Virus record (IMG/VR): IMGVR_UViG_3300031963_000004 | Span: 1 to 64,000 of that record | Strand: one strand, 5' to 3' | DNA length: 64,000 nt | Shown: in pieces, positions 1-64,000 of the stretch | Position numbering within the stretch: position 1 is the first letter of the stretch | Layout: every line of letters starts with the position of its first letter | Translations under genes and position numbers: made by a program | The notes under the pieces: model-generated | Told to the model about the DNA's origin: nothing | Seen by the model: only the letters and a program-made list of their open reading frames with translations | Database searches by the model: none

Positions 1-1
1 C

Positions 2-265
2 ACCTGGAACAGATGATATAATATCTTTTACGGTCATTTGGCGAGTTTGTATTTTAGCATCAGCACCGAACTGTTTTGGAGCACCTGAACTTGGTCCTGG
101 TTGCGGCACGCCTTCAGACATAGATTCACCACCGCCATCACCGCCTCCATTGCCATCACCGCTATAACCACTATAATAAGCGTAGCCAGGAAAAAAGTAA
201 CCACCGTAGTGCTTCTTACTTTTTTTGGTTTTCTTTTTTTCTGTTATGAATTCGTAGGCTCTCAT
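2..265 (-). CDS. Hypothetical protein with MRAYEFITE leader (5' part only; runs off window start)
   Basis: Manually translated: MRAYEFITEKKKTKKSKKHYGGYFFPGYAYYSGYSGDGNGGGDGGGESMSEGVPQPG...; its ATG overlaps the TGA of 262..678 (ATGA). Not in the ORF track. Confidence 0.8.
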   Translation of the reverse strand, partial: MRAYEFITEKKKTKKSKKHYGGYFFPGYAYYSGYSGDGNGGGDGGGESMSEGVPQPGPSSGAPKQFGADAKIQTRQMTVKDIISSVPG

Positions 266-678
266 ATATTAAAATATTCTTTACCAATAATTGCACTTGG
301 TGGTATTACACCACTGTATATGTAAGTTTCTTCACCTGTATCATCATCTCTTTGAAAATGCGGATCGGCTCTTAGCAGTTGTTGATTTAACTTATTTTGA
401 TCAATTTTAAAGATTACACCACCTTGATTCATTAATTCTAATATTTGTTTTTCATGTTCAGCATCGGGCTCTATCACACTTGGATCAACAAAACTACTTG
501 CTATATCTGGATAATTACTTAGATACACATAATTTTTATCACTCCAGTCAAACATTCTTAGATTGCCACCAGGCAATAGCCCGCTTTTTAATATACTGGG
601 CTCAAACGCTCTCAATGTCGCATGATATAATGGTTCGTAATCATATGCTATTTCTAAAATAATTTCTGCGGCTCTCAT
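262..678 (-). CDS. Putative ADP-ribosyltransferase-fold protein (Tpt1/KptA-like NAD-binding domain)
   Basis: LYHAT..SILKSGLLP..VYLS..IFKID..YIYSGVIPPSAI follows the LYHGT/GL.P/VHLS/IL.ID/VPP pattern of the Tpt1/KptA ART domain; MRAAEIILE leader. Confidence 0.6.
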   Translation of the reverse strand: MRAAEIILEIAYDYEPLYHATLRAFEPSILKSGLLPGGNLRMFDWSDKNYVYLSNYPDIASSFVDPSVIEPDAEHEKQILELMNQGGVIFKIDQNKLNQQLLRADPHFQRDDDTGEETYIYSGVIPPSAIIGKEYFNI

Positions 679-1592
679 TAGTAATCATTCTCTGCTGAGT
701 GATCTAAATTTAGATACAGTTGCCATTGACGATCTGGAAACTTTGATAGATAAGCATTTAACATGGTATTCCAACTACCTGCCATTCTTTCTTGTATCTG
801 ACTAAGTGTGATTGGATCATCACGCATATCCATTATTTGACCATATTCAAGTTCAAGTTCATCCGTGTCATAACCTTCATCTTTGTATTGGTCAACAATG
901 TCATCTACATCACTATCACTTTTAACTGGATGATCATCTAATGATATACCAAAATGGAACTGATATTTTTCGCCTTGATACTCTGGTTGTTTAGGTATTG
1001 CTATTAATATAGGCGCTATACCATGATAATACTTAAACATGTTATTACCTTTAGTAGCGGCAGTACACCAGCGTGTACCTTGACCATAGTAGCATGATGC
1101 AGGTTCATCTTGTGGTACTATTACTCTCCAACTGTCATCTTCGTATAATGTAAATGCAGTACCTTTATCTTTTAGTTGTTGAGCATCAGGATCAGGATAC
1201 TCATCCATAACGCTCATAAAATCACCAAAGTTACTATACTTGTTAATATCGTTGCGTGGACTAGGTATTTTTTTACGCTGAACAAGTTTATAAAATTTAG
1301 TCAAAGAGTCAAATAGATAACCATCTAATACATCTTCAAGTTTTGTACTAGCATCATTCGCATATGTTCTTGCTATCCATTGCACATATTGTTTGTTAGG
1401 TGTAGGATCTGCTTCTTGAAATCTATCTAATGCAAAGCCTAATAATTCTTCTGGATCAATTTGTTGTATTGGATCGTCGCCGTAAATTCTTTGAACTGTA
1501 CGGTCCCCCAACATTTTTTTATAAATCGCTGCACCTAAGTTTTGTACAGTTTTATTACGATCATATTCAATTAAAAATTCTGTTGCTCTCAT
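678..1592 (-). CDS. PcfJ-like (GxGTxWCT motif) protein
   Basis: ASCYYGQGTRWCTAA motif followed by MFKYY and EKYQFHF; MRATEFLIE leader. Confidence 0.5.
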   Translation of the reverse strand: MRATEFLIEYDRNKTVQNLGAAIYKKMLGDRTVQRIYGDDPIQQIDPEELLGFALDRFQEADPTPNKQYVQWIARTYANDASTKLEDVLDGYLFDSLTKFYKLVQRKKIPSPRNDINKYSNFGDFMSVMDEYPDPDAQQLKDKGTAFTLYEDDSWRVIVPQDEPASCYYGQGTRWCTAATKGNNMFKYYHGIAPILIAIPKQPEYQGEKYQFHFGISLDDHPVKSDSDVDDIVDQYKDEGYDTDELELEYGQIMDMRDDPITLSQIQERMAGSWNTMLNAYLSKFPDRQWQLYLNLDHSAENDY

Positions 1593-1595
1593 AGT

Positions 1596-1955
1596 TTATG
1601 CTACTTCTATAATAGGTACAAAGGCACTTTGATACATGTTCCAATCTTTATCCATAACTGTATAAGCTATGTAACGTTTACTTTCAGTATCTTTAACTCG
1701 AAACTTTATAAAAAGATTATTAGTGTTATCATGTAAAAGAAACATATGTCCTGGAGCTAACTGCTTAAGTTTAGCTTTAGCTTTCGGTAATTTATTTAGT
1801 GTATTTATAACTTCATTAGGTGTCCAATCTCGTTGAGCCATTCTATCAAAAAGATGTTTATCTATTATGATAGTGTAATTTCCAACCTGAATGTTACCTG
1901 CATACTCAAATGGTCTGCGTGATTTTTCTTCGGTTAGAAATTCAGTAGCTCTCAT
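1596..1955 (-). CDS. Hypothetical protein, possible BECR/DUF4258-like RNase fold
   Basis: Start moved to ATG 1955 (MRATEFLTE, ATGA overlap with upstream stop); IDKHLFDRMAQR resembles the H-x2/3-RM-x-QR helix of DUF4258/RelE-like toxins; ends in YTVM strand. Confidence 0.55.
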   Translation of the reverse strand: MRATEFLTEEKSRRPFEYAGNIQVGNYTIIIDKHLFDRMAQRDWTPNEVINTLNKLPKAKAKLKQLAPGHMFLLHDNTNNLFIKFRVKDTESKRYIAYTVMDKDWNMYQSAFVPIIEVA

Positions 1956-2629
1956 AGATTTCTTTCCCATATTACAAAAGGATCGTTTACTATAATAGTA
2001 CCATCTGGACGCTGCATGTAATTGCCACGGTGTAAGTCTAAACTATAGTTATGTTTTTTAGCAAAATTTTTAACTATGTATACGGTTTGTAATAATGCTT
2101 TAGCCTTATCTAAACCGCCTAGATAATCAATAACTTGGTCAGCTTCAAACCATTCGGGTTCATCGTCATTATCAAAACTATCATGTTGAGCCCAGTCAGC
2201 AATTTTTTCCCATGCTTTAAAATAATCGCCTTTACCTGCGTACTTAGCTGCTTGATCTAATAGGTAAATTACCTTACCTACTGAGTCTGGTAACTCTCGT
2301 AGTTCTTCCATTCTGGCTTGAATATATTTTTTACCTTGAAATTCAAAACTTTCAAAGCCACTAAATTTTGGTAAGTGAGGATTATCAGTATTTTTATTAC
2401 AATAGTTGATCCAATTAACAAACATTTTTTGATCTGGACTAAAATCTAAATAATGTCCTTGACGATAACCAAACACAATAAACACTTGACCGTTTGGCTC
2501 AAGATATGCTTGTTTATCTATACCGCCACCTAGATACTTGTAACCTTTGTCCATCAAAGCCTGTCTAATACCGCCGTGAATCTTACCGGCCATTTCTTCA
2601 AGTTCATTATTAAACTCAAAAAATCTCAC
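1952..2629 (-). CDS. Protein-kinase-like protein
   Basis: Gly-rich loop LGGGIDKQAY, NPHLPKF, hinge MEEL, catalytic loop DLHRGNYM and NDPF (DFG equivalent). Confidence 0.7.
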   Translation of the reverse strand: MRFFEFNNELEEMAGKIHGGIRQALMDKGYKYLGGGIDKQAYLEPNGQVFIVFGYRQGHYLDFSPDQKMFVNWINYCNKNTDNPHLPKFSGFESFEFQGKKYIQARMEELRELPDSVGKVIYLLDQAAKYAGKGDYFKAWEKIADWAQHDSFDNDDEPEWFEADQVIDYLGGLDKAKALLQTVYIVKNFAKKHNYSLDLHRGNYMQRPDGTIIVNDPFVIWERNL

Positions 2630-3024
2630 TGGAATATCTCCGGATGTTTCTCACCATATATTTTGATGAACTTACCTGCTAATACATCTGCTTCTTGTTC
2701 AATTGGACTACCAGGATAACTATCACCAGGCTGTATCTGTCCTAACTCACCTTGACGTACATGCACTAATTCATGAAATACTGTGCGTAGTATATCAACT
2801 AAGTTTCTGTTTTTAGCGTAAACCCAAACTTTGTTATCGTCAGTAGTATGACGACCGGTATGATGCCCTTGCTGTGCTTCTTCAGTATCTTTACTGTATT
2901 CAATGTCAGGGATGGTTTCTAGCTTGAGGATTCTCGCAGCCCAATTTACGAAATCGTCTAAGATTTCTTCTTCGTTAGCCACAAGGATATTAGATTTTGA
3001 TTCTGTTATTTCACGAATTTTCAT
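2626..3024 (-). CDS. Zincin-like metallopeptidase
   Basis: HExxH motif (FHELVHVRQ) with downstream third-ligand motif EQEAD; MKIREITE leader. Confidence 0.7.
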   Translation of the reverse strand: MKIREITESKSNILVANEEEILDDFVNWAARILKLETIPDIEYSKDTEEAQQGHHTGRHTTDDNKVWVYAKNRNLVDILRTVFHELVHVRQGELGQIQPGDSYPGSPIEQEADVLAGKFIKIYGEKHPEIFQ

Positions 3025-3031
3025 AATCTAG

Positions 3032-3039
3032 TATTTATC
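3032..3039 (-). promoter_or_regulatory. T4-late-like promoter heading the leader-tagged gene array
   Basis: GATAAATA 7 nt before ATG 3024. Confidence 0.6.
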
Positions 3040-3040
3040 G

Positions 3041-3745
3041 CTAGTTCCGCAACTTAGCGAGTTTGAAAAAGCGTAAAATAGTTAGATATATCCAGCCTAT
3101 ATCTACTTCGTAAGGCTTCTTACTAAGTTTAGGATTTGCTGGATCTAGATGATGATTGTTATGTAGTTCTTCGCCACCGATGATTATGCCCCATGGTGCA
3201 ATGTTTTTACTTTGATCTTTGGTCTCACCGTTACGATAACCCCACCAGTGACCTATACCATTGATTACTCCTGCTGCCCAAAAGGGTATCCACAGCATTT
3301 GTACGCCCCATATTATGGCGCCCATCCAACCAAAGACAATGAGGTTGAACACAAGGAGAATACTAATGCCAAGTCTGCTGTGAGGTGTGTATAACTTACG
3401 CTCAATCCAGTCATTAGGAGTACCGATGCCATAAGTATTAACCATCTCTTTATCTTTGCTTGCGTCATTGTATAATAAAGCTCCCTTAAATAATACATGC
3501 CATATACCGTGTGTGACTGGGCTATGTGGATCACCTTCTAGTTCACAGAATCTATGATGTTTACGATGAACTGCGACCCATTGTTTAGTAACCATACCTG
3601 TTGTTAACCATAACCAAAAACGCATGAAGTGGCTAATGATTGGATTAAACTCTATACCTTTATGTGCTTGACCACGATGTAAGTATAAGGTTACACATAT
3701 GATTGTTATGTGTGTTGTGATTAGTGTATATAAAATTGCTGTCAT
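3041..3745 (-). CDS. Membrane fatty acid (acyl-lipid/acyl-CoA, delta-9 type) desaturase
   Basis: Histidine boxes LHRGQAH, HRKHH and EELHNNHH, NGIGHWWGYRN, and hydrophobic TM segments. Confidence 0.92.
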   Translation of the reverse strand: MTAILYTLITTHITIICVTLYLHRGQAHKGIEFNPIISHFMRFWLWLTTGMVTKQWVAVHRKHHRFCELEGDPHSPVTHGIWHVLFKGALLYNDASKDKEMVNTYGIGTPNDWIERKLYTPHSRLGISILLVFNLIVFGWMGAIIWGVQMLWIPFWAAGVINGIGHWWGYRNGETKDQSKNIAPWGIIIGGEELHNNHHLDPANPKLSKKPYEVDIGWIYLTILRFFKLAKLRN

Positions 3746-3770
3746 AATTGCTCACTTTAACTCTATTTTG

Positions 3771-3837
3771 GGGCACGACTCCCGGAGAGTAGCGCAGCAG
3801 CCGCGCCCTCACGGTCCTAAGGTGAAGTCTTAAGTGC
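3771..3837 (-). ncRNA. Candidate structured cis-regulatory RNA in desaturase leader (family unassigned)
   Basis: 40/60 G+C over 3771-3830 in an AT-rich genome; pairings GCAC..GACUUC/GGAGUC.GUGC, UUCAC/GUGAG, GCGCGG/CUGCGC, ACUC/GAGU. Confidence 0.5.
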
Positions 3838-4006
3838 TTTTGTAACCAGCTATATTTTTTGCTTCTAGTTCTCTTAGGTCATTAGCTACATCACTTACAC
3901 CATGCCAATCTTCAATGGCAATCATAACCTGTAAGTATTCAAGCAATATTTCTTTTTGTGTTTGGAAGTCTGTGTAGTCTTTAATTAGAGTCTTTTTTTG
4001 GCTCAT
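3830..4006 (-). CDS. Small hypothetical protein (58 aa)
   Basis: Manual translation MSQKKTLIKDYTDFQTQKEILLEYLQVMIAIEDWHGVSDVANDLRELEAKNIAGYKST; fills the operon gap; below track cutoff. Confidence 0.7.
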   Translation of the reverse strand: MSQKKTLIKDYTDFQTQKEILLEYLQVMIAIEDWHGVSDVANDLRELEAKNIAGYKST

Positions 4007-4157
4007 CTTTTTTTTCTTCTTTCTTTTGTTCTTGTTGTACTATTGGAGCTGGTTCTTTTTTCTCTGGCATGTATTTGTCAACTGCCCAATTTGCAGTCAT
4101 CCAGCCCATTGCGCTGAAGAAGCCCCACACTATCATATAAGGTATCTCGCCTATCAT
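3981..4157 (-). CDS. Small membrane protein (58 aa)
   Basis: Manual translation MIGEIPYMIVWGFFSAMGWMTANWAVDKYMPEKKEP...; hydrophobic N-terminus, charged tail; ATGA overlap with upstream stop. Confidence 0.7.
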   Translation of the reverse strand: MIGEIPYMIVWGFFSAMGWMTANWAVDKYMPEKKEPAPIVQQEQKKEEKKDEPKKDSN

Positions 4158-4357
4158 TTTTTGTCCCTTTTAGAAACTGCATCTTTTAACATACTTTTGA
4201 GAAGTAAGATAACACGGTTCTTTTCTTTCTCAGTCAAGTATTTAACTAAGATTAACTTGTCATCATAACTTTTTGCGTTATCTAAAAACTCTTCGGGGAC
4301 TGTTAGTTTGGGTTTTTTGAACTTTTTTAGATTCGCTTTGATATCATCGTCGCTCAT
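4154..4357 (-). CDS. Hypothetical protein (67 aa)
   Basis: ORF abutting neighbours in the minus-strand operon. Confidence 0.65.
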   Translation of the reverse strand: MSDDDIKANLKKFKKPKLTVPEEFLDNAKSYDDKLILVKYLTEKEKNRVILLLKSMLKDAVSKRDKK

Positions 4358-4542
4358 TAATTTAATTTCGTCACATTCACTACGCTATCATCACCATACG
4401 CTGCGTTTAATAAGGCTTTAGCCTGTGACAAATCATCAGCAAATACAACTGTTTTGACTGTTAGTGAACCTGACTTACCAGTTTTGATTTTTAAGGTAGC
4501 AGAGTATTTGTTTATTTTATCTAAAAAGTCTTTAGCTTTCAT
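4357..4542 (-). CDS. Hypothetical protein (61 aa)
   Basis: ORF coupled to downstream gene (TAATG overlap); MKAKDFL start resembles the shared leader. Confidence 0.65.
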   Translation of the reverse strand: MKAKDFLDKINKYSATLKIKTGKSGSLTVKTVVFADDLSQAKALLNAAYGDDSVVNVTKLN

Positions 4543-4549
4543 TATTTTA

Positions 4550-4615
4550 TTAATGTTCCCCGTATGGGACTACTGGACGATCATCATCTGGGTTTGGGGT
4601 ATTTGGATCTCTCAT
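4550..4615 (-). CDS. Putative 21-aa micro-ORF (MRDPNTPNPDDDRPVVPYGEH)
   Basis: ATG overlaps the dps stop (ATGA) and the ORF fills the gap to the next gene. Confidence 0.4.
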   Translation of the reverse strand: MRDPNTPNPDDDRPVVPYGEH

Positions 4616-5052
4616 GCTCTATCTACTTTAAGAAAACTACGTAACATCCAACCATGTTTACCATGGGCATCGATACGTTCTGCTATGTAGTTTGCGATAG
4701 CTTGATTTTCTTCGTTTGCTAAGGGAAAAATAGCATTTAATAATTCAATAATTTTTAAGTTATCTTCATATAATTCAGCAAGCATTAATTCAGCACGTGG
4801 TATCTTGACCTGATCTTGAATTATACTTAATTCCATAAATCTTGCTAAACTGCCAGGAGTATATTGGTCAAGAACACGAATAAATTCTGCTGTTCTATCG
4901 ATAGAATTTTCAAATACTTCTGTGTTTAACTCATCTAAGAATTTGTGATATTCTGAAAAATTAGGACCCTCGACATTCCAATGGAAGTTATGTGCTTTTA
5001 AATAAAACACAAAACTACTTGCTAATAATATTTTTAACTGTTCTGCTAACAT
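4612..5052 (-). CDS. dps: Dps / ferritin-like DNA protection protein
   Basis: KAHNFHWNVEGPNFSEYHKFLDEL..IDRTAEFIR and terminal HGKHGWMLRS signature. Confidence 0.9.
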   Translation of the reverse strand: MLAEQLKILLASSFVFYLKAHNFHWNVEGPNFSEYHKFLDELNTEVFENSIDRTAEFIRVLDQYTPGSLARFMELSIIQDQVKIPRAELMLAELYEDNLKIIELLNAIFPLANEENQAIANYIAERIDAHGKHGWMLRSFLKVDRA

Positions 5053-5060
5053 AAATCCTC

Positions 5061-6233
5061 TTAGTGTTTCAATAGTAATGTACTCAACACGCCAGGATCT
5101 CTAGCAGTTAAATCTGGTTCGCCAGGAGTAATAATAACATTGTACTTCATCTGTGGATTCTTTCTACCCTTAGTTTCCCATTCATTGTATGTAAGAATAC
5201 TATTTGCACTGATACCATATTCGCCGGCTAATCTTTGTTTTAGTTCAGGGATCTTGTCAGGTATAACCTGCCATTGGCCTTGTGGACCCTTAACAAGATT
5301 TTTCTTTTCATCCTTAACTAACAAATCATAGAATAAGTTTGTTGGAACAATGCGACTATTTTTTGTTTGTGCTAAACTTGGATCCGCTGCTTTAACTTTC
5401 TTTTCTTGTGAAGTATGTGCACCTTCACTCCAGTTAATCATAAAGTTATTTGGCTTCTGACCTAATACAACATCAGCAACTTTAGTATAAGCATAGAACA
5501 GTACATTTGGATTAGATTGTGCTAGATTATACGCTAATTGAATATATTCTGGGCTAAAGAAGTCACCTGAATCATGCCAGCGAATAGTTACATTATATCC
5601 TGCTTTTTGTCCTTTAGCAACCTCTTTTTTAATCTCATTATCTAGTTGATTGAAGAAACCACTTGGATCATTAAGTAAATATGTTAGCATTCTTGCTCTG
5701 CTTAACCAGGCCGCTTCAAATTGTACAAAGCCACCTTTCATAGCAAAGCAATCTACTTTACAACTACCTGCTCCGGGACATGTGTTTACTATAATTAATT
5801 TACCGGTAGATTCATCTAAAGCAATACCAACTAATGCAGCAAAGCCAACATTAAAGAATTGTTCTTCAGCACCATCACTGTGCTTCATCTTTTCATTTTT
5901 CTTTAATATCTTATCTGGTCTTATTGATAAAGCTTGTTTAATATCTTCTTCTCTATAACGTTTACCCGAAGCATCATAGTATTTTACAACACTACTACGG
6001 TGAACATATGGTAACTTATATTTGTCTGTTTTACCTTTTTCTTGACCTGCAATACGACCCATGTAATCTTGAAATTCTTCATCACCAAACTCTCTTGATG
6101 GTGCAGGTAATTTAGTAGCTTCATCTACTTCTTGCTCTCCTGCTTGTGCTACGAACTCCTCAGGGCTCATAATTTGAACACCCGGTAATGCACCAGGCAT
6201 CTCGCTTTCTAATAGTAAGTCTGTAATTTTCAT
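5061..6233 (-). CDS. Phage Gp88-like protein (Cys-cluster, possible Fe-S)
   Basis: TCPGAGSCKVDCFAMKG (Cx5Cx3C), IRWHDSGDFF, FYAYTK; MKITDLLLE leader. Confidence 0.65.
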   Translation of the reverse strand: MKITDLLLESEMPGALPGVQIMSPEEFVAQAGEQEVDEATKLPAPSREFGDEEFQDYMGRIAGQEKGKTDKYKLPYVHRSSVVKYYDASGKRYREEDIKQALSIRPDKILKKNEKMKHSDGAEEQFFNVGFAALVGIALDESTGKLIIVNTCPGAGSCKVDCFAMKGGFVQFEAAWLSRARMLTYLLNDPSGFFNQLDNEIKKEVAKGQKAGYNVTIRWHDSGDFFSPEYIQLAYNLAQSNPNVLFYAYTKVADVVLGQKPNNFMINWSEGAHTSQEKKVKAADPSLAQTKNSRIVPTNLFYDLLVKDEKKNLVKGPQGQWQVIPDKIPELKQRLAGEYGISANSILTYNEWETKGRKNPQMKYNVIITPGEPDLTARDPGVLSTLLLKH

Positions 6234-8035
6234 TTGTTTGGTGTACCTGTAACTTTATTGTGTATCATAGTCCTAATATCTGCTTTTACATCATCTCCGA
6301 ATGTAGGACTTGTAACTGTATTTAATGCTCTTCCGATAGTAGACAACAAACCTAATCCTTTTCTAACATCCATACCTTGCTTAGGTTCTTGTTGCTGTGG
6401 TTGTTGATCTTTAATATAATATGGATCAGTCTCCTGTTCCTTAACCTTGTACTTATTTTTTAACTCTCTTGTTTTAGCCCAACGCTCATCATCAGGCATA
6501 TCATATGTTGCTTTTAATTCTCTGTAATATTCAGGATCAGGCAATCCAGATTTTTTTCTTAATTCCTGATGACGCCTATGTAGTTTTTCTTGCGTTGATT
6601 CTTTGTCTGTTTCTTCTAAGTTAGCGTTACCTTGTTGAGGCACCATTCTAACGTTAACACCTTTTGGTACAGTGGTGTTAATGGTCATTTCATCACCTAA
6701 TTCTCTACTTGTATCCATCCCTCTTACTAGAGTATTTCCTTGACTATCTGGTCTAATAGATGCAGTTCTTCTATTAAAAGTTTCTTCACCATCTCTATTC
6801 ACGTAATTTTTTGTAGAATACATATAGGAAGGAGAAGATGCAGGAGGATTTTGTTCTAACACTGCCTCATGCTGCTCAATCATCTTACCTTCTAAATATT
6901 GTGCAACTGAGTTTAAGTAATCATTTGCTTTAGTTATTTTAGCCTGTACCCAACCATCAAGACCTTGTATTTCGCTTACATCTCTTATGCAGTGAAATAT
7001 TTTTTCTGCATCTTTGGCTGCTGCAATTAACTGTGACCTAGCCATTTCAACTTCGTGGTCAGATTTCTTAGGCATTAATTCTGGTTTAAATTTAATACCT
7101 TGACCTGGCATTAATAGTAATTCATCTTCGGTTACACGGGCTTCAATCATACCTTGTAGTATTGCACTTTCCGCTACACCTTTACTTCCACGATTTTTCC
7201 ACTTTACACCATGTATATTATCTAATCGTTTGACTTCAGATTTACTCAATGCAGTTAAATCTCTGGCATATTTTTGATTAAATCCTTCTGGATCTTCGCC
7301 AGCACCATACTTATCTGTAGCTTTATGTATTAATCCGGTTTTAGTTCTTGTTACTTCACCTTCCGCCACACCTTGCCCTCTGTCGTAAATACCAGGTGAG
7401 CCTACTTTACTTCTTGGATCTCCATATACTTTGTATACTTGATCGGTAGGTTCATTGCCTTTAGCAGGTCTAACATCAGTGATGATTGAGCCTCTTCCTA
7501 GCGCATAGTTAATCTTATCCTTAGCATCATATTCATCATCAGCGGAAACTAAGACAGTACGTGTATCGTCAGACAGATTGTTGTAATATGTTACAACAAA
7601 TTTTGTGTCTGTACCTTCCGTCACACCTCCACTCGTAGCAGATTTACTCTTGTTCATTTGACCCCCTCTGTTCTGTAAATCCTTAGCAATTTCTTTTTCG
7701 TCAAATGGTCTTCCAATGAATGAAGTAATTTTGTCAAAGAAGTTTTCATCAACTTGTGATTTTAAACCTTGCTTCATTTCTTCTTTTGATTTGCCGTATT
7801 TTTTCATAAACTCTCTATCTTTTAATTCACGTAGGTCCATAATTAGTTGCTTTACACTACCTTCTTTTAAGTTCTTAGGCTTTTTACCAGCTTTCTTCAT
7901 TGAAACGGCAATAGCTGCTTGTTGAGCAGGATTAGCTGCTTCTTCAGCCCTTCTTTTCATTTTACCCATTTTAGAAGGTGCGGGTGCAACTGATCCAGAT
8001 ACTGTTGCGCCCACTGACATTTCGTTTATTTTCAT
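6230..8035 (-). CDS. Modular putative head-internal protein (601 aa) with repeated xVxE motifs
   Basis: Start moved to MKINEMS (ATG 8035); spacers NLKEG, QVDEN, GVTEG, GVAEG, GVAES, RVTED, NLEET separate short domains. Confidence 0.6.
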   Translation of the reverse strand: MKINEMSVGATVSGSVAPAPSKMGKMKRRAEEAANPAQQAAIAVSMKKAGKKPKNLKEGSVKQLIMDLRELKDREFMKKYGKSKEEMKQGLKSQVDENFFDKITSFIGRPFDEKEIAKDLQNRGGQMNKSKSATSGGVTEGTDTKFVVTYYNNLSDDTRTVLVSADDEYDAKDKINYALGRGSIITDVRPAKGNEPTDQVYKVYGDPRSKVGSPGIYDRGQGVAEGEVTRTKTGLIHKATDKYGAGEDPEGFNQKYARDLTALSKSEVKRLDNIHGVKWKNRGSKGVAESAILQGMIEARVTEDELLLMPGQGIKFKPELMPKKSDHEVEMARSQLIAAAKDAEKIFHCIRDVSEIQGLDGWVQAKITKANDYLNSVAQYLEGKMIEQHEAVLEQNPPASSPSYMYSTKNYVNRDGEETFNRRTASIRPDSQGNTLVRGMDTSRELGDEMTINTTVPKGVNVRMVPQQGNANLEETDKESTQEKLHRRHQELRKKSGLPDPEYYRELKATYDMPDDERWAKTRELKNKYKVKEQETDPYYIKDQQPQQQEPKQGMDVRKGLGLLSTIGRALNTVTSPTFGDDVKADIRTMIHNKVTGTPNK

Positions 8036-8046
8036 ATTGTGATCTG

Positions 8047-11000
8047 TTATTCGCTTATCCATCTTGCCTGGAACCAAGACCTGCCATCAAATTGCCCTCT
8101 TTGTAATGCGCCGTTACCAACGTTGACAATGTTTATATAATCAGTTGAACCATTTAGATATATAATTTTTGTTATCTGTTGAACCACTGCATTAAAAGAA
8201 CCAGCCGCAGCCACCAGGTTGTTATTTTTCTTAATCGCTATACTTGCTTCGGTATTTCTATAAATATCATAACAGGCAGTAATTTCCCAGTAACCAGCCT
8301 TCTGTGGCGTAAATGTATAAGTTGAAGTATCGAACCAAGCACTTGGTACATTGACATTAGCACTCACAACGCTGTATCTACACACATCTTCAGTAAAGTC
8401 ACCTGGCAAAGTATAAGTCACACTTGCATACGCTTCAAGAAAATAAAATCTTAAATCTGGGGGCGTAAATGTAAATACCCCGGTAGTATTATCATAAGAA
8501 AAATCACCATAACTACTTGGTACGCCGGGTTCACCAACACTTAAAGATGTTAATGCAATTCCACCTGCACCTAATACACTTGTACCTGAACTGTCATTAA
8601 TACCACCACCACTTGGTAATGTTAAGTTACCGTTGTTGTCAAAAGTCCAAGTATGGTTTTGATTGTTAGTCTTGATATAAATATTACCGTTGTTATTTAC
8701 ATCAATGTGATAGTTATCGTTACCTAAAATTAAACTACCATTTCCGTTAACACCATTTCCTGCTGCTATATGAATGTGCGGGGAATCAAACGCAGTAGTA
8801 GGATATATGTTAATAAACTGACCATAATCAGCAAAGTTGTTACTAGATGCACCTCCTGGAGCCATAGTTATGACACCATTTGGGAAATCACCACTATTAG
8901 GTGCAGGGCTACTTAGTTTAGATCCATCAAATGTAATATTACCTAAATCAGGACCAGCTGAAGCACCGATAACATTTTCAGTCATTGTGAAAGTATTTGT
9001 TGATACAGTTGGACCTGCATTATCTAGTGTTACTGGACTACTTATAGCGTTTACTGTGGCACTAGTAGCAGTTGTTGTTTCAGTATTATAGCCTGGATTA
9101 ACGGACTCAATAATATATTGACCGTAAACACCATTAGTGTTTTCACCGTTGATCGGGAAGTTAATTACTAAACCAGCATAGTTATCATTATTGTTAAAGT
9201 ACAAATATGTACTTGCTGCAATAGTAACCGATGTATCGTTACAATCAATACATTGTGCTTCATAATCATCTTGTGGATAAATTTCTCCATCACTTCCACC
9301 AAAGTTGCGAGTAATTCGTTTTGACCATACTTCACTGCCATCTGTGCCACTTATGCACATAACATATAGTGTATAATCATCATCTTCATAATTAGTAAAG
9401 ATGTAATTACCGTTTGGAGTAGCTGTACCTTTAAAATTACTGTCCCAACTAATATCATCATTAGGATCTACTCTAACTTGCCAAATTATATTACCATTGC
9501 TGCTGTTAATTTTTGTTACGATACCTTCTTCATCTATTGCAATAAGATTGCCATCTGACAGCAAATCAATACTAGTTATTGGATTACCTGTATCATTAGG
9601 TGAATCAACATGTACTGCCCATTGTTGAGTACCGTTTATATCGTACTTAATAACTATACTTCCTTTATTTCCTGCCCAGTAATAGCCACCAGCGTAGGAA
9701 TTTCCATTACTGTCTACTACAACTGTATTAAGTCGTTCGGATTCAGCATCGCCTACGCTCTTGCCCCAAGCGTTACTTCCCAATCTAGCAATATAAGCCT
9801 GTTGATTTAATTGGTAGTTAAAACTTAATGTGTTACCAATTTCTGTACTCCAGTCCTTATCTCCCCATCCCAAACCAACTACATCGCTGATTGCTGTACC
9901 TTGAATATTTGAAGCCCAACCTGCTACGTTGTCACTATTATTGTTTAATGCATCTACATTAAAATCAAATGTTAGATCGTTAACACCATCAACGCCGCCT
10001 AATTGGCTACCTAATACTCGTACATTAACAGGATTGCCCCAACCATAAATACTACCACTCCAGCCATTAGACCTAAGAATAGTATATGTTCCATTTTGGT
10101 TAGTAGACACACTTAACCATAGTCCGTTACTTTGACCATCAGGAGCTGCCCCTACCTCAAAATAGTTTAATCTAATCTGATAGTTTCCACCAATAGTATA
10201 GTAAATACTTTCACCAGGTTGTACATTGCTGGCATTATATTCTGACCAACTTACAACCAACTTGTTTAATCCGCTTCCAGTTAACGGAGTGAAAGATTTT
10301 TGTAACATTTCATTGTAAGTATGGCCCACTAATACTGCGAAGGGTTGATTACCAGCGTCAAGCCCAAACACAGCATCATTTAATACTACAGAGGAATTAC
10401 TACCAGTTTCAATGTCAAACATTGATCCTACAGTGCCGTCAGTTGGATTAATAAACCATGTGAATCCACGATCTTTATCAACATTATTGTCATAGTAATT
10501 ACCAATAGTTACTAAAAAGTTTGTACCATTGACATTTACATGTTCTAAGGAAACTATTTTAGGATATTCACCATTAGTATTTGATGATAGTAAATTCTTG
10601 TTCCACTCAACACTACCGGTGCTATTTAATTTTATTATGCCACCAAATCTTCTACTTTCATTATCATCATAATATGAATAACTCATATAACTGTTGCCAC
10701 CGCTATCCATAGCAACTGCTTCCATATCAACATTATCATTCGTACTATGAATAAATTGATTTATAAAACCATATTGCTGTGGTGTAATGTATGCGGTAGT
10801 TTGAATTGTGCCATCTGGGAACGTTACTGAACCGTCAGTATTTACTTGTAATGTATGACTACCTTCACTGATTGAATTTCCACTGCCACCTCCTAAACCA
10901 CCTACATTCGCTACTGCATTATTAACATAGGTTTCTGTTGCATAACCTGTTAAGCTTGGTATAGTTGGTTTATTGGTTAAATCATTATAATCACCACTAG

Positions 11001-11829
11001 TAGCAACAGTTGATAAAGTTGGGGTACCAGATATATTACCGTATGTTAAAGCACTTGATGTAATATAACCTTGACTTGTTACATATGTTTCAGTTGCATA
11101 ACCACTTAAACTAGGAATATCAGATACATTTGCTTTGTTTGCTAATTGATTTGTTATAGTAGTAGTAAAAGCACTATCATTACCTATAGCATTGGCTAAT
11201 TCATTTAATGTGTCTAATAATGCAGGAGCACTGTTTACTACATTTGCTATTGCATTACTTACGAATGATTCAGTAGCTAAACCAGTAATACTAGGGATAC
11301 TAGGTTTATCACTTAAATTGTTATAACTACCAGTAGTAGCAACAACACTATAAGATGGTAAATCAGATAAATCATTATAACTGCCAGTGGTAGCAACTGT
11401 GCTAAAAGTTGGTTTATTTGCAATATTATCCCAATCACTACCAGGGATCTGTCCTATTGCGTTAGTAACAAAACTTTCTGTAGCATAGCCATTTAAACTT
11501 GGTATGTCTGCCACATTAGCTTTGTTTGCTAATTGATTGTTAATTGTTGAGAAGAAGCTAGGATCTGAATTAATAGAATTTGATAATTCTTGCAATGTGT
11601 TCAATAATGCGGGTGCAGCACCTACTACATTTGATATAGCGTTATTTACAAATGTAGTCGTAGCAAAATCGCTACCATAATATGCTAGGTTAGACCAAGC
11701 AGTTTGTCCGTCACCAAATTTAAATTTGTAAGTATCTGTTTCAATACCTGGTTCACCTAATGCTAAAACTGGATTTGATGTTGTCCAATTTTGTGCTGTA
11801 TCTCGTCTTAATTTAATCTGCGTTGCCAT
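8047..11829 (-). CDS. Tail fibre / receptor-binding protein (1260 aa)
   Basis: Mtd_N-like start (QIKLRRDTAQNWTTSNPVLALGEPGIETDT..KFGDG), YNDL..KP and APALLDTLNELA fibre repeats, beta-propeller-like middle, C1q-like end (FTPQKAGYWEITA). Confidence 0.8.
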   Translation of the reverse strand: MATQIKLRRDTAQNWTTSNPVLALGEPGIETDTYKFKFGDGQTAWSNLAYYGSDFATTTFVNNAISNVVGAAPALLNTLQELSNSINSDPSFFSTINNQLANKANVADIPSLNGYATESFVTNAIGQIPGSDWDNIANKPTFSTVATTGSYNDLSDLPSYSVVATTGSYNNLSDKPSIPSITGLATESFVSNAIANVVNSAPALLDTLNELANAIGNDSAFTTTITNQLANKANVSDIPSLSGYATETYVTSQGYITSSALTYGNISGTPTLSTVATSGDYNDLTNKPTIPSLTGYATETYVNNAVANVGGLGGGSGNSISEGSHTLQVNTDGSVTFPDGTIQTTAYITPQQYGFINQFIHSTNDNVDMEAVAMDSGGNSYMSYSYYDDNESRRFGGIIKLNSTGSVEWNKNLLSSNTNGEYPKIVSLEHVNVNGTNFLVTIGNYYDNNVDKDRGFTWFINPTDGTVGSMFDIETGSNSSVVLNDAVFGLDAGNQPFAVLVGHTYNEMLQKSFTPLTGSGLNKLVVSWSEYNASNVQPGESIYYTIGGNYQIRLNYFEVGAAPDGQSNGLWLSVSTNQNGTYTILRSNGWSGSIYGWGNPVNVRVLGSQLGGVDGVNDLTFDFNVDALNNNSDNVAGWASNIQGTAISDVVGLGWGDKDWSTEIGNTLSFNYQLNQQAYIARLGSNAWGKSVGDAESERLNTVVVDSNGNSYAGGYYWAGNKGSIVIKYDINGTQQWAVHVDSPNDTGNPITSIDLLSDGNLIAIDEEGIVTKINSSNGNIIWQVRVDPNDDISWDSNFKGTATPNGNYIFTNYEDDDYTLYVMCISGTDGSEVWSKRITRNFGGSDGEIYPQDDYEAQCIDCNDTSVTIAASTYLYFNNNDNYAGLVINFPINGENTNGVYGQYIIESVNPGYNTETTTATSATVNAISSPVTLDNAGPTVSTNTFTMTENVIGASAGPDLGNITFDGSKLSSPAPNSGDFPNGVITMAPGGASSNNFADYGQFINIYPTTAFDSPHIHIAAGNGVNGNGSLILGNDNYHIDVNNNGNIYIKTNNQNHTWTFDNNGNLTLPSGGGINDSSGTSVLGAGGIALTSLSVGEPGVPSSYGDFSYDNTTGVFTFTPPDLRFYFLEAYASVTYTLPGDFTEDVCRYSVVSANVNVPSAWFDTSTYTFTPQKAGYWEITACYDIYRNTEASIAIKKNNNLVAAAGSFNAVVQQITKIIYLNGSTDYINIVNVGNGALQRGQFDGRSWFQARWISE

Positions 11830-12914
11830 TATGCACTGCCCCCATCTAATGTAGTTGTAAATTCTGTATCTGCGTCACTACCATCAATAGGTGTTCCGCC
11901 TGAAGCATCGCCTCCGTCTATATTTATGCTCAATAAAAACTTGAGGCTGTCTGCTAATTCTTTTAGTGTGTCGAAATCTGTTGTTACGTTTGCCTTTAAT
12001 GCGTCGATACTTGCAGTAATTTGGTTACTTACATATGTTTCCATTTCCGTACGATGCACATAATTAGCATCATTATTAAAATGACTTACATTTGCAGGCT
12101 TGTTGCTTAAATCGTTATAATTACCAGTTGTAGCAACTGTACTTAATGTAGGAGTACCTTGTATATTTGCATATTCTATTTTTTGCCAACTTAACTCTGA
12201 GCCAGTGTAGTACAAATATGCTGGTAAATTAACAGAAACATCCGGTATCGGTACATCTAAATTAAATATTGATGTAGGTAAAGTAGGTCTACCCGACAAA
12301 TCATTATAACTACCGGTAACCGCAAGATTAGATAAGTTAGGCTTATTTGTTAAATCGTTGTAACTTCCCGTAGTTGCGACATTTGATAAGTTTGCAAATC
12401 TTGAATGAAACTCGGTAGAAGTGACATAATTGTTTATTGTGCTGTTAAATGATGATGTGGTTAAATAAACTTGTAAATTTGGCTTGTTTAGTATTTGTGA
12501 TACACCGCTGTTCGCATTCCAATCACTTGATATAACATCAGGAAATGTTGTCCAACTTAAATTACCGTTACCGGTCGTTGTTAAAATTTGTCCGGTGTTA
12601 CCACCTGTTATTCTAAAATTCGCAGTGTTAGTATAAAACTTACCGTTGATTAAACCACCAACGTTTAAATTACCTTGTATGTTAACTGAACTAGTAGTTG
12701 AGTTATAAGTAAAACCTGTATCACCACCAAACTCCGTTGAAGTTTTTAAAAACTGTACCGAGTTTGTAATTCCACTTGGAGTGTTGTATATATTAACAAC
12801 TTGCTTACCTGAATACGGTACAGGGTCAGCATTATATCTTGCTGCTTCCTCTTTTGAAATATATAAAGGTTGGGCATCGCTAATATAGGTTGCGTTATCT
12901 GGGGCTCTTGCCAT
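11829..12914 (-). CDS. Tail fibre-associated protein (361 aa)
   Basis: VATTGSYNDLTNKP repeats and FDTLKELAD motif shared with the 1260-aa fibre. Confidence 0.7.
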   Translation of the reverse strand: MARAPDNATYISDAQPLYISKEEAARYNADPVPYSGKQVVNIYNTPSGITNSVQFLKTSTEFGGDTGFTYNSTTSSVNIQGNLNVGGLINGKFYTNTANFRITGGNTGQILTTTGNGNLSWTTFPDVISSDWNANSGVSQILNKPNLQVYLTTSSFNSTINNYVTSTEFHSRFANLSNVATTGSYNDLTNKPNLSNLAVTGSYNDLSGRPTLPTSIFNLDVPIPDVSVNLPAYLYYTGSELSWQKIEYANIQGTPTLSTVATTGNYNDLSNKPANVSHFNNDANYVHRTEMETYVSNQITASIDALKANVTTDFDTLKELADSLKFLLSINIDGGDASGGTPIDGSDADTEFTTTLDGGSA

Positions 12915-12925
12915 TTTTTATTATC

Positions 12926-13807
12926 CTAAGGTCTTAATAGTGGCGGTATCCCCGCACGACTAACTTTACTGCCTAATTTTTTAGCATTGTCTTGTATACT
13001 ATATGGAGTAACGTCAACTGTTAATGCTGTTTTAAATCTTGGGTCATTCTTTTGTTTTGGGCTAGGAATATAACCACTAGCTCCTTCTACCATAGATTCA
13101 GGTAAACTCAATTGATTACTATGTAATTCATCTCGTTTGTTTCTTAGCTTCTCAATTATACCTTTACTACGCAATGCCTTAAAGGCTAAGTTTTCAGGAC
13201 TGAACTCACCATGCATGTCTAATCCTGTTTGTCTATATTTTTTAATTGTAGCTAAAACATGATTCATGCTTTCATAATCTGCATGTTTAAGTGCAAGATT
13301 AGCTAGTCTAGCTAGTTTATTAAACTTCAATTTAGCTGAGGCCTGATCAGGATCGGCTTTACGCTTTCTTGGTAATCTAATCCATTTGTCAAAAACAATA
13401 CTGTACTCACCTAAACTGATGACGGGTTGATTTGTGTCTTGAACGTATAATTCAACATCATATCCCCCTATAGTAATATCATGTGTATTGTTATATAGAA
13501 TCTTTTTAGCATCAAATAATTCGCGGTATATAACATCATTCTCTAAAGCATTTATATCCACTAAAATGTGCAAATCTATGTCACTGTGCTTAGTATAGGT
13601 ATAAGCTGCATTACTTCCCGATAATGTTACATCGGAAACATTAAGATGAGGAATACCCAAATGATCTACGAAATCTTCTGCTATAACAAGTAACTGTTTA
13701 CGGACCTCAGGATCCATTCTGTCGCCGTTGAAAATGACTGGATTTAATTCATTGTGAAAGAAAATCGCATCGTGTAGGTTAAACTGTTCTATTTCTCTAA
13801 GGTTCAT
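12926..13807 (-). CDS. Pol-beta superfamily nucleotidyltransferase
   Basis: LSGSNAAYTYTKHSDIDLH (GS..DxD) and third acidic residue in YDVELYVQD. Confidence 0.7.
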   Translation of the reverse strand: MNLREIEQFNLHDAIFFHNELNPVIFNGDRMDPEVRKQLLVIAEDFVDHLGIPHLNVSDVTLSGSNAAYTYTKHSDIDLHILVDINALENDVIYRELFDAKKILYNNTHDITIGGYDVELYVQDTNQPVISLGEYSIVFDKWIRLPRKRKADPDQASAKLKFNKLARLANLALKHADYESMNHVLATIKKYRQTGLDMHGEFSPENLAFKALRSKGIIEKLRNKRDELHSNQLSLPESMVEGASGYIPSPKQKNDPRFKTALTVDVTPYSIQDNAKKLGSKVSRAGIPPLLRP

Positions 13808-13811
13808 AGTG

Positions 13812-13819
13812 TATTTATG
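13812..13819 (-). promoter_or_regulatory. T4-late-like promoter
   Basis: CATAAATA 4 nt before ATG 13807, directly after terminator. Confidence 0.6.
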
Positions 13820-13853
13820 AAAAAAGCTACCAATAGTCGCCCACTGGTAGCTT
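13820..13853 (-). terminator. Rho-independent terminator
   Basis: 9-bp stem AAGCTACCA/TGGTAGCTT followed by a T-run on the minus strand, just upstream of a late-promoter motif. Confidence 0.75.
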
Positions 13854-13872
13854 GGTTTTGAGGTGTGTAATA

Positions 13873-14790
13873 CTATACTGCTTGTTGTACCTGCTGTGGT
13901 TCCGCTTGTGTATCGACAGTAGTAGCAGAGACAGATGCTTTTTCTGCTTCTTTCTTTTGCTGTTCCTGAATGTACATAGGTCCTATGTGATCCATCAAAT
14001 GCTGTTGATTTTCCATACAGAATACATAACTACCGCTATGACGTAACAACACACGCTTGTCTACCCAAACTTTACCGCCCATATCTCGCCAGTTTTCACA
14101 GAAAGTCCAGTCCTCACTATAGTAACGATTTTGACGAACTGCTGTATCAAAATAGGTCTTTAAGTGTTGGTCATATTTTGGATCTAGACCAATATCATTT
14201 TTGTATTGCTTAACTGCAGGGTGAGACTTCATTTTCTCAAATACGTGACGCTTCATTAATAAGAAGCCGGTACCTGCTTTACTAACTTCCTGTAGTCCAT
14301 CTGGTCCTTCTTCTGCACCCTCAAAACCGTTAACCACCCACTTGATAGGCATAGTCTTCATTGGATATAGCCCACCAATTACGTCTTTATCACGGTTTAG
14401 TAAAACTAGTAGATGCCATGGCTCCCAACCAATATCAGCGTCTACAAAGAATAAGTGTGATGATTCTTTTTGCTCTAGGAATTTGGCAGTAAGTGTATTA
14501 CGGGCACGACTGATTAATGATTCATTAACCATAGTCTCCAATGTCCAGTCGATTCCCAACTGTCGAGCAGTATTAGCCCATTTGATGAAACTCATAAATG
14601 TTGATTCAGTTAGCATACCGCCATAGCAGGGCATAGCTATGTGTACTCTTGTAGTACGCAAAAAGTCAACATTAACTTGTACTTGATTTTGTCCGGGCTG
14701 TTGAGCTTCACCCTCTTGAATTTCTTGGACTGCTTCTTGAACTTGTTCTACTGGGACAGTCGCTTCTTCGGTTTGTTTTTTCTTAGACAT
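13873..14790 (-). CDS. GT-A fold glycosyltransferase-like protein
   Basis: HIAMPCYGG, ESLISRARN, LFFVDADI (DxD), SEDWTFC, LRHSG. Confidence 0.75.
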   Translation of the reverse strand: MSKKKQTEEATVPVEQVQEAVQEIQEGEAQQPGQNQVQVNVDFLRTTRVHIAMPCYGGMLTESTFMSFIKWANTARQLGIDWTLETMVNESLISRARNTLTAKFLEQKESSHLFFVDADIGWEPWHLLVLLNRDKDVIGGLYPMKTMPIKWVVNGFEGAEEGPDGLQEVSKAGTGFLLMKRHVFEKMKSHPAVKQYKNDIGLDPKYDQHLKTYFDTAVRQNRYYSEDWTFCENWRDMGGKVWVDKRVLLRHSGSYVFCMENQQHLMDHIGPMYIQEQQKKEAEKASVSATTVDTQAEPQQVQQAV

Positions 14791-14846
14791 TTGATCCTCA
14801 TAAAAATGTATAAACTTATTTACTATGAGGAAAGTGGGTTGAAAAA

Positions 14847-16622
14847 TTAATTTTCTTCCAAATAACTTTCAGATTTTACGTATTGATCGTAGGCCTGTTG
14901 AATTTCTTCATCACTAGCTAATTCAATGTCACTGATGTCCCAGCCTGTAGCTTTAGCAATCTGTTTAATCATAAAGCTACGCTTTGTAAAGTCCATTGGG
15001 TGACGGTCTGACAATTCTTTATTCATATCTTCGTTAGTTTCTTCAGGTTTGCTTGGACCATAGATAATTGTGTTAGGATTAATATTATATTTTGTGATCA
15101 ATAACTCAATAACTTTGTCTAAGTTTTTATTAGGGATGCCCTTAGCTACAGGAAAAGTAACGGTATTCTTTTTATGTTTTCCCTTAACGAATATGTCAAT
15201 TAAATCACCTGGATTTAACACGATACCTTCTGCTAAATCTTGTTGACCTCTTATGGCTTGTAATAAAGCACGGGCTACCACACGATCCTTTTCTTGTTCT
15301 TCGTCACCAAGTTGGGCATAATTAATTTTCATCAATTTGGCTCTCTGAGCAAGTTTGGCATCTAATTTACCTGCTTGACGTAATTTTTCTGTATCCTCAA
15401 ACTGATCTGGGTTCTGTACAAATTTTCTTGCTGTTACGTTCCAACCTTTGTGAATAGCATCTGCAATTTGATCTATATCTGTAACACCTGCATCTATCAT
15501 CTTTTTAGCATACGCAGCACTCATTAAATTTGCTTGCCAACCAAAACTATTGCCTGGCGTACTTCTACCATATCCGTATGCATTGTCTAACGCTTCATCA
15601 CTGATAGCAGCTAATTGTTGAATCGACAACTCTACCGCTTCTGACATATTTTGCTTTCCTTGTGAAATGCAATGTTCTACCCATGGTATGAAAGTATCTT
15701 TGATCCAATCCTGATGTTGTTTGCTCTTGTCTAATGTTGAACTATCTGCGATTCTACCATTAATGGTAACAGGTTCAATGCTATTAACTGCATCTATAAT
15801 TTTTGCCTGTACATCTGGATCACTATCTTTAATAACTCGTTGCAACTGACCCATTGCTTCATCTTGTCTACCCTGCATTGCAAGTATTGCTACTCTTTGC
15901 AATCCACTGTAAGTAGGATCATACATGTTACCAAACATCTTATTGATATCGTCAGCAGTACCTTCAGTAAGTTTGGCTTCATTAATCTTAGCTTTTAATG
16001 CTACTATCTTTTTGTAGATACTTTCTGTTAATTGCAAATTCTTGTCAAAGATAGGCTTCATAAGCTTGCCTGCTTTGCCATACAAGTCATTAAGAATTTG
16101 TGCCTTCATCTTTTCGTCGCCTTTTGCATAAGCTGCACGAATTTGACTAGCATCTGTCATTTCACTTCCTGCTATAGGAAACTGTGCTACGTCAGTTGTC
16201 AATACGTACCCATGTTTAGTCATTGGTTGAAGTTTGTCAGAGTACGGTTGCAAGTAGCCAGGACTACCATCTCTCTTAGGTGCAAAACTGAATCGTGGGT
16301 CACTTCCCATGTCCTTCCCACTTACACCAAATACTAATGCTGTTTGATTAGGATCTATTCCTGCTGCTTCAAATCGTTTAATATATTCATCAGCACCGTA
16401 TGTATTTCTAACACTAATTATATTTTCTTTAGGTATACCCAATGCCATTGCCATCTTAGCTCTATCACCTGCTGAGAAGGGGCTTTTTGGTTGTTCTTGC
16501 TTTTCACTTACTGCTAAGTAGGTATGAGCCAAACCAAAATTACTAGCTAACTGTTTAAAACTAGCAGCATGACCTTTGTGAAAGGGATGGAAACGACCAG
16601 GATAGATAGCAATTACACGCAT
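14847..16622 (-). CDS. HxGH nucleotidyltransferase (cytidylyl/NMN-adenylyltransferase-like) fused to RyR-like and other modules
   Basis: N-terminal YPGRFHPFHKGH; internal AIHKGWN...YAQLGDEEQEKDRVVAR resembles the RyR repeat; multiple xLxE spacers. Confidence 0.7.
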   Translation of the reverse strand: MRVIAIYPGRFHPFHKGHAASFKQLASNFGLAHTYLAVSEKQEQPKSPFSAGDRAKMAMALGIPKENIISVRNTYGADEYIKRFEAAGIDPNQTALVFGVSGKDMGSDPRFSFAPKRDGSPGYLQPYSDKLQPMTKHGYVLTTDVAQFPIAGSEMTDASQIRAAYAKGDEKMKAQILNDLYGKAGKLMKPIFDKNLQLTESIYKKIVALKAKINEAKLTEGTADDINKMFGNMYDPTYSGLQRVAILAMQGRQDEAMGQLQRVIKDSDPDVQAKIIDAVNSIEPVTINGRIADSSTLDKSKQHQDWIKDTFIPWVEHCISQGKQNMSEAVELSIQQLAAISDEALDNAYGYGRSTPGNSFGWQANLMSAAYAKKMIDAGVTDIDQIADAIHKGWNVTARKFVQNPDQFEDTEKLRQAGKLDAKLAQRAKLMKINYAQLGDEEQEKDRVVARALLQAIRGQQDLAEGIVLNPGDLIDIFVKGKHKKNTVTFPVAKGIPNKNLDKVIELLITKYNINPNTIIYGPSKPEETNEDMNKELSDRHPMDFTKRSFMIKQIAKATGWDISDIELASDEEIQQAYDQYVKSESYLEEN

Positions 16623-16972
16623 TAGTAACTTACCTTAACATACTGTATAATACCACTAGTGAATTGATAGATTGCAACTCTTACCCAAACATAGTTACCT
16701 TCTACGTTAGCGTATTTTGTTTCTGTTAACGCATTCGTTCTACCATCAACAATATGTGTATCAAAGAAATCAGCGTCGGTAGGGTCCTGAACTAGTGTAC
16801 CTTGGAACTTAAGTAAACCTTTGAAGTTAGTGAGTTTCCATGTAACTGTATGTACACTTTTACCAGTCAATACAAAACCTGCACCGGGTACTTTTTCCCC
16901 GAGCATGAAGGTTTTATTGACAAGACTGTGGTCTGTTTGTGGAAGTAAAAGTAAACTAGTTGAATAAGACAT
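16622..16972 (-). CDS. Hypothetical protein, probably virion-associated beta-sandwich
   Basis: ORF with GGAG RBS and upstream CATAAATA late motif; beta-strand-rich. Confidence 0.6.
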   Translation of the reverse strand: MSYSTSLLLLPQTDHSLVNKTFMLGEKVPGAGFVLTGKSVHTVTWKLTNFKGLLKFQGTLVQDPTDADFFDTHIVDGRTNALTETKYANVEGNYVWVRVAIYQFTSGIIQYVKVSY

Positions 16973-16994
16973 AAAAACTCCGTTAATAGAGTAT

Positions 16995-17162
16995 TTATGC
17001 TCGTATCACTTCAACTATGATGCTGTCACCGACTAGCTCCTGAGCAACTTGCTCTAGGGCTACTTTAATTTCTTCGCTTGCGATTGTTTGATTGTCTGTT
17101 TGGTTGTCTTTAGCAATCTTGCTGAACTTAACTACTAATACATCTTCTACTATTTTAGCCAT
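16995..17162 (-). CDS. Small hypothetical protein (55 aa)
   Basis: Manual translation MAKIVEDVLVVKFSKIAKDNQTDNQTIASEEIKVALEQVAQELVGDSIIVEVIRA; AGGAG RBS; below track cutoff. Confidence 0.75.
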   Translation of the reverse strand: MAKIVEDVLVVKFSKIAKDNQTDNQTIASEEIKVALEQVAQELVGDSIIVEVIRA

Positions 17163-17195
17163 AATAATCTCCTAAATATATGTATATTTAGTGTG

Positions 17196-17900
17196 TCAGA
17201 CTTTTTGCTGAATTTTATAGATTTTTCCTACGTAATCACCCATACTCAATCTCAGTAAGGTTTCATCCGACTCGTTATCATAATCTACGAAAAAAGCATT
17301 ACTACAATATCTATATCTCCAATAACGAATTTTCTTGTCTGTACCATTTAACCAAGTCTTTAGTGCCGAACAGGGGTAAAAAGTCGTGTTGTGTCTTTGA
17401 AAGAACTCAGCCATTTCATCGTGCATTTCTAAACTAATATTTTTTGCTCTTAGATATAGTCTAAATTTATGCTTTGGATTTTTTCTATATAGTGTATCCG
17501 GATTAGCTAATAAATTTACTCTTGTGTATTTTATTTTTGGATTGTTTAACTTACACAGAGTTTCTAGTTCGGCTAATTTTGACAAATCGTTACTGTACAC
17601 GGATCCTGTCTTATAATCAATTCGTACCATACAGTCAGGTCCATTATTAATAGTTTTCCAAATAGTAAAACTATCTAAAAAAGCCTTGTTACTAGGAAAA
17701 TGAACCTTATTTGCAGAAGTATCAACAGGTATAGAAATAAGAATTGTGTCCCGAACTCTATTTAATAGAACGTTTTCTAACTCTCTAACCGTTTTTGCAT
17801 ATCTAGTACAATGCAGTAACTCGGCAGTAAAACTAGCTTTGTATAGAAACTTATTAAAAAACAAAGTTTGCTTGTCTACTACCTTGAATACCTTATTCAA
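17196..17900 (-). CDS. Hypothetical protein (234 aa)
   Basis: Long ORF overlapping clpA stop; TTG start. Confidence 0.7.
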   Translation of the reverse strand: MNKVFKVVDKQTLFFNKFLYKASFTAELLHCTRYAKTVRELENVLLNRVRDTILISIPVDTSANKVHFPSNKAFLDSFTIWKTINNGPDCMVRIDYKTGSVYSNDLSKLAELETLCKLNNPKIKYTRVNLLANPDTLYRKNPKHKFRLYLRAKNISLEMHDEMAEFFQRHNTTFYPCSALKTWLNGTDKKIRYWRYRYCSNAFFVDYDNESDETLLRLSMGDYVGKIYKIQQKV

Positions 17901-20169
17901 TTGTAATCATCCCATCTGCGCCAACCTTAGCGACTACATTTCTTGTTACATTGAATTCTATTTTATTATCATCTCCCATCACTGCCATAACAGTGCTGTT
18001 CTTGATGTTTTCAAAAAGAATCTTTTTACCTAATGGGACACGAATCAACTCGTCAATTTTTCTTTGCAATGGTCTAGCACCCATTTTCTTATCATACCCA
18101 TGTTCAGCGAGATACTCAACGACTGGTTCTGATAGATTGAGATAAATGCTATGTGTGCTTCTTAAGTTACGGCGCAACTCATCAGCAAACTTAATAACAA
18201 TTTTCTTAATTGCTAGATGGTCAAGTTTGTTAAACTTACACACCATATCTAGACGGTTTCTAAATTCAGGCTTGAAGAATTCTTTCATTGCTCTATCATC
18301 TTCACCTGTCTTTTCTTGTGCACCAAAGCCAATATTATTTCTTTCACTGTCGCTTGCACCTAGATTACTAGTCATAATAACGATACAGTTTTTAGCGTTT
18401 GCCTCTTTACCGTTACTACCTGTAATTCTACCTTCGTCAAGTAATTGCAAAAATACGTCAAATACTTCCGGATGTGCTTTTTCAACTTCATCAAATAATA
18501 AAATTGAGTAAGGGTTTTGTTGAACGTCACTAATTAATTTACCACTGCCTGCGTTACCTTCACCATAACCAACATAGCCTGGAGGCGCACCGATGAATTT
18601 AGCAATAGCATGTTTCTCGCTATATTCACTCATATCATACTTGAGCAATTTCATGTCAAGGTTTTTACTGAGTAATCTAGCCAATTCAGTTTTACCTGTA
18701 CCAGTAGGTCCTAAAAATAGATAACTACCGATTGGTCTATTTTCATTGTTGATGCCAGCAAAGCTTACATAGATTCTTTCTAGAACCTTTTCTACTGTTT
18801 CATCCTGACCATATAGTTTATCTTTGATATTCTGTTCAAGGTTAGTAATTCTGTCACTATTTTCTTTATCATTCAATTTATCTGCTGGTACACCAGTCAT
18901 ACGTTCTACTTGCTCATGGACAAGTTGCTTAGTAATAAAGATACCTTTATTTTCTAACACTCGTTGCTTAGCACAAGCAGCATCAAGCAAATCAATTGAC
19001 TTATCTGGATTCTTACGGTCATGAATATATCGTTTAGCGCAATTAGCTGCTGCTTCAATTGCTTCATCCAAGATTTTTACATCATGGAAGTCATTTAATC
19101 TTTCACTTAAACCCTTAAGAATACGAATAGTTGTGTCATGATTAGGTTCATCGATGCTTACACGATAGAATCTACGCATCAATGCACGGTCTTTTTCAAA
19201 ACTCTCGTAGAATTCTTCCCAGGTTGTACTTGCAATTACTTTTAATGTACCTTTTGTAATTGCAGGCTTAATCATATTAGCAAAATCTACTGCACCATTT
19301 GTAGCACTACCTGCCTTCATTGTATGTGCTTCGTCAATGAACAGAATAGCTTTCTTTTTTGTATTCAATGCTTGGATAACATGTTTAATCTTTTCTTCAA
19401 AGTCACCGCGATACTTTGAACCTGCAAGCAATGATCCAATTTCTAATGAGAATACTTCATGATCTAGTAAGAATTCTGGCACGACACTATCTACAATCAT
19501 TTGTGCAAGACCTTCGGCGATAGCAGTCTTACCAACACCAGGGTCACCAACCATTAATACATTAGATTTAAACTTCTTAGCCAACACATTGATAATATCA
19601 TCAAGTTCATTGCTACGACCAATCAATGGTTCAATCTTGCCTTCTTTGGCTAATTTAGTAAGATTAGTAGTGTGTTCTTCTAATATTTCGTCGGCTTGTG
19701 AATCTGTCAGTCCACCTACATACTCTCCACCCTTATAATGTTTCTGCCAGAAAGGGACGAATTCGTTTTTAACAACTCCGTATTTCAATAAGAAATAGTG
19801 AGCATGACTATTTGTTTCAGCAAGAATACTTAGGTACAGGTCAATTGTAGTTACTGTTTTTCTACCAGTAAATAGAACCTGTGTGACACTTCGGTTAATA
19901 ACTCTTTCTAAACTATTTGTTTTTCTAGGAGTAACTTCTTCACCCTGATCTACGTTAACCTGTATTACTCGCAGACTATCCAAATAATCCGAAATTTCTT
20001 TTGTTAGATTTTCGGTATCTACATTGAATTGTCCTAAACATTTCTGAAATGGCACATGTTTAATCAAAGCCAATAGTAAATGCTCAACAGTACAATACTG
20101 ATGGCTACGATTTTTGGCAAAAGTAATTGCTTGCTCAATAATTGCTTCGATTTCTACAGAGTTGTTCAC
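17893..20169 (-). CDS. clpA: ATP-dependent Clp protease ATP-binding subunit, ClpA-like
   Basis: Clp N-domain, two AAA+ modules (GDPGVGKT/LFIDEAH; GPTGTGKT/LLFDEVEK), IGF loop (NNIGFG), GARPL, no middle domain. Confidence 0.92.
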   Translation of the reverse strand: MNNSVEIEAIIEQAITFAKNRSHQYCTVEHLLLALIKHVPFQKCLGQFNVDTENLTKEISDYLDSLRVIQVNVDQGEEVTPRKTNSLERVINRSVTQVLFTGRKTVTTIDLYLSILAETNSHAHYFLLKYGVVKNEFVPFWQKHYKGGEYVGGLTDSQADEILEEHTTNLTKLAKEGKIEPLIGRSNELDDIINVLAKKFKSNVLMVGDPGVGKTAIAEGLAQMIVDSVVPEFLLDHEVFSLEIGSLLAGSKYRGDFEEKIKHVIQALNTKKKAILFIDEAHTMKAGSATNGAVDFANMIKPAITKGTLKVIASTTWEEFYESFEKDRALMRRFYRVSIDEPNHDTTIRILKGLSERLNDFHDVKILDEAIEAAANCAKRYIHDRKNPDKSIDLLDAACAKQRVLENKGIFITKQLVHEQVERMTGVPADKLNDKENSDRITNLEQNIKDKLYGQDETVEKVLERIYVSFAGINNENRPIGSYLFLGPTGTGKTELARLLSKNLDMKLLKYDMSEYSEKHAIAKFIGAPPGYVGYGEGNAGSGKLISDVQQNPYSILLFDEVEKAHPEVFDVFLQLLDEGRITGSNGKEANAKNCIVIMTSNLGASDSERNNIGFGAQEKTGEDDRAMKEFFKPEFRNRLDMVCKFNKLDHLAIKKIVIKFADELRRNLRSTHSIYLNLSEPVVEYLAEHGYDKKMGARPLQRKIDELIRVPLGKKILFENIKNSTVMAVMGDDNKIEFNVTRNVVAKVGADGMITIE

Positions 20170-20179
20170 TTATTTTTCC

Positions 20180-20989
20180 TTAGTATTTGTTGCGTGTTCT
20201 TAAAATTGCTTCTACCACTTCACTGTCTATACTATCAGGCATTACAGGTTTTAGCAAGATATATTGGTCGCCTGTACGATAATCTCTTGTTAATCCTTGA
20301 TTTGGTATTCGTAAACTAGTATTTGGCTGACTGTATGCTTTAACCGAAACTTCTAACGTTTTACCAGCGAGTGTTTCAAATTTGAAACTAGTTCCTACTA
20401 TTAAATCCAAAACACTAATTTCATGTTCGGAATGTAAATCTAACCCGTCTCGTTGAAATCGACCGTGTTGATGTACACGGAACTCTACAATTAAGATACC
20501 ATCCTGTAATAGATTTTCGTATCGTAATTGCATACCATTATCAACCCCCTTTGGAATATCAATTTTGATTACTTGATTACCGTCTATTGTCTGTAACTGT
20601 AATGTTTGTTCACCGCCATTTAAAACTTGTTCTAGTGTTACCCATACTGTAGTTTTATAAGTGTTTTGCATATGTCTGTGACCAAACATTTGACCGAATA
20701 TATCGTCAATGTTTATGCCGCCACCTGCAGTGAATGTAAATCCACCTGGGAAACCATGCATACCTGGTTGATTAAATCCACCTGGGAAACCTTGAGGGCC
20801 ACGTGGCATGTCATACTCACGCTTTTTTTGTGGGTCACTTAATGTTTCGTATGCTTGTTGTATTTTTTGAAACTGAGCAGTGTCACCACCCTTATCTGGG
20901 TGATGAACACTAGCTAGTTTTCTATAGGCTTGTTTTATTTCTTCGGGTGTTGCATTGCGCTGAACACCTAGTATATTGTAATGATCCAT
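20180..20989 (-). CDS. dnaJ: DnaJ-class molecular chaperone (no Zn finger; CbpA-like)
   Basis: J-domain with HPD (HHPDKGG), G/F-rich linker, C-terminal domain; no CxxCxGxG repeats. Confidence 0.9.
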
Positions 20990-20994
20990 AATTG

Positions 20995-21022
20995 ATTATA
21001 TCATAAAAATGTTAATAATCAA
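20995..21022 (-). promoter_or_regulatory. Sigma70-like promoter (extended -10) for dnaJ
   Basis: TGaTATAAT, 5 nt before ATG; TTGATT 16 nt upstream; CATAAATA late motif at 21024-21031 in tandem. Confidence 0.55.
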
Positions 21023-21035
21023 ATATTTATGGCAA

Positions 21036-21542
21036 TCAACTTGCTCCTGCTACTTTTTCTTTTGTGCGACCATAAGCAGCGATACCCAATACAGCACCCA
21101 TTGCGATGTGGTATAGACCAGCACCTTGTAACGTTAATGGTTGCCATTGACTTGTAACTTGACCACCTTGTAGTGTTTGTAATATACTCCATAAAACTGG
21201 GAATAGAACAAAGTCAGAAGTACATGTTGCCATGTATACCCAACCCATAACTGGACGCCATTTCTTATTGATCCAATCTGTGTTGTCGTTCTTTACAAAG
21301 TCTGCACCTTGTGCAGCATTTTCACCTGCTTGTGTATTATACATTGGTTGTGGTGCTGAAGTTTGTTGTGACATTTGTGGCGCTCCTTGTGTTATTGTTG
21401 TTGGTGTAGGTGCGGGTGCAGCAGCGAATGAACTTGCTGCTGGTGCTGCACTAAAGGACGATTCACTTGCTGCTGGTGTATTATCTCCGCCACCAAATGG
21501 GTTATCTCCGTTAGCTTTTTTTGCGAATAGTGTTGTTGGCAT
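21036..21542 (-). CDS. Holin-like protein (GTA 3TM holin family) with low-complexity N-terminus
   Basis: KWRPVMGWVY..DFVLFPVLW..WQPLTL..MGAVLGIAAYGRTKEK pattern. Confidence 0.6.
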   Translation of the reverse strand: MPTTLFAKKANGDNPFGGGDNTPAASESSFSAAPAASSFAAAPAPTPTTITQGAPQMSQQTSAPQPMYNTQAGENAAQGADFVKNDNTDWINKKWRPVMGWVYMATCTSDFVLFPVLWSILQTLQGGQVTSQWQPLTLQGAGLYHIAMGAVLGIAAYGRTKEKVAGAS

Positions 21543-21557
21543 TTTAGCTCCTTAAAA

Positions 21558-22097
21558 TTATAATCCAGCCAATGATTTGAAATGTTTGATATCCTTGTCT
21601 TGCTCGTCAAATATCTTATGTGGTTGTACACCACTTAATTCTCTCATTTCATTTAGCTCTGTTTCTTTTAATTTTCTGTAATCACTAGGTGACAGAATAA
21701 TTTTTTGTTTTAATACTTCAGGATCAGCTTCGTAATCCTCATCTTCAATCTTAATTGTCCAATCTTTTAACTTAAGTCCAGTTAATGTTTCTAAATCTGT
21801 TAATAATTCAATGATGCGTTCAGGCACTTTAGTTCTACGTGTCATTTCAACAAAGACTACATATTTACCTATATCAATTTCACCATCACTTATTTCAGCA
21901 TCATGTACGAAATCATACCCACGCTCAAACCAATCTACTAAATCGTTAGCAGCTTGTTCACCTCTAACAGTAAATGATACTGTAACTATATCTTCATCCT
22001 TACCTGACTTTGCTGAATACTCGTCTACTGTAACCGTAGAAGAAATAATATTTTCAAAGTCCATATAATCTAGACCTTCGTTAATTATACGATTCAT
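21558..22097 (-). CDS. Hypothetical protein (179 aa)
   Basis: Acidic ORF, coupled to upstream gene. Confidence 0.75.
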   Translation of the reverse strand: MNRIINEGLDYMDFENIISSTVTVDEYSAKSGKDEDIVTVSFTVRGEQAANDLVDWFERGYDFVHDAEISDGEIDIGKYVVFVEMTRRTKVPERIIELLTDLETLTGLKLKDWTIKIEDEDYEADPEVLKQKIILSPSDYRKLKETELNEMRELSGVQPHKIFDEQDKDIKHFKSLAGL

Positions 22098-22714
22098 TAC
22101 ATTGCTCCTGGGGGTGCTGGAGGCATTCCTGGCGCCGGCATCGGTGCTCCCATACCTGGCATAGGCTGCATTTGATCTTGTGGTGCTGATTCCTGTTCAG
22201 ATTCTTTATCATAATCTTTTTCGTAAGCATCATCTAACTCATCCAAATCAATAGTTTGACCTGCTAAGTCAATGCTTCCCTCACGAATGTCATTCATCAA
22301 CTGTTTTGGTATTTCTATATGCACTAACCAAATCTGTTTCTCTGTTGATTTAGGAAAATGACCACCGGGCATAAAGTCACCTGGGGTTTGTATTTCAATA
22401 GGAACTGTAATTTTAGTCTTTTTGAATTTAATATTGCATCCCACAGATATTAATCTCTTCCCTGCTCTAGGATCAGGCATAAGTTTATAAGGATACATAA
22501 AGACGCAGGTTACTGTATATTTCTTAATCTCTGGACCTGATACTAGTTCACCCAAATCCCAGTTCTTGAAAGCATACATGTCTGCTTCGTCTAATACACG
22601 CTCAAAGTCCAACAATGTGGCGATACTAGCGTCACTGGTGAAAATTCCCTTAATATTGTCTATAATACCAGGGTAGTCTATGTGGTCAAAAAAATCGTTA
22701 GCTGGAGTACTCAT
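22097..22714 (-). CDS. Hypothetical protein (205 aa), Pro/Met-rich tail
   Basis: ORF with GATAAATA motif 5 nt before ATG. Confidence 0.75.
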   Translation of the reverse strand: MSTPANDFFDHIDYPGIIDNIKGIFTSDASIATLLDFERVLDEADMYAFKNWDLGELVSGPEIKKYTVTCVFMYPYKLMPDPRAGKRLISVGCNIKFKKTKITVPIEIQTPGDFMPGGHFPKSTEKQIWLVHIEIPKQLMNDIREGSIDLAGQTIDLDELDDAYEKDYDKESEQESAPQDQMQPMPGMGAPMPAPGMPPAPPGAM

Positions 22715-22719
22715 ATCAG

Positions 22720-22727
22720 TATTTATC
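22720..22727 (-). promoter_or_regulatory. T4-late-like promoter
   Basis: GATAAATA 5 nt before ATG 22714. Confidence 0.6.
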
Positions 22728-22884
22728 TTTGGCCTGCAATATGAGTATAATTGAAAAGTTACTGGACAGCTTAATATTTATCAGCATAATCTAGCTTAAA
22801 ACTACGCTATTTTACAGCAAACGCCTTAGGGTAAATAAAAGTGAAGGATGTCTAATCTTTCGTAAAATTATAGGAGATTTCAAC

Positions 22885-23655
22885 TTGAGTAAAAGAAAGA
22901 CCGGAGCACTACGCAACAGTGATCCTAAATTTTCAAATAAAAAAGAGTATCAAACATTCTACACACAGAACTCAAACACAATTCCTTTTGAAACAAATAG
23001 GCCCAAACTCAATAATAGGGTTATCCAATTAGTACCAAAATCAGTCAATCAAGAAAAATATATACTAGCATTACTAGATCCGGAAATAGACATAGTTATA
23101 GCAAGTGGACCAGCTGGCACGGGTAAAACATACCTAGCTATGCAGGCTGCATTGAAAGCTATGCGTGAAGGATCATGTAAGAAAATAATATTATCTAGAC
23201 CGGCTGTAGGCGTTGAAGATGAAAAGCATGGATTTTTACCCGGTGATATTAATCAAAAAATGGAACCATGGACAAGACCATTGCTTGATGTAGTCAAAGA
23301 ATACTACACTGCAAAAGATATAAGTTATATGCTAGACGAACAAATTATTGAAATTGCTCCACTAGCTTTTTGTAGGGGTAGAAACTTTAAACATAGTTGG
23401 GTAATACTAGATGAGGCTCAAAATTGTACTCCTAGTCAATTAAAAATGATTATGACAAGAATCGGAGAAGGAAGCAAGATAATAATAACAGGTGATGTTG
23501 AACAAGCCGATAGAAAAACAAATGATAACGGACTATTGGACTTGCAGAAAAGACTAAAGACTGCACATGTGCCTGGATTAGAAATTTGTAACTTCGAGGT
23601 GAAAGATGTCCAACGACATCAAATCATTGAATACATTTTAAAAATGTATCAATAA
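22885..23655 (+). CDS. phoH: PhoH-like ATPase
   Basis: GPAGTGKT, LSRPAV, RGRNF, ILDEAQN, MTRIGEGSK, TGDVEQAD; TTG start with AGGAG RBS. Confidence 0.93.
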   Translation: MSKRKTGALRNSDPKFSNKKEYQTFYTQNSNTIPFETNRPKLNNRVIQLVPKSVNQEKYILALLDPEIDIVIASGPAGTGKTYLAMQAALKAMREGSCKKIILSRPAVGVEDEKHGFLPGDINQKMEPWTRPLLDVVKEYYTAKDISYMLDEQIIEIAPLAFCRGRNFKHSWVILDEAQNCTPSQLKMIMTRIGEGSKIIITGDVEQADRKTNDNGLLDLQKRLKTAHVPGLEICNFEVKDVQRHQIIEYILKMYQ

Positions 23656-23681
23656 AAAGAGGGGATTAATTCCCCTCTTTT
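23654..23681. terminator. Bidirectional rho-independent terminator
   Basis: AAAAGAGGGGA-TTAAT-TCCCCTCTTTT between convergent genes. Confidence 0.85.
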
Positions 23682-23971
23682 ACTTCTACAAACTCGGCAT
23701 CTTCTACAAGTTTAGGGGATTCCCATCCATTTAATTGGTCAAGGTCTTCAAATAACTTTGGATATATTGGTCTATAATAAGTATCTAATCTATCCCAATC
23801 TTTATCCATTACTTGACCATCAACAAAACATCTTTCAATTTTTCTATATCTAAAATCAAAAATAATATTCGCTGTGGCAAGTGCATTACTATTTAAATTA
23901 TTTCGCACTGATGCCTGTTCATCAACCTTGCCGTTGCGCTGTTTGTAAAATGTAATTAATAAGTATCTCAA
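23666..23971 (-). CDS. Hypothetical protein (~101 aa)
   Basis: Likely TTG start at 23971 overlapping clamp-loader stop (track start 24004 lies inside that gene). Confidence 0.65.
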   Translation of the reverse strand: MRYLLITFYKQRNGKVDEQASVRNNLNSNALATANIIFDFRYRKIERCFVDGQVMDKDWDRLDTYYRPIYPKLFEDLDQLNGWESPKLVEDAEFVEVKEGN

Positions 23972-24891
23972 TTTGTTAACTCCGCTAGAGTTGCTGCTAA
24001 ACATATTTCTGGTATGCCAACTAGTGATAAGTTAGCAAGACCATTTCGTATAATAATGATTGCTCTGTCTTTCTGTTCGTTTGATTCGCCCCATAATGAC
24101 AGATTGTTGTACATCCATTTGTAAGTATCTTCAATTCTAGTTGGATGACTTTGTAGATAGTGCATCAACTGTTGTCTACCCTCTAATACTTTTCCTTGTT
24201 TAAATAATGTAGCTGCGTCAACAAGCAAATCATTTTCACTTACACCTACACTAGCATAGGGCAATAGTTTACCTGTACTACTGTTCACTTGCAATTGATT
24301 TAGACATTTACGTAAATCAGGGTAAGATACACGAACATAGTTGTCTAATTCTTCAATATCAAACTCTACATTTTCACTAAGCAGTACTGTTGCTGCACGT
24401 GCCGTAAATTCCGAATGATCTGTTTTACTAATATGAAATTCGTGACAACGACTTTTTAATGCAGGAATAATCTTGTGCTGATAGTTACAAGTCAGTACGA
24501 ATCTAACAGTTTGATGATATGCTTCCATATCATTACGCAATGCTGCTTGACCTGCAGGGGTCAGATAATCAGCCTCATCTAACAACACAATTTTGTATTT
24601 ACCAAAGGGCATCGTTTGCACAAAGCCGATGATTTTATTTCTAACTACATCAACACTATTTTCACGACTAGCATTGATTTCTAGTACATCATAGGTTTCG
24701 ATTTCAAGTTCGTTGATAAGAACTTTAGCAAGTGTTGTTTTACCTGTACCAGGATCGCCACTTAGTAACAAGTGAGGTATACTACCTTCTTGTACCCAGC
24801 CCTCTACTTGATGCTTTTGTCTTTCATCAGCAAAGACATATTCTTCAAGACTTTTAGGTCTGTATTTTTCTACCCAAAGTTGATTCTTCAT
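23968..24891 (-). CDS. Sliding clamp loader subunit (RFC small subunit / T4 gp44-like)
   Basis: LWVEKYRP, GDPGTGKT, EINAS, LLDEAD, SRC motif (ALKSRC), DLRKCLNQLQ. Confidence 0.92.
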   Translation of the reverse strand: MKNQLWVEKYRPKSLEEYVFADERQKHQVEGWVQEGSIPHLLLSGDPGTGKTTLAKVLINELEIETYDVLEINASRENSVDVVRNKIIGFVQTMPFGKYKIVLLDEADYLTPAGQAALRNDMEAYHQTVRFVLTCNYQHKIIPALKSRCHEFHISKTDHSEFTARAATVLLSENVEFDIEELDNYVRVSYPDLRKCLNQLQVNSSTGKLLPYASVGVSENDLLVDAATLFKQGKVLEGRQQLMHYLQSHPTRIEDTYKWMYNNLSLWGESNEQKDRAIIIIRNGLANLSLVGIPEICLAATLAELTN

Positions 24892-25217
24892 TTTTTCAAC
24901 ATTTCTAATGTGATTATTTTACCCAATGCATCTCCTAAATCTTCTCCGCTAGGTATAATATGCAAAACTTTTCTAGGATAGTTAACTTGTATTGAACTAG
25001 GGTTATAGTCATTCATAGTCATTTCTAAAACATGACCACCTGTTGCAGGGTACAATGTAAAATTTAATGATGATGTTTCAATACTTCTTGTGCTATACAC
25101 TTTGCTGCTACTAATAGCTTGCCCATATTGGGGTTCAACCTCATCTCTTTCTACCTGTGCGCTGTTCCATGCTTCTATAGACCATTGCTTAAATTTTTTC
25201 TTTAACCATTTCTTCAT
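24888..25217 (-). CDS. Hypothetical protein (109 aa)
   Basis: ORF overlapping clamp-loader start (ATGA). Confidence 0.7.
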   Translation of the reverse strand: MKKWLKKKFKQWSIEAWNSAQVERDEVEPQYGQAISSSKVYSTRSIETSSLNFTLYPATGGHVLEMTMNDYNPSSIQVNYPRKVLHIIPSGEDLGDALGKIITLEMLKK

Positions 25218-25579
25218 TAGATGACCTTATTGCTCATAGTTTCGTCTTGTACAGGAGTATCGCTAATTAATAGAATATCATTTGGGTCTACTCTACGAAT
25301 AGTTTTTTCTCCCTGCTCATCTTCTATTTTAATACCTCTGCTCCAACGACCGTGAGCAATTAGGATATATTGACCAATTTTTACTGATTCTTGTTCTGGA
25401 CCTATAGCATATACTTTAGCCCATCTTGGTCTGATACCAGAATTTTTCATATCATCATTTGGAATAATGATGCCACTATGTGTGATTCTTTCATCAAAGA
25501 CCATATCGGATACGATAATGTTATCTCGTATGGCTCTAAGTTCAGTTACTTTATGAGGTTGGTAAGCAAATTCTTCCAT
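25217..25579 (-). CDS. groES: GroES-like co-chaperonin
   Basis: LRAIRDNIIV, THSGIIIP mobile loop, KVYAIGP, VKIGQYIL, DILLI. Confidence 0.8.
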   Translation of the reverse strand: MEEFAYQPHKVTELRAIRDNIIVSDMVFDERITHSGIIIPNDDMKNSGIRPRWAKVYAIGPEQESVKIGQYILIAHGRWSRGIKIEDEQGEKTIRRVDPNDILLISDTPVQDETMSNKVI

Positions 25580-25585
25580 AATTGA

Positions 25586-25614
25586 ATTATATAATTAAAA
25601 AGTTAAATTGTAAA
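25586..25614 (-). promoter_or_regulatory. Sigma70-like promoter for groES-clamp loader operon
   Basis: TTTACA-17 nt-TATAAT, 6 nt before ATG. Confidence 0.7.
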
Positions 25615-25623
25615 GCTTTTTGG

Positions 25624-25980
25624 TTACTGTTTATCAGTATCTTGATCCGCATCTTCTTCAAGTTGTTCGAATTGTCTTTCTAGTTCGGTCAACTCATTTA
25701 AGTCAATGTTTGTTGGTGGGGGCGCAACTGGCTCCATTGGAGCAGCTACTGGTTGTGCAGCAACAGCAGGTGTAATATCATTTATCATTGTTCTGGATAT
25801 AGTTTTGTTGTAAACTCTGTTAATTCTTTCATTACCATTATCTACAACTCTGTTTGATGGATCCAAAACATCACCCCTAGCATTAACGTTCATGTTACCC
25901 ACTGCTCTTACATTTTCATTTTTAGCTGCTAATGATGACATATCTAGTTGTCTGCCCATTGCTGTATATTGTTTGCTCAT
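25624..25980 (-). CDS. Hypothetical protein (118 aa)
   Basis: AGGAG RBS; VRAVGNMNVNARGD motif. Confidence 0.75.
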   Translation of the reverse strand: MSKQYTAMGRQLDMSSLAAKNENVRAVGNMNVNARGDVLDPSNRVVDNGNERINRVYNKTISRTMINDITPAVAAQPVAAPMEPVAPPPTNIDLNELTELERQFEQLEEDADQDTDKQ

Positions 25981-26018
25981 GATGATTCTCCTATTGCTAT
26001 ATTTAATAAGAATATTAT

Positions 26019-26525
26019 TTATTTTAAAAATTCGTCTATGGGCAGATCATAGTAGAGAGAATTTATCTTATGTACTCCTAGTAAATATAAGACAAAGCTA
26101 GCTACACTACTGCCCCTACCCACTCCCCAAACTACTTTATGTTTACGCATTGTGTCTACAAGATATTTTAAGTACCTAAGCAACATGAACATATCTCGTT
26201 CCTGATATAGTATTAACTCTTCTCCGGCACGTTGTAATTCTGCTTGGTCTTTACATTGATCTAGAATAAATTTAGCTATGTCAAAGTCTTTGTATTCTTC
26301 GGGCATAAACCAAACGTTCTGGTTTTGTCTGTCAAATTCTGATATATCTATTTGTGGATCAATGTACTGAATAAGATTTGGTAAATTCTTTATTTCCAAA
26401 TCTTCTGGAAAGATTATATTGTTCTCTACTACTGCGTGTTTAATGGAAACGTTAGCGTCAGACATATACAGTTCGCATACGTCATCCTCAGATAATATTT
26501 GATTGCCATAAATGTCGTTTCGCAT
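26019..26525 (-). CDS. DNA polymerase III alpha (DnaE)-like fragment, 168 aa
   Basis: WGVGRGSSVASFVLYLLGVHKINSLYYDLPIDEFLK matches DnaE [35 protein letters not shown]; ends before the PDxDxD motif. Confidence 0.75.
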   Translation of the reverse strand: MRNDIYGNQILSEDDVCELYMSDANVSIKHAVVENNIIFPEDLEIKNLPNLIQYIDPQIDISEFDRQNQNVWFMPEEYKDFDIAKFILDQCKDQAELQRAGEELILYQERDMFMLLRYLKYLVDTMRKHKVVWGVGRGSSVASFVLYLLGVHKINSLYYDLPIDEFLK

Positions 26526-26531
26526 CTAACA

Positions 26532-26560
26532 ATTATATACTATTTTTTCAAATAGTGCAA
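26532..26560 (-). promoter_or_regulatory. Sigma70-like promoter for DnaE fragment
   Basis: TTGCAC-17 nt-TATAAT, 6 nt before ATG. Confidence 0.75.
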
Positions 26561-26563
26561 TAA

Positions 26564-27178
26564 TCATTTATCCGTTTTTGTATCAAAATTGGCGAAAACA
26601 ACTTCACTAACTGTGTTTGGTGTAGCTTCAATTGGGTCTGTCCATGTAAGATACAACTCTTCCCAACTATATGGACTCTTTTTTAATTTAACTACTTTCT
26701 TAGATTTATTTGGTTTTACTAAGTTAGACATTCTTAACGAATTCTCATGCCACCATCCATTATTTTTAAATGGTCCTGTATTTTCTTCAATACTATGATG
26801 ATATGCGACACCATCACTCATTTTGGATGTGATGGTTATATCAGTTGCTACTAATCTACCCTCAGATATTGAATTTAGTTTAGTCATCAACATAATGCCA
26901 ATGATCTGATCATATGGTTCTTTGGGTAAGGTACATACCTTTATGTCAGCATCGTGATATTTTTGAATGGATTCTGTCTCACTCTCATCAATAAAAATAG
27001 AATTTTCTAAACAAAAATCTAAAAAGTATTTGATTCTTTCCAATGCTATATTTTGTTCTCGTATAGATTCTGTTTCTATATCAAAATCAATAGCAGTATG
27101 GTAAGTGTTTATTGAGAAAGTATTGTGGAAATGTACGCCTGTTTGAAAACTGAAACTTTTGCTAACTCTAGCTGTCAT
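26564..27178 (-). CDS. Hypothetical protein (204 aa)
   Basis: Long ORF coupled to upstream gene (ATGA). Confidence 0.75.
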   Translation of the reverse strand: MTARVSKSFSFQTGVHFHNTFSINTYHTAIDFDIETESIREQNIALERIKYFLDFCLENSIFIDESETESIQKYHDADIKVCTLPKEPYDQIIGIMLMTKLNSISEGRLVATDITITSKMSDGVAYHHSIEENTGPFKNNGWWHENSLRMSNLVKPNKSKKVVKLKKSPYSWEELYLTWTDPIEATPNTVSEVVFANFDTKTDK

Positions 27179-27411
27179 TTTTTGTCTGCGGTAATGTTAA
27201 TTTGGTTGTCTAGCTTGTGTTTGTCGTATAATGCATTCATTCTTTTGTTGTATTCTTCTCGGTAGCCTTCAATTATCATATTCAATTGATTTATCATTGC
27301 TCCGTTCTGACTTCTATATGCAAAATTTAATTTACCTGTTAAGTCAGACATTGTTTTAGACAAGTCTTCCATTGATTTATCGCTAAGATCAGGTAAGAAT
27401 GGGTGTCTCAT
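27175..27411 (-). CDS. Hypothetical helical protein (78 aa)
   Basis: Start moved to MRHPFL (ATG 27411), just after the upstream stop. Confidence 0.7.
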   Translation of the reverse strand: MRHPFLPDLSDKSMEDLSKTMSDLTGKLNFAYRSQNGAMINQLNMIIEGYREEYNKRMNALYDKHKLDNQINITADKK

Positions 27412-27413
27412 AA

Positions 27414-28238
27414 TTAAACAGGTAATAGTGCAACCTTCTTCCATATATTTGTACTGCCATCAAAATTTCCTGTACAAACATAGAAAAAATTATTATCATA
27501 GCACACCGTGCCTGATCTATCTCCCACTGATCCCGTTGCAGTAGGAGTTCTTAAATTAATTTGACTTGCTTTTTGACTTCTATTGACTGGTTCAATGTGA
27601 ACTGTGGTTCCGCAATCTAATGTAGAAAATCTATAATGCAACTGACTGACACCATTTGGTGTTGTTAATTGATTAGTAAATGAGGCATTAGCTGTAGGTG
27701 CTCCTGATAAATTAGAAATATAATTTTCTAAGTTACGCACACTTACGGTCATACCTTGACTAGCATAACCATTAGCATCAATCGTAGTGACCGGCAATGT
27801 TATAACAGCGTTTGCATTAGAAACATTTAACACAAGTTCTACATTACTTTGAGTTCCTGCAGGAGCCCATGCTCCAAACTTAAGTGTTGTATTTCCTGTG
27901 ATTGTACCATATTGAACATCCCCTGCACTTACATTCACTGTTACAGATGAATTTGCTTCGCTGATTGTATTAATGTTGTTACCCAAATTATAGGTACTTG
28001 CTCTAAAGCTTTTTGTTAGGGCATTACTTATTAAAGTATTTGCCATATCATTGTTTACTGTAGTACCTGATAATGCGGATTTTAATACGACTTTATTTTG
28101 TAAATCTGTGATTTCGTTTGCAGCAGAATCAAGATTATTCTTAATATTATTAAAGTTGGTGCGGAACCCGCTAGTATCATTGTTGATACCTGGAACAGGA
28201 AAATTTGTGTTTAAACTGTTTGTGTTAATTGAACTCAT
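27414..28238 (-). CDS. Virion structural protein (baseplate/fibre-associated)
   Basis: Asn/Thr-rich, N-terminal coiled coil, C-terminal TPTATGSVGD..CYDNNFFYVCTG..WKKVAL fibre-type motif; sits in baseplate cluster. Confidence 0.6.
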   Translation of the reverse strand: MSSINTNSLNTNFPVPGINNDTSGFRTNFNNIKNNLDSAANEITDLQNKVVLKSALSGTTVNNDMANTLISNALTKSFRASTYNLGNNINTISEANSSVTVNVSAGDVQYGTITGNTTLKFGAWAPAGTQSNVELVLNVSNANAVITLPVTTIDANGYASQGMTVSVRNLENYISNLSGAPTANASFTNQLTTPNGVSQLHYRFSTLDCGTTVHIEPVNRSQKASQINLRTPTATGSVGDRSGTVCYDNNFFYVCTGNFDGSTNIWKKVALLPV

Positions 28239-28264
28239 AACTATATCCGTCTTTATTTATTTGA

Positions 28265-30688
28265 TTATTTGGGTAGTATTGTTTTTCTTGGGAACAATAC
28301 GTAAAAATCTTTTTGGTCTAATGTTTCTAATTCTGTGCTAGAACTAGGTAAGTTTTGCCATGCAGGAGTTGCCAAATAAGTGTTGTAATCATATGTATTG
28401 CTCTTGTCTACAGTATATCTATCTAATTGAAAGGCAATGTCATTTAATTTATGTGACCATTTTGTATCAATGTTGTTTTTGATAGTTTTTGCTTGTCCTG
28501 GAAGTGTGTAGCATATCACCCAACATTGTACATAACCTGGTATACTACCATTTTCTTGCTGTGATCTCATCCATCTTGGCAACAATCTACTGTCAAAGTT
28601 TTCATCTAGTTTTTCTGCTATTTGTGCCCTCATGTTGATAAAGCTAGCAGGATATACAACAACAGTTGCCCCCGGTGTTAAGCTTGTATGATACTTTACA
28701 TTACTCGTTTTATCTTCACTGTAGCTAGCATATACCTCACCCTCGCTTGCTACCCATGGGCCTCTGTTTAAATCAATAAACTTAGGCCATCTTACTTTCT
28801 TGTCTACACTTTGATTTTTATCATTTGTTTGGTCATCTAATACTTCACTATATACGACCTCGTACATGATGTTGCCTTTATCATCCTTAGCAACAGCGGT
28901 TTTTATTTCACCCAAAATAACATTTCGCCAATAATGGTTTTGTTCAATAGCAGTTACATATTTCTCAATAGAACTAGCGTTTATTCCATACATTTGAACA
29001 AACTTTACTTCACTTGCTTTACCAAAATATCTATCTTTGGGTCTATACAACAAATCAGTAGGTATTATAGTTTCGTCTTTTAATAAAGAGTCTAAAATCT
29101 TTCTATCTTTCAAACTAGGACTTGCCTTAAAATACATTGATTCAGTTGGCTCTTTATAGTATTGATGAACTGTTAATCCAAAAGTTCTTGAATTGTTAAT
29201 TAAAGGGAAATCAGGTGAGTAAGCTTTAATTGTAAAATTAAAACTAGTGTTGTCGCCCTGCCTTAATACTTGTTCCGTAGGTTGATGTACCACACGTCCT
29301 ATTATATCTCCGTTAGGAAGTAACTTTAGATTAGGTGGTAAATTACCTGAAACTAATTCATACAACAATGGAACATCTGCGTTAGCTTTTATATACAAAT
29401 CACTGATAGTAGAATTATTAATGACACCTAAATCATTTGGTGTTTGCCAGTTTACTGTCGTTTTTAAATCTTTAACTACTGGTAAAACAAATGTGTATGT
29501 TTCGCTAGATATACCAGGAGTAAATTGCATTACTGCGATGTTAGCACCAGCTGGTAGAGGACTATCCAGAATCAACTCTAATATTTCTACATCTTCTGTA
29601 TCATTGTCACCGTCAAAATCATAATGTTCAATTCTTCTTACTACACGGTATCCATTATTTTCTTCATATCTAACATCATTTACGTATAACCAAACATTGC
29701 TTGGTAATTCTACAGGTTCATCGTTTCTGTAAAGTTCATAAACAGTTTGACTAGGTACGTCATACAATCTATAATAATTAAAATTAGTCTTAGTTACTCG
29801 TACACTAAAATAAAATTCACTGACACCAGGTGAATTTAATGTAGGTGTACCAGTAATCCATCCACTAAGTGGATCACCGGTTAGCCCTAAAGGTAAATCA
29901 AAAAAGTTATACATTACATCACTATTATCAAAATCTTTACCTAAAATTTTAAAGCTAAAATAGTTACCACTCTTAACCATTGGTATATGAGTATCTTTTA
30001 GATACAATGAATACAAAGGATCCTCAGGTGTGATTTTAAAAGTAGGTGGATAATAATTTTGTACTACGGGTTTTCTGCTTCCAATTGGGAAATTTACATT
30101 ATGATTAATTACAGTAATTTCATATGTAGCAGTGATAGTGCCCAAATCGTTGACAAGTTTAACTGTAAATTTATAATCTTGTTGGGTTGGATTACCGTTC
30201 GGAGTAAGAGGGGGCTGAGCATATCCTCTTATTAACCCTTTATTGTTCATTTCTAATCCAGGTGGCAATTTACCTGAAATTAATGTTACGTCTACAGAAT
30301 TTTCATCAATAGGCTTAGAATACTCTAATTGTTTTTGAACGAATACACTGTCTAATATTGTTAATATATTACCAGATGGAGTTATAAAATTTGGTTTCAA
30401 TCCGCCATATATTAATAAAGTAAAAGTTCTATCTCTTATATTTCCTGAATTGTCTTTTGCACGTACAGTAAATTTATATGTAGTGTCGCTAATGATTGGT
30501 TCTGGAACTCCTGAAAGTAGTCCAAAGTTGCCTAATCCTACCCCATTAGGCAATTTCCCATTTAACAATGAGTAACTCATTCCCGAAGAAGGGAAAACAG
30601 GGTTAGCCTGCAGGATAAAGGAAATTTGTTGATTAGTCGTGTATGAACCCAAACTTCCCTCTGGTGTAACCCATTCAGGTAGTGACAT
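28265..30688 (-). CDS. Baseplate wedge-like protein with Ig-like repeats (807 aa)
   Basis: Repeated L.SG.LP.GL.L...G.I.G.P (He_PIG-like) units; position among baseplate genes. Confidence 0.65.
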   Translation of the reverse strand: MSLPEWVTPEGSLGSYTTNQQISFILQANPVFPSSGMSYSLLNGKLPNGVGLGNFGLLSGVPEPIISDTTYKFTVRAKDNSGNIRDRTFTLLIYGGLKPNFITPSGNILTILDSVFVQKQLEYSKPIDENSVDVTLISGKLPPGLEMNNKGLIRGYAQPPLTPNGNPTQQDYKFTVKLVNDLGTITATYEITVINHNVNFPIGSRKPVVQNYYPPTFKITPEDPLYSLYLKDTHIPMVKSGNYFSFKILGKDFDNSDVMYNFFDLPLGLTGDPLSGWITGTPTLNSPGVSEFYFSVRVTKTNFNYYRLYDVPSQTVYELYRNDEPVELPSNVWLYVNDVRYEENNGYRVVRRIEHYDFDGDNDTEDVEILELILDSPLPAGANIAVMQFTPGISSETYTFVLPVVKDLKTTVNWQTPNDLGVINNSTISDLYIKANADVPLLYELVSGNLPPNLKLLPNGDIIGRVVHQPTEQVLRQGDNTSFNFTIKAYSPDFPLINNSRTFGLTVHQYYKEPTESMYFKASPSLKDRKILDSLLKDETIIPTDLLYRPKDRYFGKASEVKFVQMYGINASSIEKYVTAIEQNHYWRNVILGEIKTAVAKDDKGNIMYEVVYSEVLDDQTNDKNQSVDKKVRWPKFIDLNRGPWVASEGEVYASYSEDKTSNVKYHTSLTPGATVVVYPASFINMRAQIAEKLDENFDSRLLPRWMRSQQENGSIPGYVQCWVICYTLPGQAKTIKNNIDTKWSHKLNDIAFQLDRYTVDKSNTYDYNTYLATPAWQNLPSSSTELETLDQKDFYVLFPRKTILPK

Positions 30689-30692
30689 TAAT

Positions 30693-31310
30693 TTATCCTA
30701 ATAGTTTTAATACTAGTTCGTAGTGATGTTTACGATCTTCTAAACCAATAGTACCGCCATTTATTCGTTTAGTAAGTGTTACAAAATCATCTTTGTCACA
30801 CCATTGATTTAAGTTATTTTGATCCCAAAACCAACCAGCACTGCTTACAGCGCCTTCGGGTGTTTCAAGATATTTTACAGTTTCATCTAAGCTGATACCT
30901 AAGTCTTGTGAAAACCTAGTGTAGTTAGCACGACCAGTTAATTGAATTAACCCACGACCGCAAAACTTGTAGCCATCACCACTTGCTTCATCACCATTGC
31001 TCATGCGATTAGCATAAACACGATTAGCGATCTTTTCAGGCTGTCTCTCGTACTGTTTTGCTATAGCTTCATTTGGAAAATACTTCTTAAATGTATTCAT
31101 CAATCCTTTAGCACTGTAATTTAAATTTTCTTTAACAAAATTAAATTGTCCTGACTCATGCGCTGTTTGTGCTAAAAAGGCTGCTGCACGTTTTTTGTTT
31201 ACGTACATGTCGTAGTATTCTGCTGTTTCATGAAGTGATAGTGCGTACTTCTTTAAAACGTTTTCCTTTGTCTTAGGACATAATTGTTTTAGTAATTCTA
31301 ATGTTATCAT
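30693..31310 (-). CDS. Glycoside hydrolase family 19 lysin
   Basis: AFLAQTAHESG, ENLNYS, IANRVYANRMSNG, GRGLIQLTGRANY, TKRINGG. Confidence 0.9.
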   Translation of the reverse strand: MITLELLKQLCPKTKENVLKKYALSLHETAEYYDMYVNKKRAAAFLAQTAHESGQFNFVKENLNYSAKGLMNTFKKYFPNEAIAKQYERQPEKIANRVYANRMSNGDEASGDGYKFCGRGLIQLTGRANYTRFSQDLGISLDETVKYLETPEGAVSSAGWFWDQNNLNQWCDKDDFVTLTKRINGGTIGLEDRKHHYELVLKLLG

Positions 31311-31319
31311 TGTCGCTCC

Positions 31320-34300
31320 TTATAATTTTCCTACTGCTACTTCGATTGTTCCTTCTATACCGCTAAAGTTTTCTAATGCTTTTCCTATAATACTTCCTAA
31401 TACAGGAAGTTTGCTTGAAGTTGCCATTCCGTTACCTGCACTAACAAGCATATCACCCTTTTCGATGATGCCAGTTACTTTAACAGGTACTCTTCCCTGC
31501 AATGCAATTACAATCGGATATTCGCATTCAATCATGCTATTCATAATGTATGCTGGATTAGTAGATACGACACCTGCAACTTTAGTACTCATGTGTTCCA
31601 AACAAGTAGTTACTTCATTTGCACCACCAAATGAAACAACTGTACCTGGTTCTATATGGTTGTCTCCTGCATAGTATTCAGCTAAGTCAGCAAATGTCGC
31701 TTCCATAGTTGAACCTGCTGTTAGTTTCCACTTACCTGTAATGTTACCAACGATAGTATTACCACCTGCATTCAACCCTCTTGCGTATACTGTACCTGTA
31801 TTCAATAAAAGGTTGTCTGCTATTACATTGGCACTTGATGTTATATCATTGAGAACATTCAACGTTCCAATATTGGCAGTATTAGTTACACTCAAATTAG
31901 CATTGGCGAACATGTTTAGTGCCGTAACACTTTGTACTGCTGAAACATTACCTAATGATATTACATTCGTACCTCTTACAAATCCATTCGCTAATATATT
32001 ATTTGTTGAGTTTATACCGGCTGCTATCAATCCAGCATTAATTACTGTTGCCCCATCAACTACCAATGGTCCAAATACATTTGCAGTATTAGCTAATAAT
32101 TCATCAGTGGTTATTTTTGTATTTGACAGTATTTCATTAGCTGTTAGAGCTTGGTTAACACTTAATTTATGATTAGTGTTTAGTGTTTCACTTGAACTTG
32201 TTAATACGCTATCACCTACTATTATTTCATTAACATACAAGTTTCTAAATCTATCGTCATCAGCACCTAAATCAAATGAATCATCTGCATTAGGAATTAG
32301 TGAGTTATTAAGATAACCAGTTAAGGTCAAGTTTCTACCTGTTATATTACCAAGAACGTTTATGTGTCCGTTAGTTGTTATGCTTCCTGATGTAATATTA
32401 CCGGTAGCAAAAATGTTTCCTGTAACATCAAGTTGTCTTGCTCTTACTAAATTGTTAGAAATTATGTTACCGTTAGCATTAAGTTCTTCTGTATCAATAA
32501 GAGTTCCAACTGTTAGTACCCCTATTAAATTACCATTTGCGGCTTCAAGATTAGCTACAATTCTTGCGTTATTAGCTGCTATGTCACCTGCTAATGTCGT
32601 ATTGATCGCTTTAATATTACCCAAAACGTTTGCGTCATTGGTTACATTTATATTGCCACTTACATTTGCATTGGCATTTACTGTTAAAGTATTTGTTATA
32701 GTTATTGCTGTTCTTATTTCATCTAAGGCTTTTAATTTAGGTACAGAAAGATACCCGGTGTTCGCTTCAAAATTTAAATGGTCGTTAGTTTGAATTCTTA
32801 AATTACCTGCACCGCCTGCATTACCAGATACAAAAGCCATTCTGAATTCACCTGAATAAAATCCTAAATTACTATAGGCAAATTCTGTTACATTACTAAA
32901 ATAAGAAAGAACAGCAGTGTTTACATTACCTACAACATTAGCACCTGTTATATTAGATATTTGTTCTCCGGAACCAATTAAGAAATTTGCTGTTATGGCA
33001 TTATTCACAGTCATGTCTGCTGCGAATACATTTCCTACAACACTAAGGTTAGTTAGGTTACCTAAACTTGTAATGTTAGGTTGTGCGTTTACTGTTACAT
33101 TACCTGCAAAATTAGCAAAATTAGCTACATTAGAGAAGGCTGCAAAGTTTGCATTAGCAACGATACCAGTTACATTTGCACCTGTAATCGCAGATAGGCT
33201 TGCACCATTACCTGTAAATCTAGCAGCAGTAATATTACCTGCCAATAAAGTAGTGAGTTGTGTATTACCTGTTACCGTTAATGTGTTACCATAAATATCA
33301 GCATCAAATGTTGCAGCACCAGCTACGGTTAAATTACCGAGTGATGTATTATTGCCTACAACTAATGATACTAAATTACCAACACTACGTATGTTAGGCT
33401 GAGAACTTGAAGTTAATACACCTGTTATAAAGTTTGCAGTTAATAAGTTTCCACTGTTTATGTTTTGGGCTATCATATTTGCATTCACTGCAAATATGTT
33501 GCCATCAAATGTTAATTTTTCACTAGCAGAAATATTACCTGAACCATTCAGTAATAGTTCGTTCTCATCACCGGGACTCTTATAAGTACCTTCTATATAC
33601 CCACCTTTTACATTACCATTAAATGTATGTGCTGTAACGTTGCCTGCTGCAACTACATTACCTACAGTATTAACATTAACTAATGTACCAACACTAGTAA
33701 TATTAGGTTGTGCATTTGTTCTTAGTGTTCCTGTAATAAAATTTGCTGTAAATGAATTACCACCGTTAATATTTTGTGCGGTAATATTTCCTATAACATT
33801 AAGTGTTGTTTCATCCCAAGTAACTTCAGAACTACCATCCATTACACCTGCTTTGTTGTATAATATTTGTCTGTTGCCTGAATTTTTAGGTGCTGTGTAG
33901 AAATTTGCAATGATAACGTTAGCATTAACATTACCAGTAAATGATGAACCTGTGATGTTGCCTACAACATTTAAACTAGTTAAGTTACCTACACTAGTAA
34001 TATTAGGTTGTGAGTTAGTTGTTAACGTACCTGTTAAACTATTAGTAGCAATAATATTTTGAGTTGAAATCGTAGTGTTAACCGTAATTACAAAAGGAGT
34101 TGTTCCAGTTGTTATGGTTGCTGTATTTCCTGTCGCAGCGCCCAAACCTACTAATAAGCTTGGACCTGTTTGTATGGTAACATTAGCAATATTTGCAGCT
34201 AAAGTCACGTTACCTGTTTGAACATCTTGTGTCAAACCAGATGTGGCCACAACACGCTGCACGCCTGTAGTAGCTACAACTGTGTATAATTCTGTAAAAT

Positions 34301-34388
34301 TATTCTGTGTTTTCTGAAAAGCAGTCCTTACTGGGTCTGCGTTTGCATCATTTGGGTACGAACCGAAGTCAATAATTTCTTGTGCCAT
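31320..34388 (-). CDS. Baseplate-anchored fibre with gp9/gp10-like N-terminus and peptidase G2-like C-terminal chaperone (1022 aa)
   Basis: GSYPNDANADPVRTAFQKTQNNFTELY start; QPNITSVG repeats; C-terminal ADLAEYY..GVVSTNPAYIMN..QGRVPVKV..KGDMLVS..IIGKALE. Confidence 0.75.
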   Translation of the reverse strand: MAQEIIDFGSYPNDANADPVRTAFQKTQNNFTELYTVVATTGVQRVVATSGLTQDVQTGNVTLAANIANVTIQTGPSLLVGLGAATGNTATITTGTTPFVITVNTTISTQNIIATNSLTGTLTTNSQPNITSVGNLTSLNVVGNITGSSFTGNVNANVIIANFYTAPKNSGNRQILYNKAGVMDGSSEVTWDETTLNVIGNITAQNINGGNSFTANFITGTLRTNAQPNITSVGTLVNVNTVGNVVAAGNVTAHTFNGNVKGGYIEGTYKSPGDENELLLNGSGNISASEKLTFDGNIFAVNANMIAQNINSGNLLTANFITGVLTSSSQPNIRSVGNLVSLVVGNNTSLGNLTVAGAATFDADIYGNTLTVTGNTQLTTLLAGNITAARFTGNGASLSAITGANVTGIVANANFAAFSNVANFANFAGNVTVNAQPNITSLGNLTNLSVVGNVFAADMTVNNAITANFLIGSGEQISNITGANVVGNVNTAVLSYFSNVTEFAYSNLGFYSGEFRMAFVSGNAGGAGNLRIQTNDHLNFEANTGYLSVPKLKALDEIRTAITITNTLTVNANANVSGNINVTNDANVLGNIKAINTTLAGDIAANNARIVANLEAANGNLIGVLTVGTLIDTEELNANGNIISNNLVRARQLDVTGNIFATGNITSGSITTNGHINVLGNITGRNLTLTGYLNNSLIPNADDSFDLGADDDRFRNLYVNEIIVGDSVLTSSSETLNTNHKLSVNQALTANEILSNTKITTDELLANTANVFGPLVVDGATVINAGLIAAGINSTNNILANGFVRGTNVISLGNVSAVQSVTALNMFANANLSVTNTANIGTLNVLNDITSSANVIADNLLLNTGTVYARGLNAGGNTIVGNITGKWKLTAGSTMEATFADLAEYYAGDNHIEPGTVVSFGGANEVTTCLEHMSTKVAGVVSTNPAYIMNSMIECEYPIVIALQGRVPVKVTGIIEKGDMLVSAGNGMATSSKLPVLGSIIGKALENFSGIEGTIEVAVGKL

Positions 34389-34407
34389 TTTAAATCACCT
34401 TATAGTG

Positions 34408-34415
34408 TATTTATC
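34408..34415 (-). promoter_or_regulatory. T4-late-like promoter for baseplate operon
   Basis: GATAAATA downstream of terminator, upstream of AAGGTG RBS. Confidence 0.6.
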
Positions 34416-34438
34416 GTATTCCGTATAGTACTTTGCCC

Positions 34439-34472
34439 AAAAAAACAGCCCGAGTAGTTCGGGCTGTATTTT
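34439..34472 (-). terminator. Rho-independent terminator
   Basis: Stem ACAGCCCGA/TCGGGCTGT with T7 tail on minus strand. Confidence 0.85.
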
Positions 34473-34486
34473 CAGAACTTTTGACT

Positions 34487-37400
34487 TCACTTGATACCGC
34501 TGAGTTTCTTCCACTCATATAGAACATCTTTTGACTTTGATTCAGTCACTTTAACACTTGTATGTGGTAGAGTTGTCTGATCACGCTTTTGACGGTTTAA
34601 GCCACCGGTAATAAAGTTAGTCATAAACTCAATGTCTTGCGTAGCCTCATTTGGCTCGTTTTCAAATGATTCTTCAACGTGGTCACAACCGCAGCTACTT
34701 TCGTTCATTCCGCACTCGTTGCACATAGGCTCATCACCTTCTTCTAGGCTACTTGTATCTTTGTACTTTTTACCGTCGATTTCGAATTCTTCGCCAGGTG
34801 GTGTTTGACTTAGCTTTTCTGTAAATTCATTGCCTTCGTCAGCTTGACCATATGCTTCGTCTACTTCTTTCTCTTTTCTATGATCTTCTTCATCAGAGCC
34901 TTTTTCAATCTGGTCTTCTTCCTCGCCTTCATCTTCTTCTCCTTCTGGTTTGTGCATAGTATCGCCTGCATTGTCAACAGGCACTTCATCAGCATAATCT
35001 TCACCAGAGCTTTGCTGAGGTGCTGCACTTAAGCCTGCCATTTTCTTAATTAGTTCTAGCACACTGTCGCCACCATCAATAACTTCAGGCCCGTCAACTG
35101 ATACCATTTCTATGCCACCATTGTCGCTACTATCACTTGTCATAGGAGCACCATATGGTGATGATTGTGATTGTTCTCCGCCACCGAAAATACCACCCAT
35201 TCCAGCGTTCTTTAATAATGCGATTAACTCACCTGCGTCACCCTCAGTAGCAGTAACAGTAACACTATCGTTACCGTCTGAGCTTGTGTTGGTGTTTATA
35301 CTAATGTTCTCGTTGAGTAATGAATCTAAGTCATTAGCCCAACTTTCAAATTGTCTATCCATATCTACGTTTTCTTTCATTGGTTTTTTATCTGACTTGT
35401 TAGGCTTATTAATGTCTATTGCATTTGGATATACTGGATCCATTGGTACCGGCATAGGTACATCTTTTTGACCCTTCTTAGGAGGATCACTACTCCACGT
35501 GCCTGTTAATTCACCTGGCTTATCGCCGCCCTTAATAGAACCTTCTTTCATCTTGCTTGCTTCTTTTACAGTTACTGGATGAGTTTCACCACCGAACTTG
35601 AATACATCTCTTCCTTCATCTTTGGCTTGCTTAGCTGCCCAAGCAAAAGGACCTTCTGCTACTGGTTCTTCTACTACTGGCTGAGGCATCATTGGTGACT
35701 CGCCCATTATTTTATCTTTCTTTGAATACTTGTGTAGGTCTAATGCATCACGTAGTGCTTCACTCATATGACCAGTTGTTTTGTATTCTTCAATGTGTGA
35801 TTGTAACTCCATCAACATTTCTTCAATGCTCATCTGAGTTTCACGCATCATTTGGCTAAAGTTAATACCTTCTTTAACTTTCTTTTTGTTTCTTAATGCG
35901 GCAAAATCTTTTGAATCTAACTTACCTTTTGGTTCAGCAACATCAAGATTCTTTTGACCGCCTTTTAATGCTTCTTTAACATTATCTGGACTTGGCTTCT
36001 TACCTGCTGCTTTCATATGAGCATCATATTCACCTTTGCTTACTTCACGGCTGTTGACTGTATATTTTTCTTCGTCAACTTTCTTAGCGATTTCATGACC
36101 TTTCTTGATAACTTTCTTTGGAAGATCAGTTGCTGGTTTTGAACCGTAGCCTGCTTGTTTCTTAGCAGCAGCCATACCAATCGCATATTTGTTCTTTGCT
36201 CTTTCTGCAATCATTTCTTCAGTAGAATCGATCCAGTCTTTTAATTTTTTCTTTTTGGCAGCAGCTTTGGCAGCTTTTTCTCTTTCCTCTTCTTTTCTCA
36301 ACCATGCTTCTTCGTCGGCTGGAGCAGATTTTGGTTTTTTGTCTGATATTGTATGAACTTTGCCTTTAGCTGATTTTCCAGGTTGACCTTTAATAACCTT
36401 GGATCCTGCGTCACTAGCACCTTGCCATTTTTTAGCATCTTTAGTAGCGTCACTTTCTTGACCGCCGCGACTTTTTACTTCTTTTTCTTCACCTTCTTCA
36501 TCAGTATCGTATGCTTTACCATACTTACCTGTATGTTTTTTGCCCTTAAGGTCAGCCATCTTAGATGCTTCGTACATTAATTCAAGCATTTGTCTCATAT
36601 CAGTTTGATTTACATGAGATTCAGAAATTTCTTTTTTAGGTGTTGTACTAGCTAAAGATTTAATTCTATTGAGTTGCTCTAAATCTTCTTTGAACCAATT
36701 GAGTGGATTCAATTTACTACCTAAGGCTTTGAGATTTTCCCAATTCTTTTCGCCTTGCTCTCTTTCTTTTTCTTGCCAACCTGGACCAGGATATTGACCG
36801 CCTCTATAAGGATGTTTTGTATCCCATTCAATTTCATCTTCACTACGTGTACCTACAACACCTCTTTGATATTTTTTATCAGTTAAATCAGGGCCTGCTT
36901 TAGGTTCTGCTTTAGGTTCTGGTTCTGCGTATCTTGATCTATTTTCAATAGGAGGCAATTCGTTACCTAAAGTTTTATCGTTATCACCTGTACCATCTCT
37001 TTGATACCACTTACTTAACTCAGCTTTATCAACGGGTTCACTTGAATAGCCAGGTCCTGGTCCTTGCGCTGCTTTTAATGCGCTTTGTAATCCAGGACTA
37101 CCTTTTAATCTCTCTCTTGCAGCAGTTGCTTCCCAATCTACATTTGCATATGGGTCTACTTTATTCTGTATCGGTGCCGGCGCACTATCACGCTTAAATG
37201 TTGGGTGATCACGTACAGGAAATACATTATCATCTCTTGTTTGTTCTGTGTCATACGCTGGTTTTTCACCAGGGCCTAAATGCGATGGACGATAATCTGT
37301 ATCGGGAATAACATTAGTTGTATTAGGAACAACATTAGTTGTATTAGGGACAACATTAGTTGTATTAGGGACATCGGACGCAGGGAAATTTTGTTCCCAT

Positions 37401-38134
37401 GGTTCATATGGTCTTTCAGGGTTTGTTGGTGTTACAACTTCATTACCATCTTTATCTTTCGTAAGAAGATACGTTAGGCCGCTACCTGCCAATGCACTTG
37501 CAGCCATAGCCTTTCCTATGTTGCCTGGAGAAGTTTTAATACTTCCAGACTTACTTGCTGCTGGTTCACCTTTTTCTGCCGCCGCCGCCATTTTTTCCGC
37601 TGCTCCGGCTTCTTTCTCTGCTGCTTTGATATAATCAGCAGCCAATGATGAAGTTTTAGGATCAAATGTAGTTGGTACTTCTTTACCTGTAGCAGTACTT
37701 TTAGGTGTTACAACATTCTTAGGTCTGAAATCTGGCCTAGGAGCAGCTGCCGGCTTACCTTTAGAAGCAGAACCTTGCATGCCAGTAAATGTAGTCGGCA
37801 CATCTTTACCTGTAACAGTACTCTTGGGTACAGCTTTTCCATCCTTAGGCTCAAATTTTGGTCTAGCATCAGCAGGATAAGGTTTCGATGGTCTTTCTGC
37901 ATTAGGCTTGACATCAGATGGATATTTTAGTGGTGCGTTATATTTTACATCTTTGGGTTGAGGAGCTTTGTTTTGAGCATATGGACCTTGAGACATTTTT
38001 TCTTGTCTACCAGCGAATCTTTGAGTAGCTGTTCCACCTTTTTCTCCGGCGCCGGCAACTCTAGTAGCACCTTTTTCTATTCTGGTGGCTGCATCAGTAA
38101 CTGCCTCATATATGTTTATGTCTTTGATTTTCAT
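34487..38134 (-). CDS. Large low-complexity putative head-internal/scaffold-like protein (1215 aa)
   Basis: MKIKDINIYE leader; K/E/P/A-rich; many (V/L/I/M)xE-(G/A/S/N) sites; ends EWKKLSGIK. Confidence 0.6.
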   Translation of the reverse strand: MKIKDINIYEAVTDAATRIEKGATRVAGAGEKGGTATQRFAGRQEKMSQGPYAQNKAPQPKDVKYNAPLKYPSDVKPNAERPSKPYPADARPKFEPKDGKAVPKSTVTGKDVPTTFTGMQGSASKGKPAAAPRPDFRPKNVVTPKSTATGKEVPTTFDPKTSSLAADYIKAAEKEAGAAEKMAAAAEKGEPAASKSGSIKTSPGNIGKAMAASALAGSGLTYLLTKDKDGNEVVTPTNPERPYEPWEQNFPASDVPNTTNVVPNTTNVVPNTTNVIPDTDYRPSHLGPGEKPAYDTEQTRDDNVFPVRDHPTFKRDSAPAPIQNKVDPYANVDWEATAARERLKGSPGLQSALKAAQGPGPGYSSEPVDKAELSKWYQRDGTGDNDKTLGNELPPIENRSRYAEPEPKAEPKAGPDLTDKKYQRGVVGTRSEDEIEWDTKHPYRGGQYPGPGWQEKEREQGEKNWENLKALGSKLNPLNWFKEDLEQLNRIKSLASTTPKKEISESHVNQTDMRQMLELMYEASKMADLKGKKHTGKYGKAYDTDEEGEEKEVKSRGGQESDATKDAKKWQGASDAGSKVIKGQPGKSAKGKVHTISDKKPKSAPADEEAWLRKEEEREKAAKAAAKKKKLKDWIDSTEEMIAERAKNKYAIGMAAAKKQAGYGSKPATDLPKKVIKKGHEIAKKVDEEKYTVNSREVSKGEYDAHMKAAGKKPSPDNVKEALKGGQKNLDVAEPKGKLDSKDFAALRNKKKVKEGINFSQMMRETQMSIEEMLMELQSHIEEYKTTGHMSEALRDALDLHKYSKKDKIMGESPMMPQPVVEEPVAEGPFAWAAKQAKDEGRDVFKFGGETHPVTVKEASKMKEGSIKGGDKPGELTGTWSSDPPKKGQKDVPMPVPMDPVYPNAIDINKPNKSDKKPMKENVDMDRQFESWANDLDSLLNENISINTNTSSDGNDSVTVTATEGDAGELIALLKNAGMGGIFGGGEQSQSSPYGAPMTSDSSDNGGIEMVSVDGPEVIDGGDSVLELIKKMAGLSAAPQQSSGEDYADEVPVDNAGDTMHKPEGEEDEGEEEDQIEKGSDEEDHRKEKEVDEAYGQADEGNEFTEKLSQTPPGEEFEIDGKKYKDTSSLEEGDEPMCNECGMNESSCGCDHVEESFENEPNEATQDIEFMTNFITGGLNRQKRDQTTLPHTSVKVTESKSKDVLYEWKKLSGIK
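37310..37372. repeat. 3 x 21-bp in-frame tandem repeat (VPNTTNV)
   Basis: aacattagttgtattagg(a/g)ac x3. Confidence 0.9.
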
Positions 38135-38140
38135 TTTTTA

Positions 38141-38908
38141 TTACCTATAATTAATTAGATATTTAAGGCGTTCTTCAAACACACGATAATCTTCTGCTCC
38201 ATAATATGGATCGGTTGGATCATATTTTTTCACACCTTTTTCTACTGCCTTTGTTGCTGCAATACCACCTGTTAAGTCCGTCGCTACTTTAGCAGGTATC
38301 GTTACTGCTTTCTTCCCGATATTTTTAGCTGTTTGCCCTGCTACAGGAGTAAAAGCTTTTTTAACTGTTCCGGGCAGTACCTTTCCGGCTGCATATCGTG
38401 CTACTTTTGCACCGCCTAAAAATGCAGGGTTTACTAATAAACCACCGACATCACCTACGGTTGATGCAACTGGATACTTATCTCGTAATTCAGCAGATTT
38501 TGCATATTGTTTTTCTTTTTCTTGCTCATATCTTTTAGTCCAGTCATCGGAACCACTGAGTGGTTTATCAAATGCACTTCCTGCTGTCTTTACTGCCGCT
38601 AATGCTTTATCACCATATCCAAACGTTGCAGTATTTAATGCGCCTCTTGCACCTGCTTGCGCTATTTCACCTGCTGTACTTAAAGCCTTACTTGGATCTT
38701 TCTTTGCTGCTTCCCAACCTCTGCCCATCTGAGCAGCAATTTGATCACGTTTGTCTATGATGTCACCTGTAGCCGTAGCAGCTTTTTTACCTAAATCGTA
38801 TATTGCTTTAGGTGCGTGAGCTACTTCTTTTCCCACTTCGGCGCCAAATTCTCTGGTAGCATCCCACCATGATTTTTCAGCCTCAGTTATGATTTCAGTT
38901 ATTTTCAT
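38141..38908 (-). CDS. Putative ejected/internal virion protein (255 aa)
   Basis: MKITEIITEAE leader; Ala/Gly/Lys-rich amphipathic segments such as RGALNTATFGYGD. Confidence 0.55.
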   Translation of the reverse strand: MKITEIITEAEKSWWDATREFGAEVGKEVAHAPKAIYDLGKKAATATGDIIDKRDQIAAQMGRGWEAAKKDPSKALSTAGEIAQAGARGALNTATFGYGDKALAAVKTAGSAFDKPLSGSDDWTKRYEQEKEKQYAKSAELRDKYPVASTVGDVGGLLVNPAFLGGAKVARYAAGKVLPGTVKKAFTPVAGQTAKNIGKKAVTIPAKVATDLTGGIAATKAVEKGVKKYDPTDPYYGAEDYRVFEERLKYLINYR

Positions 38909-39174
38909 TTTTTTATATCATCCCCTGGTCTTGGTTTGAAGAAAGGACCAGCAGCACGATTATCGCCTGCTTTATAGGCTTTTAACTGACGCTGATATGT
39001 TGCTTCATCGTCGGCTTTCTTACTAGGTAATCCAAGTGCTGCTCTTTGTTTCTCCTCAGCATTTGCCATTTCATCATCAGTAGGTTCAGGTCCTGTAAGT
39101 TGAACTCCAGGTTGTCCAGCTACAACTCTTTCAGAGAGAATGTCTAAGTATTTTCTAAAAAATGTGGCGTCCAT
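38905..39174 (-). CDS. Hypothetical protein (89 aa)
   Basis: FRKYLDILSE leader-like start; ATGA overlap. Confidence 0.65.
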   Translation of the reverse strand: MDATFFRKYLDILSERVVAGQPGVQLTGPEPTDDEMANAEEKQRAALGLPSKKADDEATYQRQLKAYKAGDNRAAGPFFKPRPGDDIKK

Positions 39175-39186
39175 TATAATTCTCTT

Positions 39187-39402
39187 TTACTTTTTAATCG
39201 TATCTAATTTTTCTTCGATTCTATCTAACTGAGCTTGTAGCACTGTCAACTTTTCATTGGTAGCCTGTGCTTTAATATTGCTAATTTCTATTTTCTTATC
39301 CAGTTCACCTACAGTAGAGGTTATAGTTAAATAACCACCGCCCCCTAAACTGCAAGCACCTACTACTATCCAAGATAATTGACCCGTGCTAAAATCTAAC
39401 AT
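39187..39402 (-). CDS. Small membrane-anchored coiled-coil protein (71 aa)
   Basis: N-terminal hydrophobic segment, C-terminal heptads (LTVLQAQLDRIEEKLD). Confidence 0.65.
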   Translation of the reverse strand: MLDFSTGQLSWIVVGACSLGGGGYLTITSTVGELDKKIEISNIKAQATNEKLTVLQAQLDRIEEKLDTIKK

Positions 39403-39998
39403 TACTTACTTGCTCCTGTACTTGGCTTTGGAGGACGATTGATTTTAGTCATAGGACTCTTAGTTTGTATGCCCTCTTTGGAATTGTTTTTGATCGTTGG
39501 GGTTTTCTTACCGTCATATGGAATATCTATACTTGGCTTTTTAGGAATCACTTTGTCTAGATATTGATTTGCATAATCCTTACTTGCTTGTTTTGATGTT
39601 GGATTATCTTCCATATTAGGTTCGGTGAGCAAAGTATCAGGTTGATTTGCATAACCTTCTGCTTCACTGTTTAAACCATCTTCGTGATCTTGAGTGAATA
39701 CTCTTACTGCATTGATATTTTTACCTAGTAACTGAGCAATTTGTTGAATCATTGGTTCTGTTGCTGGGTATTTGAATTCTGCTTTGATGATATTGACACT
39801 AGAATTTTGATGATCAGGGAACCCATATGGGTCTTTTTGAATTGGGGTAGACTTAGCATCACTTACAGATACTGGATCGAACTTGTTCAAGTTGTACTTA
39901 AACATGTCCATAAATTTACTGTCGATATCTCCAGCTATCTTTATCGTATAGCGATAAGTTCTTACACTTTCTGTCAAATATTGGCGAAGGCTTTTCAT
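39402..39998 (-). CDS. Hypothetical protein (198 aa) with MKSLRQYLTE leader
   Basis: Late motif GATAAATA at 40018-40025 and AGGA RBS. Confidence 0.75.
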   Translation of the reverse strand: MKSLRQYLTESVRTYRYTIKIAGDIDSKFMDMFKYNLNKFDPVSVSDAKSTPIQKDPYGFPDHQNSSVNIIKAEFKYPATEPMIQQIAQLLGKNINAVRVFTQDHEDGLNSEAEGYANQPDTLLTEPNMEDNPTSKQASKDYANQYLDKVIPKKPSIDIPYDGKKTPTIKNNSKEGIQTKSPMTKINRPPKPSTGASK

Positions 39999-40016
39999 GG
40001 TATAATTCCTATAGTA

Positions 40017-40505
40017 TTATTTATCTTTATCTTGTTTATTTGCTAGCAAAGACTTTAGCAGTTCATTACGGTCTAATACTTGTCCTGACCCTATAGGGGT
40101 TGAAGTTATCTCTTTTGTCCTATCAGCTTCTTTTTGGTCTAATGCCGCTTTCTTTAACTGTAAATCAATCATTTTTAGCTTCTTATTAATTTTAGCTGTT
40201 TTAGCTGTAATTGCATGACCTAACATTGTCCCTGCTGTACCAAAGATTTCAGCGGCAAATCGACTATCGACTTGCATTCCTAGATCCATTAAATCCTTGT
40301 AGCTTTCTGTAGCTAAGCTAGCTAGACTGTCCATTTCAATATCACTGGCTTCTAGACCACGGACTTGTGGTAATGCATTTTCAATTTTTTCTAGATTTGA
40401 ATAAGCTAACGCGGTTACGTCTTCTTGAATTATAGGTTCGGTGAGGGTTTCTTCTTGAACCTCATCTTCAGGTAGATTGAATAATTCTGAAAGTTTCTTT
40501 GTCAT
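40017..40505 (-). CDS. Hypothetical helical/coiled-coil protein (162 aa)
   Basis: AAGGAG RBS and late motif; adjacent to head-completion gene. Confidence 0.7.
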   Translation of the reverse strand: MTKKLSELFNLPEDEVQEETLTEPIIQEDVTALAYSNLEKIENALPQVRGLEASDIEMDSLASLATESYKDLMDLGMQVDSRFAAEIFGTAGTMLGHAITAKTAKINKKLKMIDLQLKKAALDQKEADRTKEITSTPIGSGQVLDRNELLKSLLANKQDKDK

Positions 40506-40528
40506 ACTGCTCCTTACTGTAGCAGTAT

Positions 40529-40969
40529 TTATTTGGATTTTTTACCGTTATAAAACAAATCTGATTCCGTCACCACACGAAACTTAAGTCCCTGACCCTT
40601 ACAGTAAGCATTTGCTGCCAACCATTTTGCTTGATTGATTATAACAGCCATTTTATCTCTAGCACTAGTAACTTTGCTTTCAATAATGCTTTGTTTTTTG
40701 GGTTTAATTTCAACTATCTCAGCATTAACTCTGCCATACTTGTCCTCGTACATGATAAAGAAATCAGGTACATAGATAGTTTGCTTGCCTGTGAGTGGGT
40801 GACGATAGGGTATTCTAATTGATTCGCTAGCCCATTTGATTACGCTAGGATTATTGTCACAAAATGCCATAAAAGTAAACTCCCATCCTGATCTGTATTT
40901 AGGCTTATGATTGCCTACATACTTGTCTGGATTTTTTACTTCATAGATACCCTGTGCATAGTTTGCCAT
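40529..40969 (-). CDS. Head completion nuclease (T4 gp4-like, TnsA-type PD-(D/E)XK)
   Basis: YRSGWE..CDNNPSVIKWASE..YVPDF..EIKPKKQ..NQAKW.AA..FRVVTE. Confidence 0.85.
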   Translation of the reverse strand: MANYAQGIYEVKNPDKYVGNHKPKYRSGWEFTFMAFCDNNPSVIKWASESIRIPYRHPLTGKQTIYVPDFFIMYEDKYGRVNAEIVEIKPKKQSIIESKVTSARDKMAVIINQAKWLAANAYCKGQGLKFRVVTESDLFYNGKKSK

Positions 40970-41331
40970 TATATCACTATGTTTCTTTGAACACTGAAGT
41001 TAGGTTCAGGAACCACACTAACTCCGTATAATGTTGTCTTTGATTTTAAACTATTTAAATAATATGCCATTGAAGCATTTACTTGTAGTTTAGACTTGCC
41101 CTTCATATCATCTAGTAACTGTAACACAGATAATCCAGTGATACTTGATATTCTAAACAACATAATAGTAAAGTTACTTGACACATTTTCACTACCAGTC
41201 ATGTCAAGGAAAAAACTTTTAACGATTTCGTATTCGTTTGCACCAACACTTATTTGACTTTGATAATCTTTATCAAAAGTCTTTGTGATGGTATCTAATT
41301 GAGATTTTGGGGCGTCTACTGTGTTAGCCAT
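40969..41331 (-). CDS. Hypothetical protein (120 aa)
   Basis: Coupled ORF within tail operon. Confidence 0.7.
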   Translation of the reverse strand: MANTVDAPKSQLDTITKTFDKDYQSQISVGANEYEIVKSFFLDMTGSENVSSNFTIMLFRISSITGLSVLQLLDDMKGKSKLQVNASMAYYLNSLKSKTTLYGVSVVPEPNFSVQRNIVI

Positions 41332-41333
41332 GT

Positions 41334-42467
41334 TTATTTGCTACTACCAAAAACTGGGAAATTAAATGTATTGCTACGATTCGGTGTCCCACGCACTGAA
41401 TCATTAACAACACCTCTAATATCATTGTTGATTATTGATCCAATACCACCATTACCTATGATTGTTTGATAAGACATGCCACCTTTTTGAATAGCACCTA
41501 AGATATTACCATTCTTTAGGTCTGATAATATTCCACCTGCTCCATCTGCTAATCCACCTTGACCAATAATTGTTCCATTAGCACCAGGACGCATAATAGG
41601 ACTTGGTGTCTTATCATAATGATCTATTGCAAAATCACTTGCAGGATTATTTTGTGGATCACCATTTGTAATTGCTCTACCATCAATAGCACCTTGATAA
41701 TACTTTACTGTTTCATAGGCAACGCCCATGCTAGCTTCCATAGTACCATTTGTCTGTGCATAATCATAGGTATCATGTTTAAAACTAGTTAACGTTGGAT
41801 TAATTAGTTGGTATAAAACATAATTGTGTTGATTAAACCCATAGATTTTAATTGATCTAAAGAAAGGAGCTTTACTATAACCTAAACTAGCAGCTAGGTT
41901 ATTTTGTTGCTCTAAACTGCTTTCGCCAATGTAGCCCCAATCATAATCGTAACCTAAGGCTTGATCATAAACATTGCGTCTATTATAATCAAAGGCTTTA
42001 CCTTCACCTGTACTACCATAATCAACTGTTGTTTTAGTCGCATCTTTGTAGTAATAGGTGTAATAGTTATACCATAGTTGCCTAATTAAATTAGCATTAT
42101 CATCGTGAAATGTGATGTTTATATCATCATATTGAATTTTAGTCTGAACAATACGTTTGCGATTGTATTGATTCATTTTATGAACATCAAAACTATAGCT
42201 AGGTAATGTGATATTTTTTACTGCCAATCCAATACGTGAATCAGTTGGGAAGGCACCAGTACCGTTACCTATTAATGATAGATTTATATCAAAATAAACA
42301 TGGAAAAGAAATTTATATTTAGGTGCATAAGCATAGCTATCTGACCTAAATGTTTTACTTGCATGTTGATAATCTCTAAGGTAATCGTTACCAAAGAAAC
42401 CTTTGGCAACACCTTTAAGAAAATTGCCGGGTGAATCACCCAGCAAATTTTGAATAAATCCAGACAT
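41334..42467 (-). CDS. Tail-tube-fold baseplate protein (gp48/gp54-like)
   Basis: AVKNITLPSYSF..NQYNRKRIVQTKIQYDDINITFHDD parallels tube-protein motifs; follows tube gene. Confidence 0.65.
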   Translation of the reverse strand: MSGFIQNLLGDSPGNFLKGVAKGFFGNDYLRDYQHASKTFRSDSYAYAPKYKFLFHVYFDINLSLIGNGTGAFPTDSRIGLAVKNITLPSYSFDVHKMNQYNRKRIVQTKIQYDDINITFHDDNANLIRQLWYNYYTYYYKDATKTTVDYGSTGEGKAFDYNRRNVYDQALGYDYDWGYIGESSLEQQNNLAASLGYSKAPFFRSIKIYGFNQHNYVLYQLINPTLTSFKHDTYDYAQTNGTMEASMGVAYETVKYYQGAIDGRAITNGDPQNNPASDFAIDHYDKTPSPIMRPGANGTIIGQGGLADGAGGILSDLKNGNILGAIQKGGMSYQTIIGNGGIGSIINNDIRGVVNDSVRGTPNRSNTFNFPVFGSSK

Positions 42468-42471
42468 CTAA

Positions 42472-43101
42472 TTAGCGACCGATACCTGTTACAGTAGTAC
42501 CACCGAATGCACGACCAACTTGTACACCAAGACCAGATGAAAGTGGGCTTTGAACTGCGTTATCAAAACGAATTGATAACTGTATTGTAGCCATTTCACT
42601 TGTTCCATAGTTTAAGTTGTTGTAGTTGACCGTTTGTAAGAAACATCCATATAATTCCCATGTTTCTAACACGTTAGGTAACAATGTGCCGTTACCACCA
42701 TCAAGTACTTCATAGTTAACTTGGAACTTATAATCTTGCCCTGTAGCTGCGCTAGCTTGCTCAACAAAGTCCATTTGCTTTTGTAATTGTTGACCAACAA
42801 GTTTAGCTACACTTCCTGATGCATCATCACGTAAGTTAATATTAGTTGCCTGCCATTCATGCTTACCTGCAATGTACATTTTAGAGTTATAGATATCAAT
42901 CGGTATTTCAGTGAATGAAACACTTGGACGAGTAATATCCATAACCTGTTTAGTTAATTCTTGTGTTGAACCACCAACACCGAAGTTAATAAACAATGCT
43001 CTAAAACGATATTGTAGCTTGGGCATCAACAGACCTTGTGAGCTAGGAGTATTGTCTGCTCCTACGGTCATGTTAAACAATGATTGTGATGCTGTTGCCA
43101 T
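42472..43101 (-). CDS. Tail tube protein (T4 gp19-like)
   Basis: PKLQYRFR, ITRPSVSF, AGKHEWQ..INLRDD, WELYGCF, LSIRFDNA; immediately downstream of sheath. Confidence 0.85.
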   Translation of the reverse strand: MATASQSLFNMTVGADNTPSSQGLLMPKLQYRFRALFINFGVGGSTQELTKQVMDITRPSVSFTEIPIDIYNSKMYIAGKHEWQATNINLRDDASGSVAKLVGQQLQKQMDFVEQASAATGQDYKFQVNYEVLDGGNGTLLPNVLETWELYGCFLQTVNYNNLNYGTSEMATIQLSIRFDNAVQSPLSSGLGVQVGRAFGGTTVTGIGR

Positions 43102-43121
43102 TTTCTATATCTCCTTAATTG

Positions 43122-43129
43122 TATTTATC
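43122..43129 (-). promoter_or_regulatory. T4-late-like promoter for tail tube
   Basis: GATAAATA then AAGGAG RBS. Confidence 0.65.
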
Positions 43130-43153
43130 TTCCTAAATTGCCCAAACTTTGGA

Positions 43154-46100
43154 TTAAGTAATCTTACCGCCTAGAGCTTGTATTTCACCAGTATTCATAA
43201 TACGTACAGGTATGTATATGAATTCTGCTGCCTTAACTGGTTCAATCGCAATGTCTATCCATAGTTCATTTCTATCTATACGTGCTGGTGTGTTATTTGT
43301 GTTATCGCAAACAACCAAGTAATCGTATAGACCACGCTTAGCTACTAGGTCAACAAACAATGTTTGTACTACGCTAGTAATTTGAGTACGTGTTAGTGCA
43401 TCGTTAGGTTCAAATATGAACGGACGAGCAACAACTTGTAGACGCTCACGAATGTAAGCAACTAAACGTGCTACGTTTGTGCGATCCATCGCACTCATTG
43501 TATCCTTACTGTTCTTGTTACCGTAATTCAATAGTCCAATTCCAGTAAAGAACGCTAATGGATTGATTTGATTTGTGTATAACACATCTCTGATTCCAAC
43601 ACGATTCTTAACTACTTGGAACTCACCTGTCTTAGCATCTAAGTAACCAATGTTAGTAGCGTTATCAATAGTACCTCTACGTGTACCCGCTGCTGCTAAC
43701 CAAGGATAAGCGATTGTGTCATTACGTAAGAATGTACGTAACATCATGTGAGTTGCAGGAACAACTACTGCTGCACCTGTTAGGTCAGTTGCAATTCCAC
43801 TTGGATAGAATATACCCATATACTCATCACGTGTTACTAAACCATCTTCGCCTGTACCTGTTGCCAATGCTGCGTTATTAGCCCAAGCAACAATATCAGT
43901 AGCCGAATCTTTCAATCTCAATGGAGTATCGCCTAAGATATACGCTGTATTATTACGCTCGTTGTTTAATGCTACCATTTCAGGCTGTAACTCAGGATAT
44001 CCTGGTGCCGCTAAGAGATTCATAAATGTATCTTCTTCACGTATCGCCATGCTAGTCATTACAGCTGCCTTCATAGCTTCTACAATCATGTTACGCTGTG
44101 CCTTACGACCCATGTATGCATGACCATTTGGCTTTAATCCGCTTACTGTTACCCATGCATCTTTAATGATTGGTAACACTGCGTCTGGATATTTTTTAGC
44201 TGTAAACCAATTTGTTCTATACTGTTTTACATTATAACCACTACGTCTTGTATTAAACAGTATCATACCTTGTGGGTATAATTCAGGATTAGGACAATCT
44301 AAATCTGTATATCCGCTTAACAATAGTGATTGGGTTGTTGGTAATGGATCCATAGCAGGATCAATATCACCAGTACTACCCCAACGTGCGTCGGCGAATA
44401 ATATACCATCACCTGATGTTTGATCTGTGTTGTCAATCTTTACCCACTGATCAACATTATCAACTTTCTGCCAACGATACAATGCTGGATAATTTTCTAG
44501 GTCTGCTGTGTCTAACCATAGATCACCATATACAACAGGACTTATTGCATCAGTTTGTGTCTTAGGAGGCTCAGCAGCGAATATAACACCATTTGGATCA
44601 GTGTTATTTGTACCAAATGAAGCTGGGTTACCATTTTCATCATACGCAGACATTCTATAACCCTTCCATGTGAAGTCCTTGTTGATTAAAATATCAACTT
44701 GGTCAACAACACTATGGAACCAGTTAGTGTTATTTAATGGAGCAGTTACTGGAGCACCTTCGTTAGCAACATAATTAATTCTTCTCCAATTTGTTGCACC
44801 TAAGAAGTAACCTAAGTTAGGCGCGCCGGAAACATATGCAATACCTATCTTACCACCGCTGTTTCTGATAGCACCTGAACCACCAACGTTTACTGTTACT
44901 CCATTTACGTCATAGTTAATGCCACCAGTGATAGTGCCTGGTTCTAGTTCAACAACTTGAACTGTTAAATCATGTAATGGACTTAGTCCACCTAATTGTG
45001 TGCCAGGAATCGTTAAGCGATCACCTACTTTATATTGTACTCCGCCGTTAACAACTTGGTTAATATAATATAACTTACCTGAAGCTAATATACTGAATGT
45101 CGCATCAGAACCATTAAACACACCTGAAATACGTGTACCACTAGTGTGAGTTGCACCGTTGTTCTGTACACTTGCAGGGAACGCTCTAATTAAACCTTCT
45201 GTAACACCAGGTATAAATCCTGCTGCTGTTAATACGGCTTGATTACTGTTATTACCAGGCACTGATAAAGCAATTTCGCCACCTAGGTCATACCTTAATT
45301 GAATCTGACCTGAGCTTGTGATTGTAGCACTAGTATTAGGAATGTTTGCGGCACTCCAAGCTGTTACAAAGTCTTGTACTGTGCTGCCGGCTATAGTTAC
45401 ATTGTATGGTCCAGAAATATTAGCACTGTTAGGTACGCTCGTCCATACAACTAATCTATCACCAACATTAAATGTTGGATTAGAAACTGCACCAGTTACA
45501 ATTGTTGGTCCTGTAGCTACTCTTTCGTAGAAGTACATAGGACTTCCAGGACTTTCTCTACCGGTTGCGTATTCCCCTATAACTGTTCCAGCTGGAATAG
45601 CTTTGCCACCACTTGGATCTAGTTGATATGTTGCCTCAACAATACTTGAATAAAGTCTTGTATTTTTGTTTACCCATGATTGTAGTGAGTTACTAAATTT
45701 ACTGATAGCAATATTCATACCGTTACCGGCTGAACTTGTTTTTACCCAAACACTTCCTGTTGGTCTTGGACGAACTTGACTCTTAGTCCAAGCAGGTTGT
45801 TCAAATGAATTACCGTGTACGAAACCAGGCTGATAATAATAGATGTTAGGATTGATACCTAAGTAATCTAATAGTGTTTCTCCTGCTGGCTTTTCTGCTG
45901 TAATGCTATCATCATAAACATCAGCAATAAATCTGATATAAGTTTCACCATATGGTGAGCTTAAGTATAAAGCAAGATATTTTTCTTGTTTTACGTCAGC
46001 ACGTAGATATCCTAACCCTAAAGCGTTAATATCATTTGCAATATCAAAAACTGTGTTACCTGTACATGTAACCTGAATAGTATATTCATTGTTATAATCA

Positions 46101-46873
46101 ATTAGGAATGTTGTTCCCTGAATTCTATTAACTTGTTCCTGTGTTAGATCACCAGTAACACCATCGAATACTTTAGGATTTCCTGTACCCACTACTGTAG
46201 GCATAGAATTTAACCATTCTCTTGAACCTAACTTAACCCAAAGATTTGAGCTTGTTTTGAAGAAATATTGACCATCGTTTAATGGATCTTCGTTTGTCTT
46301 GTATCTTGCATCAATAGCGTAGTCTCCGATGTTGCCAATAGCAGTTCTTGGGAAACCACTATCCATATAGTTGTCTAAAGTAATAACTATAGGCGCCTTT
46401 TCAGCAAATTTGCCTGTTGTTGCATTAAACTCGTAAATACCCCAGGTAGTTTTTGTTGTGTCTAACCACCATGTTCCGTCTGCTGGGAATCCGCTTGGGC
46501 GACCTACTTGACCTACTAAGCTTGCTAAGTCTATATCTGCTCTTAGAACCATGCAACGGTTTGTGATACCCATTAATGAGTAAGCAGCAAGTAAGCCGTA
46601 CTCATTAAGTTCGTAACCTTGAATAGGTGTTCCATTAGTTGTCTTATAGAAGAATGGACTACCGAATAGATTGATGAGGTCACGCTGGCTTGTGATTTGA
46701 TATAATTTGTTAGCGTTTGATTTTGTAGTTGCTTCTGCTACGCTTGTTCCTGTTGCGTCTGCTTTATCCTGTGCCGTCGCTAATATAACTAGCGGAACTG
46801 AATTTGAGGCTGCTGGTAGATATTGACTTTGGTCAATAACTGTAACTTGTACGCCTGGAGATACTAATGCCAT
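43154..46873 (-). CDS. Tail sheath protein (T4 gp18-like), enlarged to 1239 aa
   Basis: LVSPGVQVTVIDQS start; C-terminal YPWLAAAGTRRG, LYTNQINP, NVARLVAYI, FIFEPND, YDYLVVCD..NNT, IEPVKAAEFIYIP. Confidence 0.92.
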   Translation of the reverse strand: MALVSPGVQVTVIDQSQYLPAASNSVPLVILATAQDKADATGTSVAEATTKSNANKLYQITSQRDLINLFGSPFFYKTTNGTPIQGYELNEYGLLAAYSLMGITNRCMVLRADIDLASLVGQVGRPSGFPADGTWWLDTTKTTWGIYEFNATTGKFAEKAPIVITLDNYMDSGFPRTAIGNIGDYAIDARYKTNEDPLNDGQYFFKTSSNLWVKLGSREWLNSMPTVVGTGNPKVFDGVTGDLTQEQVNRIQGTTFLIDYNNEYTIQVTCTGNTVFDIANDINALGLGYLRADVKQEKYLALYLSSPYGETYIRFIADVYDDSITAEKPAGETLLDYLGINPNIYYYQPGFVHGNSFEQPAWTKSQVRPRPTGSVWVKTSSAGNGMNIAISKFSNSLQSWVNKNTRLYSSIVEATYQLDPSGGKAIPAGTVIGEYATGRESPGSPMYFYERVATGPTIVTGAVSNPTFNVGDRLVVWTSVPNSANISGPYNVTIAGSTVQDFVTAWSAANIPNTSATITSSGQIQLRYDLGGEIALSVPGNNSNQAVLTAAGFIPGVTEGLIRAFPASVQNNGATHTSGTRISGVFNGSDATFSILASGKLYYINQVVNGGVQYKVGDRLTIPGTQLGGLSPLHDLTVQVVELEPGTITGGINYDVNGVTVNVGGSGAIRNSGGKIGIAYVSGAPNLGYFLGATNWRRINYVANEGAPVTAPLNNTNWFHSVVDQVDILINKDFTWKGYRMSAYDENGNPASFGTNNTDPNGVIFAAEPPKTQTDAISPVVYGDLWLDTADLENYPALYRWQKVDNVDQWVKIDNTDQTSGDGILFADARWGSTGDIDPAMDPLPTTQSLLLSGYTDLDCPNPELYPQGMILFNTRRSGYNVKQYRTNWFTAKKYPDAVLPIIKDAWVTVSGLKPNGHAYMGRKAQRNMIVEAMKAAVMTSMAIREEDTFMNLLAAPGYPELQPEMVALNNERNNTAYILGDTPLRLKDSATDIVAWANNAALATGTGEDGLVTRDEYMGIFYPSGIATDLTGAAVVVPATHMMLRTFLRNDTIAYPWLAAAGTRRGTIDNATNIGYLDAKTGEFQVVKNRVGIRDVLYTNQINPLAFFTGIGLLNYGNKNSKDTMSAMDRTNVARLVAYIRERLQVVARPFIFEPNDALTRTQITSVVQTLFVDLVAKRGLYDYLVVCDNTNNTPARIDRNELWIDIAIEPVKAAEFIYIPVRIMNTGEIQALGGKIT

Positions 46874-46926
46874 TTTAATTTTCCTTTATGTTATGATTTT
46901 GAGGGTTAACTCCCTAGTAATAATAT

Positions 46927-46934
46927 TATTTATG
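46927..46934 (-). promoter_or_regulatory. T4-late-like promoter for tail sheath
   Basis: CATAAATA then a ~50-nt leader with AAGGA RBS. Confidence 0.6.
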
Positions 46935-46988
46935 AAAAAATCTAGAAAAAAAGGATTAGCAACTCTTTATAAAGAGTTAAATATTTTC

Positions 46989-47336
46989 ATGTCTAGACCA
47001 ATATGCGCCGTGTGTAACAAGAACCACTGTGCCCCTAACTATTATAGAAAGGGTGTAAGATATTGGCGTAAACGATGTGAGGACTGTATCCGTAAGGATA
47101 GAAAACAGTTACCCAGTGAACCAAGATGGAAGAAGCTTGGATACAAGAAAAAGATAACGTGTGATTTATGTGGATTTATGCGTCAGTACGATAGTCAATT
47201 AGTAGTATATCACATGGACGGTGATCTTAATAATAATCAACTATCGAACCTTAGAACAATTTGTCTGAATTGTGTTGAAACAGTTAAACGTAGAGAACCT
47301 ATATGGAAGCTTGGAGACTTAGAGGCTGATATTTAA
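46989..47336 (+). CDS. Zn-finger / HNH-like protein (115 aa)
   Basis: Start moved to MSRPICAVC; three CxxC pairs plus HMDGDLNNNQLSNLRTICLNC; the terminal His of typical HNH is absent. Confidence 0.65.
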   Translation: MSRPICAVCNKNHCAPNYYRKGVRYWRKRCEDCIRKDRKQLPSEPRWKKLGYKKKITCDLCGFMRQYDSQLVVYHMDGDLNNNQLSNLRTICLNCVETVKRREPIWKLGDLEADI

Positions 47337-47965
47337 AGGTGTAATATATGCTTCACACAGTCAAACAAATCGTCGATTGTACTGTCATTGTGAATTTCAT
47401 GGTCAAAATCCAAACCAACGCTACTGTATTCACTAGGATGTATCCCTAACTTATTAAGTCTGTCTTTACCTAGTGACCAACCTATATGTCTAGGTCCTTT
47501 ATTAACTGAAATAGCATCGTCATACCAGTCTGGTTTAGGACCACGATGAACTCTGATTGTTATACCACCTAGTCTTTTAATAGCTGAAAGTTCATTAGCG
47601 AAACGTGTATCCGTAATAACAATATCATCTTTGGACTGTCTTAGTTTATTTTCTAAACTAGCTATCCATATATCGTTATGAAAGCTTTGACGACCTACTT
47701 CAGTTCCCCATTGTTGTAATACCCAACGTGGGCTTAGTTTATTCATACCCAGTCGTTCACTCCACCATGGATCTATTTGTTCACGCCACTCTCTGCTGTA
47801 TTTTGTTTTACCTTCAAGTAATTCACGATCCCAACCGAACACATGTGATACAGCATCTTTTAAGCTGCCGGCCCAACTCTCTTTTTTAAATCCATGTTCA
47901 GTGATTAAGTAATCGGCAATGGTATCTTTGCCTGAACCAATAAATCCAGTGACGCTGACTAGCAT
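47333..47965 (-). CDS. Deoxynucleoside monophosphate kinase (T4 gp1-like)
   Basis: VTGFIGSGKDT P-loop, SWAGSLKD, PRWVLQQWGTEVGR, ITDTRFANE, HPSE; AAGGAG RBS before ATG 47965. Confidence 0.9.
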   Translation of the reverse strand: MLVSVTGFIGSGKDTIADYLITEHGFKKESWAGSLKDAVSHVFGWDRELLEGKTKYSREWREQIDPWWSERLGMNKLSPRWVLQQWGTEVGRQSFHNDIWIASLENKLRQSKDDIVITDTRFANELSAIKRLGGITIRVHRGPKPDWYDDAISVNKGPRHIGWSLGKDRLNKLGIHPSEYSSVGLDFDHEIHNDSTIDDLFDCVKHILHL

Positions 47966-48025
47966 TTTATCTCCTTGTAACATCTCTATTTTATTACAAA
48001 AAGATTAAAAGACATAATACTCTGG

Positions 48026-48790
48026 TTAACCTATTACCCAAGTATATGGTTGACTGTGATCCACGTAATTCTTAATGTCAAGTATTAGTTGCTGTTGCAT
48101 AGCAAGACCCTCTGCTTTAAGAGCCGTACCATTAAGTGTAGTTCCACCACCCGGGCCTGCTATACTTGCAAATTTCTCACGTGCTTCACCCAATGTGATT
48201 TTTAACGTAGCAAAAACATAGTCGTTTATCCAAATACCCGATCCTGGATCACGCAATAATGTTTCTTCTGGTTTTTGCATGTCAGCCCAAATCAGTATCT
48301 TTTCCCCTGAACCTTTAGGGTCACGAACCATACGCAATTGCTTTGTGACTGGGTTGAATGTGAAGATTATATATCCACCGAACATACGTGCAGCTAATTC
48401 AATATATCCAGCGTAGAAATCGTATGTTGCTAATCCACCTGCATAGTTATAGTTGAGTAGATATGTGTTCAAGATTGCACTACTGAACGGGTCAAAGCTA
48501 CTTGCTGCTGGACCAGTTTCTAAACCAACTGTACGTCTGAATACCTGTCTAACATTAATGAATTCTTCTGGAAGCGTATAAGTGTCCGTATGCTTTTCCA
48601 GTGTCATCAATGTATAGCTTTCCTCTGTGGAGTTCTGAGCAAGCTGCCTGTATTTCTTTATTGTATAGTTGTAGGCAGCTTCGTAATGCTCAGGGTCTAG
48701 TTCAATATCGACCATTCCGTCACCTAAACGATAACGGATACCATCAAATAATTCTTGCTTTAATTGTTCTAGATTCAGTACTGTAGGCAT
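48026..48790 (-). CDS. Neck protein (T4 gp13-like head-tail adaptor)
   Basis: RLGDGMVDIELD..., W..DYVFATLKITLGEAREKF..PGGGTTLNGTALK pattern. Confidence 0.8.
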   Translation of the reverse strand: MPTVLNLEQLKQELFDGIRYRLGDGMVDIELDPEHYEAAYNYTIKKYRQLAQNSTEESYTLMTLEKHTDTYTLPEEFINVRQVFRRTVGLETGPAASSFDPFSSAILNTYLLNYNYAGGLATYDFYAGYIELAARMFGGYIIFTFNPVTKQLRMVRDPKGSGEKILIWADMQKPEETLLRDPGSGIWINDYVFATLKITLGEAREKFASIAGPGGGTTLNGTALKAEGLAMQQQLILDIKNYVDHSQPYTWVIG

Positions 48791-48794
48791 TCTT

Positions 48795-48827
48795 TGTTCC
48801 AGTTAATATTTCTATTTATCTGGAACA
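48795..48827 (-). promoter_or_regulatory. Late promoter inside an RBS-occluding hairpin upstream of neck gene
   Basis: TGTTCCAG/CTGGAACA inverted repeat around a 17-nt loop; GATAAATA (48813-48820) begins at the last base of the upstream arm; downstream arm ends 4 nt before ATG. Confidence 0.6.
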
Positions 48828-48831
48828 GGAG

Positions 48832-49500
48832 TTAAATGTTCTGGAAAAAAAGGTCAGCTTTAGGCTTACTTGCTGCCATTCTTGCGAACATTTTCATAGA
48901 TTTTGCTTTGATTCTAAATGCGAAAGCCGTACCGGAATTAGTGTATTCAAAACGACCATGCTTTCCCTTAAAACTGTGACTAGGGTCAAATTTTAATTCA
49001 CTAGGTTGATCAGATATAAAGAAAGAATTTTTAGGTGAGTTTTGTTGGTACAGCACTTCTTGCTTTAATTGTGATCTAGCATCCTCATATGTATCTTGAA
49101 TCAATAATTGAATTTCATCGAAATCCATGTAATACAGACCCACATCACTGATAATTTGAAAATTATCATTTGTAGTTATTAATAATAATGCTTGTAATTT
49201 TTGATATATTGGACTATCTTTATAAGGTGTATCGACAATTACTTCTGCGGTCATGCTACCAATACTCCAATCTGTATTAGTATCTTCGTTTTTTGTTTTT
49301 ATTTCTATTCCATAATCCTCAATATCTACTATTGAATTTCCATTAATATTGAGATTTTGAACGATATATTCGTGAATTTTTTTACCAACCAATCCGCTAT
49401 CTTTGGAACTTTTAGCTGGTACTTCAACTCCCCTTAATACTTGGAAAGTTTTTGACGAAACTCTAGGATAATTCAATTTTTCAAATACATTGTTAGACAT
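48832..49500 (-). CDS. MutH/Sau3AI-like PD-(D/E)XK endonuclease
   Basis: SGLVGKKIHEY..VDIEDYGIEIKTK aligns with MutH KGWIG..E..DF..GVELKT; SPIYQKL..LLLI. Confidence 0.55.
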   Translation of the reverse strand: MSNNVFEKLNYPRVSSKTFQVLRGVEVPAKSSKDSGLVGKKIHEYIVQNLNINGNSIVDIEDYGIEIKTKNEDTNTDWSIGSMTAEVIVDTPYKDSPIYQKLQALLLITTNDNFQIISDVGLYYMDFDEIQLLIQDTYEDARSQLKQEVLYQQNSPKNSFFISDQPSELKFDPSHSFKGKHGRFEYTNSGTAFAFRIKAKSMKMFARMAASKPKADLFFQNI

Positions 49501-49949
49501 TATAAATCTCCTTCTTTGCGATTTTCACTGTAATATGGATCAAAGCTTCCACCTGGATATCGTGACTCAAGCTTCTTAACATTCTCTGCAATGACTTCAT
49601 TAGGATCTAGCTGAAGTGCCCTACAGGCATTTACCCAGTACCACATAATGTCCCCTAACTCACGTTTCATATGAAACACGTTTTCATCAGTCAATGCTTT
49701 ACCCTGAAAGATAATTTTCTTAGGGATTTCAATAAACTCACCTGATTCTGCTGCTAGGCCCATACATGCTGTAATAAGTAGTGGGAGATTAACGTCAGGT
49801 CCATGCTTCATTACCCCGTCGAACACTTCATAGTTTGCATCTAGTCTGTCTAGCTCAGACATAAACGTAGTCAAATCATTGCTAGGTTGACTAGTTACTT
49901 TCTCTACAAAGTGTTGGTATTTGTTTAAATCAATATTCATAGTTTCCAT
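49500..49949 (-). CDS. MazG-like nucleotide pyrophosphohydrolase
   Basis: GLAAESGEFIE..KK..KRELGDIMWY..ENVKKLESRYP. Confidence 0.88.
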   Translation of the reverse strand: METMNIDLNKYQHFVEKVTSQPSNDLTTFMSELDRLDANYEVFDGVMKHGPDVNLPLLITACMGLAAESGEFIEIPKKIIFQGKALTDENVFHMKRELGDIMWYWVNACRALQLDPNEVIAENVKKLESRYPGGSFDPYYSENRKEGDL

Positions 49950-50479
49950 TAGTTTCTATAGTATAGTTCGACTCTGCGATTCTGACTCCATGCTTCTTCA
50001 TTTGACCCTAGTGCCTTAGGCTTCTCTGACCCATAAGAATACGCTTCGATTTGACTTTCTCTAGCCCCATATTTAATGAGTTCTACTCTCACTGCATTAG
50101 CTCGTTTTTGTCCTAACGCTAGATTATATTCTCTGCCTCCGCGCTCATCAGTATGACCCTCAACAAACACAAATTCATTTTGATTCTTAGCAAGAAATTC
50201 ACCATGCTTTTTCAAAAGAGGTTGATATTGTTCTTTAACAGTGTATTCATCTAGGTCAAAATATACTGAATAACTTTTAAACAGTGTATTAGGATCCTTT
50301 CTATCTTTCGTTGGAATTTTTATAACTTCTATGTTTGCATCTTCTATTTTAGTTATTGAGGTCTTACTACTCCTGTCACTCCTATTTTCAACAACAGGGG
50401 ATTCCTTTGTGGTTTTGTCTGTAATAGTACTCGTTGAACAAGCACCAAGTAAAAGTAGTATAAAAAAGTGTTTTATCAT
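49949..50479 (-). CDS. pal: Peptidoglycan-associated lipoprotein (Pal, OmpA_C domain)
   Basis: Lipobox LLGA-C; SVYFDLD, EGHTDERGGREYNLALGQKRA, SYGSEKP, AWSQNRRVE. Confidence 0.9.
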   Translation of the reverse strand: MIKHFFILLLLGACSTSTITDKTTKESPVVENRSDRSSKTSITKIEDANIEVIKIPTKDRKDPNTLFKSYSVYFDLDEYTVKEQYQPLLKKHGEFLAKNQNEFVFVEGHTDERGGREYNLALGQKRANAVRVELIKYGARESQIEAYSYGSEKPKALGSNEEAWSQNRRVELYYRN

Positions 50480-50480
50480 A

Positions 50481-51677
50481 TTAAAATGCCTTTAGAATAA
50501 TCATGTTTTCATTAAAACGACCGTTTGGGACTGTCGCAGTTGCTTTAATACCCTCAAAGAATTTACGTGCTGCGGGCTTACTACCCATAATTTCTTTAAG
50601 TTGCTCACCAGGCTTACGCAATGTTTTAATCTCACTTTTACCTGTATCAAAGCCAATGATAGTGTTACCTTTGACAGTAAATGTTTGACTATACTGGTCA
50701 GCGATATAGTGATGTAGTTTGCGCTTTGCAGTATCGTATACCCAAGCTTCACTACTGCCATGCAATTTAGTAGGATGTACGCTGACTAAATCAAGCTTAA
50801 GTGCAGGATCCTTAAACTCTTTGAGGTACTTGAGTTTACTAACAATCTTTTCGACTGGCACTGGCTTGCGCTTGCGAGGTGTCTTGCTTGCTTTTTTGAT
50901 GCTGATATAACTATTGAGGTCACTAATAACTTGCTCAATAGCCTTAATCATGTTTTTCACTTGTACTTTGCCGAACTGACTATAGCCCTCAACAAGTTGT
51001 GGGTCCTTGCCTTCTTGCACTTCATACCATTCGTTAAGTTCTTTCTTCCAAACGTCAAGTATGATAGGGATATGTTGTGGAAGAATGTTGTGCTTTGCAA
51101 GAATATCAATGGGTTTACCTGGCAGATTACCTTTCAGCCCAGCCTGAATAAAATCATCGAACAATCCAATGATTTCACCTGTTGCCTCACGTGCTTTTTC
51201 ACGCATAATTTCTTGCACATTGGGACGATTAGTAGGTTCCTTTTCTACTACTTCTTCCTCTACTTGTGGAGTAAGATTAGATTTGAAAACTGTTTCAGGC
51301 TTATGCACACAGGTCATCAATCTAGTAATTTCATTCTGTAATGACATTTCTTCATGCTCAGTCAATTGCAGCCCACGCAATGTCATACGTGCTAGCCAAC
51401 CATACGTACTTAGTATTTCGCTTTCGGGTGCTTTTGCCATAACCTTAGCATCAGCCTTGCGGTCGTTTAATTCTAGATATTGAATCAGTAAGTCTTTAGC
51501 ATCCTTACGTGCATAAAACCTAGTATACCATGTAAATGCTCTAGCGAGTGCGCTGTTGCGACTATCTGATTCTGGTTGCAAAGCAAAAAACGGCTCGTCA
51601 CCTGCGTATTTTGTATCCCCGTCTTTAGGGTTTAGTGCTTTGATAACTGCATTTTCACTGAGTTTTTTACGGGACAT
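50481..51677 (-). CDS. Hypothetical protein (398 aa)
   Basis: Long ORF with AGGAG RBS and sigma70-like promoter; basic C-terminal domain. Confidence 0.8.
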   Translation of the reverse strand: MSRKKLSENAVIKALNPKDGDTKYAGDEPFFALQPESDSRNSALARAFTWYTRFYARKDAKDLLIQYLELNDRKADAKVMAKAPESEILSTYGWLARMTLRGLQLTEHEEMSLQNEITRLMTCVHKPETVFKSNLTPQVEEEVVEKEPTNRPNVQEIMREKAREATGEIIGLFDDFIQAGLKGNLPGKPIDILAKHNILPQHIPIILDVWKKELNEWYEVQEGKDPQLVEGYSQFGKVQVKNMIKAIEQVISDLNSYISIKKASKTPRKRKPVPVEKIVSKLKYLKEFKDPALKLDLVSVHPTKLHGSSEAWVYDTAKRKLHHYIADQYSQTFTVKGNTIIGFDTGKSEIKTLRKPGEQLKEIMGSKPAARKFFEGIKATATVPNGRFNENMIILKAF

Positions 51678-51706
51678 AACCCACTCCTATCATATTAAGA
51701 AAGATA

Positions 51707-51735
51707 ATTATAACACAACCCGTATTTAAGTGCAA
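51707..51735 (-). promoter_or_regulatory. Sigma70-like promoter for 398aa-pal-mazG-endonuclease operon
   Basis: TTGCAC-17 nt-TATAAT with TG extension. Confidence 0.8.
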
Positions 51736-51746
51736 GCCTAAATTCG

Positions 51747-51754
51747 CATAAATA
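51747..51754 (+). promoter_or_regulatory. T4-late-like promoter
   Basis: CATAAATA upstream of the gp14-like gene, divergent from the sigma70 promoter. Confidence 0.6.
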
Positions 51755-51775
51755 CTGTATTAATGGAATAACAAC

Positions 51776-53404
51776 ATGCCCAAACTGTCGCTATATCGCT
51801 CAGAAAAATCCCATGACTATAAGTTTTTTGACAAGACTATTGCAGAAATGCTAACGGTTGGGGGCACCGACTTGTACATTCACAAATATCTAGGTCCCAA
51901 GGATCAAGGTCCCTCATCCAGCTTCGCCCTACCAAGATATGATCAACTTGATCCGACAAATATTCAAGACCTGTTGTTTTTAGAAAACCGTGATAGAAAG
52001 TATGACAGTAACATTTACAGATTACGTGGGCATTACAATACACAGAACCTAGACTTTGACCTTAGTCAGTTTGGGTTGTTCTTAAACAATGATGTGATTT
52101 TTATTACTACCCATTACAATACAATGATAGAGATATTGGGTAGAAAGTTAATGGTAGGTGATGTATTAGAACTTCCTCATTTGGTTGATTATCATCCATT
52201 GAATGACAAGATACCAACAAGCTTACGTAGATATTACCAAGTAACTGACGCAAACTTTGCCAGTGAAGGTTTTAGTAGCACATGGTATTATCATCTTTGG
52301 AGAGTTAAATGTGAGCCATTGATAGATAGTCAAGAATTTGCAAATATACTTGATAAGCCACAATCTACTGACAACTATTTGGGTGATTGGGATAAACTAA
52401 AAACCTATGTTCCTGGTTATGTCGTAACGTTTGGGGACAAAAATTACACACCAAAGCAAAATGTACCAGCTGGTATTCCTTGCACAGATACAACGTATTG
52501 GCAATTAGATACTGCTGATAGTTTAAAAGATATTATTGGTCGTTACAATAAGAATCTTGAAATTAATCAAGCAATAGATCAAGAGGCATCAAGAATCGTA
52601 CCTAAGAATGGATACGATAGAAAACAACTGTATCTCGTTCCTACAAATGCAGAAGAACAACCAGCTTCACCTCGCAATGTTATTGTTCGCAGAGGAATAC
52701 CTGAAAGAACTACGTTTACTTTAAATTATGTTGATGGTAATGTTCCTATTATAAGACTATCATCAGGTGCAATCAAAGATGTTAATGGATTAGTAAATCA
52801 GGATATTATTTCTGCATTTATGAAGTTAACAATTCAAATAACAGAGATCGAACCAACAGTTGCAGAAGGTGGCTCTCGCAGTTTAGAGCCTGAATTGGCT
52901 TTATCAATTAAGGCTGTTGGTCCAATCACTGTACCATATGGTACAGTAGATAACATTGTTACTGATTCTACTATTGATATTGATAACCCAAGTTTTAATT
53001 CAGATGTATATGCAATTACAGAGGTTCAGGATTTTAGAGCAGATGCAGACCCAAGATTTAAATTTGTTGGGAAAGAATCAGCGAAAGGATTTGGTTATAC
53101 ATCAGGTTATAACTCAGGGGAAGCCGCTGCACCAAACGGTGAACCATTTGGTACTGGCATACAGTTCCCAAGTAATCCAAAAGTCGGGGAGTACTTTTTA
53201 CGTTTAGATTACTTGCCACAACAAATGTTTAGATACGATGGTAATCTATGGGTCAAGATTAGTGAGGTCACTAGAACAGAAACACTATCAAGTAGTACAC
53301 AGTTAGGTGGATTCATCAACAATAGCAATGTAACTCCTACATTAAATGGCCCTATACCAGAATCACAACCTCTATCATCAATATTAGGTATTACACCAGA
53401 TTAA
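51776..53404 (+). CDS. Neck/head-closure protein (T4 gp14-like, extended)
   Basis: LSQFGLFL..IFITTH..GDVLELP..YQVTD..WYYHLWRVKC pattern; precedes gp15-like gene. Confidence 0.65.
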   Translation: MPKLSLYRSEKSHDYKFFDKTIAEMLTVGGTDLYIHKYLGPKDQGPSSSFALPRYDQLDPTNIQDLLFLENRDRKYDSNIYRLRGHYNTQNLDFDLSQFGLFLNNDVIFITTHYNTMIEILGRKLMVGDVLELPHLVDYHPLNDKIPTSLRRYYQVTDANFASEGFSSTWYYHLWRVKCEPLIDSQEFANILDKPQSTDNYLGDWDKLKTYVPGYVVTFGDKNYTPKQNVPAGIPCTDTTYWQLDTADSLKDIIGRYNKNLEINQAIDQEASRIVPKNGYDRKQLYLVPTNAEEQPASPRNVIVRRGIPERTTFTLNYVDGNVPIIRLSSGAIKDVNGLVNQDIISAFMKLTIQITEIEPTVAEGGSRSLEPELALSIKAVGPITVPYGTVDNIVTDSTIDIDNPSFNSDVYAITEVQDFRADADPRFKFVGKESAKGFGYTSGYNSGEAAAPNGEPFGTGIQFPSNPKVGEYFLRLDYLPQQMFRYDGNLWVKISEVTRTETLSSSTQLGGFINNSNVTPTLNGPIPESQPLSSILGITPD

Positions 53405-53412
53405 GGAAATAA

Positions 53413-54783
53413 ATGGCACAATTCTTCTACGATAATCAGATCCGAAGATTTATAATTCAATTTGCAAGAATTTTTAGTAACTGGTACGTTACTAAAGGTA
53501 AAGACCCTGCAGGCAACGACATTGTTGTTCGTGTACCAATTATGTACGGAGATGCTAGCAGACAAGCAGCAACTATCATATCAAATAATAGTGCAAACAG
53601 TTTACCTAGCGCACCACTTATCACATATTATATAACTAGTTTAGAATACGATCAGAGTAGAACACAGGATCCTTACTTCATAGATAAACTTAATGTAAGG
53701 CGTAGAAATTTTAATCAAGACACAGGACAATATGAAACAACACAAGGTGATGCATTTACAATTGAAAGATTGATGCCCGTACCTTATACGCTTCGTATGC
53801 AAGTTGACTTTTGGACTACAAACTATAATCAAAAACTAGAGTTGATAGAACAGTTAGGTGTATTATTCAATCCTAGTATGGAGTTACAAAGTACAGATAA
53901 TTTCATTGATTGGACAAGTTTAAGTGTAGTATATCAAGATGGATTAACATTTAGCAGTCGTACTATACCTGTAGGACAAGGTAATCCAATTGACGTATTG
54001 ACTTGGAAGTTCTATATGCCTATATGGATAAGTAGTGCTGCTAAAGTTAAGAAGTTAGGCATTATACATAAGATTATTGCAAGTATCTTTAAAGGCAATG
54101 CAATTACTGATATGCAAGATGATGATTTATTGTTGGGCACAAGACAAAAAATTGCTCCGTATGGATATAAGTTATTATTATTAGGTAACTCATTACAAAT
54201 ACTACCTGACTATGCTGCGTTTAATCCACGTAACGATACACTAGATTCACCAGAAAATCCTAATACTACATTAGCTTGGAGTGGTTTCTTAAATGCTTAT
54301 GGTAAAGTGAAACCAGGTATCAGTCAAATTTGGTTACAAAACGAACACATGGATACTGATATAGTTGGTACGATAGCATTCAATCCAACTGACGATAGAT
54401 TATTAATTTATGATATTGATCCAGATACATTACCACAAAACACATTAGCACCTGTAGATAGTGTTATTGACCCATATGCTAAGTACCCCGGTAAAGGGTT
54501 ACCTGCTGCTATTAATGGACAACGATACTTATTAGTAAACGAATTAGGTCATGATACCGATAAGGCTGTTAATAGTCCATGGGGCAACGTTGTTGCCAAG
54601 CCAAACGATATTATAGAATACAAAAATGGTGCATGGCAAATATCCTTTGACAGTTCCGTAACGTTTAAAACAGAATATGTCACGAATCTAACTACTTCAG
54701 TGCAGTATAGATTTTCTGATAATAAATGGATGAAGTCATACGAAGGTTGGTATAAGTCAGGAGATTTCTCAATAGTAGTTTAA
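53413..54783 (+). CDS. Tail terminator / sheath stabiliser (T4 gp15-like, extended)
   Basis: FFYDNQIRRFIIQFARIFS, VPIMYG, MPVPY.L..QV..WT..Q..ELIEQL..LFNP. Confidence 0.8.
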   Translation: MAQFFYDNQIRRFIIQFARIFSNWYVTKGKDPAGNDIVVRVPIMYGDASRQAATIISNNSANSLPSAPLITYYITSLEYDQSRTQDPYFIDKLNVRRRNFNQDTGQYETTQGDAFTIERLMPVPYTLRMQVDFWTTNYNQKLELIEQLGVLFNPSMELQSTDNFIDWTSLSVVYQDGLTFSSRTIPVGQGNPIDVLTWKFYMPIWISSAAKVKKLGIIHKIIASIFKGNAITDMQDDDLLLGTRQKIAPYGYKLLLLGNSLQILPDYAAFNPRNDTLDSPENPNTTLAWSGFLNAYGKVKPGISQIWLQNEHMDTDIVGTIAFNPTDDRLLIYDIDPDTLPQNTLAPVDSVIDPYAKYPGKGLPAAINGQRYLLVNELGHDTDKAVNSPWGNVVAKPNDIIEYKNGAWQISFDSSVTFKTEYVTNLTTSVQYRFSDNKWMKSYEGWYKSGDFSIVV

Positions 54784-54800
54784 TAAAGATAAATTACTAT

Positions 54801-55223
54801 ATGAGCAAATCAAGTACAGCAGGCGGAGTTTTCTTCTACGCTGATTCCACAGATCGTTTTTTATTTTTATTACGCAGTGACGATAAAGATGCCACTGTGT
54901 GGGGTATACCTGGTGGTAAGATCGAAAAGAATGAATCATTATTTGAGGGTATTCACAGAGAGTGTATTGAAGAAATAAACTTTTTTCCCACAGAAGCTAA
55001 ATTAATACCTATACAAAAATTTGTCAATAACAACTTTACATATCATACATTTTTTTGTAGAATAAATGAAGAATTCATACCCATACTAAATGAAGAACAT
55101 ATTGGGTATTGTTGGGTAGATGTACATCATTATCCTAAACCATTACATGCTGGTTTATTCAATACAGTAAGTTTTGACATAGTACAAGAAAAGCTAAAAG
55201 AACTTACAAAAAAAGCGACCTAG
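54801..55223 (+). CDS. Nudix hydrolase
   Basis: Nudix box GGKIEKNESLFEGIHRECIEE; LNEEH..Y.W..PKPLH. Confidence 0.85.
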   Translation: MSKSSTAGGVFFYADSTDRFLFLLRSDDKDATVWGIPGGKIEKNESLFEGIHRECIEEINFFPTEAKLIPIQKFVNNNFTYHTFFCRINEEFIPILNEEHIGYCWVDVHHYPKPLHAGLFNTVSFDIVQEKLKELTKKAT

Positions 55224-55234
55224 GTCGCTTTTTT
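55208..55234. terminator. Bidirectional rho-independent terminator
   Basis: Palindrome AAAAAAGCGACCTAGGTCGCTTTTTT between convergent genes. Confidence 0.9.
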
Positions 55235-55253
55235 GTTTAATAATAATTGAATA

Positions 55254-55664
55254 TTATTCGGGCTCAGTTTCATCACCTTCTAAATCAGTATTACCTGTTA
55301 GATCAGTATCAGTACCTGCTTCTTCAACTTGAACAGCATTATCACTTGTGCTTGTGCTGAAGTTCCATGGATAGCTATCGCCACTTACTGTAATCTTTCT
55401 TCCTGCAATTTTAGTGATTTGACCTACTGTACCGTTATCTAACTTTACAGTGATACTCATTTCGCCTGCTGCTAAATCACCAGCTGCTTTAGCAACTAAA
55501 CGACATACTGCTGTGTTGTCACTTGCATCACTGCATAAAAATCTAGCAGCACCCTTTTGTTTTACGATGTAACCAGGTGTGCTTGCTGTACCATTATGAA
55601 ATTGTACTTTCAAATTATCGTCTGCGTTTGCACCGAAAAATCTTTTATTAATTGGGCGTCCCAT
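55254..55664 (-). CDS. Hypothetical protein, probably abundant virion protein (136 aa)
   Basis: Own late motif, strong AAGGAG RBS, structured leader and terminator. Confidence 0.75.
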   Translation of the reverse strand: MGRPINKRFFGANADDNLKVQFHNGTASTPGYIVKQKGAARFLCSDASDNTAVCRLVAKAAGDLAAGEMSITVKLDNGTVGQITKIAGRKITVSGDSYPWNFSTSTSDNAVQVEEAGTDTDLTGNTDLEGDETEPE

Positions 55665-55695
55665 TTGTTTTCTCCTTTATTAAATGGCGTTCTAG

Positions 55696-55753
55696 GCCTA
55701 CGCAGTGGGTAACTGCATAAACTCTCAATTAAGAGTGAACATAACTATTTATC
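55696..55753 (-). promoter_or_regulatory. Late promoter plus two-hairpin 5' leader
   Basis: GATAAATA 55746-55753; hairpins ACUCUU/GAGAGU and an 11-bp GUUUAUGCAGU/ACUGCGUAGGC. Confidence 0.55.
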
Positions 55754-58700
55754 TTATGCACCTAAAGGTCTAGGTGCGCTACTTGTACTTGTACCAGAAG
55801 CGATTCCTGTTCCCATTGTTATCAAATGTTTGTTACCTGTAGCAGAGTTAACAATGTAAACACCAGTTGATCCGCCTACCAGTGTCCAAAAACCAGGACC
55901 AGTTGATCCTCTGTTCTTAATGTTAACATCGTTAACATATAAGTTTCTCCAATAAGCTTCTGCGGTAGAAGTTATAGTGACTGTTAAATCATTAACACCA
56001 TCAGTCCCGCCCAATTGACTACCGTAAATTGTAATAGTGTCATTTGTTACATAACCACTTCCTAAGGAGTGAACTCTGACTTTATAAATTTGATTAGTCA
56101 ATGGTGCTAAGTTTTGATGTGTCCAAACTTCTATCATTGCACCTGTACCAGAACCACTCGTTGTCCCTACAGTACTTGTTGGAGTACCTACTGCTGAACT
56201 ATTATGACGTACATAATAACTAGTTAGAAAATCAATAGTACCTACAGGTGTTCCTGAAATCGTAGTGATGGCACCTACACCTCCGGACGGTCTACCCAAA
56301 CTTTGAGAGTTCGCATCTCCCATTGTAGGCGTTAGATGTCCCACACTGTCTATTTGCATTGTCAAGTATTGTTCGTTAACGAATCCAATACCCATAGCAC
56401 TATCAAATAAGTAAAAACCTGTTCCTGTCTGAGTTTTACCAGTTTGGATAGTAATACCTAACTCATCCGATGAAACATATAGACCTTGCCTTGCACCATG
56501 ATACCCTTCAATGTTTAAAATATCATAGTTTGTAATTTTACCATTAACATCTAATGCGTTTTGACGATTGATTGTTAATCCATTCAATACACCAACACCA
56601 GTAATGTTAGGTTGATTACCATTAGCTTCTAAAATATTTCTAGCAAAGTTTGCTGTATTTGCATTTAGTGACCATGTTGAGTAATTTGCGTTTGGCACTT
56701 CACCTACAACATTAGGTCCTACTAAATGAGTTAAATTAATACCATTTGCTTCAATTAATGTTGTTCTTAATAGTCCTGTTGCTTTGTTGTATGTTAAATT
56801 AGCGTCACCTGCAAATTCGTCAGTGTCATTAAACTGAACATGTGTATCTAATCCACCTGGGGTTACTTCAGGTAACGCTACCCAACCAAGATTACCTGTA
56901 CCATCTGTTTGTAATACGTAATCTGCTGTGCCACCTGGTATTGTAATATTCGCTAATTGAGGTAATGTAATATTACCTTCAATGAATGCATCAGTTTTAC
57001 TTGTGAATGCACCATTAACTTGTAATGATGTTAGATTACCTACACTTGTAATGTTAGGTTGTGCAGCTACTATGACTGTATTTGCTAGATTTGCATTGCC
57101 CGCATTAGCAACAACACCTACAATATTTGCTGCAGGCAAATCTGTTAATCCCTGACCACTGCCATAGAATGCAGTCGCAGTTAATCTACCAGTTGATCTA
57201 TCAAATGTCAAGAATGGACTTGCATCTAATCTATTGTTAGTATTAAATTGAACTTGTGTATTTGATCCACTAGCTGGATCAGGAACGTTCCATGACAATA
57301 CACCTGCACCATTAGTCTTTAATACATAACCATCAGTGCCACCAGTGATAGTTAAGTTAGCTACGGATCCCAAATTAACTTTTTCTGTCGCTGTTAGATT
57401 TGCAGTAGTAACGTTTCCTGTAACAGAAATATTAGCAGCAGAAACATTCGCATCAATTGTGGCTGAACCTGTTAAATCTAAATTAACAGCATATACATTA
57501 GCAACAGCGGTTACATTACCACCTTGTATATTACCTGTAGCTGTTATATTTTCACCAGAGTTTACATTACCAACATTTATATCATCTGCTGTTAGTGTAC
57601 CAGTAGTAATAAAGTTACCACCAGTAATGTTACCAGTAACAATTGTAACACCATTAACTTGTAAGTTACCTAATGTTGCATTGCCCGTTACCGTAGCGTT
57701 ACTTGATACAGTAATATTATTACTTTGTACATTGCCTGTTGTGTTAAAGTTAGCAGCGTTAGCGTTAGCTGAAGCAGTTAATGTAGTTACGCTAGCAGGA
57801 CCTGATGTTATTGATCCTGAAGTTGAGAGATTTCCAACACTTGCATTACCTGTGATTGTTAATCCTTCACCACCTGCAATATTACCGGTAACGTTTAAAT
57901 TGCCCTGACTAGTTAATCTACCTACAGTAGCAGCACCGGATACCGTTAATATGTCTGTGGTATTAATTTCACCACTGGCTGTAATCTTCCCAGAAGAATT
58001 TAGATTTCCTGCTGAGGCGTTACCCGAAACGTTAAGTGTTGTAAGTGTACCTACACCTGTGATATTCGGTTGTGAAGCAGTTGTTAAACTTCCTGCAATT
58101 CTAGTTGCACTTAATGTATTTGATGATCTGTCAAAGGTAAATGAAGACGATCCACTAAAGTTACCATCATCATTAAATTGTACGAACGTGTTGCTGCCAC
58201 CTGGTAATCTTTGTACTACCCAACTTAGATTACCTGTACCATCTGTTTTTAGTACGTAGCCATCAAACCCACCTGATATTTTAATATTTCCTACGCTGCC
58301 TAAATTAGCATTATTGGTAACTGTTAGATTAGCTCCTGAAATATTATTAGAGACAGAAATATTATTACCTGCTGAAATGTTTCCACTTACACTAAATGCA
58401 TCTTCTGTCGAACTCAGTACGGTGTTACCAATATAAATTGTACTATTGGCTAAGTAAATATCTTTCCAACGTTGTGTTGGTGAGCCTAAATCATATGTTA
58501 CGTTTGCACTAGGTAAGAGTGCGCTACCAACAGTACCTAATAATCTTAAATTACCTATGTTAGCATTTTTAGCTACAGTAAGATTTTCTGATACAGAAAC
58601 ATTACCTGTAGCAGCGATGTTACCAGAAGCATTAAGCACGCCTACGTTAGAAATACCACTTACAGTTAATCTACCTGCTGTAGAAATATTAGCTGCTGAT

Positions 58701-61700
58701 AGATTACCAGATGCTATAATTTGGTCTGTGACGTTTATGTTACCTATATCTGCGTTTGCTGTTACAGTTAAGTTTGCGGCAGTAGTAATATTACCTGTAG
58801 CTGATACAACACCAGTAGATACAACATTACCTGCGTTAACTGTTACAGTTACATTGGCATTACCTGTTACTCTTAGATTAGCAGTGTTAGCGTTACCTGT
58901 AACATTTAAAATTCCTGCAGTTGAAATATTACCTGCTGTGAGATTGCCTGTTGATGTAATTATACCGCTTACGGATAAATTACCAGCAGATGCGTTACCA
59001 GCTACAACCAATGTATTGTTACTTGTAATTGATTGACCTGTAATACTATCGGTTGCTAGAACTCTTGTAGTTCCTATATTTCCAACATTAGCATTACCTG
59101 TAACATTAAGTGTAGTATTACTTACAATTGATTGACCTGTAATACTATCGGTTGCTAGAACTCTTGTAGTTCCTATATTGCCAACGTTAGCATTACCTGT
59201 AACAGTTAGTGCATTGTTTACACTTATATTACCAGCAGTAATATTTCCTGTTACCGTTGATGTAGTTACGTTTGATGAAGTACCTACTAAATTACCTAAT
59301 AGAGTACTAGCTCTTACGTTACCTAAACTATTAAAAGTTACAACTTCATTGGTTACTGAGACATTACTACCAAAACTAAATTCTGCGTTACTATCGTCCC
59401 AACCCATAAATGCATCGACAGGGCTTCCGGCATTGTAATAATGTAGTAAACTACCCCTGTCTTTGTTGTCATCAGAGGTTAATGGGCTACCGTCTGCATT
59501 TCCACCTTGTTCAATGATTGGATCTTTGATTCTCATTGTTGTTACATTTGAGAATAAAGTTTGTCCATTAACTGTTAGGTTTCCTGATATAGTAACATTG
59601 GCAACAGCACTTAAATTACCATTGATGACAGTGTTGTTAAGTGTTGAATCGCCGCCTACATACAATGTTCCATTTGTAGATATATTACCTGCTTGCAAAT
59701 TACGATTAACTGTTGCATCAGCATTGATTTGAGCACCATTAGCAACAATTCTTCCTGAGTTGGCGAATATTTCACCGGTTGATTCAATCAAACTTGCTCT
59801 ACTTGTACCCGAAGTGATTATATTCGCAGTCGATTCAATATTACCCAATACAGTAAACTTACGGTTTAAAGTAAGATTACCGTCTACTTGTACATCTTGT
59901 AAAAAAGATTTTTGAGAAACAGTTAAGTTTCCACCTACTTCTGCATTTGCTGTTACAAGTAATCTATTCGTTGTATGTAAACTGTTTACGGTTACATCAG
60001 TAGCAGTTAAACTGATAGTTTGAATGTTGTTAAATGCTCTTAGATTACCTACGTTAGCATTGGCTGTTATAGCTAATGATGCACCTACGATATTACCCAC
60101 TGCTGTTATTTGGCCTGCACTGCGTAAATTACCAACGTTAGCGTTGCTTGTAACGTCTAAGAAACCAGAACTCATTAAATTAGCAGCAGAAACAAAACCT
60201 GCTACTGTAGTATTAGCTAAATTAGCGTTACCACTTACTCTCAACATTCCGCCAATGTTAGCTTGATTGTTTGTTTGTAAGTTATCAAACAATCCTCTAT
60301 TACCAACTGAAAGATTAGTATTTGCTGTTATATTGTTTGCTACAATATTTTTACTAATAGCAACGTTGTTAGAAATATCAATATCGAATGCTGTTAATTT
60401 TTGAGCAGCAGTTATATTACCTGTAGCAGAAATTTCTCTGGCATTTATATCTCTAGAGGTAATATCTCCTGAAGTAATAACATTACCGCCTACTAAATCA
60501 TTAGTAGAAACAATTCTATTTGCTATAATGTTTCCAGAATTAGCATAGATATGAGTATTTGATACAATCATACCTGCTATTAGGTTACCTGTTATATCTG
60601 CTCTACCATCTGTAACTAAGTTAGCACCAGTTACATTACCAGTGGCAATTATTGATTGAGCATTCACATTAGAAAGTATCGAATCACCTAATACTTCTAA
60701 TTTTTCATTTGCTTTTAAATTAGCACCAATTACATTACCACTAGCACTAACCATACCACCCGTAAGTATGTTAGCGCCTGTTATGTTTCCGATAGACAGT
60801 ATCGTGCTTGATGCTCTTAAATTGCCTACATTCGCATTACCTAATACAGTAAGTACATTGGAAGTTTTATCAAAAGTTAAAGCATTGCTTCCGTTAGCCA
60901 AGCCTGCATCACTAAACACTATTGATTTATCGGTACCAGGTAAACTAATGTTACCAGAGATATTTCCACGTAAATTACCGATAAATGTGGAGGCTGTAAC
61001 GTTACCGGTTACATTAATATTACCTACACCTATATTACTTGCAACAGTTAAGCCACCAGTTACACTGACATTAGAAACATTTAAGTTTCCACCTGCTATT
61101 ATATTGCCTGTTGTGTTTAAATTACCTACATTTGCATTCGCACCAACAGTTAATCTGTTAGTGATAGTCACGTTATTACCTGAAACGTTACCTACTGCAA
61201 CAATTTGACCTGTGGTATTTAAATTACCTGATGTGAGATTGCCAGTTGAGACAATAGCGCCGTTAGATGTAACGTTGCCTGCTGTTATATTGCCAATTAC
61301 ACCTATTGTAGAATTAGCAGTTATGTTTGTTGCTACAAGATTACTTGCTACAGACATATTAGCCGTAGCAGAAATGTTTGCTCCTGATATATCCCCGGCA
61401 GTTGCGATTCCAGTATTTGCAATAATACTACCAGCTGTTAACATTCCGGTTACATTTAACTGTCCACTAGCATTAATGCTGTCAGCAGACATATTTCCAC
61501 TTGCAATTACATTACCGTTAGATGATAATGAATTTACAGTAACATTACCTGTTACTGCTAAGCTTATTAGATTACCAACACTTGTAATATTTGGTTGTGC
61601 ATTAGTTAATACAGTACCAGAGAATGTAGCACGGTTAGCGTTAGCGACTGTTCCGGTAACATTGGCACCCGTTATGCTTGCTAAATTAGCACCATTGCCT

Positions 61701-63595
61701 GTAAAGCTTACGGCAGTTATACTGTCTACGTTACCTATGTTACCTGCTCTGAGATTACCTGTAAAATTAGCCGATCCAAATGTAGAAATATTGCCTGTTA
61801 AGGTGGCATTTACAAAACTAGCATTACCGTTTACAGACAATCCTGTTAATTCACCGACACTTGTAATATTAGGTTGTGCATTTGTATATACAGTGCCTGA
61901 TACCAGTGAATTAGACACTTGTCCTGTTATATTTGCACCAGTAATAGAACTTAATCTAGAACCATTACCACTAAAAGTACCTGTAACTACACCGGTATCT
62001 TTATCAAAAATAATTGCGCTTGAACCACCTAAATCGCCATTGTCGTTAAATTGTATACTATTAACTGGTCCGCTTGGTAACGTTTTAACAATTTGAGTTG
62101 GTTCCCATGCAACTGTACCATTGCCTCTTGTTGTTAAAACAAAGTTAGGGCTACCGCCTGTTAATGTTAAATTAGCTGCACTACCTAAATTAACTGGACC
62201 TTCAACTGTTAAACTACTTAGATTACCTAAATTAGTAATGTTGGGCTGATTACTATCAGTTAATGATCCTGATAAACTAGCTGCATTAACAGAGGTAACA
62301 CTTAAATTATTTGCATTGAAGCTACTACCACTAAATGACAAACCTGTTGGTGTAGCAGAAATTGTTTGCTCACCTAAATATATTGTATTACCTGATAGGT
62401 ATATATCTTTCCAACGTTGTGTAGGTGATCCTAAATCATAGGCTATATCTACATTAGGTACAAGCGGTGATCTTACATTGCCTGTTAATGTTAAATCTCT
62501 AGCAGTAACTCTACCATCCGCAGAAATATTATTAATAGATAAATTGTTTGCATCAATATTACCATTAGTATCAATACTTCCGCCTATATTTAAATTACCT
62601 GCAATATTAGCTGAAGTTGTTGCAGTAATACTTGTAAATGCACCTGAGTTAGGGCTAATAGCACCAATACGACCAATGAAGGTATTGCTTGCTTGTACTG
62701 TATTACCTATTACTCTTTGTGTTGATGTAATATTGCCACCAACTTGAAGTTGGTTAGTAATTCTATTGAATGTTAAGTTCGCAGATGATACGAATATACC
62801 AGCACCATCTGTAATTTGAATTTGATTGTTTGCACCTGCTGATGTACCTGCACCTGCTGTAAAGAATGAAACTGTTGCAGTACCAGTATAAGGTGTTATA
62901 TTACCTAAACTAGGAGAGCTAAAATCTACTTGATCGGCAACGACATCAAACTTGTCTGTTCTAAATAGTTCAAATGTTGTTTCATCAATAACTTTAGCGT
63001 AATACTTGCTGGTTCCTCTTTCACCTGACGTAGCGATTGCATTTAGAATATTAGCATCACCCTCTACACCAACAATAGTTAGTGGTACACCAGTTACAAT
63101 AGAACTAGCCTTAGTTAATGTTACAACAGCAGGGTTAGTTTTACTAATTCCTGCAATTTCATAAGATAAAACACCACTGTTTACAAACTGAAGGTTACCT
63201 TGTCCATCTGTCTGTAGTGCATATCCATTAACACCACCATAAATTTTAACATTTTCTATCTTACCCAAATCAACTACAGTATTTGAAGTAGGACCACCCG
63301 CATTTACCCAAGCTCCGTCCTGTACAGCCAATACCTGACCTTCTTGGACATTATCAATATTGAGCGTTGTGTTGGCAGAACCATCAACTTTAGCAAAGTT
63401 GAGTGTACTAACCTCTGTTAAAATTTCGGTTTGTGTTGTTGTATTACCGTCAGCAGGAGGGTGTAATAAAGGATCGTTCCCTATATACAGTTTTCGTTCG
63501 TCAGTTGCGAACCCTACTTCGCCTTCGGCTAATTGGGGCAGGTCTACGTTAGCCCCTGTACGGTGTTGAATCTTAGATACTTGTATGATTGCCAT
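55754..63595 (-). CDS. Giant tail fibre / filament protein (2613 aa)
   Basis: IQHRTG..LPQLAEGEVGFATDERKLYIGND start; FCCH-like ISKTNPAVVT; long Asn/Gly/Thr/Val repeats; QPNITSVG and YDLGSPTQRWKDIYL repeats. Confidence 0.8.
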   Translation of the reverse strand: MAIIQVSKIQHRTGANVDLPQLAEGEVGFATDERKLYIGNDPLLHPPADGNTTTQTEILTEVSTLNFAKVDGSANTTLNIDNVQEGQVLAVQDGAWVNAGGPTSNTVVDLGKIENVKIYGGVNGYALQTDGQGNLQFVNSGVLSYEIAGISKTNPAVVTLTKASSIVTGVPLTIVGVEGDANILNAIATSGERGTSKYYAKVIDETTFELFRTDKFDVVADQVDFSSPSLGNITPYTGTATVSFFTAGAGTSAGANNQIQITDGAGIFVSSANLTFNRITNQLQVGGNITSTQRVIGNTVQASNTFIGRIGAISPNSGAFTSITATTSANIAGNLNIGGSIDTNGNIDANNLSINNISADGRVTARDLTLTGNVRSPLVPNVDIAYDLGSPTQRWKDIYLSGNTIYLGEQTISATPTGLSFSGSSFNANNLSVTSVNAASLSGSLTDSNQPNITNLGNLSSLTVEGPVNLGSAANLTLTGGSPNFVLTTRGNGTVAWEPTQIVKTLPSGPVNSIQFNDNGDLGGSSAIIFDKDTGVVTGTFSGNGSRLSSITGANITGQVSNSLVSGTVYTNAQPNITSVGELTGLSVNGNASFVNATLTGNISTFGSANFTGNLRAGNIGNVDSITAVSFTGNGANLASITGANVTGTVANANRATFSGTVLTNAQPNITSVGNLISLAVTGNVTVNSLSSNGNVIASGNMSADSINASGQLNVTGMLTAGSIIANTGIATAGDISGANISATANMSVASNLVATNITANSTIGVIGNITAGNVTSNGAIVSTGNLTSGNLNTTGQIVAVGNVSGNNVTITNRLTVGANANVGNLNTTGNIIAGGNLNVSNVSVTGGLTVASNIGVGNINVTGNVTASTFIGNLRGNISGNISLPGTDKSIVFSDAGLANGSNALTFDKTSNVLTVLGNANVGNLRASSTILSIGNITGANILTGGMVSASGNVIGANLKANEKLEVLGDSILSNVNAQSIIATGNVTGANLVTDGRADITGNLIAGMIVSNTHIYANSGNIIANRIVSTNDLVGGNVITSGDITSRDINAREISATGNITAAQKLTAFDIDISNNVAISKNIVANNITANTNLSVGNRGLFDNLQTNNQANIGGMLRVSGNANLANTTVAGFVSAANLMSSGFLDVTSNANVGNLRSAGQITAVGNIVGASLAITANANVGNLRAFNNIQTISLTATDVTVNSLHTTNRLLVTANAEVGGNLTVSQKSFLQDVQVDGNLTLNRKFTVLGNIESTANIITSGTSRASLIESTGEIFANSGRIVANGAQINADATVNRNLQAGNISTNGTLYVGGDSTLNNTVINGNLSAVANVTISGNLTVNGQTLFSNVTTMRIKDPIIEQGGNADGSPLTSDDNKDRGSLLHYYNAGSPVDAFMGWDDSNAEFSFGSNVSVTNEVVTFNSLGNVRASTLLGNLVGTSSNVTTSTVTGNITAGNISVNNALTVTGNANVGNIGTTRVLATDSITGQSIVSNTTLNVTGNANVGNIGTTRVLATDSITGQSITSNNTLVVAGNASAGNLSVSGIITSTGNLTAGNISTAGILNVTGNANTANLRVTGNANVTVTVNAGNVVSTGVVSATGNITTAANLTVTANADIGNINVTDQIIASGNLSAANISTAGRLTVSGISNVGVLNASGNIAATGNVSVSENLTVAKNANIGNLRLLGTVGSALLPSANVTYDLGSPTQRWKDIYLANSTIYIGNTVLSSTEDAFSVSGNISAGNNISVSNNISGANLTVTNNANLGSVGNIKISGGFDGYVLKTDGTGNLSWVVQRLPGGSNTFVQFNDDGNFSGSSSFTFDRSSNTLSATRIAGSLTTASQPNITGVGTLTTLNVSGNASAGNLNSSGKITASGEINTTDILTVSGAATVGRLTSQGNLNVTGNIAGGEGLTITGNASVGNLSTSGSITSGPASVTTLTASANANAANFNTTGNVQSNNITVSSNATVTGNATLGNLQVNGVTIVTGNITGGNFITTGTLTADDINVGNVNSGENITATGNIQGGNVTAVANVYAVNLDLTGSATIDANVSAANISVTGNVTTANLTATEKVNLGSVANLTITGGTDGYVLKTNGAGVLSWNVPDPASGSNTQVQFNTNNRLDASPFLTFDRSTGRLTATAFYGSGQGLTDLPAANIVGVVANAGNANLANTVIVAAQPNITSVGNLTSLQVNGAFTSKTDAFIEGNITLPQLANITIPGGTADYVLQTDGTGNLGWVALPEVTPGGLDTHVQFNDTDEFAGDANLTYNKATGLLRTTLIEANGINLTHLVGPNVVGEVPNANYSTWSLNANTANFARNILEANGNQPNITGVGVLNGLTINRQNALDVNGKITNYDILNIEGYHGARQGLYVSSDELGITIQTGKTQTGTGFYLFDSAMGIGFVNEQYLTMQIDSVGHLTPTMGDANSQSLGRPSGGVGAITTISGTPVGTIDFLTSYYVRHNSSAVGTPTSTVGTTSGSGTGAMIEVWTHQNLAPLTNQIYKVRVHSLGSGYVTNDTITIYGSQLGGTDGVNDLTVTITSTAEAYWRNLYVNDVNIKNRGSTGPGFWTLVGGSTGVYIVNSATGNKHLITMGTGIASGTSTSSAPRPLGA
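59028..59203. repeat. Two near-identical 99-bp-period tandem units in giant fibre
   Basis: attgattgacctgtaatactatc... at 59028 and 59127; encodes VTGNANVGNIGTTRVLATDSITGQSI x2. Confidence 0.85.
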
Positions 63596-63625
63596 AGTAT
63601 AATTCTTATGAAAAGATGATTATAC

Positions 63626-63633
63626 TATTTATC
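63626..63633 (-). promoter_or_regulatory. T4-late-like promoter for giant fibre
   Basis: GATAAATA upstream of ATG 63595. Confidence 0.6.
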
Positions 63634-63653
63634 AATCAAATTTTAATTGGAAA

Positions 63654-63998
63654 CTATAGAAATTTTGAATAATATTCGTCTAATTTGCGAAACCAGATAT
63701 CCACATACCCATCAAATTCAGCTCCCTCAACTATAAATTCTAGGTACTGATTGTCTGCTGTACACATAAAAATCACACCCTTACGGATATTAGTCCCGTG
63801 TAACTCATTATGTGCTGTGGCATACGCTGCGGATTGTACAAAGTAATCTTCAATCCACTCACGCTTCTTGACTTTGTTGCTTTGTTTATGATCCATAATA
63901 GCTTCTTGTCCATCATGTATCCCACAAAGATCCGTAGTCCCTGCATAGACCTTAGGGAAATATAATGGTACTTCTACTCCCCAGGCTTCGTTTACCTT
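63654..63998 (-). CDS. PD-(D/E)XK exonuclease (3' part; runs off window end)
   Basis: In-frame upstream of track start: EVPLYFPKVYAGTTDLCGIHDGQEAIMDHKQSNK..YFVQSAAYA. Confidence 0.8.
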   Translation of the reverse strand, partial: KVNEAWGVEVPLYFPKVYAGTTDLCGIHDGQEAIMDHKQSNKVKKREWIEDYFVQSAAYATAHNELHGTNIRKGVIFMCTADNQYLEFIVEGAEFDGYVDIWFRKLDEYYSKFL

Positions 63999-64000
63999 AC

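Follow-up and report, generated by a model that had tools for sequence, protein, structure and literature searches.

The window analysed here, a stretch of 64,000 nucleotides (positions 1 to 64,000 of IMG/VR virus record IMGVR_UViG_3300031963_000004), contains a short gene resembling DnaE, the alpha subunit of DNA polymerase III (Pol III), as far as the nucleotide-binding motif and ending just before the place of the catalytic aspartates. The question raised by this locus is whether such a fragment is a genuine gene and, if it is, where the rest of the active site lies. A preliminary description made from the letters of the DNA had offered two readings: half of a polymerase encoded by two genes, with the other gene starting near PDIDID elsewhere in the genome, or a DnaE-derived inhibitor or regulator. 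The source is an uncultivated jumbo phage with a genome of ~360-370 kb, for which the present contig is 63% complete.

Results

The window encodes the first part of a C-family palm

According to the ORF list and its translation, the fragment (here called the N-half) is intact, as first described, running from an ATG to a TAA and encoding 168 aa with the C-terminus ...LPIDEFLK. Its sole Pfam match at E values up to 1 was PF07733 (DNA_pol3_alpha; the Pol III alpha NTPase domain), in which N-half residues 95-167 corresponded to positions 22-94 of the 260-position profile (E 1.1e-8; 35.5 bits, with a cut-off of 23.9), and no further match to PF07733 was present elsewhere in the 223-kb record. Several DnaE models of NCBIfam matched the same stretch. 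Among phage protein families, the N-half matched phrog_11127 (E 3.8e-41), reaching the end of the 171-position profile, and also positions 365-430 of phrog_405, a full-length phage DnaE family. Profile alignment by hhalign placed residues 122-167 on residues 347-392 of E. coli DnaE, so that the N-half reaches as far as the position of E. coli residue 393, eight residues short of catalytic D401. Megablast of the region against phage records gave no match.

An AF2 model of residues 62-168 was compared with 48,161 chains by VIA-align. The top seven were all C-family polymerases (Z 10.3 to 6.2), led by 5lew (Z 10.3, rmsd 2.6 Å, 93 residues aligned) and including E. coli 5m1s (Z 8.9 over chain residues 275-393); the first unrelated chain followed at Z 3.1. 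Foldseek likewise ranked Pol III alpha top, but with an E value of only ~0.1, VIA-align giving the clearer result. The likeness to DnaE from the palm helices through R-G-S-S was thus borne out by domain profile, profile alignment and fold. In an alignment of 25 homologues, R137-G138-S139-S140 (the GS motif) is invariant within W-G-V-G-R-G-S-S. Residues 1-61 occupy the position of the DnaE PHP domain; they were modelled by AF2 with a pLDDT of 74-85, and several of them contact the partner in the predicted complex described below. Matches found by tblastn in cultured phages mostly begin at residue 50-68. The DNA downstream of the N-half belongs to a separate gene, as had been stated beforehand.

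Table 1. Features of the two genes and their surroundings. Positions are those of the window unless marked as outside it; E. coli residues are those of DnaE (Pol III alpha).
Feature	Position	Strand	E. coli counterpart	Evidence
N-half gene, N-terminal nucleotide-binding subunit of a putative split minimal Pol III alpha-like polymerase	26019..26525	-		ORF, PF07733, phrog_11127, homologues, dN/dS
First part of C-family palm, N-half residues 62-168	26022..26342	-	275-393	VIA-align, hhalign
GS (nucleotide-binding) motif R137-G138-S139-S140	26106..26117	-	R362-G363-S364	alignment, hhalign
Variable N-terminal extension, N-half residues 1-61, small strands and one helix	26343..26525	-		outside Pfam match
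Sigma-70-like promoter candidate TTGCAC-17-TATAAT	26532..26560	-		read from sequence, layout kept in relatives
Conserved downstream neighbours: 118-aa protein (phrog_14844), GroES-like co-chaperonin, 109-aa protein, RFC-type clamp-loader ATPase	23968..25980	-		Pfam and PHROG scans
118-aa gene (phrog_14844), directly downstream of N-half	25624-25980	-		unrelated to DnaE
GroES-like co-chaperonin	25217-25579	-		PF00166 E 2.9e-6; phrog_931 'head morphogenesis'
C-half gene, 193 aa (outside window)	G000:C1:72932-73513	-		motif scan and ORF list
C-half D6, D8, D10			D401, D403, D405	collinear motif map
C-half R-K-H-x-T-G			G-K-H-A-G-G at 509	collinear motif map
C-half K69-L-D71 (third Asp)			K553-F-D555	collinear motif map
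C-half R139-P-G			R639-P-G	collinear motif map
C-half G164-Y-x-F-K-K-x-H171			G753-Y-G-F-N-K-S-H760	collinear motif map
Rv2179c-like DEDD 3'-5' exonuclease (outside window)	G000:C1:73510-74067 (= L005:5511-6068)	-		PF16473 E 6.1e-31

The N-half is conserved as a separate gene

A word search in which 8,000 candidates were scored found N-half homologues in at least 7,995 clusters at E values of 0.001 or below. Lengths in the 120 clusters listed ranged from 148 to 178 aa and were mostly exactly 168 aa. The C-terminus reads E-F-[LI]-K in every one of the 25 aligned homologues, the most distant of which is 53% identical, and hardly any variation is seen across the final 50 residues of the same alignment. 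An identical protein is also encoded on a contig of 369,578 bases, and comparison with a relative whose protein is 92% identical gave a dN/dS of 0.050 at a dS of ~1.0. Separate orthologues of ~170 aa are present in the cultured jumbo phages PA5oct, the RaK2/121Q/PBECO4 group, Atu_ph07 and SCTP-2, as well as in Salmonella phage 7t3 and Erwinia phage Hallingskeid. Judged from these comparisons, the N-half is a real, conserved stand-alone gene and no pseudogene.

The catalytic aspartates lie on a second gene

A scan of the whole record for the motif D-x-D-x-[DE] was performed in search of an ORF starting near PDxDxD, and such an ORF was found as a 193-aa gene (the C-half) on the same strand, 46 kb from the N-half and preceding it in strand order. 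It begins, at a GTG codon, with V-K-F-N-S-D-I-D-I-D-F-G-D-R-D, only five residues ahead of D-I-D-I-D-F. The C-half occurs at more than 534 IMG/VR loci, and in the 80 loci kept it starts (at ATG or GTG) a few residues before D-I-D-I-D-F. Its dN/dS was 0.076 at a dS of ~1, so that both genes are under strong purifying selection. An upstream 204-aa gene (26564-27178) with D-F-D-I-E was also considered as the partner and rejected, the hhalign probability to the C-half family being 0.15% and no Pfam or PHROG match being obtained.

The C-half matched phrog_11778 (E 3.1e-53) and, weakly, positions 774-809 of the full-length DnaE family phrog_405. No Pfam match was obtained at E values up to 1, and NCBIfam yielded a chance match only; against PDB sequences, neither phmmer nor a 23-sequence profile found a match, and hhalign against the single E. 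coli sequence gave a low probability of 15-17%. Foldseek with the C-half monomer returned only noise, which is attributable to the poor modelling of the first 73 residues when the chain is folded alone. With AF2 residues 66-193, VIA-align found PolC (Z 8.3), M. tuberculosis DnaE1 (7.8) and E. coli Pol III alpha (7.4, chain residues 554-787); C-family polymerases alone occupied the range from Z 8.3 to 5.7, and the next chain followed at Z 4.0. The homology of the C-half to DnaE therefore rests on the PHROG matches, the fold and a series of motifs collinear with those of the E. coli enzyme (Table 1). The three catalytic Asp residues, which are not on the N-half polypeptide, are found here as D6, D8 and D71, all invariant. 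R139, P140, Y165, F167 and H171 are also invariant, and G141 is Gly, Ala or Ser in the 23 homologues. Past the last conserved helix, the alignment shows a variable acidic tail (for example in the loci L044, L048, L052 and L087), which in some relatives ends in repeats like T-A-F-x-x-A-[FL]-T and in the present copy is short, with E-S-G-H-S-T-N; such tails might include a peptide that binds the clamp.

Two genes of this kind could also be halves joined by a split intein, or the N-half ORF could be a pseudogene, or else what an assembly error or frameshift has left of a longer gene. A precedent for the split intein, credited to Caspi et al. (2003), is known from cyanobacteria, where DnaE is naturally split and carries trans-splicing inteins. 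Here, however, the N-half is DnaE-like to its last residue (E-F-L-K), in agreement with the earlier remark that no intein motif is visible, and the C-half has only five residues before the Asp pair, so that the ends leave no room for intein halves. A frameshift or intron is excluded, as the C-half precedes the N-half in strand order and 46 kb of other genes separate the two. Against an artefact also stands the near-constant length and ends of the N-half across independent assemblies (more than 7,900 clusters, with lengths from the 120 listed and ends from the 25 aligned), and against a pseudogene its dN/dS of 0.05. The probability left to this group of explanations is negligible. A full-length gene in relatives, the lack of a partner and the lack of purifying selection, any of which would speak against a split polymerase, were each looked for, and none was found.

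The two halves occur together and are predicted to bind

In phage records, the N-half was found in 103 and the C-half in 96. By genus, the two halves were counted equally often: 34 times in Escherichia, 11 in Pseudomonas, 8 in Erwinia, 8 in Salmonella, 4 in Xanthomonas and 4 in Yersinia. The surplus N-half records, among the matches listed, are weak matches to ordinary DnaE of Cellulophaga, Enterococcus and Thomasclavelia phages. Of five C-half-bearing IMG/VR records tested, four had the N-half too, the two records with a completeness rating of 100% among them, and in those four metagenomic records the halves lie ~37-44 kb apart. Both halves are likewise present, tens of kb apart, in the cultured jumbo phages PA5oct, RaK2-like phages and Atu_ph07; the distance is 43 kb in PA5oct, where the pair is gp196 and gp264, and 33 kb in 7t3.

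Modelling of the pair as a complex, proposed earlier as a check, gave an ipSAE of 0.90 (0.91, 0.90 and 0.90 in the individual runs), compared with 0.00 for the best of three controls; of 80 solved complexes, 58 attained this ipSAE mark, as did 2 of 110 mismatched pairs, counts that apply only roughly here because our own alignments were used. Contact agreement among the runs was at least 96% and the partner pLDDT at least 89. The tightest predicted contacts join N-half residues 133-134, in the GS strand, with C-half residues 9-11, in the D-x-D strand, and this is, in the model, the pairing expected of a Pol-beta-like palm. When the chains were folded alone by AF2, the palm part of the C-half (residues 1-73) and the GS loop of the N-half were of low confidence, which fits a mutual dependence of the two chains in the predicted complex, folded with a different predictor. 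The complex score may in part reflect the model's memory of single-chain DnaE structures. Overall, the complex prediction supports binding of the halves to each other. With a partner gene identified, the co-occurrence of the two, purifying selection on both and the predicted complex, the first reading of the preliminary description, one half of a two-gene polymerase with its partner elsewhere, was supported.

The second reading, in which the N-half alone would be a DnaE-derived decoy, inhibitor or regulator that binds, for example, a host Pol III partner or nucleotides, would suit a small gene with its own promoter-like element, far from any partner gene. Beyond these features nothing was found in its favour. 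The known partner-binding regions of DnaE (the PHP/epsilon site, the beta motif and the tau-binding C-terminus) are absent from the N-half, the most conserved part of which is instead the catalytic GS strand, and it is exactly this strand that is buried in the predicted interface. Since the N-half also co-occurs with the C-half, a decoy or inhibitor is considered very improbable.

Most of the nucleotide pocket is kept, and the thumb is lost

In ternary complexes of E. coli Pol III, the residues within 4 Å of the incoming dGTP or the templating base are R362/G363/S364, D401/D403, Y754, F756, N757, H760, R639-P640-G641 and R390; H760 is the steric gate against rNTPs, K553A abolishes polymerase activity, and R390A, which alters a residue within 4 Å of dGTP, cuts catalytic efficiency 27-fold (bioRxiv 10.64898/2026.06.29.735100). 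Of these pocket residues and K553, the phage halves keep all but N757 and R390, and almost all of those kept are invariant. The place of R390 is taken by an invariant Glu, E165 of the N-half (26022-26030, minus strand), and that of N757 by an invariant Lys, K168 of the C-half. Both substitutions count against a polymerase, and they could compensate for each other across the interface of the two subunits.

Larger parts are missing as well. The C-half passes directly from the helix following D-x-D (E. coli ~427) to the G-K-H-A motif (509), from which it follows that the thumb (E. coli ~430-508) is absent, as is the greater part of the index finger, where R709, K714 and K715 are located. The thumb holds the duplex in all solved C-family polymerases, so that its absence also counts against a polymerase. 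No PHP, beta-clamp-binding, OB or C-terminal domain is found in either half, and the 361 aa of the two together are too short for the remaining DnaE domains.

These losses could instead point to an active nucleotidyltransferase other than a templated DNA polymerase, in which the C-family core has been re-used; it might act as a terminal transferase, work without a primer, synthesise RNA or produce a nucleotide signal. Such an enzyme would be compatible with the lack of thumb, clamp-binding, OB and PHP domains, the much reduced index finger and the invariant Glu and Lys at the places of R390 and N757, and the phage group already owns a complete family B polymerase. The pocket for the nascent base pair is nevertheless invariant, comprising R-P-G at the templating base, the stacking Tyr, the Phe and the rNTP-excluding His, and both genes are located within replication modules. 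An enzyme of this other kind is therefore judged unlikely.

Genomic surroundings and a promoter-like element

The order N-half, small protein, GroES-like protein, small protein and RFC-type clamp loader is also found in PA5oct, 7t3, Hallingskeid and metagenomic relatives. The GroES-like gene lies two genes downstream of the N-half, before the clamp loader, in the present genome, PA5oct and RaK2-like phages. The C-half is two genes away from a primase and a DnaB-like helicase. A family B polymerase was sought on this contig, which is 63% complete, with no match to PF00136 or PF03104; both complete relatives encode one of 916-929 aa, ~30 kb beyond the N-half. Its absence here is probably due to the incompleteness of the contig, since its place would fall off the left end.

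A DEDD 3'-5' exonuclease gene overlaps the GTG start of the C-half by 4 nt. Among related IMG/VR loci, the exonuclease is upstream on the same strand in 75 of 80 and abuts the C-half in 48. It may be a lineage-specific proofreading partner or a mere neighbour. A role as a universal third subunit was rejected, because PA5oct and 7t3 have a gene for a zinc-finger protein before the C-half, and because the exonuclease family is common in small phages.

The N-half had been credited with its own near-consensus promoter, and this claim held in part. A TATAAT (26537-26532), separated by a 17-nt spacer from TTGCAC (26560-26555), lies within the 38-nt intergenic spacer (26526-26563), and the same layout recurs upstream of the N-half orthologue in the loci L007, L008, L013 and L094-L097 despite divergence of the spacer. 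The -35 hexamer, on the other hand, matches the consensus at only three of six positions, for which reason a consensus scan did not list the candidate. The -10 hexamer is 6 nt from the ATG, so this candidate would give a leaderless or nearly leaderless mRNA. The layout (TTGnnn, 16-18 nt, TAnnnT, 5-7 nt, ATG), which leaves no space for a Shine-Dalgarno leader, is found at 7 of 217 ORF starts, compared with 55 of 8,146 ATGs overall, and is thus ~5-fold enriched in this genome. The other starts that show it on this contig (G000:C1) are 20989(-), 64340(-), 71677(-), 74067(-), 76890(-) and 159996(+), and the seven ORFs include the N-half, the primase and the exonuclease upstream of the C-half. PA5oct has been reported to use TTGAC/TATAATA promoters. 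The occurrence of a promoter layout directly at start codons suggests leaderless early transcripts.

Discussion

Our results indicate that the N-half is probably one of two subunits, the N-terminal one, of a minimal C-family (Pol III alpha/DnaE-like) polymerase, of a type that is typical of RaK2/PA5oct/Atu_ph07-like ('group 2.2') jumbo phages. From the homology, conservation, co-occurrence and predicted interface presented above, we infer assembly, catalysis and role as follows. The N-half would provide the palm helices and the R-G-S-S strand, which holds the incoming dNTP by its sugar and phosphates. From the C-half would come the two metal-binding Asp residues (D6, D8), the third Asp on its K-L-D strand (K69, D71) and pared-down fingers consisting of R-P-G and the Tyr/Phe/His pocket (Y165, F167, H171). 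Since neither half contains intein sequence, the association would have to be non-covalent, with the GS strand of one chain pairing with the D-x-D strand of the other to complete the palm sheet. The resulting enzyme would have 361 residues, and the PHP domain, the thumb, the clamp-binding region and the OB domain would all be missing. Because the steric-gate His is invariant and both genes belong to replication modules, it would probably be a DNA-templated dNTP polymerase that works beside the family B polymerase of the phage in repair, primer extension or the synthesis of one strand.

A "split minimal Pol III alpha" of group 2.2 jumbo phages has been described from sequence (Iyer et al., Viruses 2021;13:63; PMC7824862). 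It consists of a ~170-aa N-unit with the NTP-binding motif and a ~195-aa C-unit that binds Mg and template, encoded by distant genes with a clamp loader and a primase with helicase as neighbours; the present pair agrees with it in all of these respects and in phage group. The PHROG families of that system, 11127 and 11778, were both matched here. Nothing essential differs, the local features of the present locus being the exonuclease overlap, the GTG start and the promoter-like element. The locus is thus another member of an already described split polymerase, and what the preliminary description deduced from raw sequence was correct and already published. Beyond the account of Iyer et al., the present work gives the coordinates of the partner, maps the residues to the E. 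coli ternary complex of the 2026 preprint, and adds the size of the family, estimates of selection and the controlled complex prediction. A literature search, extending past 2021, found no experimental work on the split enzyme.

With bacterial Pol III alpha (E. coli DnaE, Taq, M. tuberculosis DnaE1) and PolC, the pair shares the Pol-beta-like palm with R-G-S, the Asp triad and the K553 equivalent, as well as R-P-G and the helix-loop-helix pocket with Tyr, Phe and His, at fold Z scores of 6-10. It differs in being made of two chains, of 168 and 193 aa, rather than one of 1,160 aa, in lacking the PHP, thumb, beta-binding, OB and tau-binding domains together with most of the index finger, and in having Glu and Lys in the places of R390 and N757. 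Cyanobacterial split DnaE is also encoded by two distant genes, but there the products carry intein halves and end as one spliced chain, and the split is at another position, in the fingers. A closer parallel in position is offered by gp038 and gp039 of Cellulophaga phage phi13:1 (L108:2568-6168), in which DnaE is broken at the same point, between F-E-R-F-L-N and P-D-I-D-x-D-F. Unlike the genes described here, these two are adjacent, 1 nt apart, and encode 525 and 673 aa, including a PHP region and complete fingers; ~50 aa follow the break in the first product, and ~20 aa precede the Asp pair in the second. The N-half also weakly matched phrog_13169 and phrog_7513 (~460 positions, the GS region being close to the C-terminus), and these matches, together with phi13:1, hint that this break point in DnaE recurs.

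A more elaborate possibility, which we regard as tentative and rather doubtful, is that a second small replicase is assembled on demand from at least three small proteins, namely the split mini-polymerase core and the DEDD exonuclease acting as epsilon. The catalytic half would then be translationally coupled to the exonuclease in this environmental lineage, and the nucleotide-binding half would come from a separate, possibly leaderless transcript beside the clamp loader, so that activity would arise only once both modules were expressed. Such a replicase might perform primer extension or gap filling for the family B replisome. If this were true, the phage would possess a working thumbless C-family polymerase and a hybrid replisome of bacterial and archaeo-eukaryotic type.

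For the simpler two-subunit polymerase that we favour, we know of no C-family polymerase smaller than the 361-residue heterodimer, if it is active. In an active heterodimer, two chains would share one active site in nature, and this would help to find out what catalysis requires of Pol III alpha. Such an enzyme could also serve as a model for an ancestral form, a proposal made by Iyer et al. (PMC7824862). Members of the family abound in environmental jumbo phages, with thousands of clusters, and are also present in the cultured PA5oct and RaK2-like phages.
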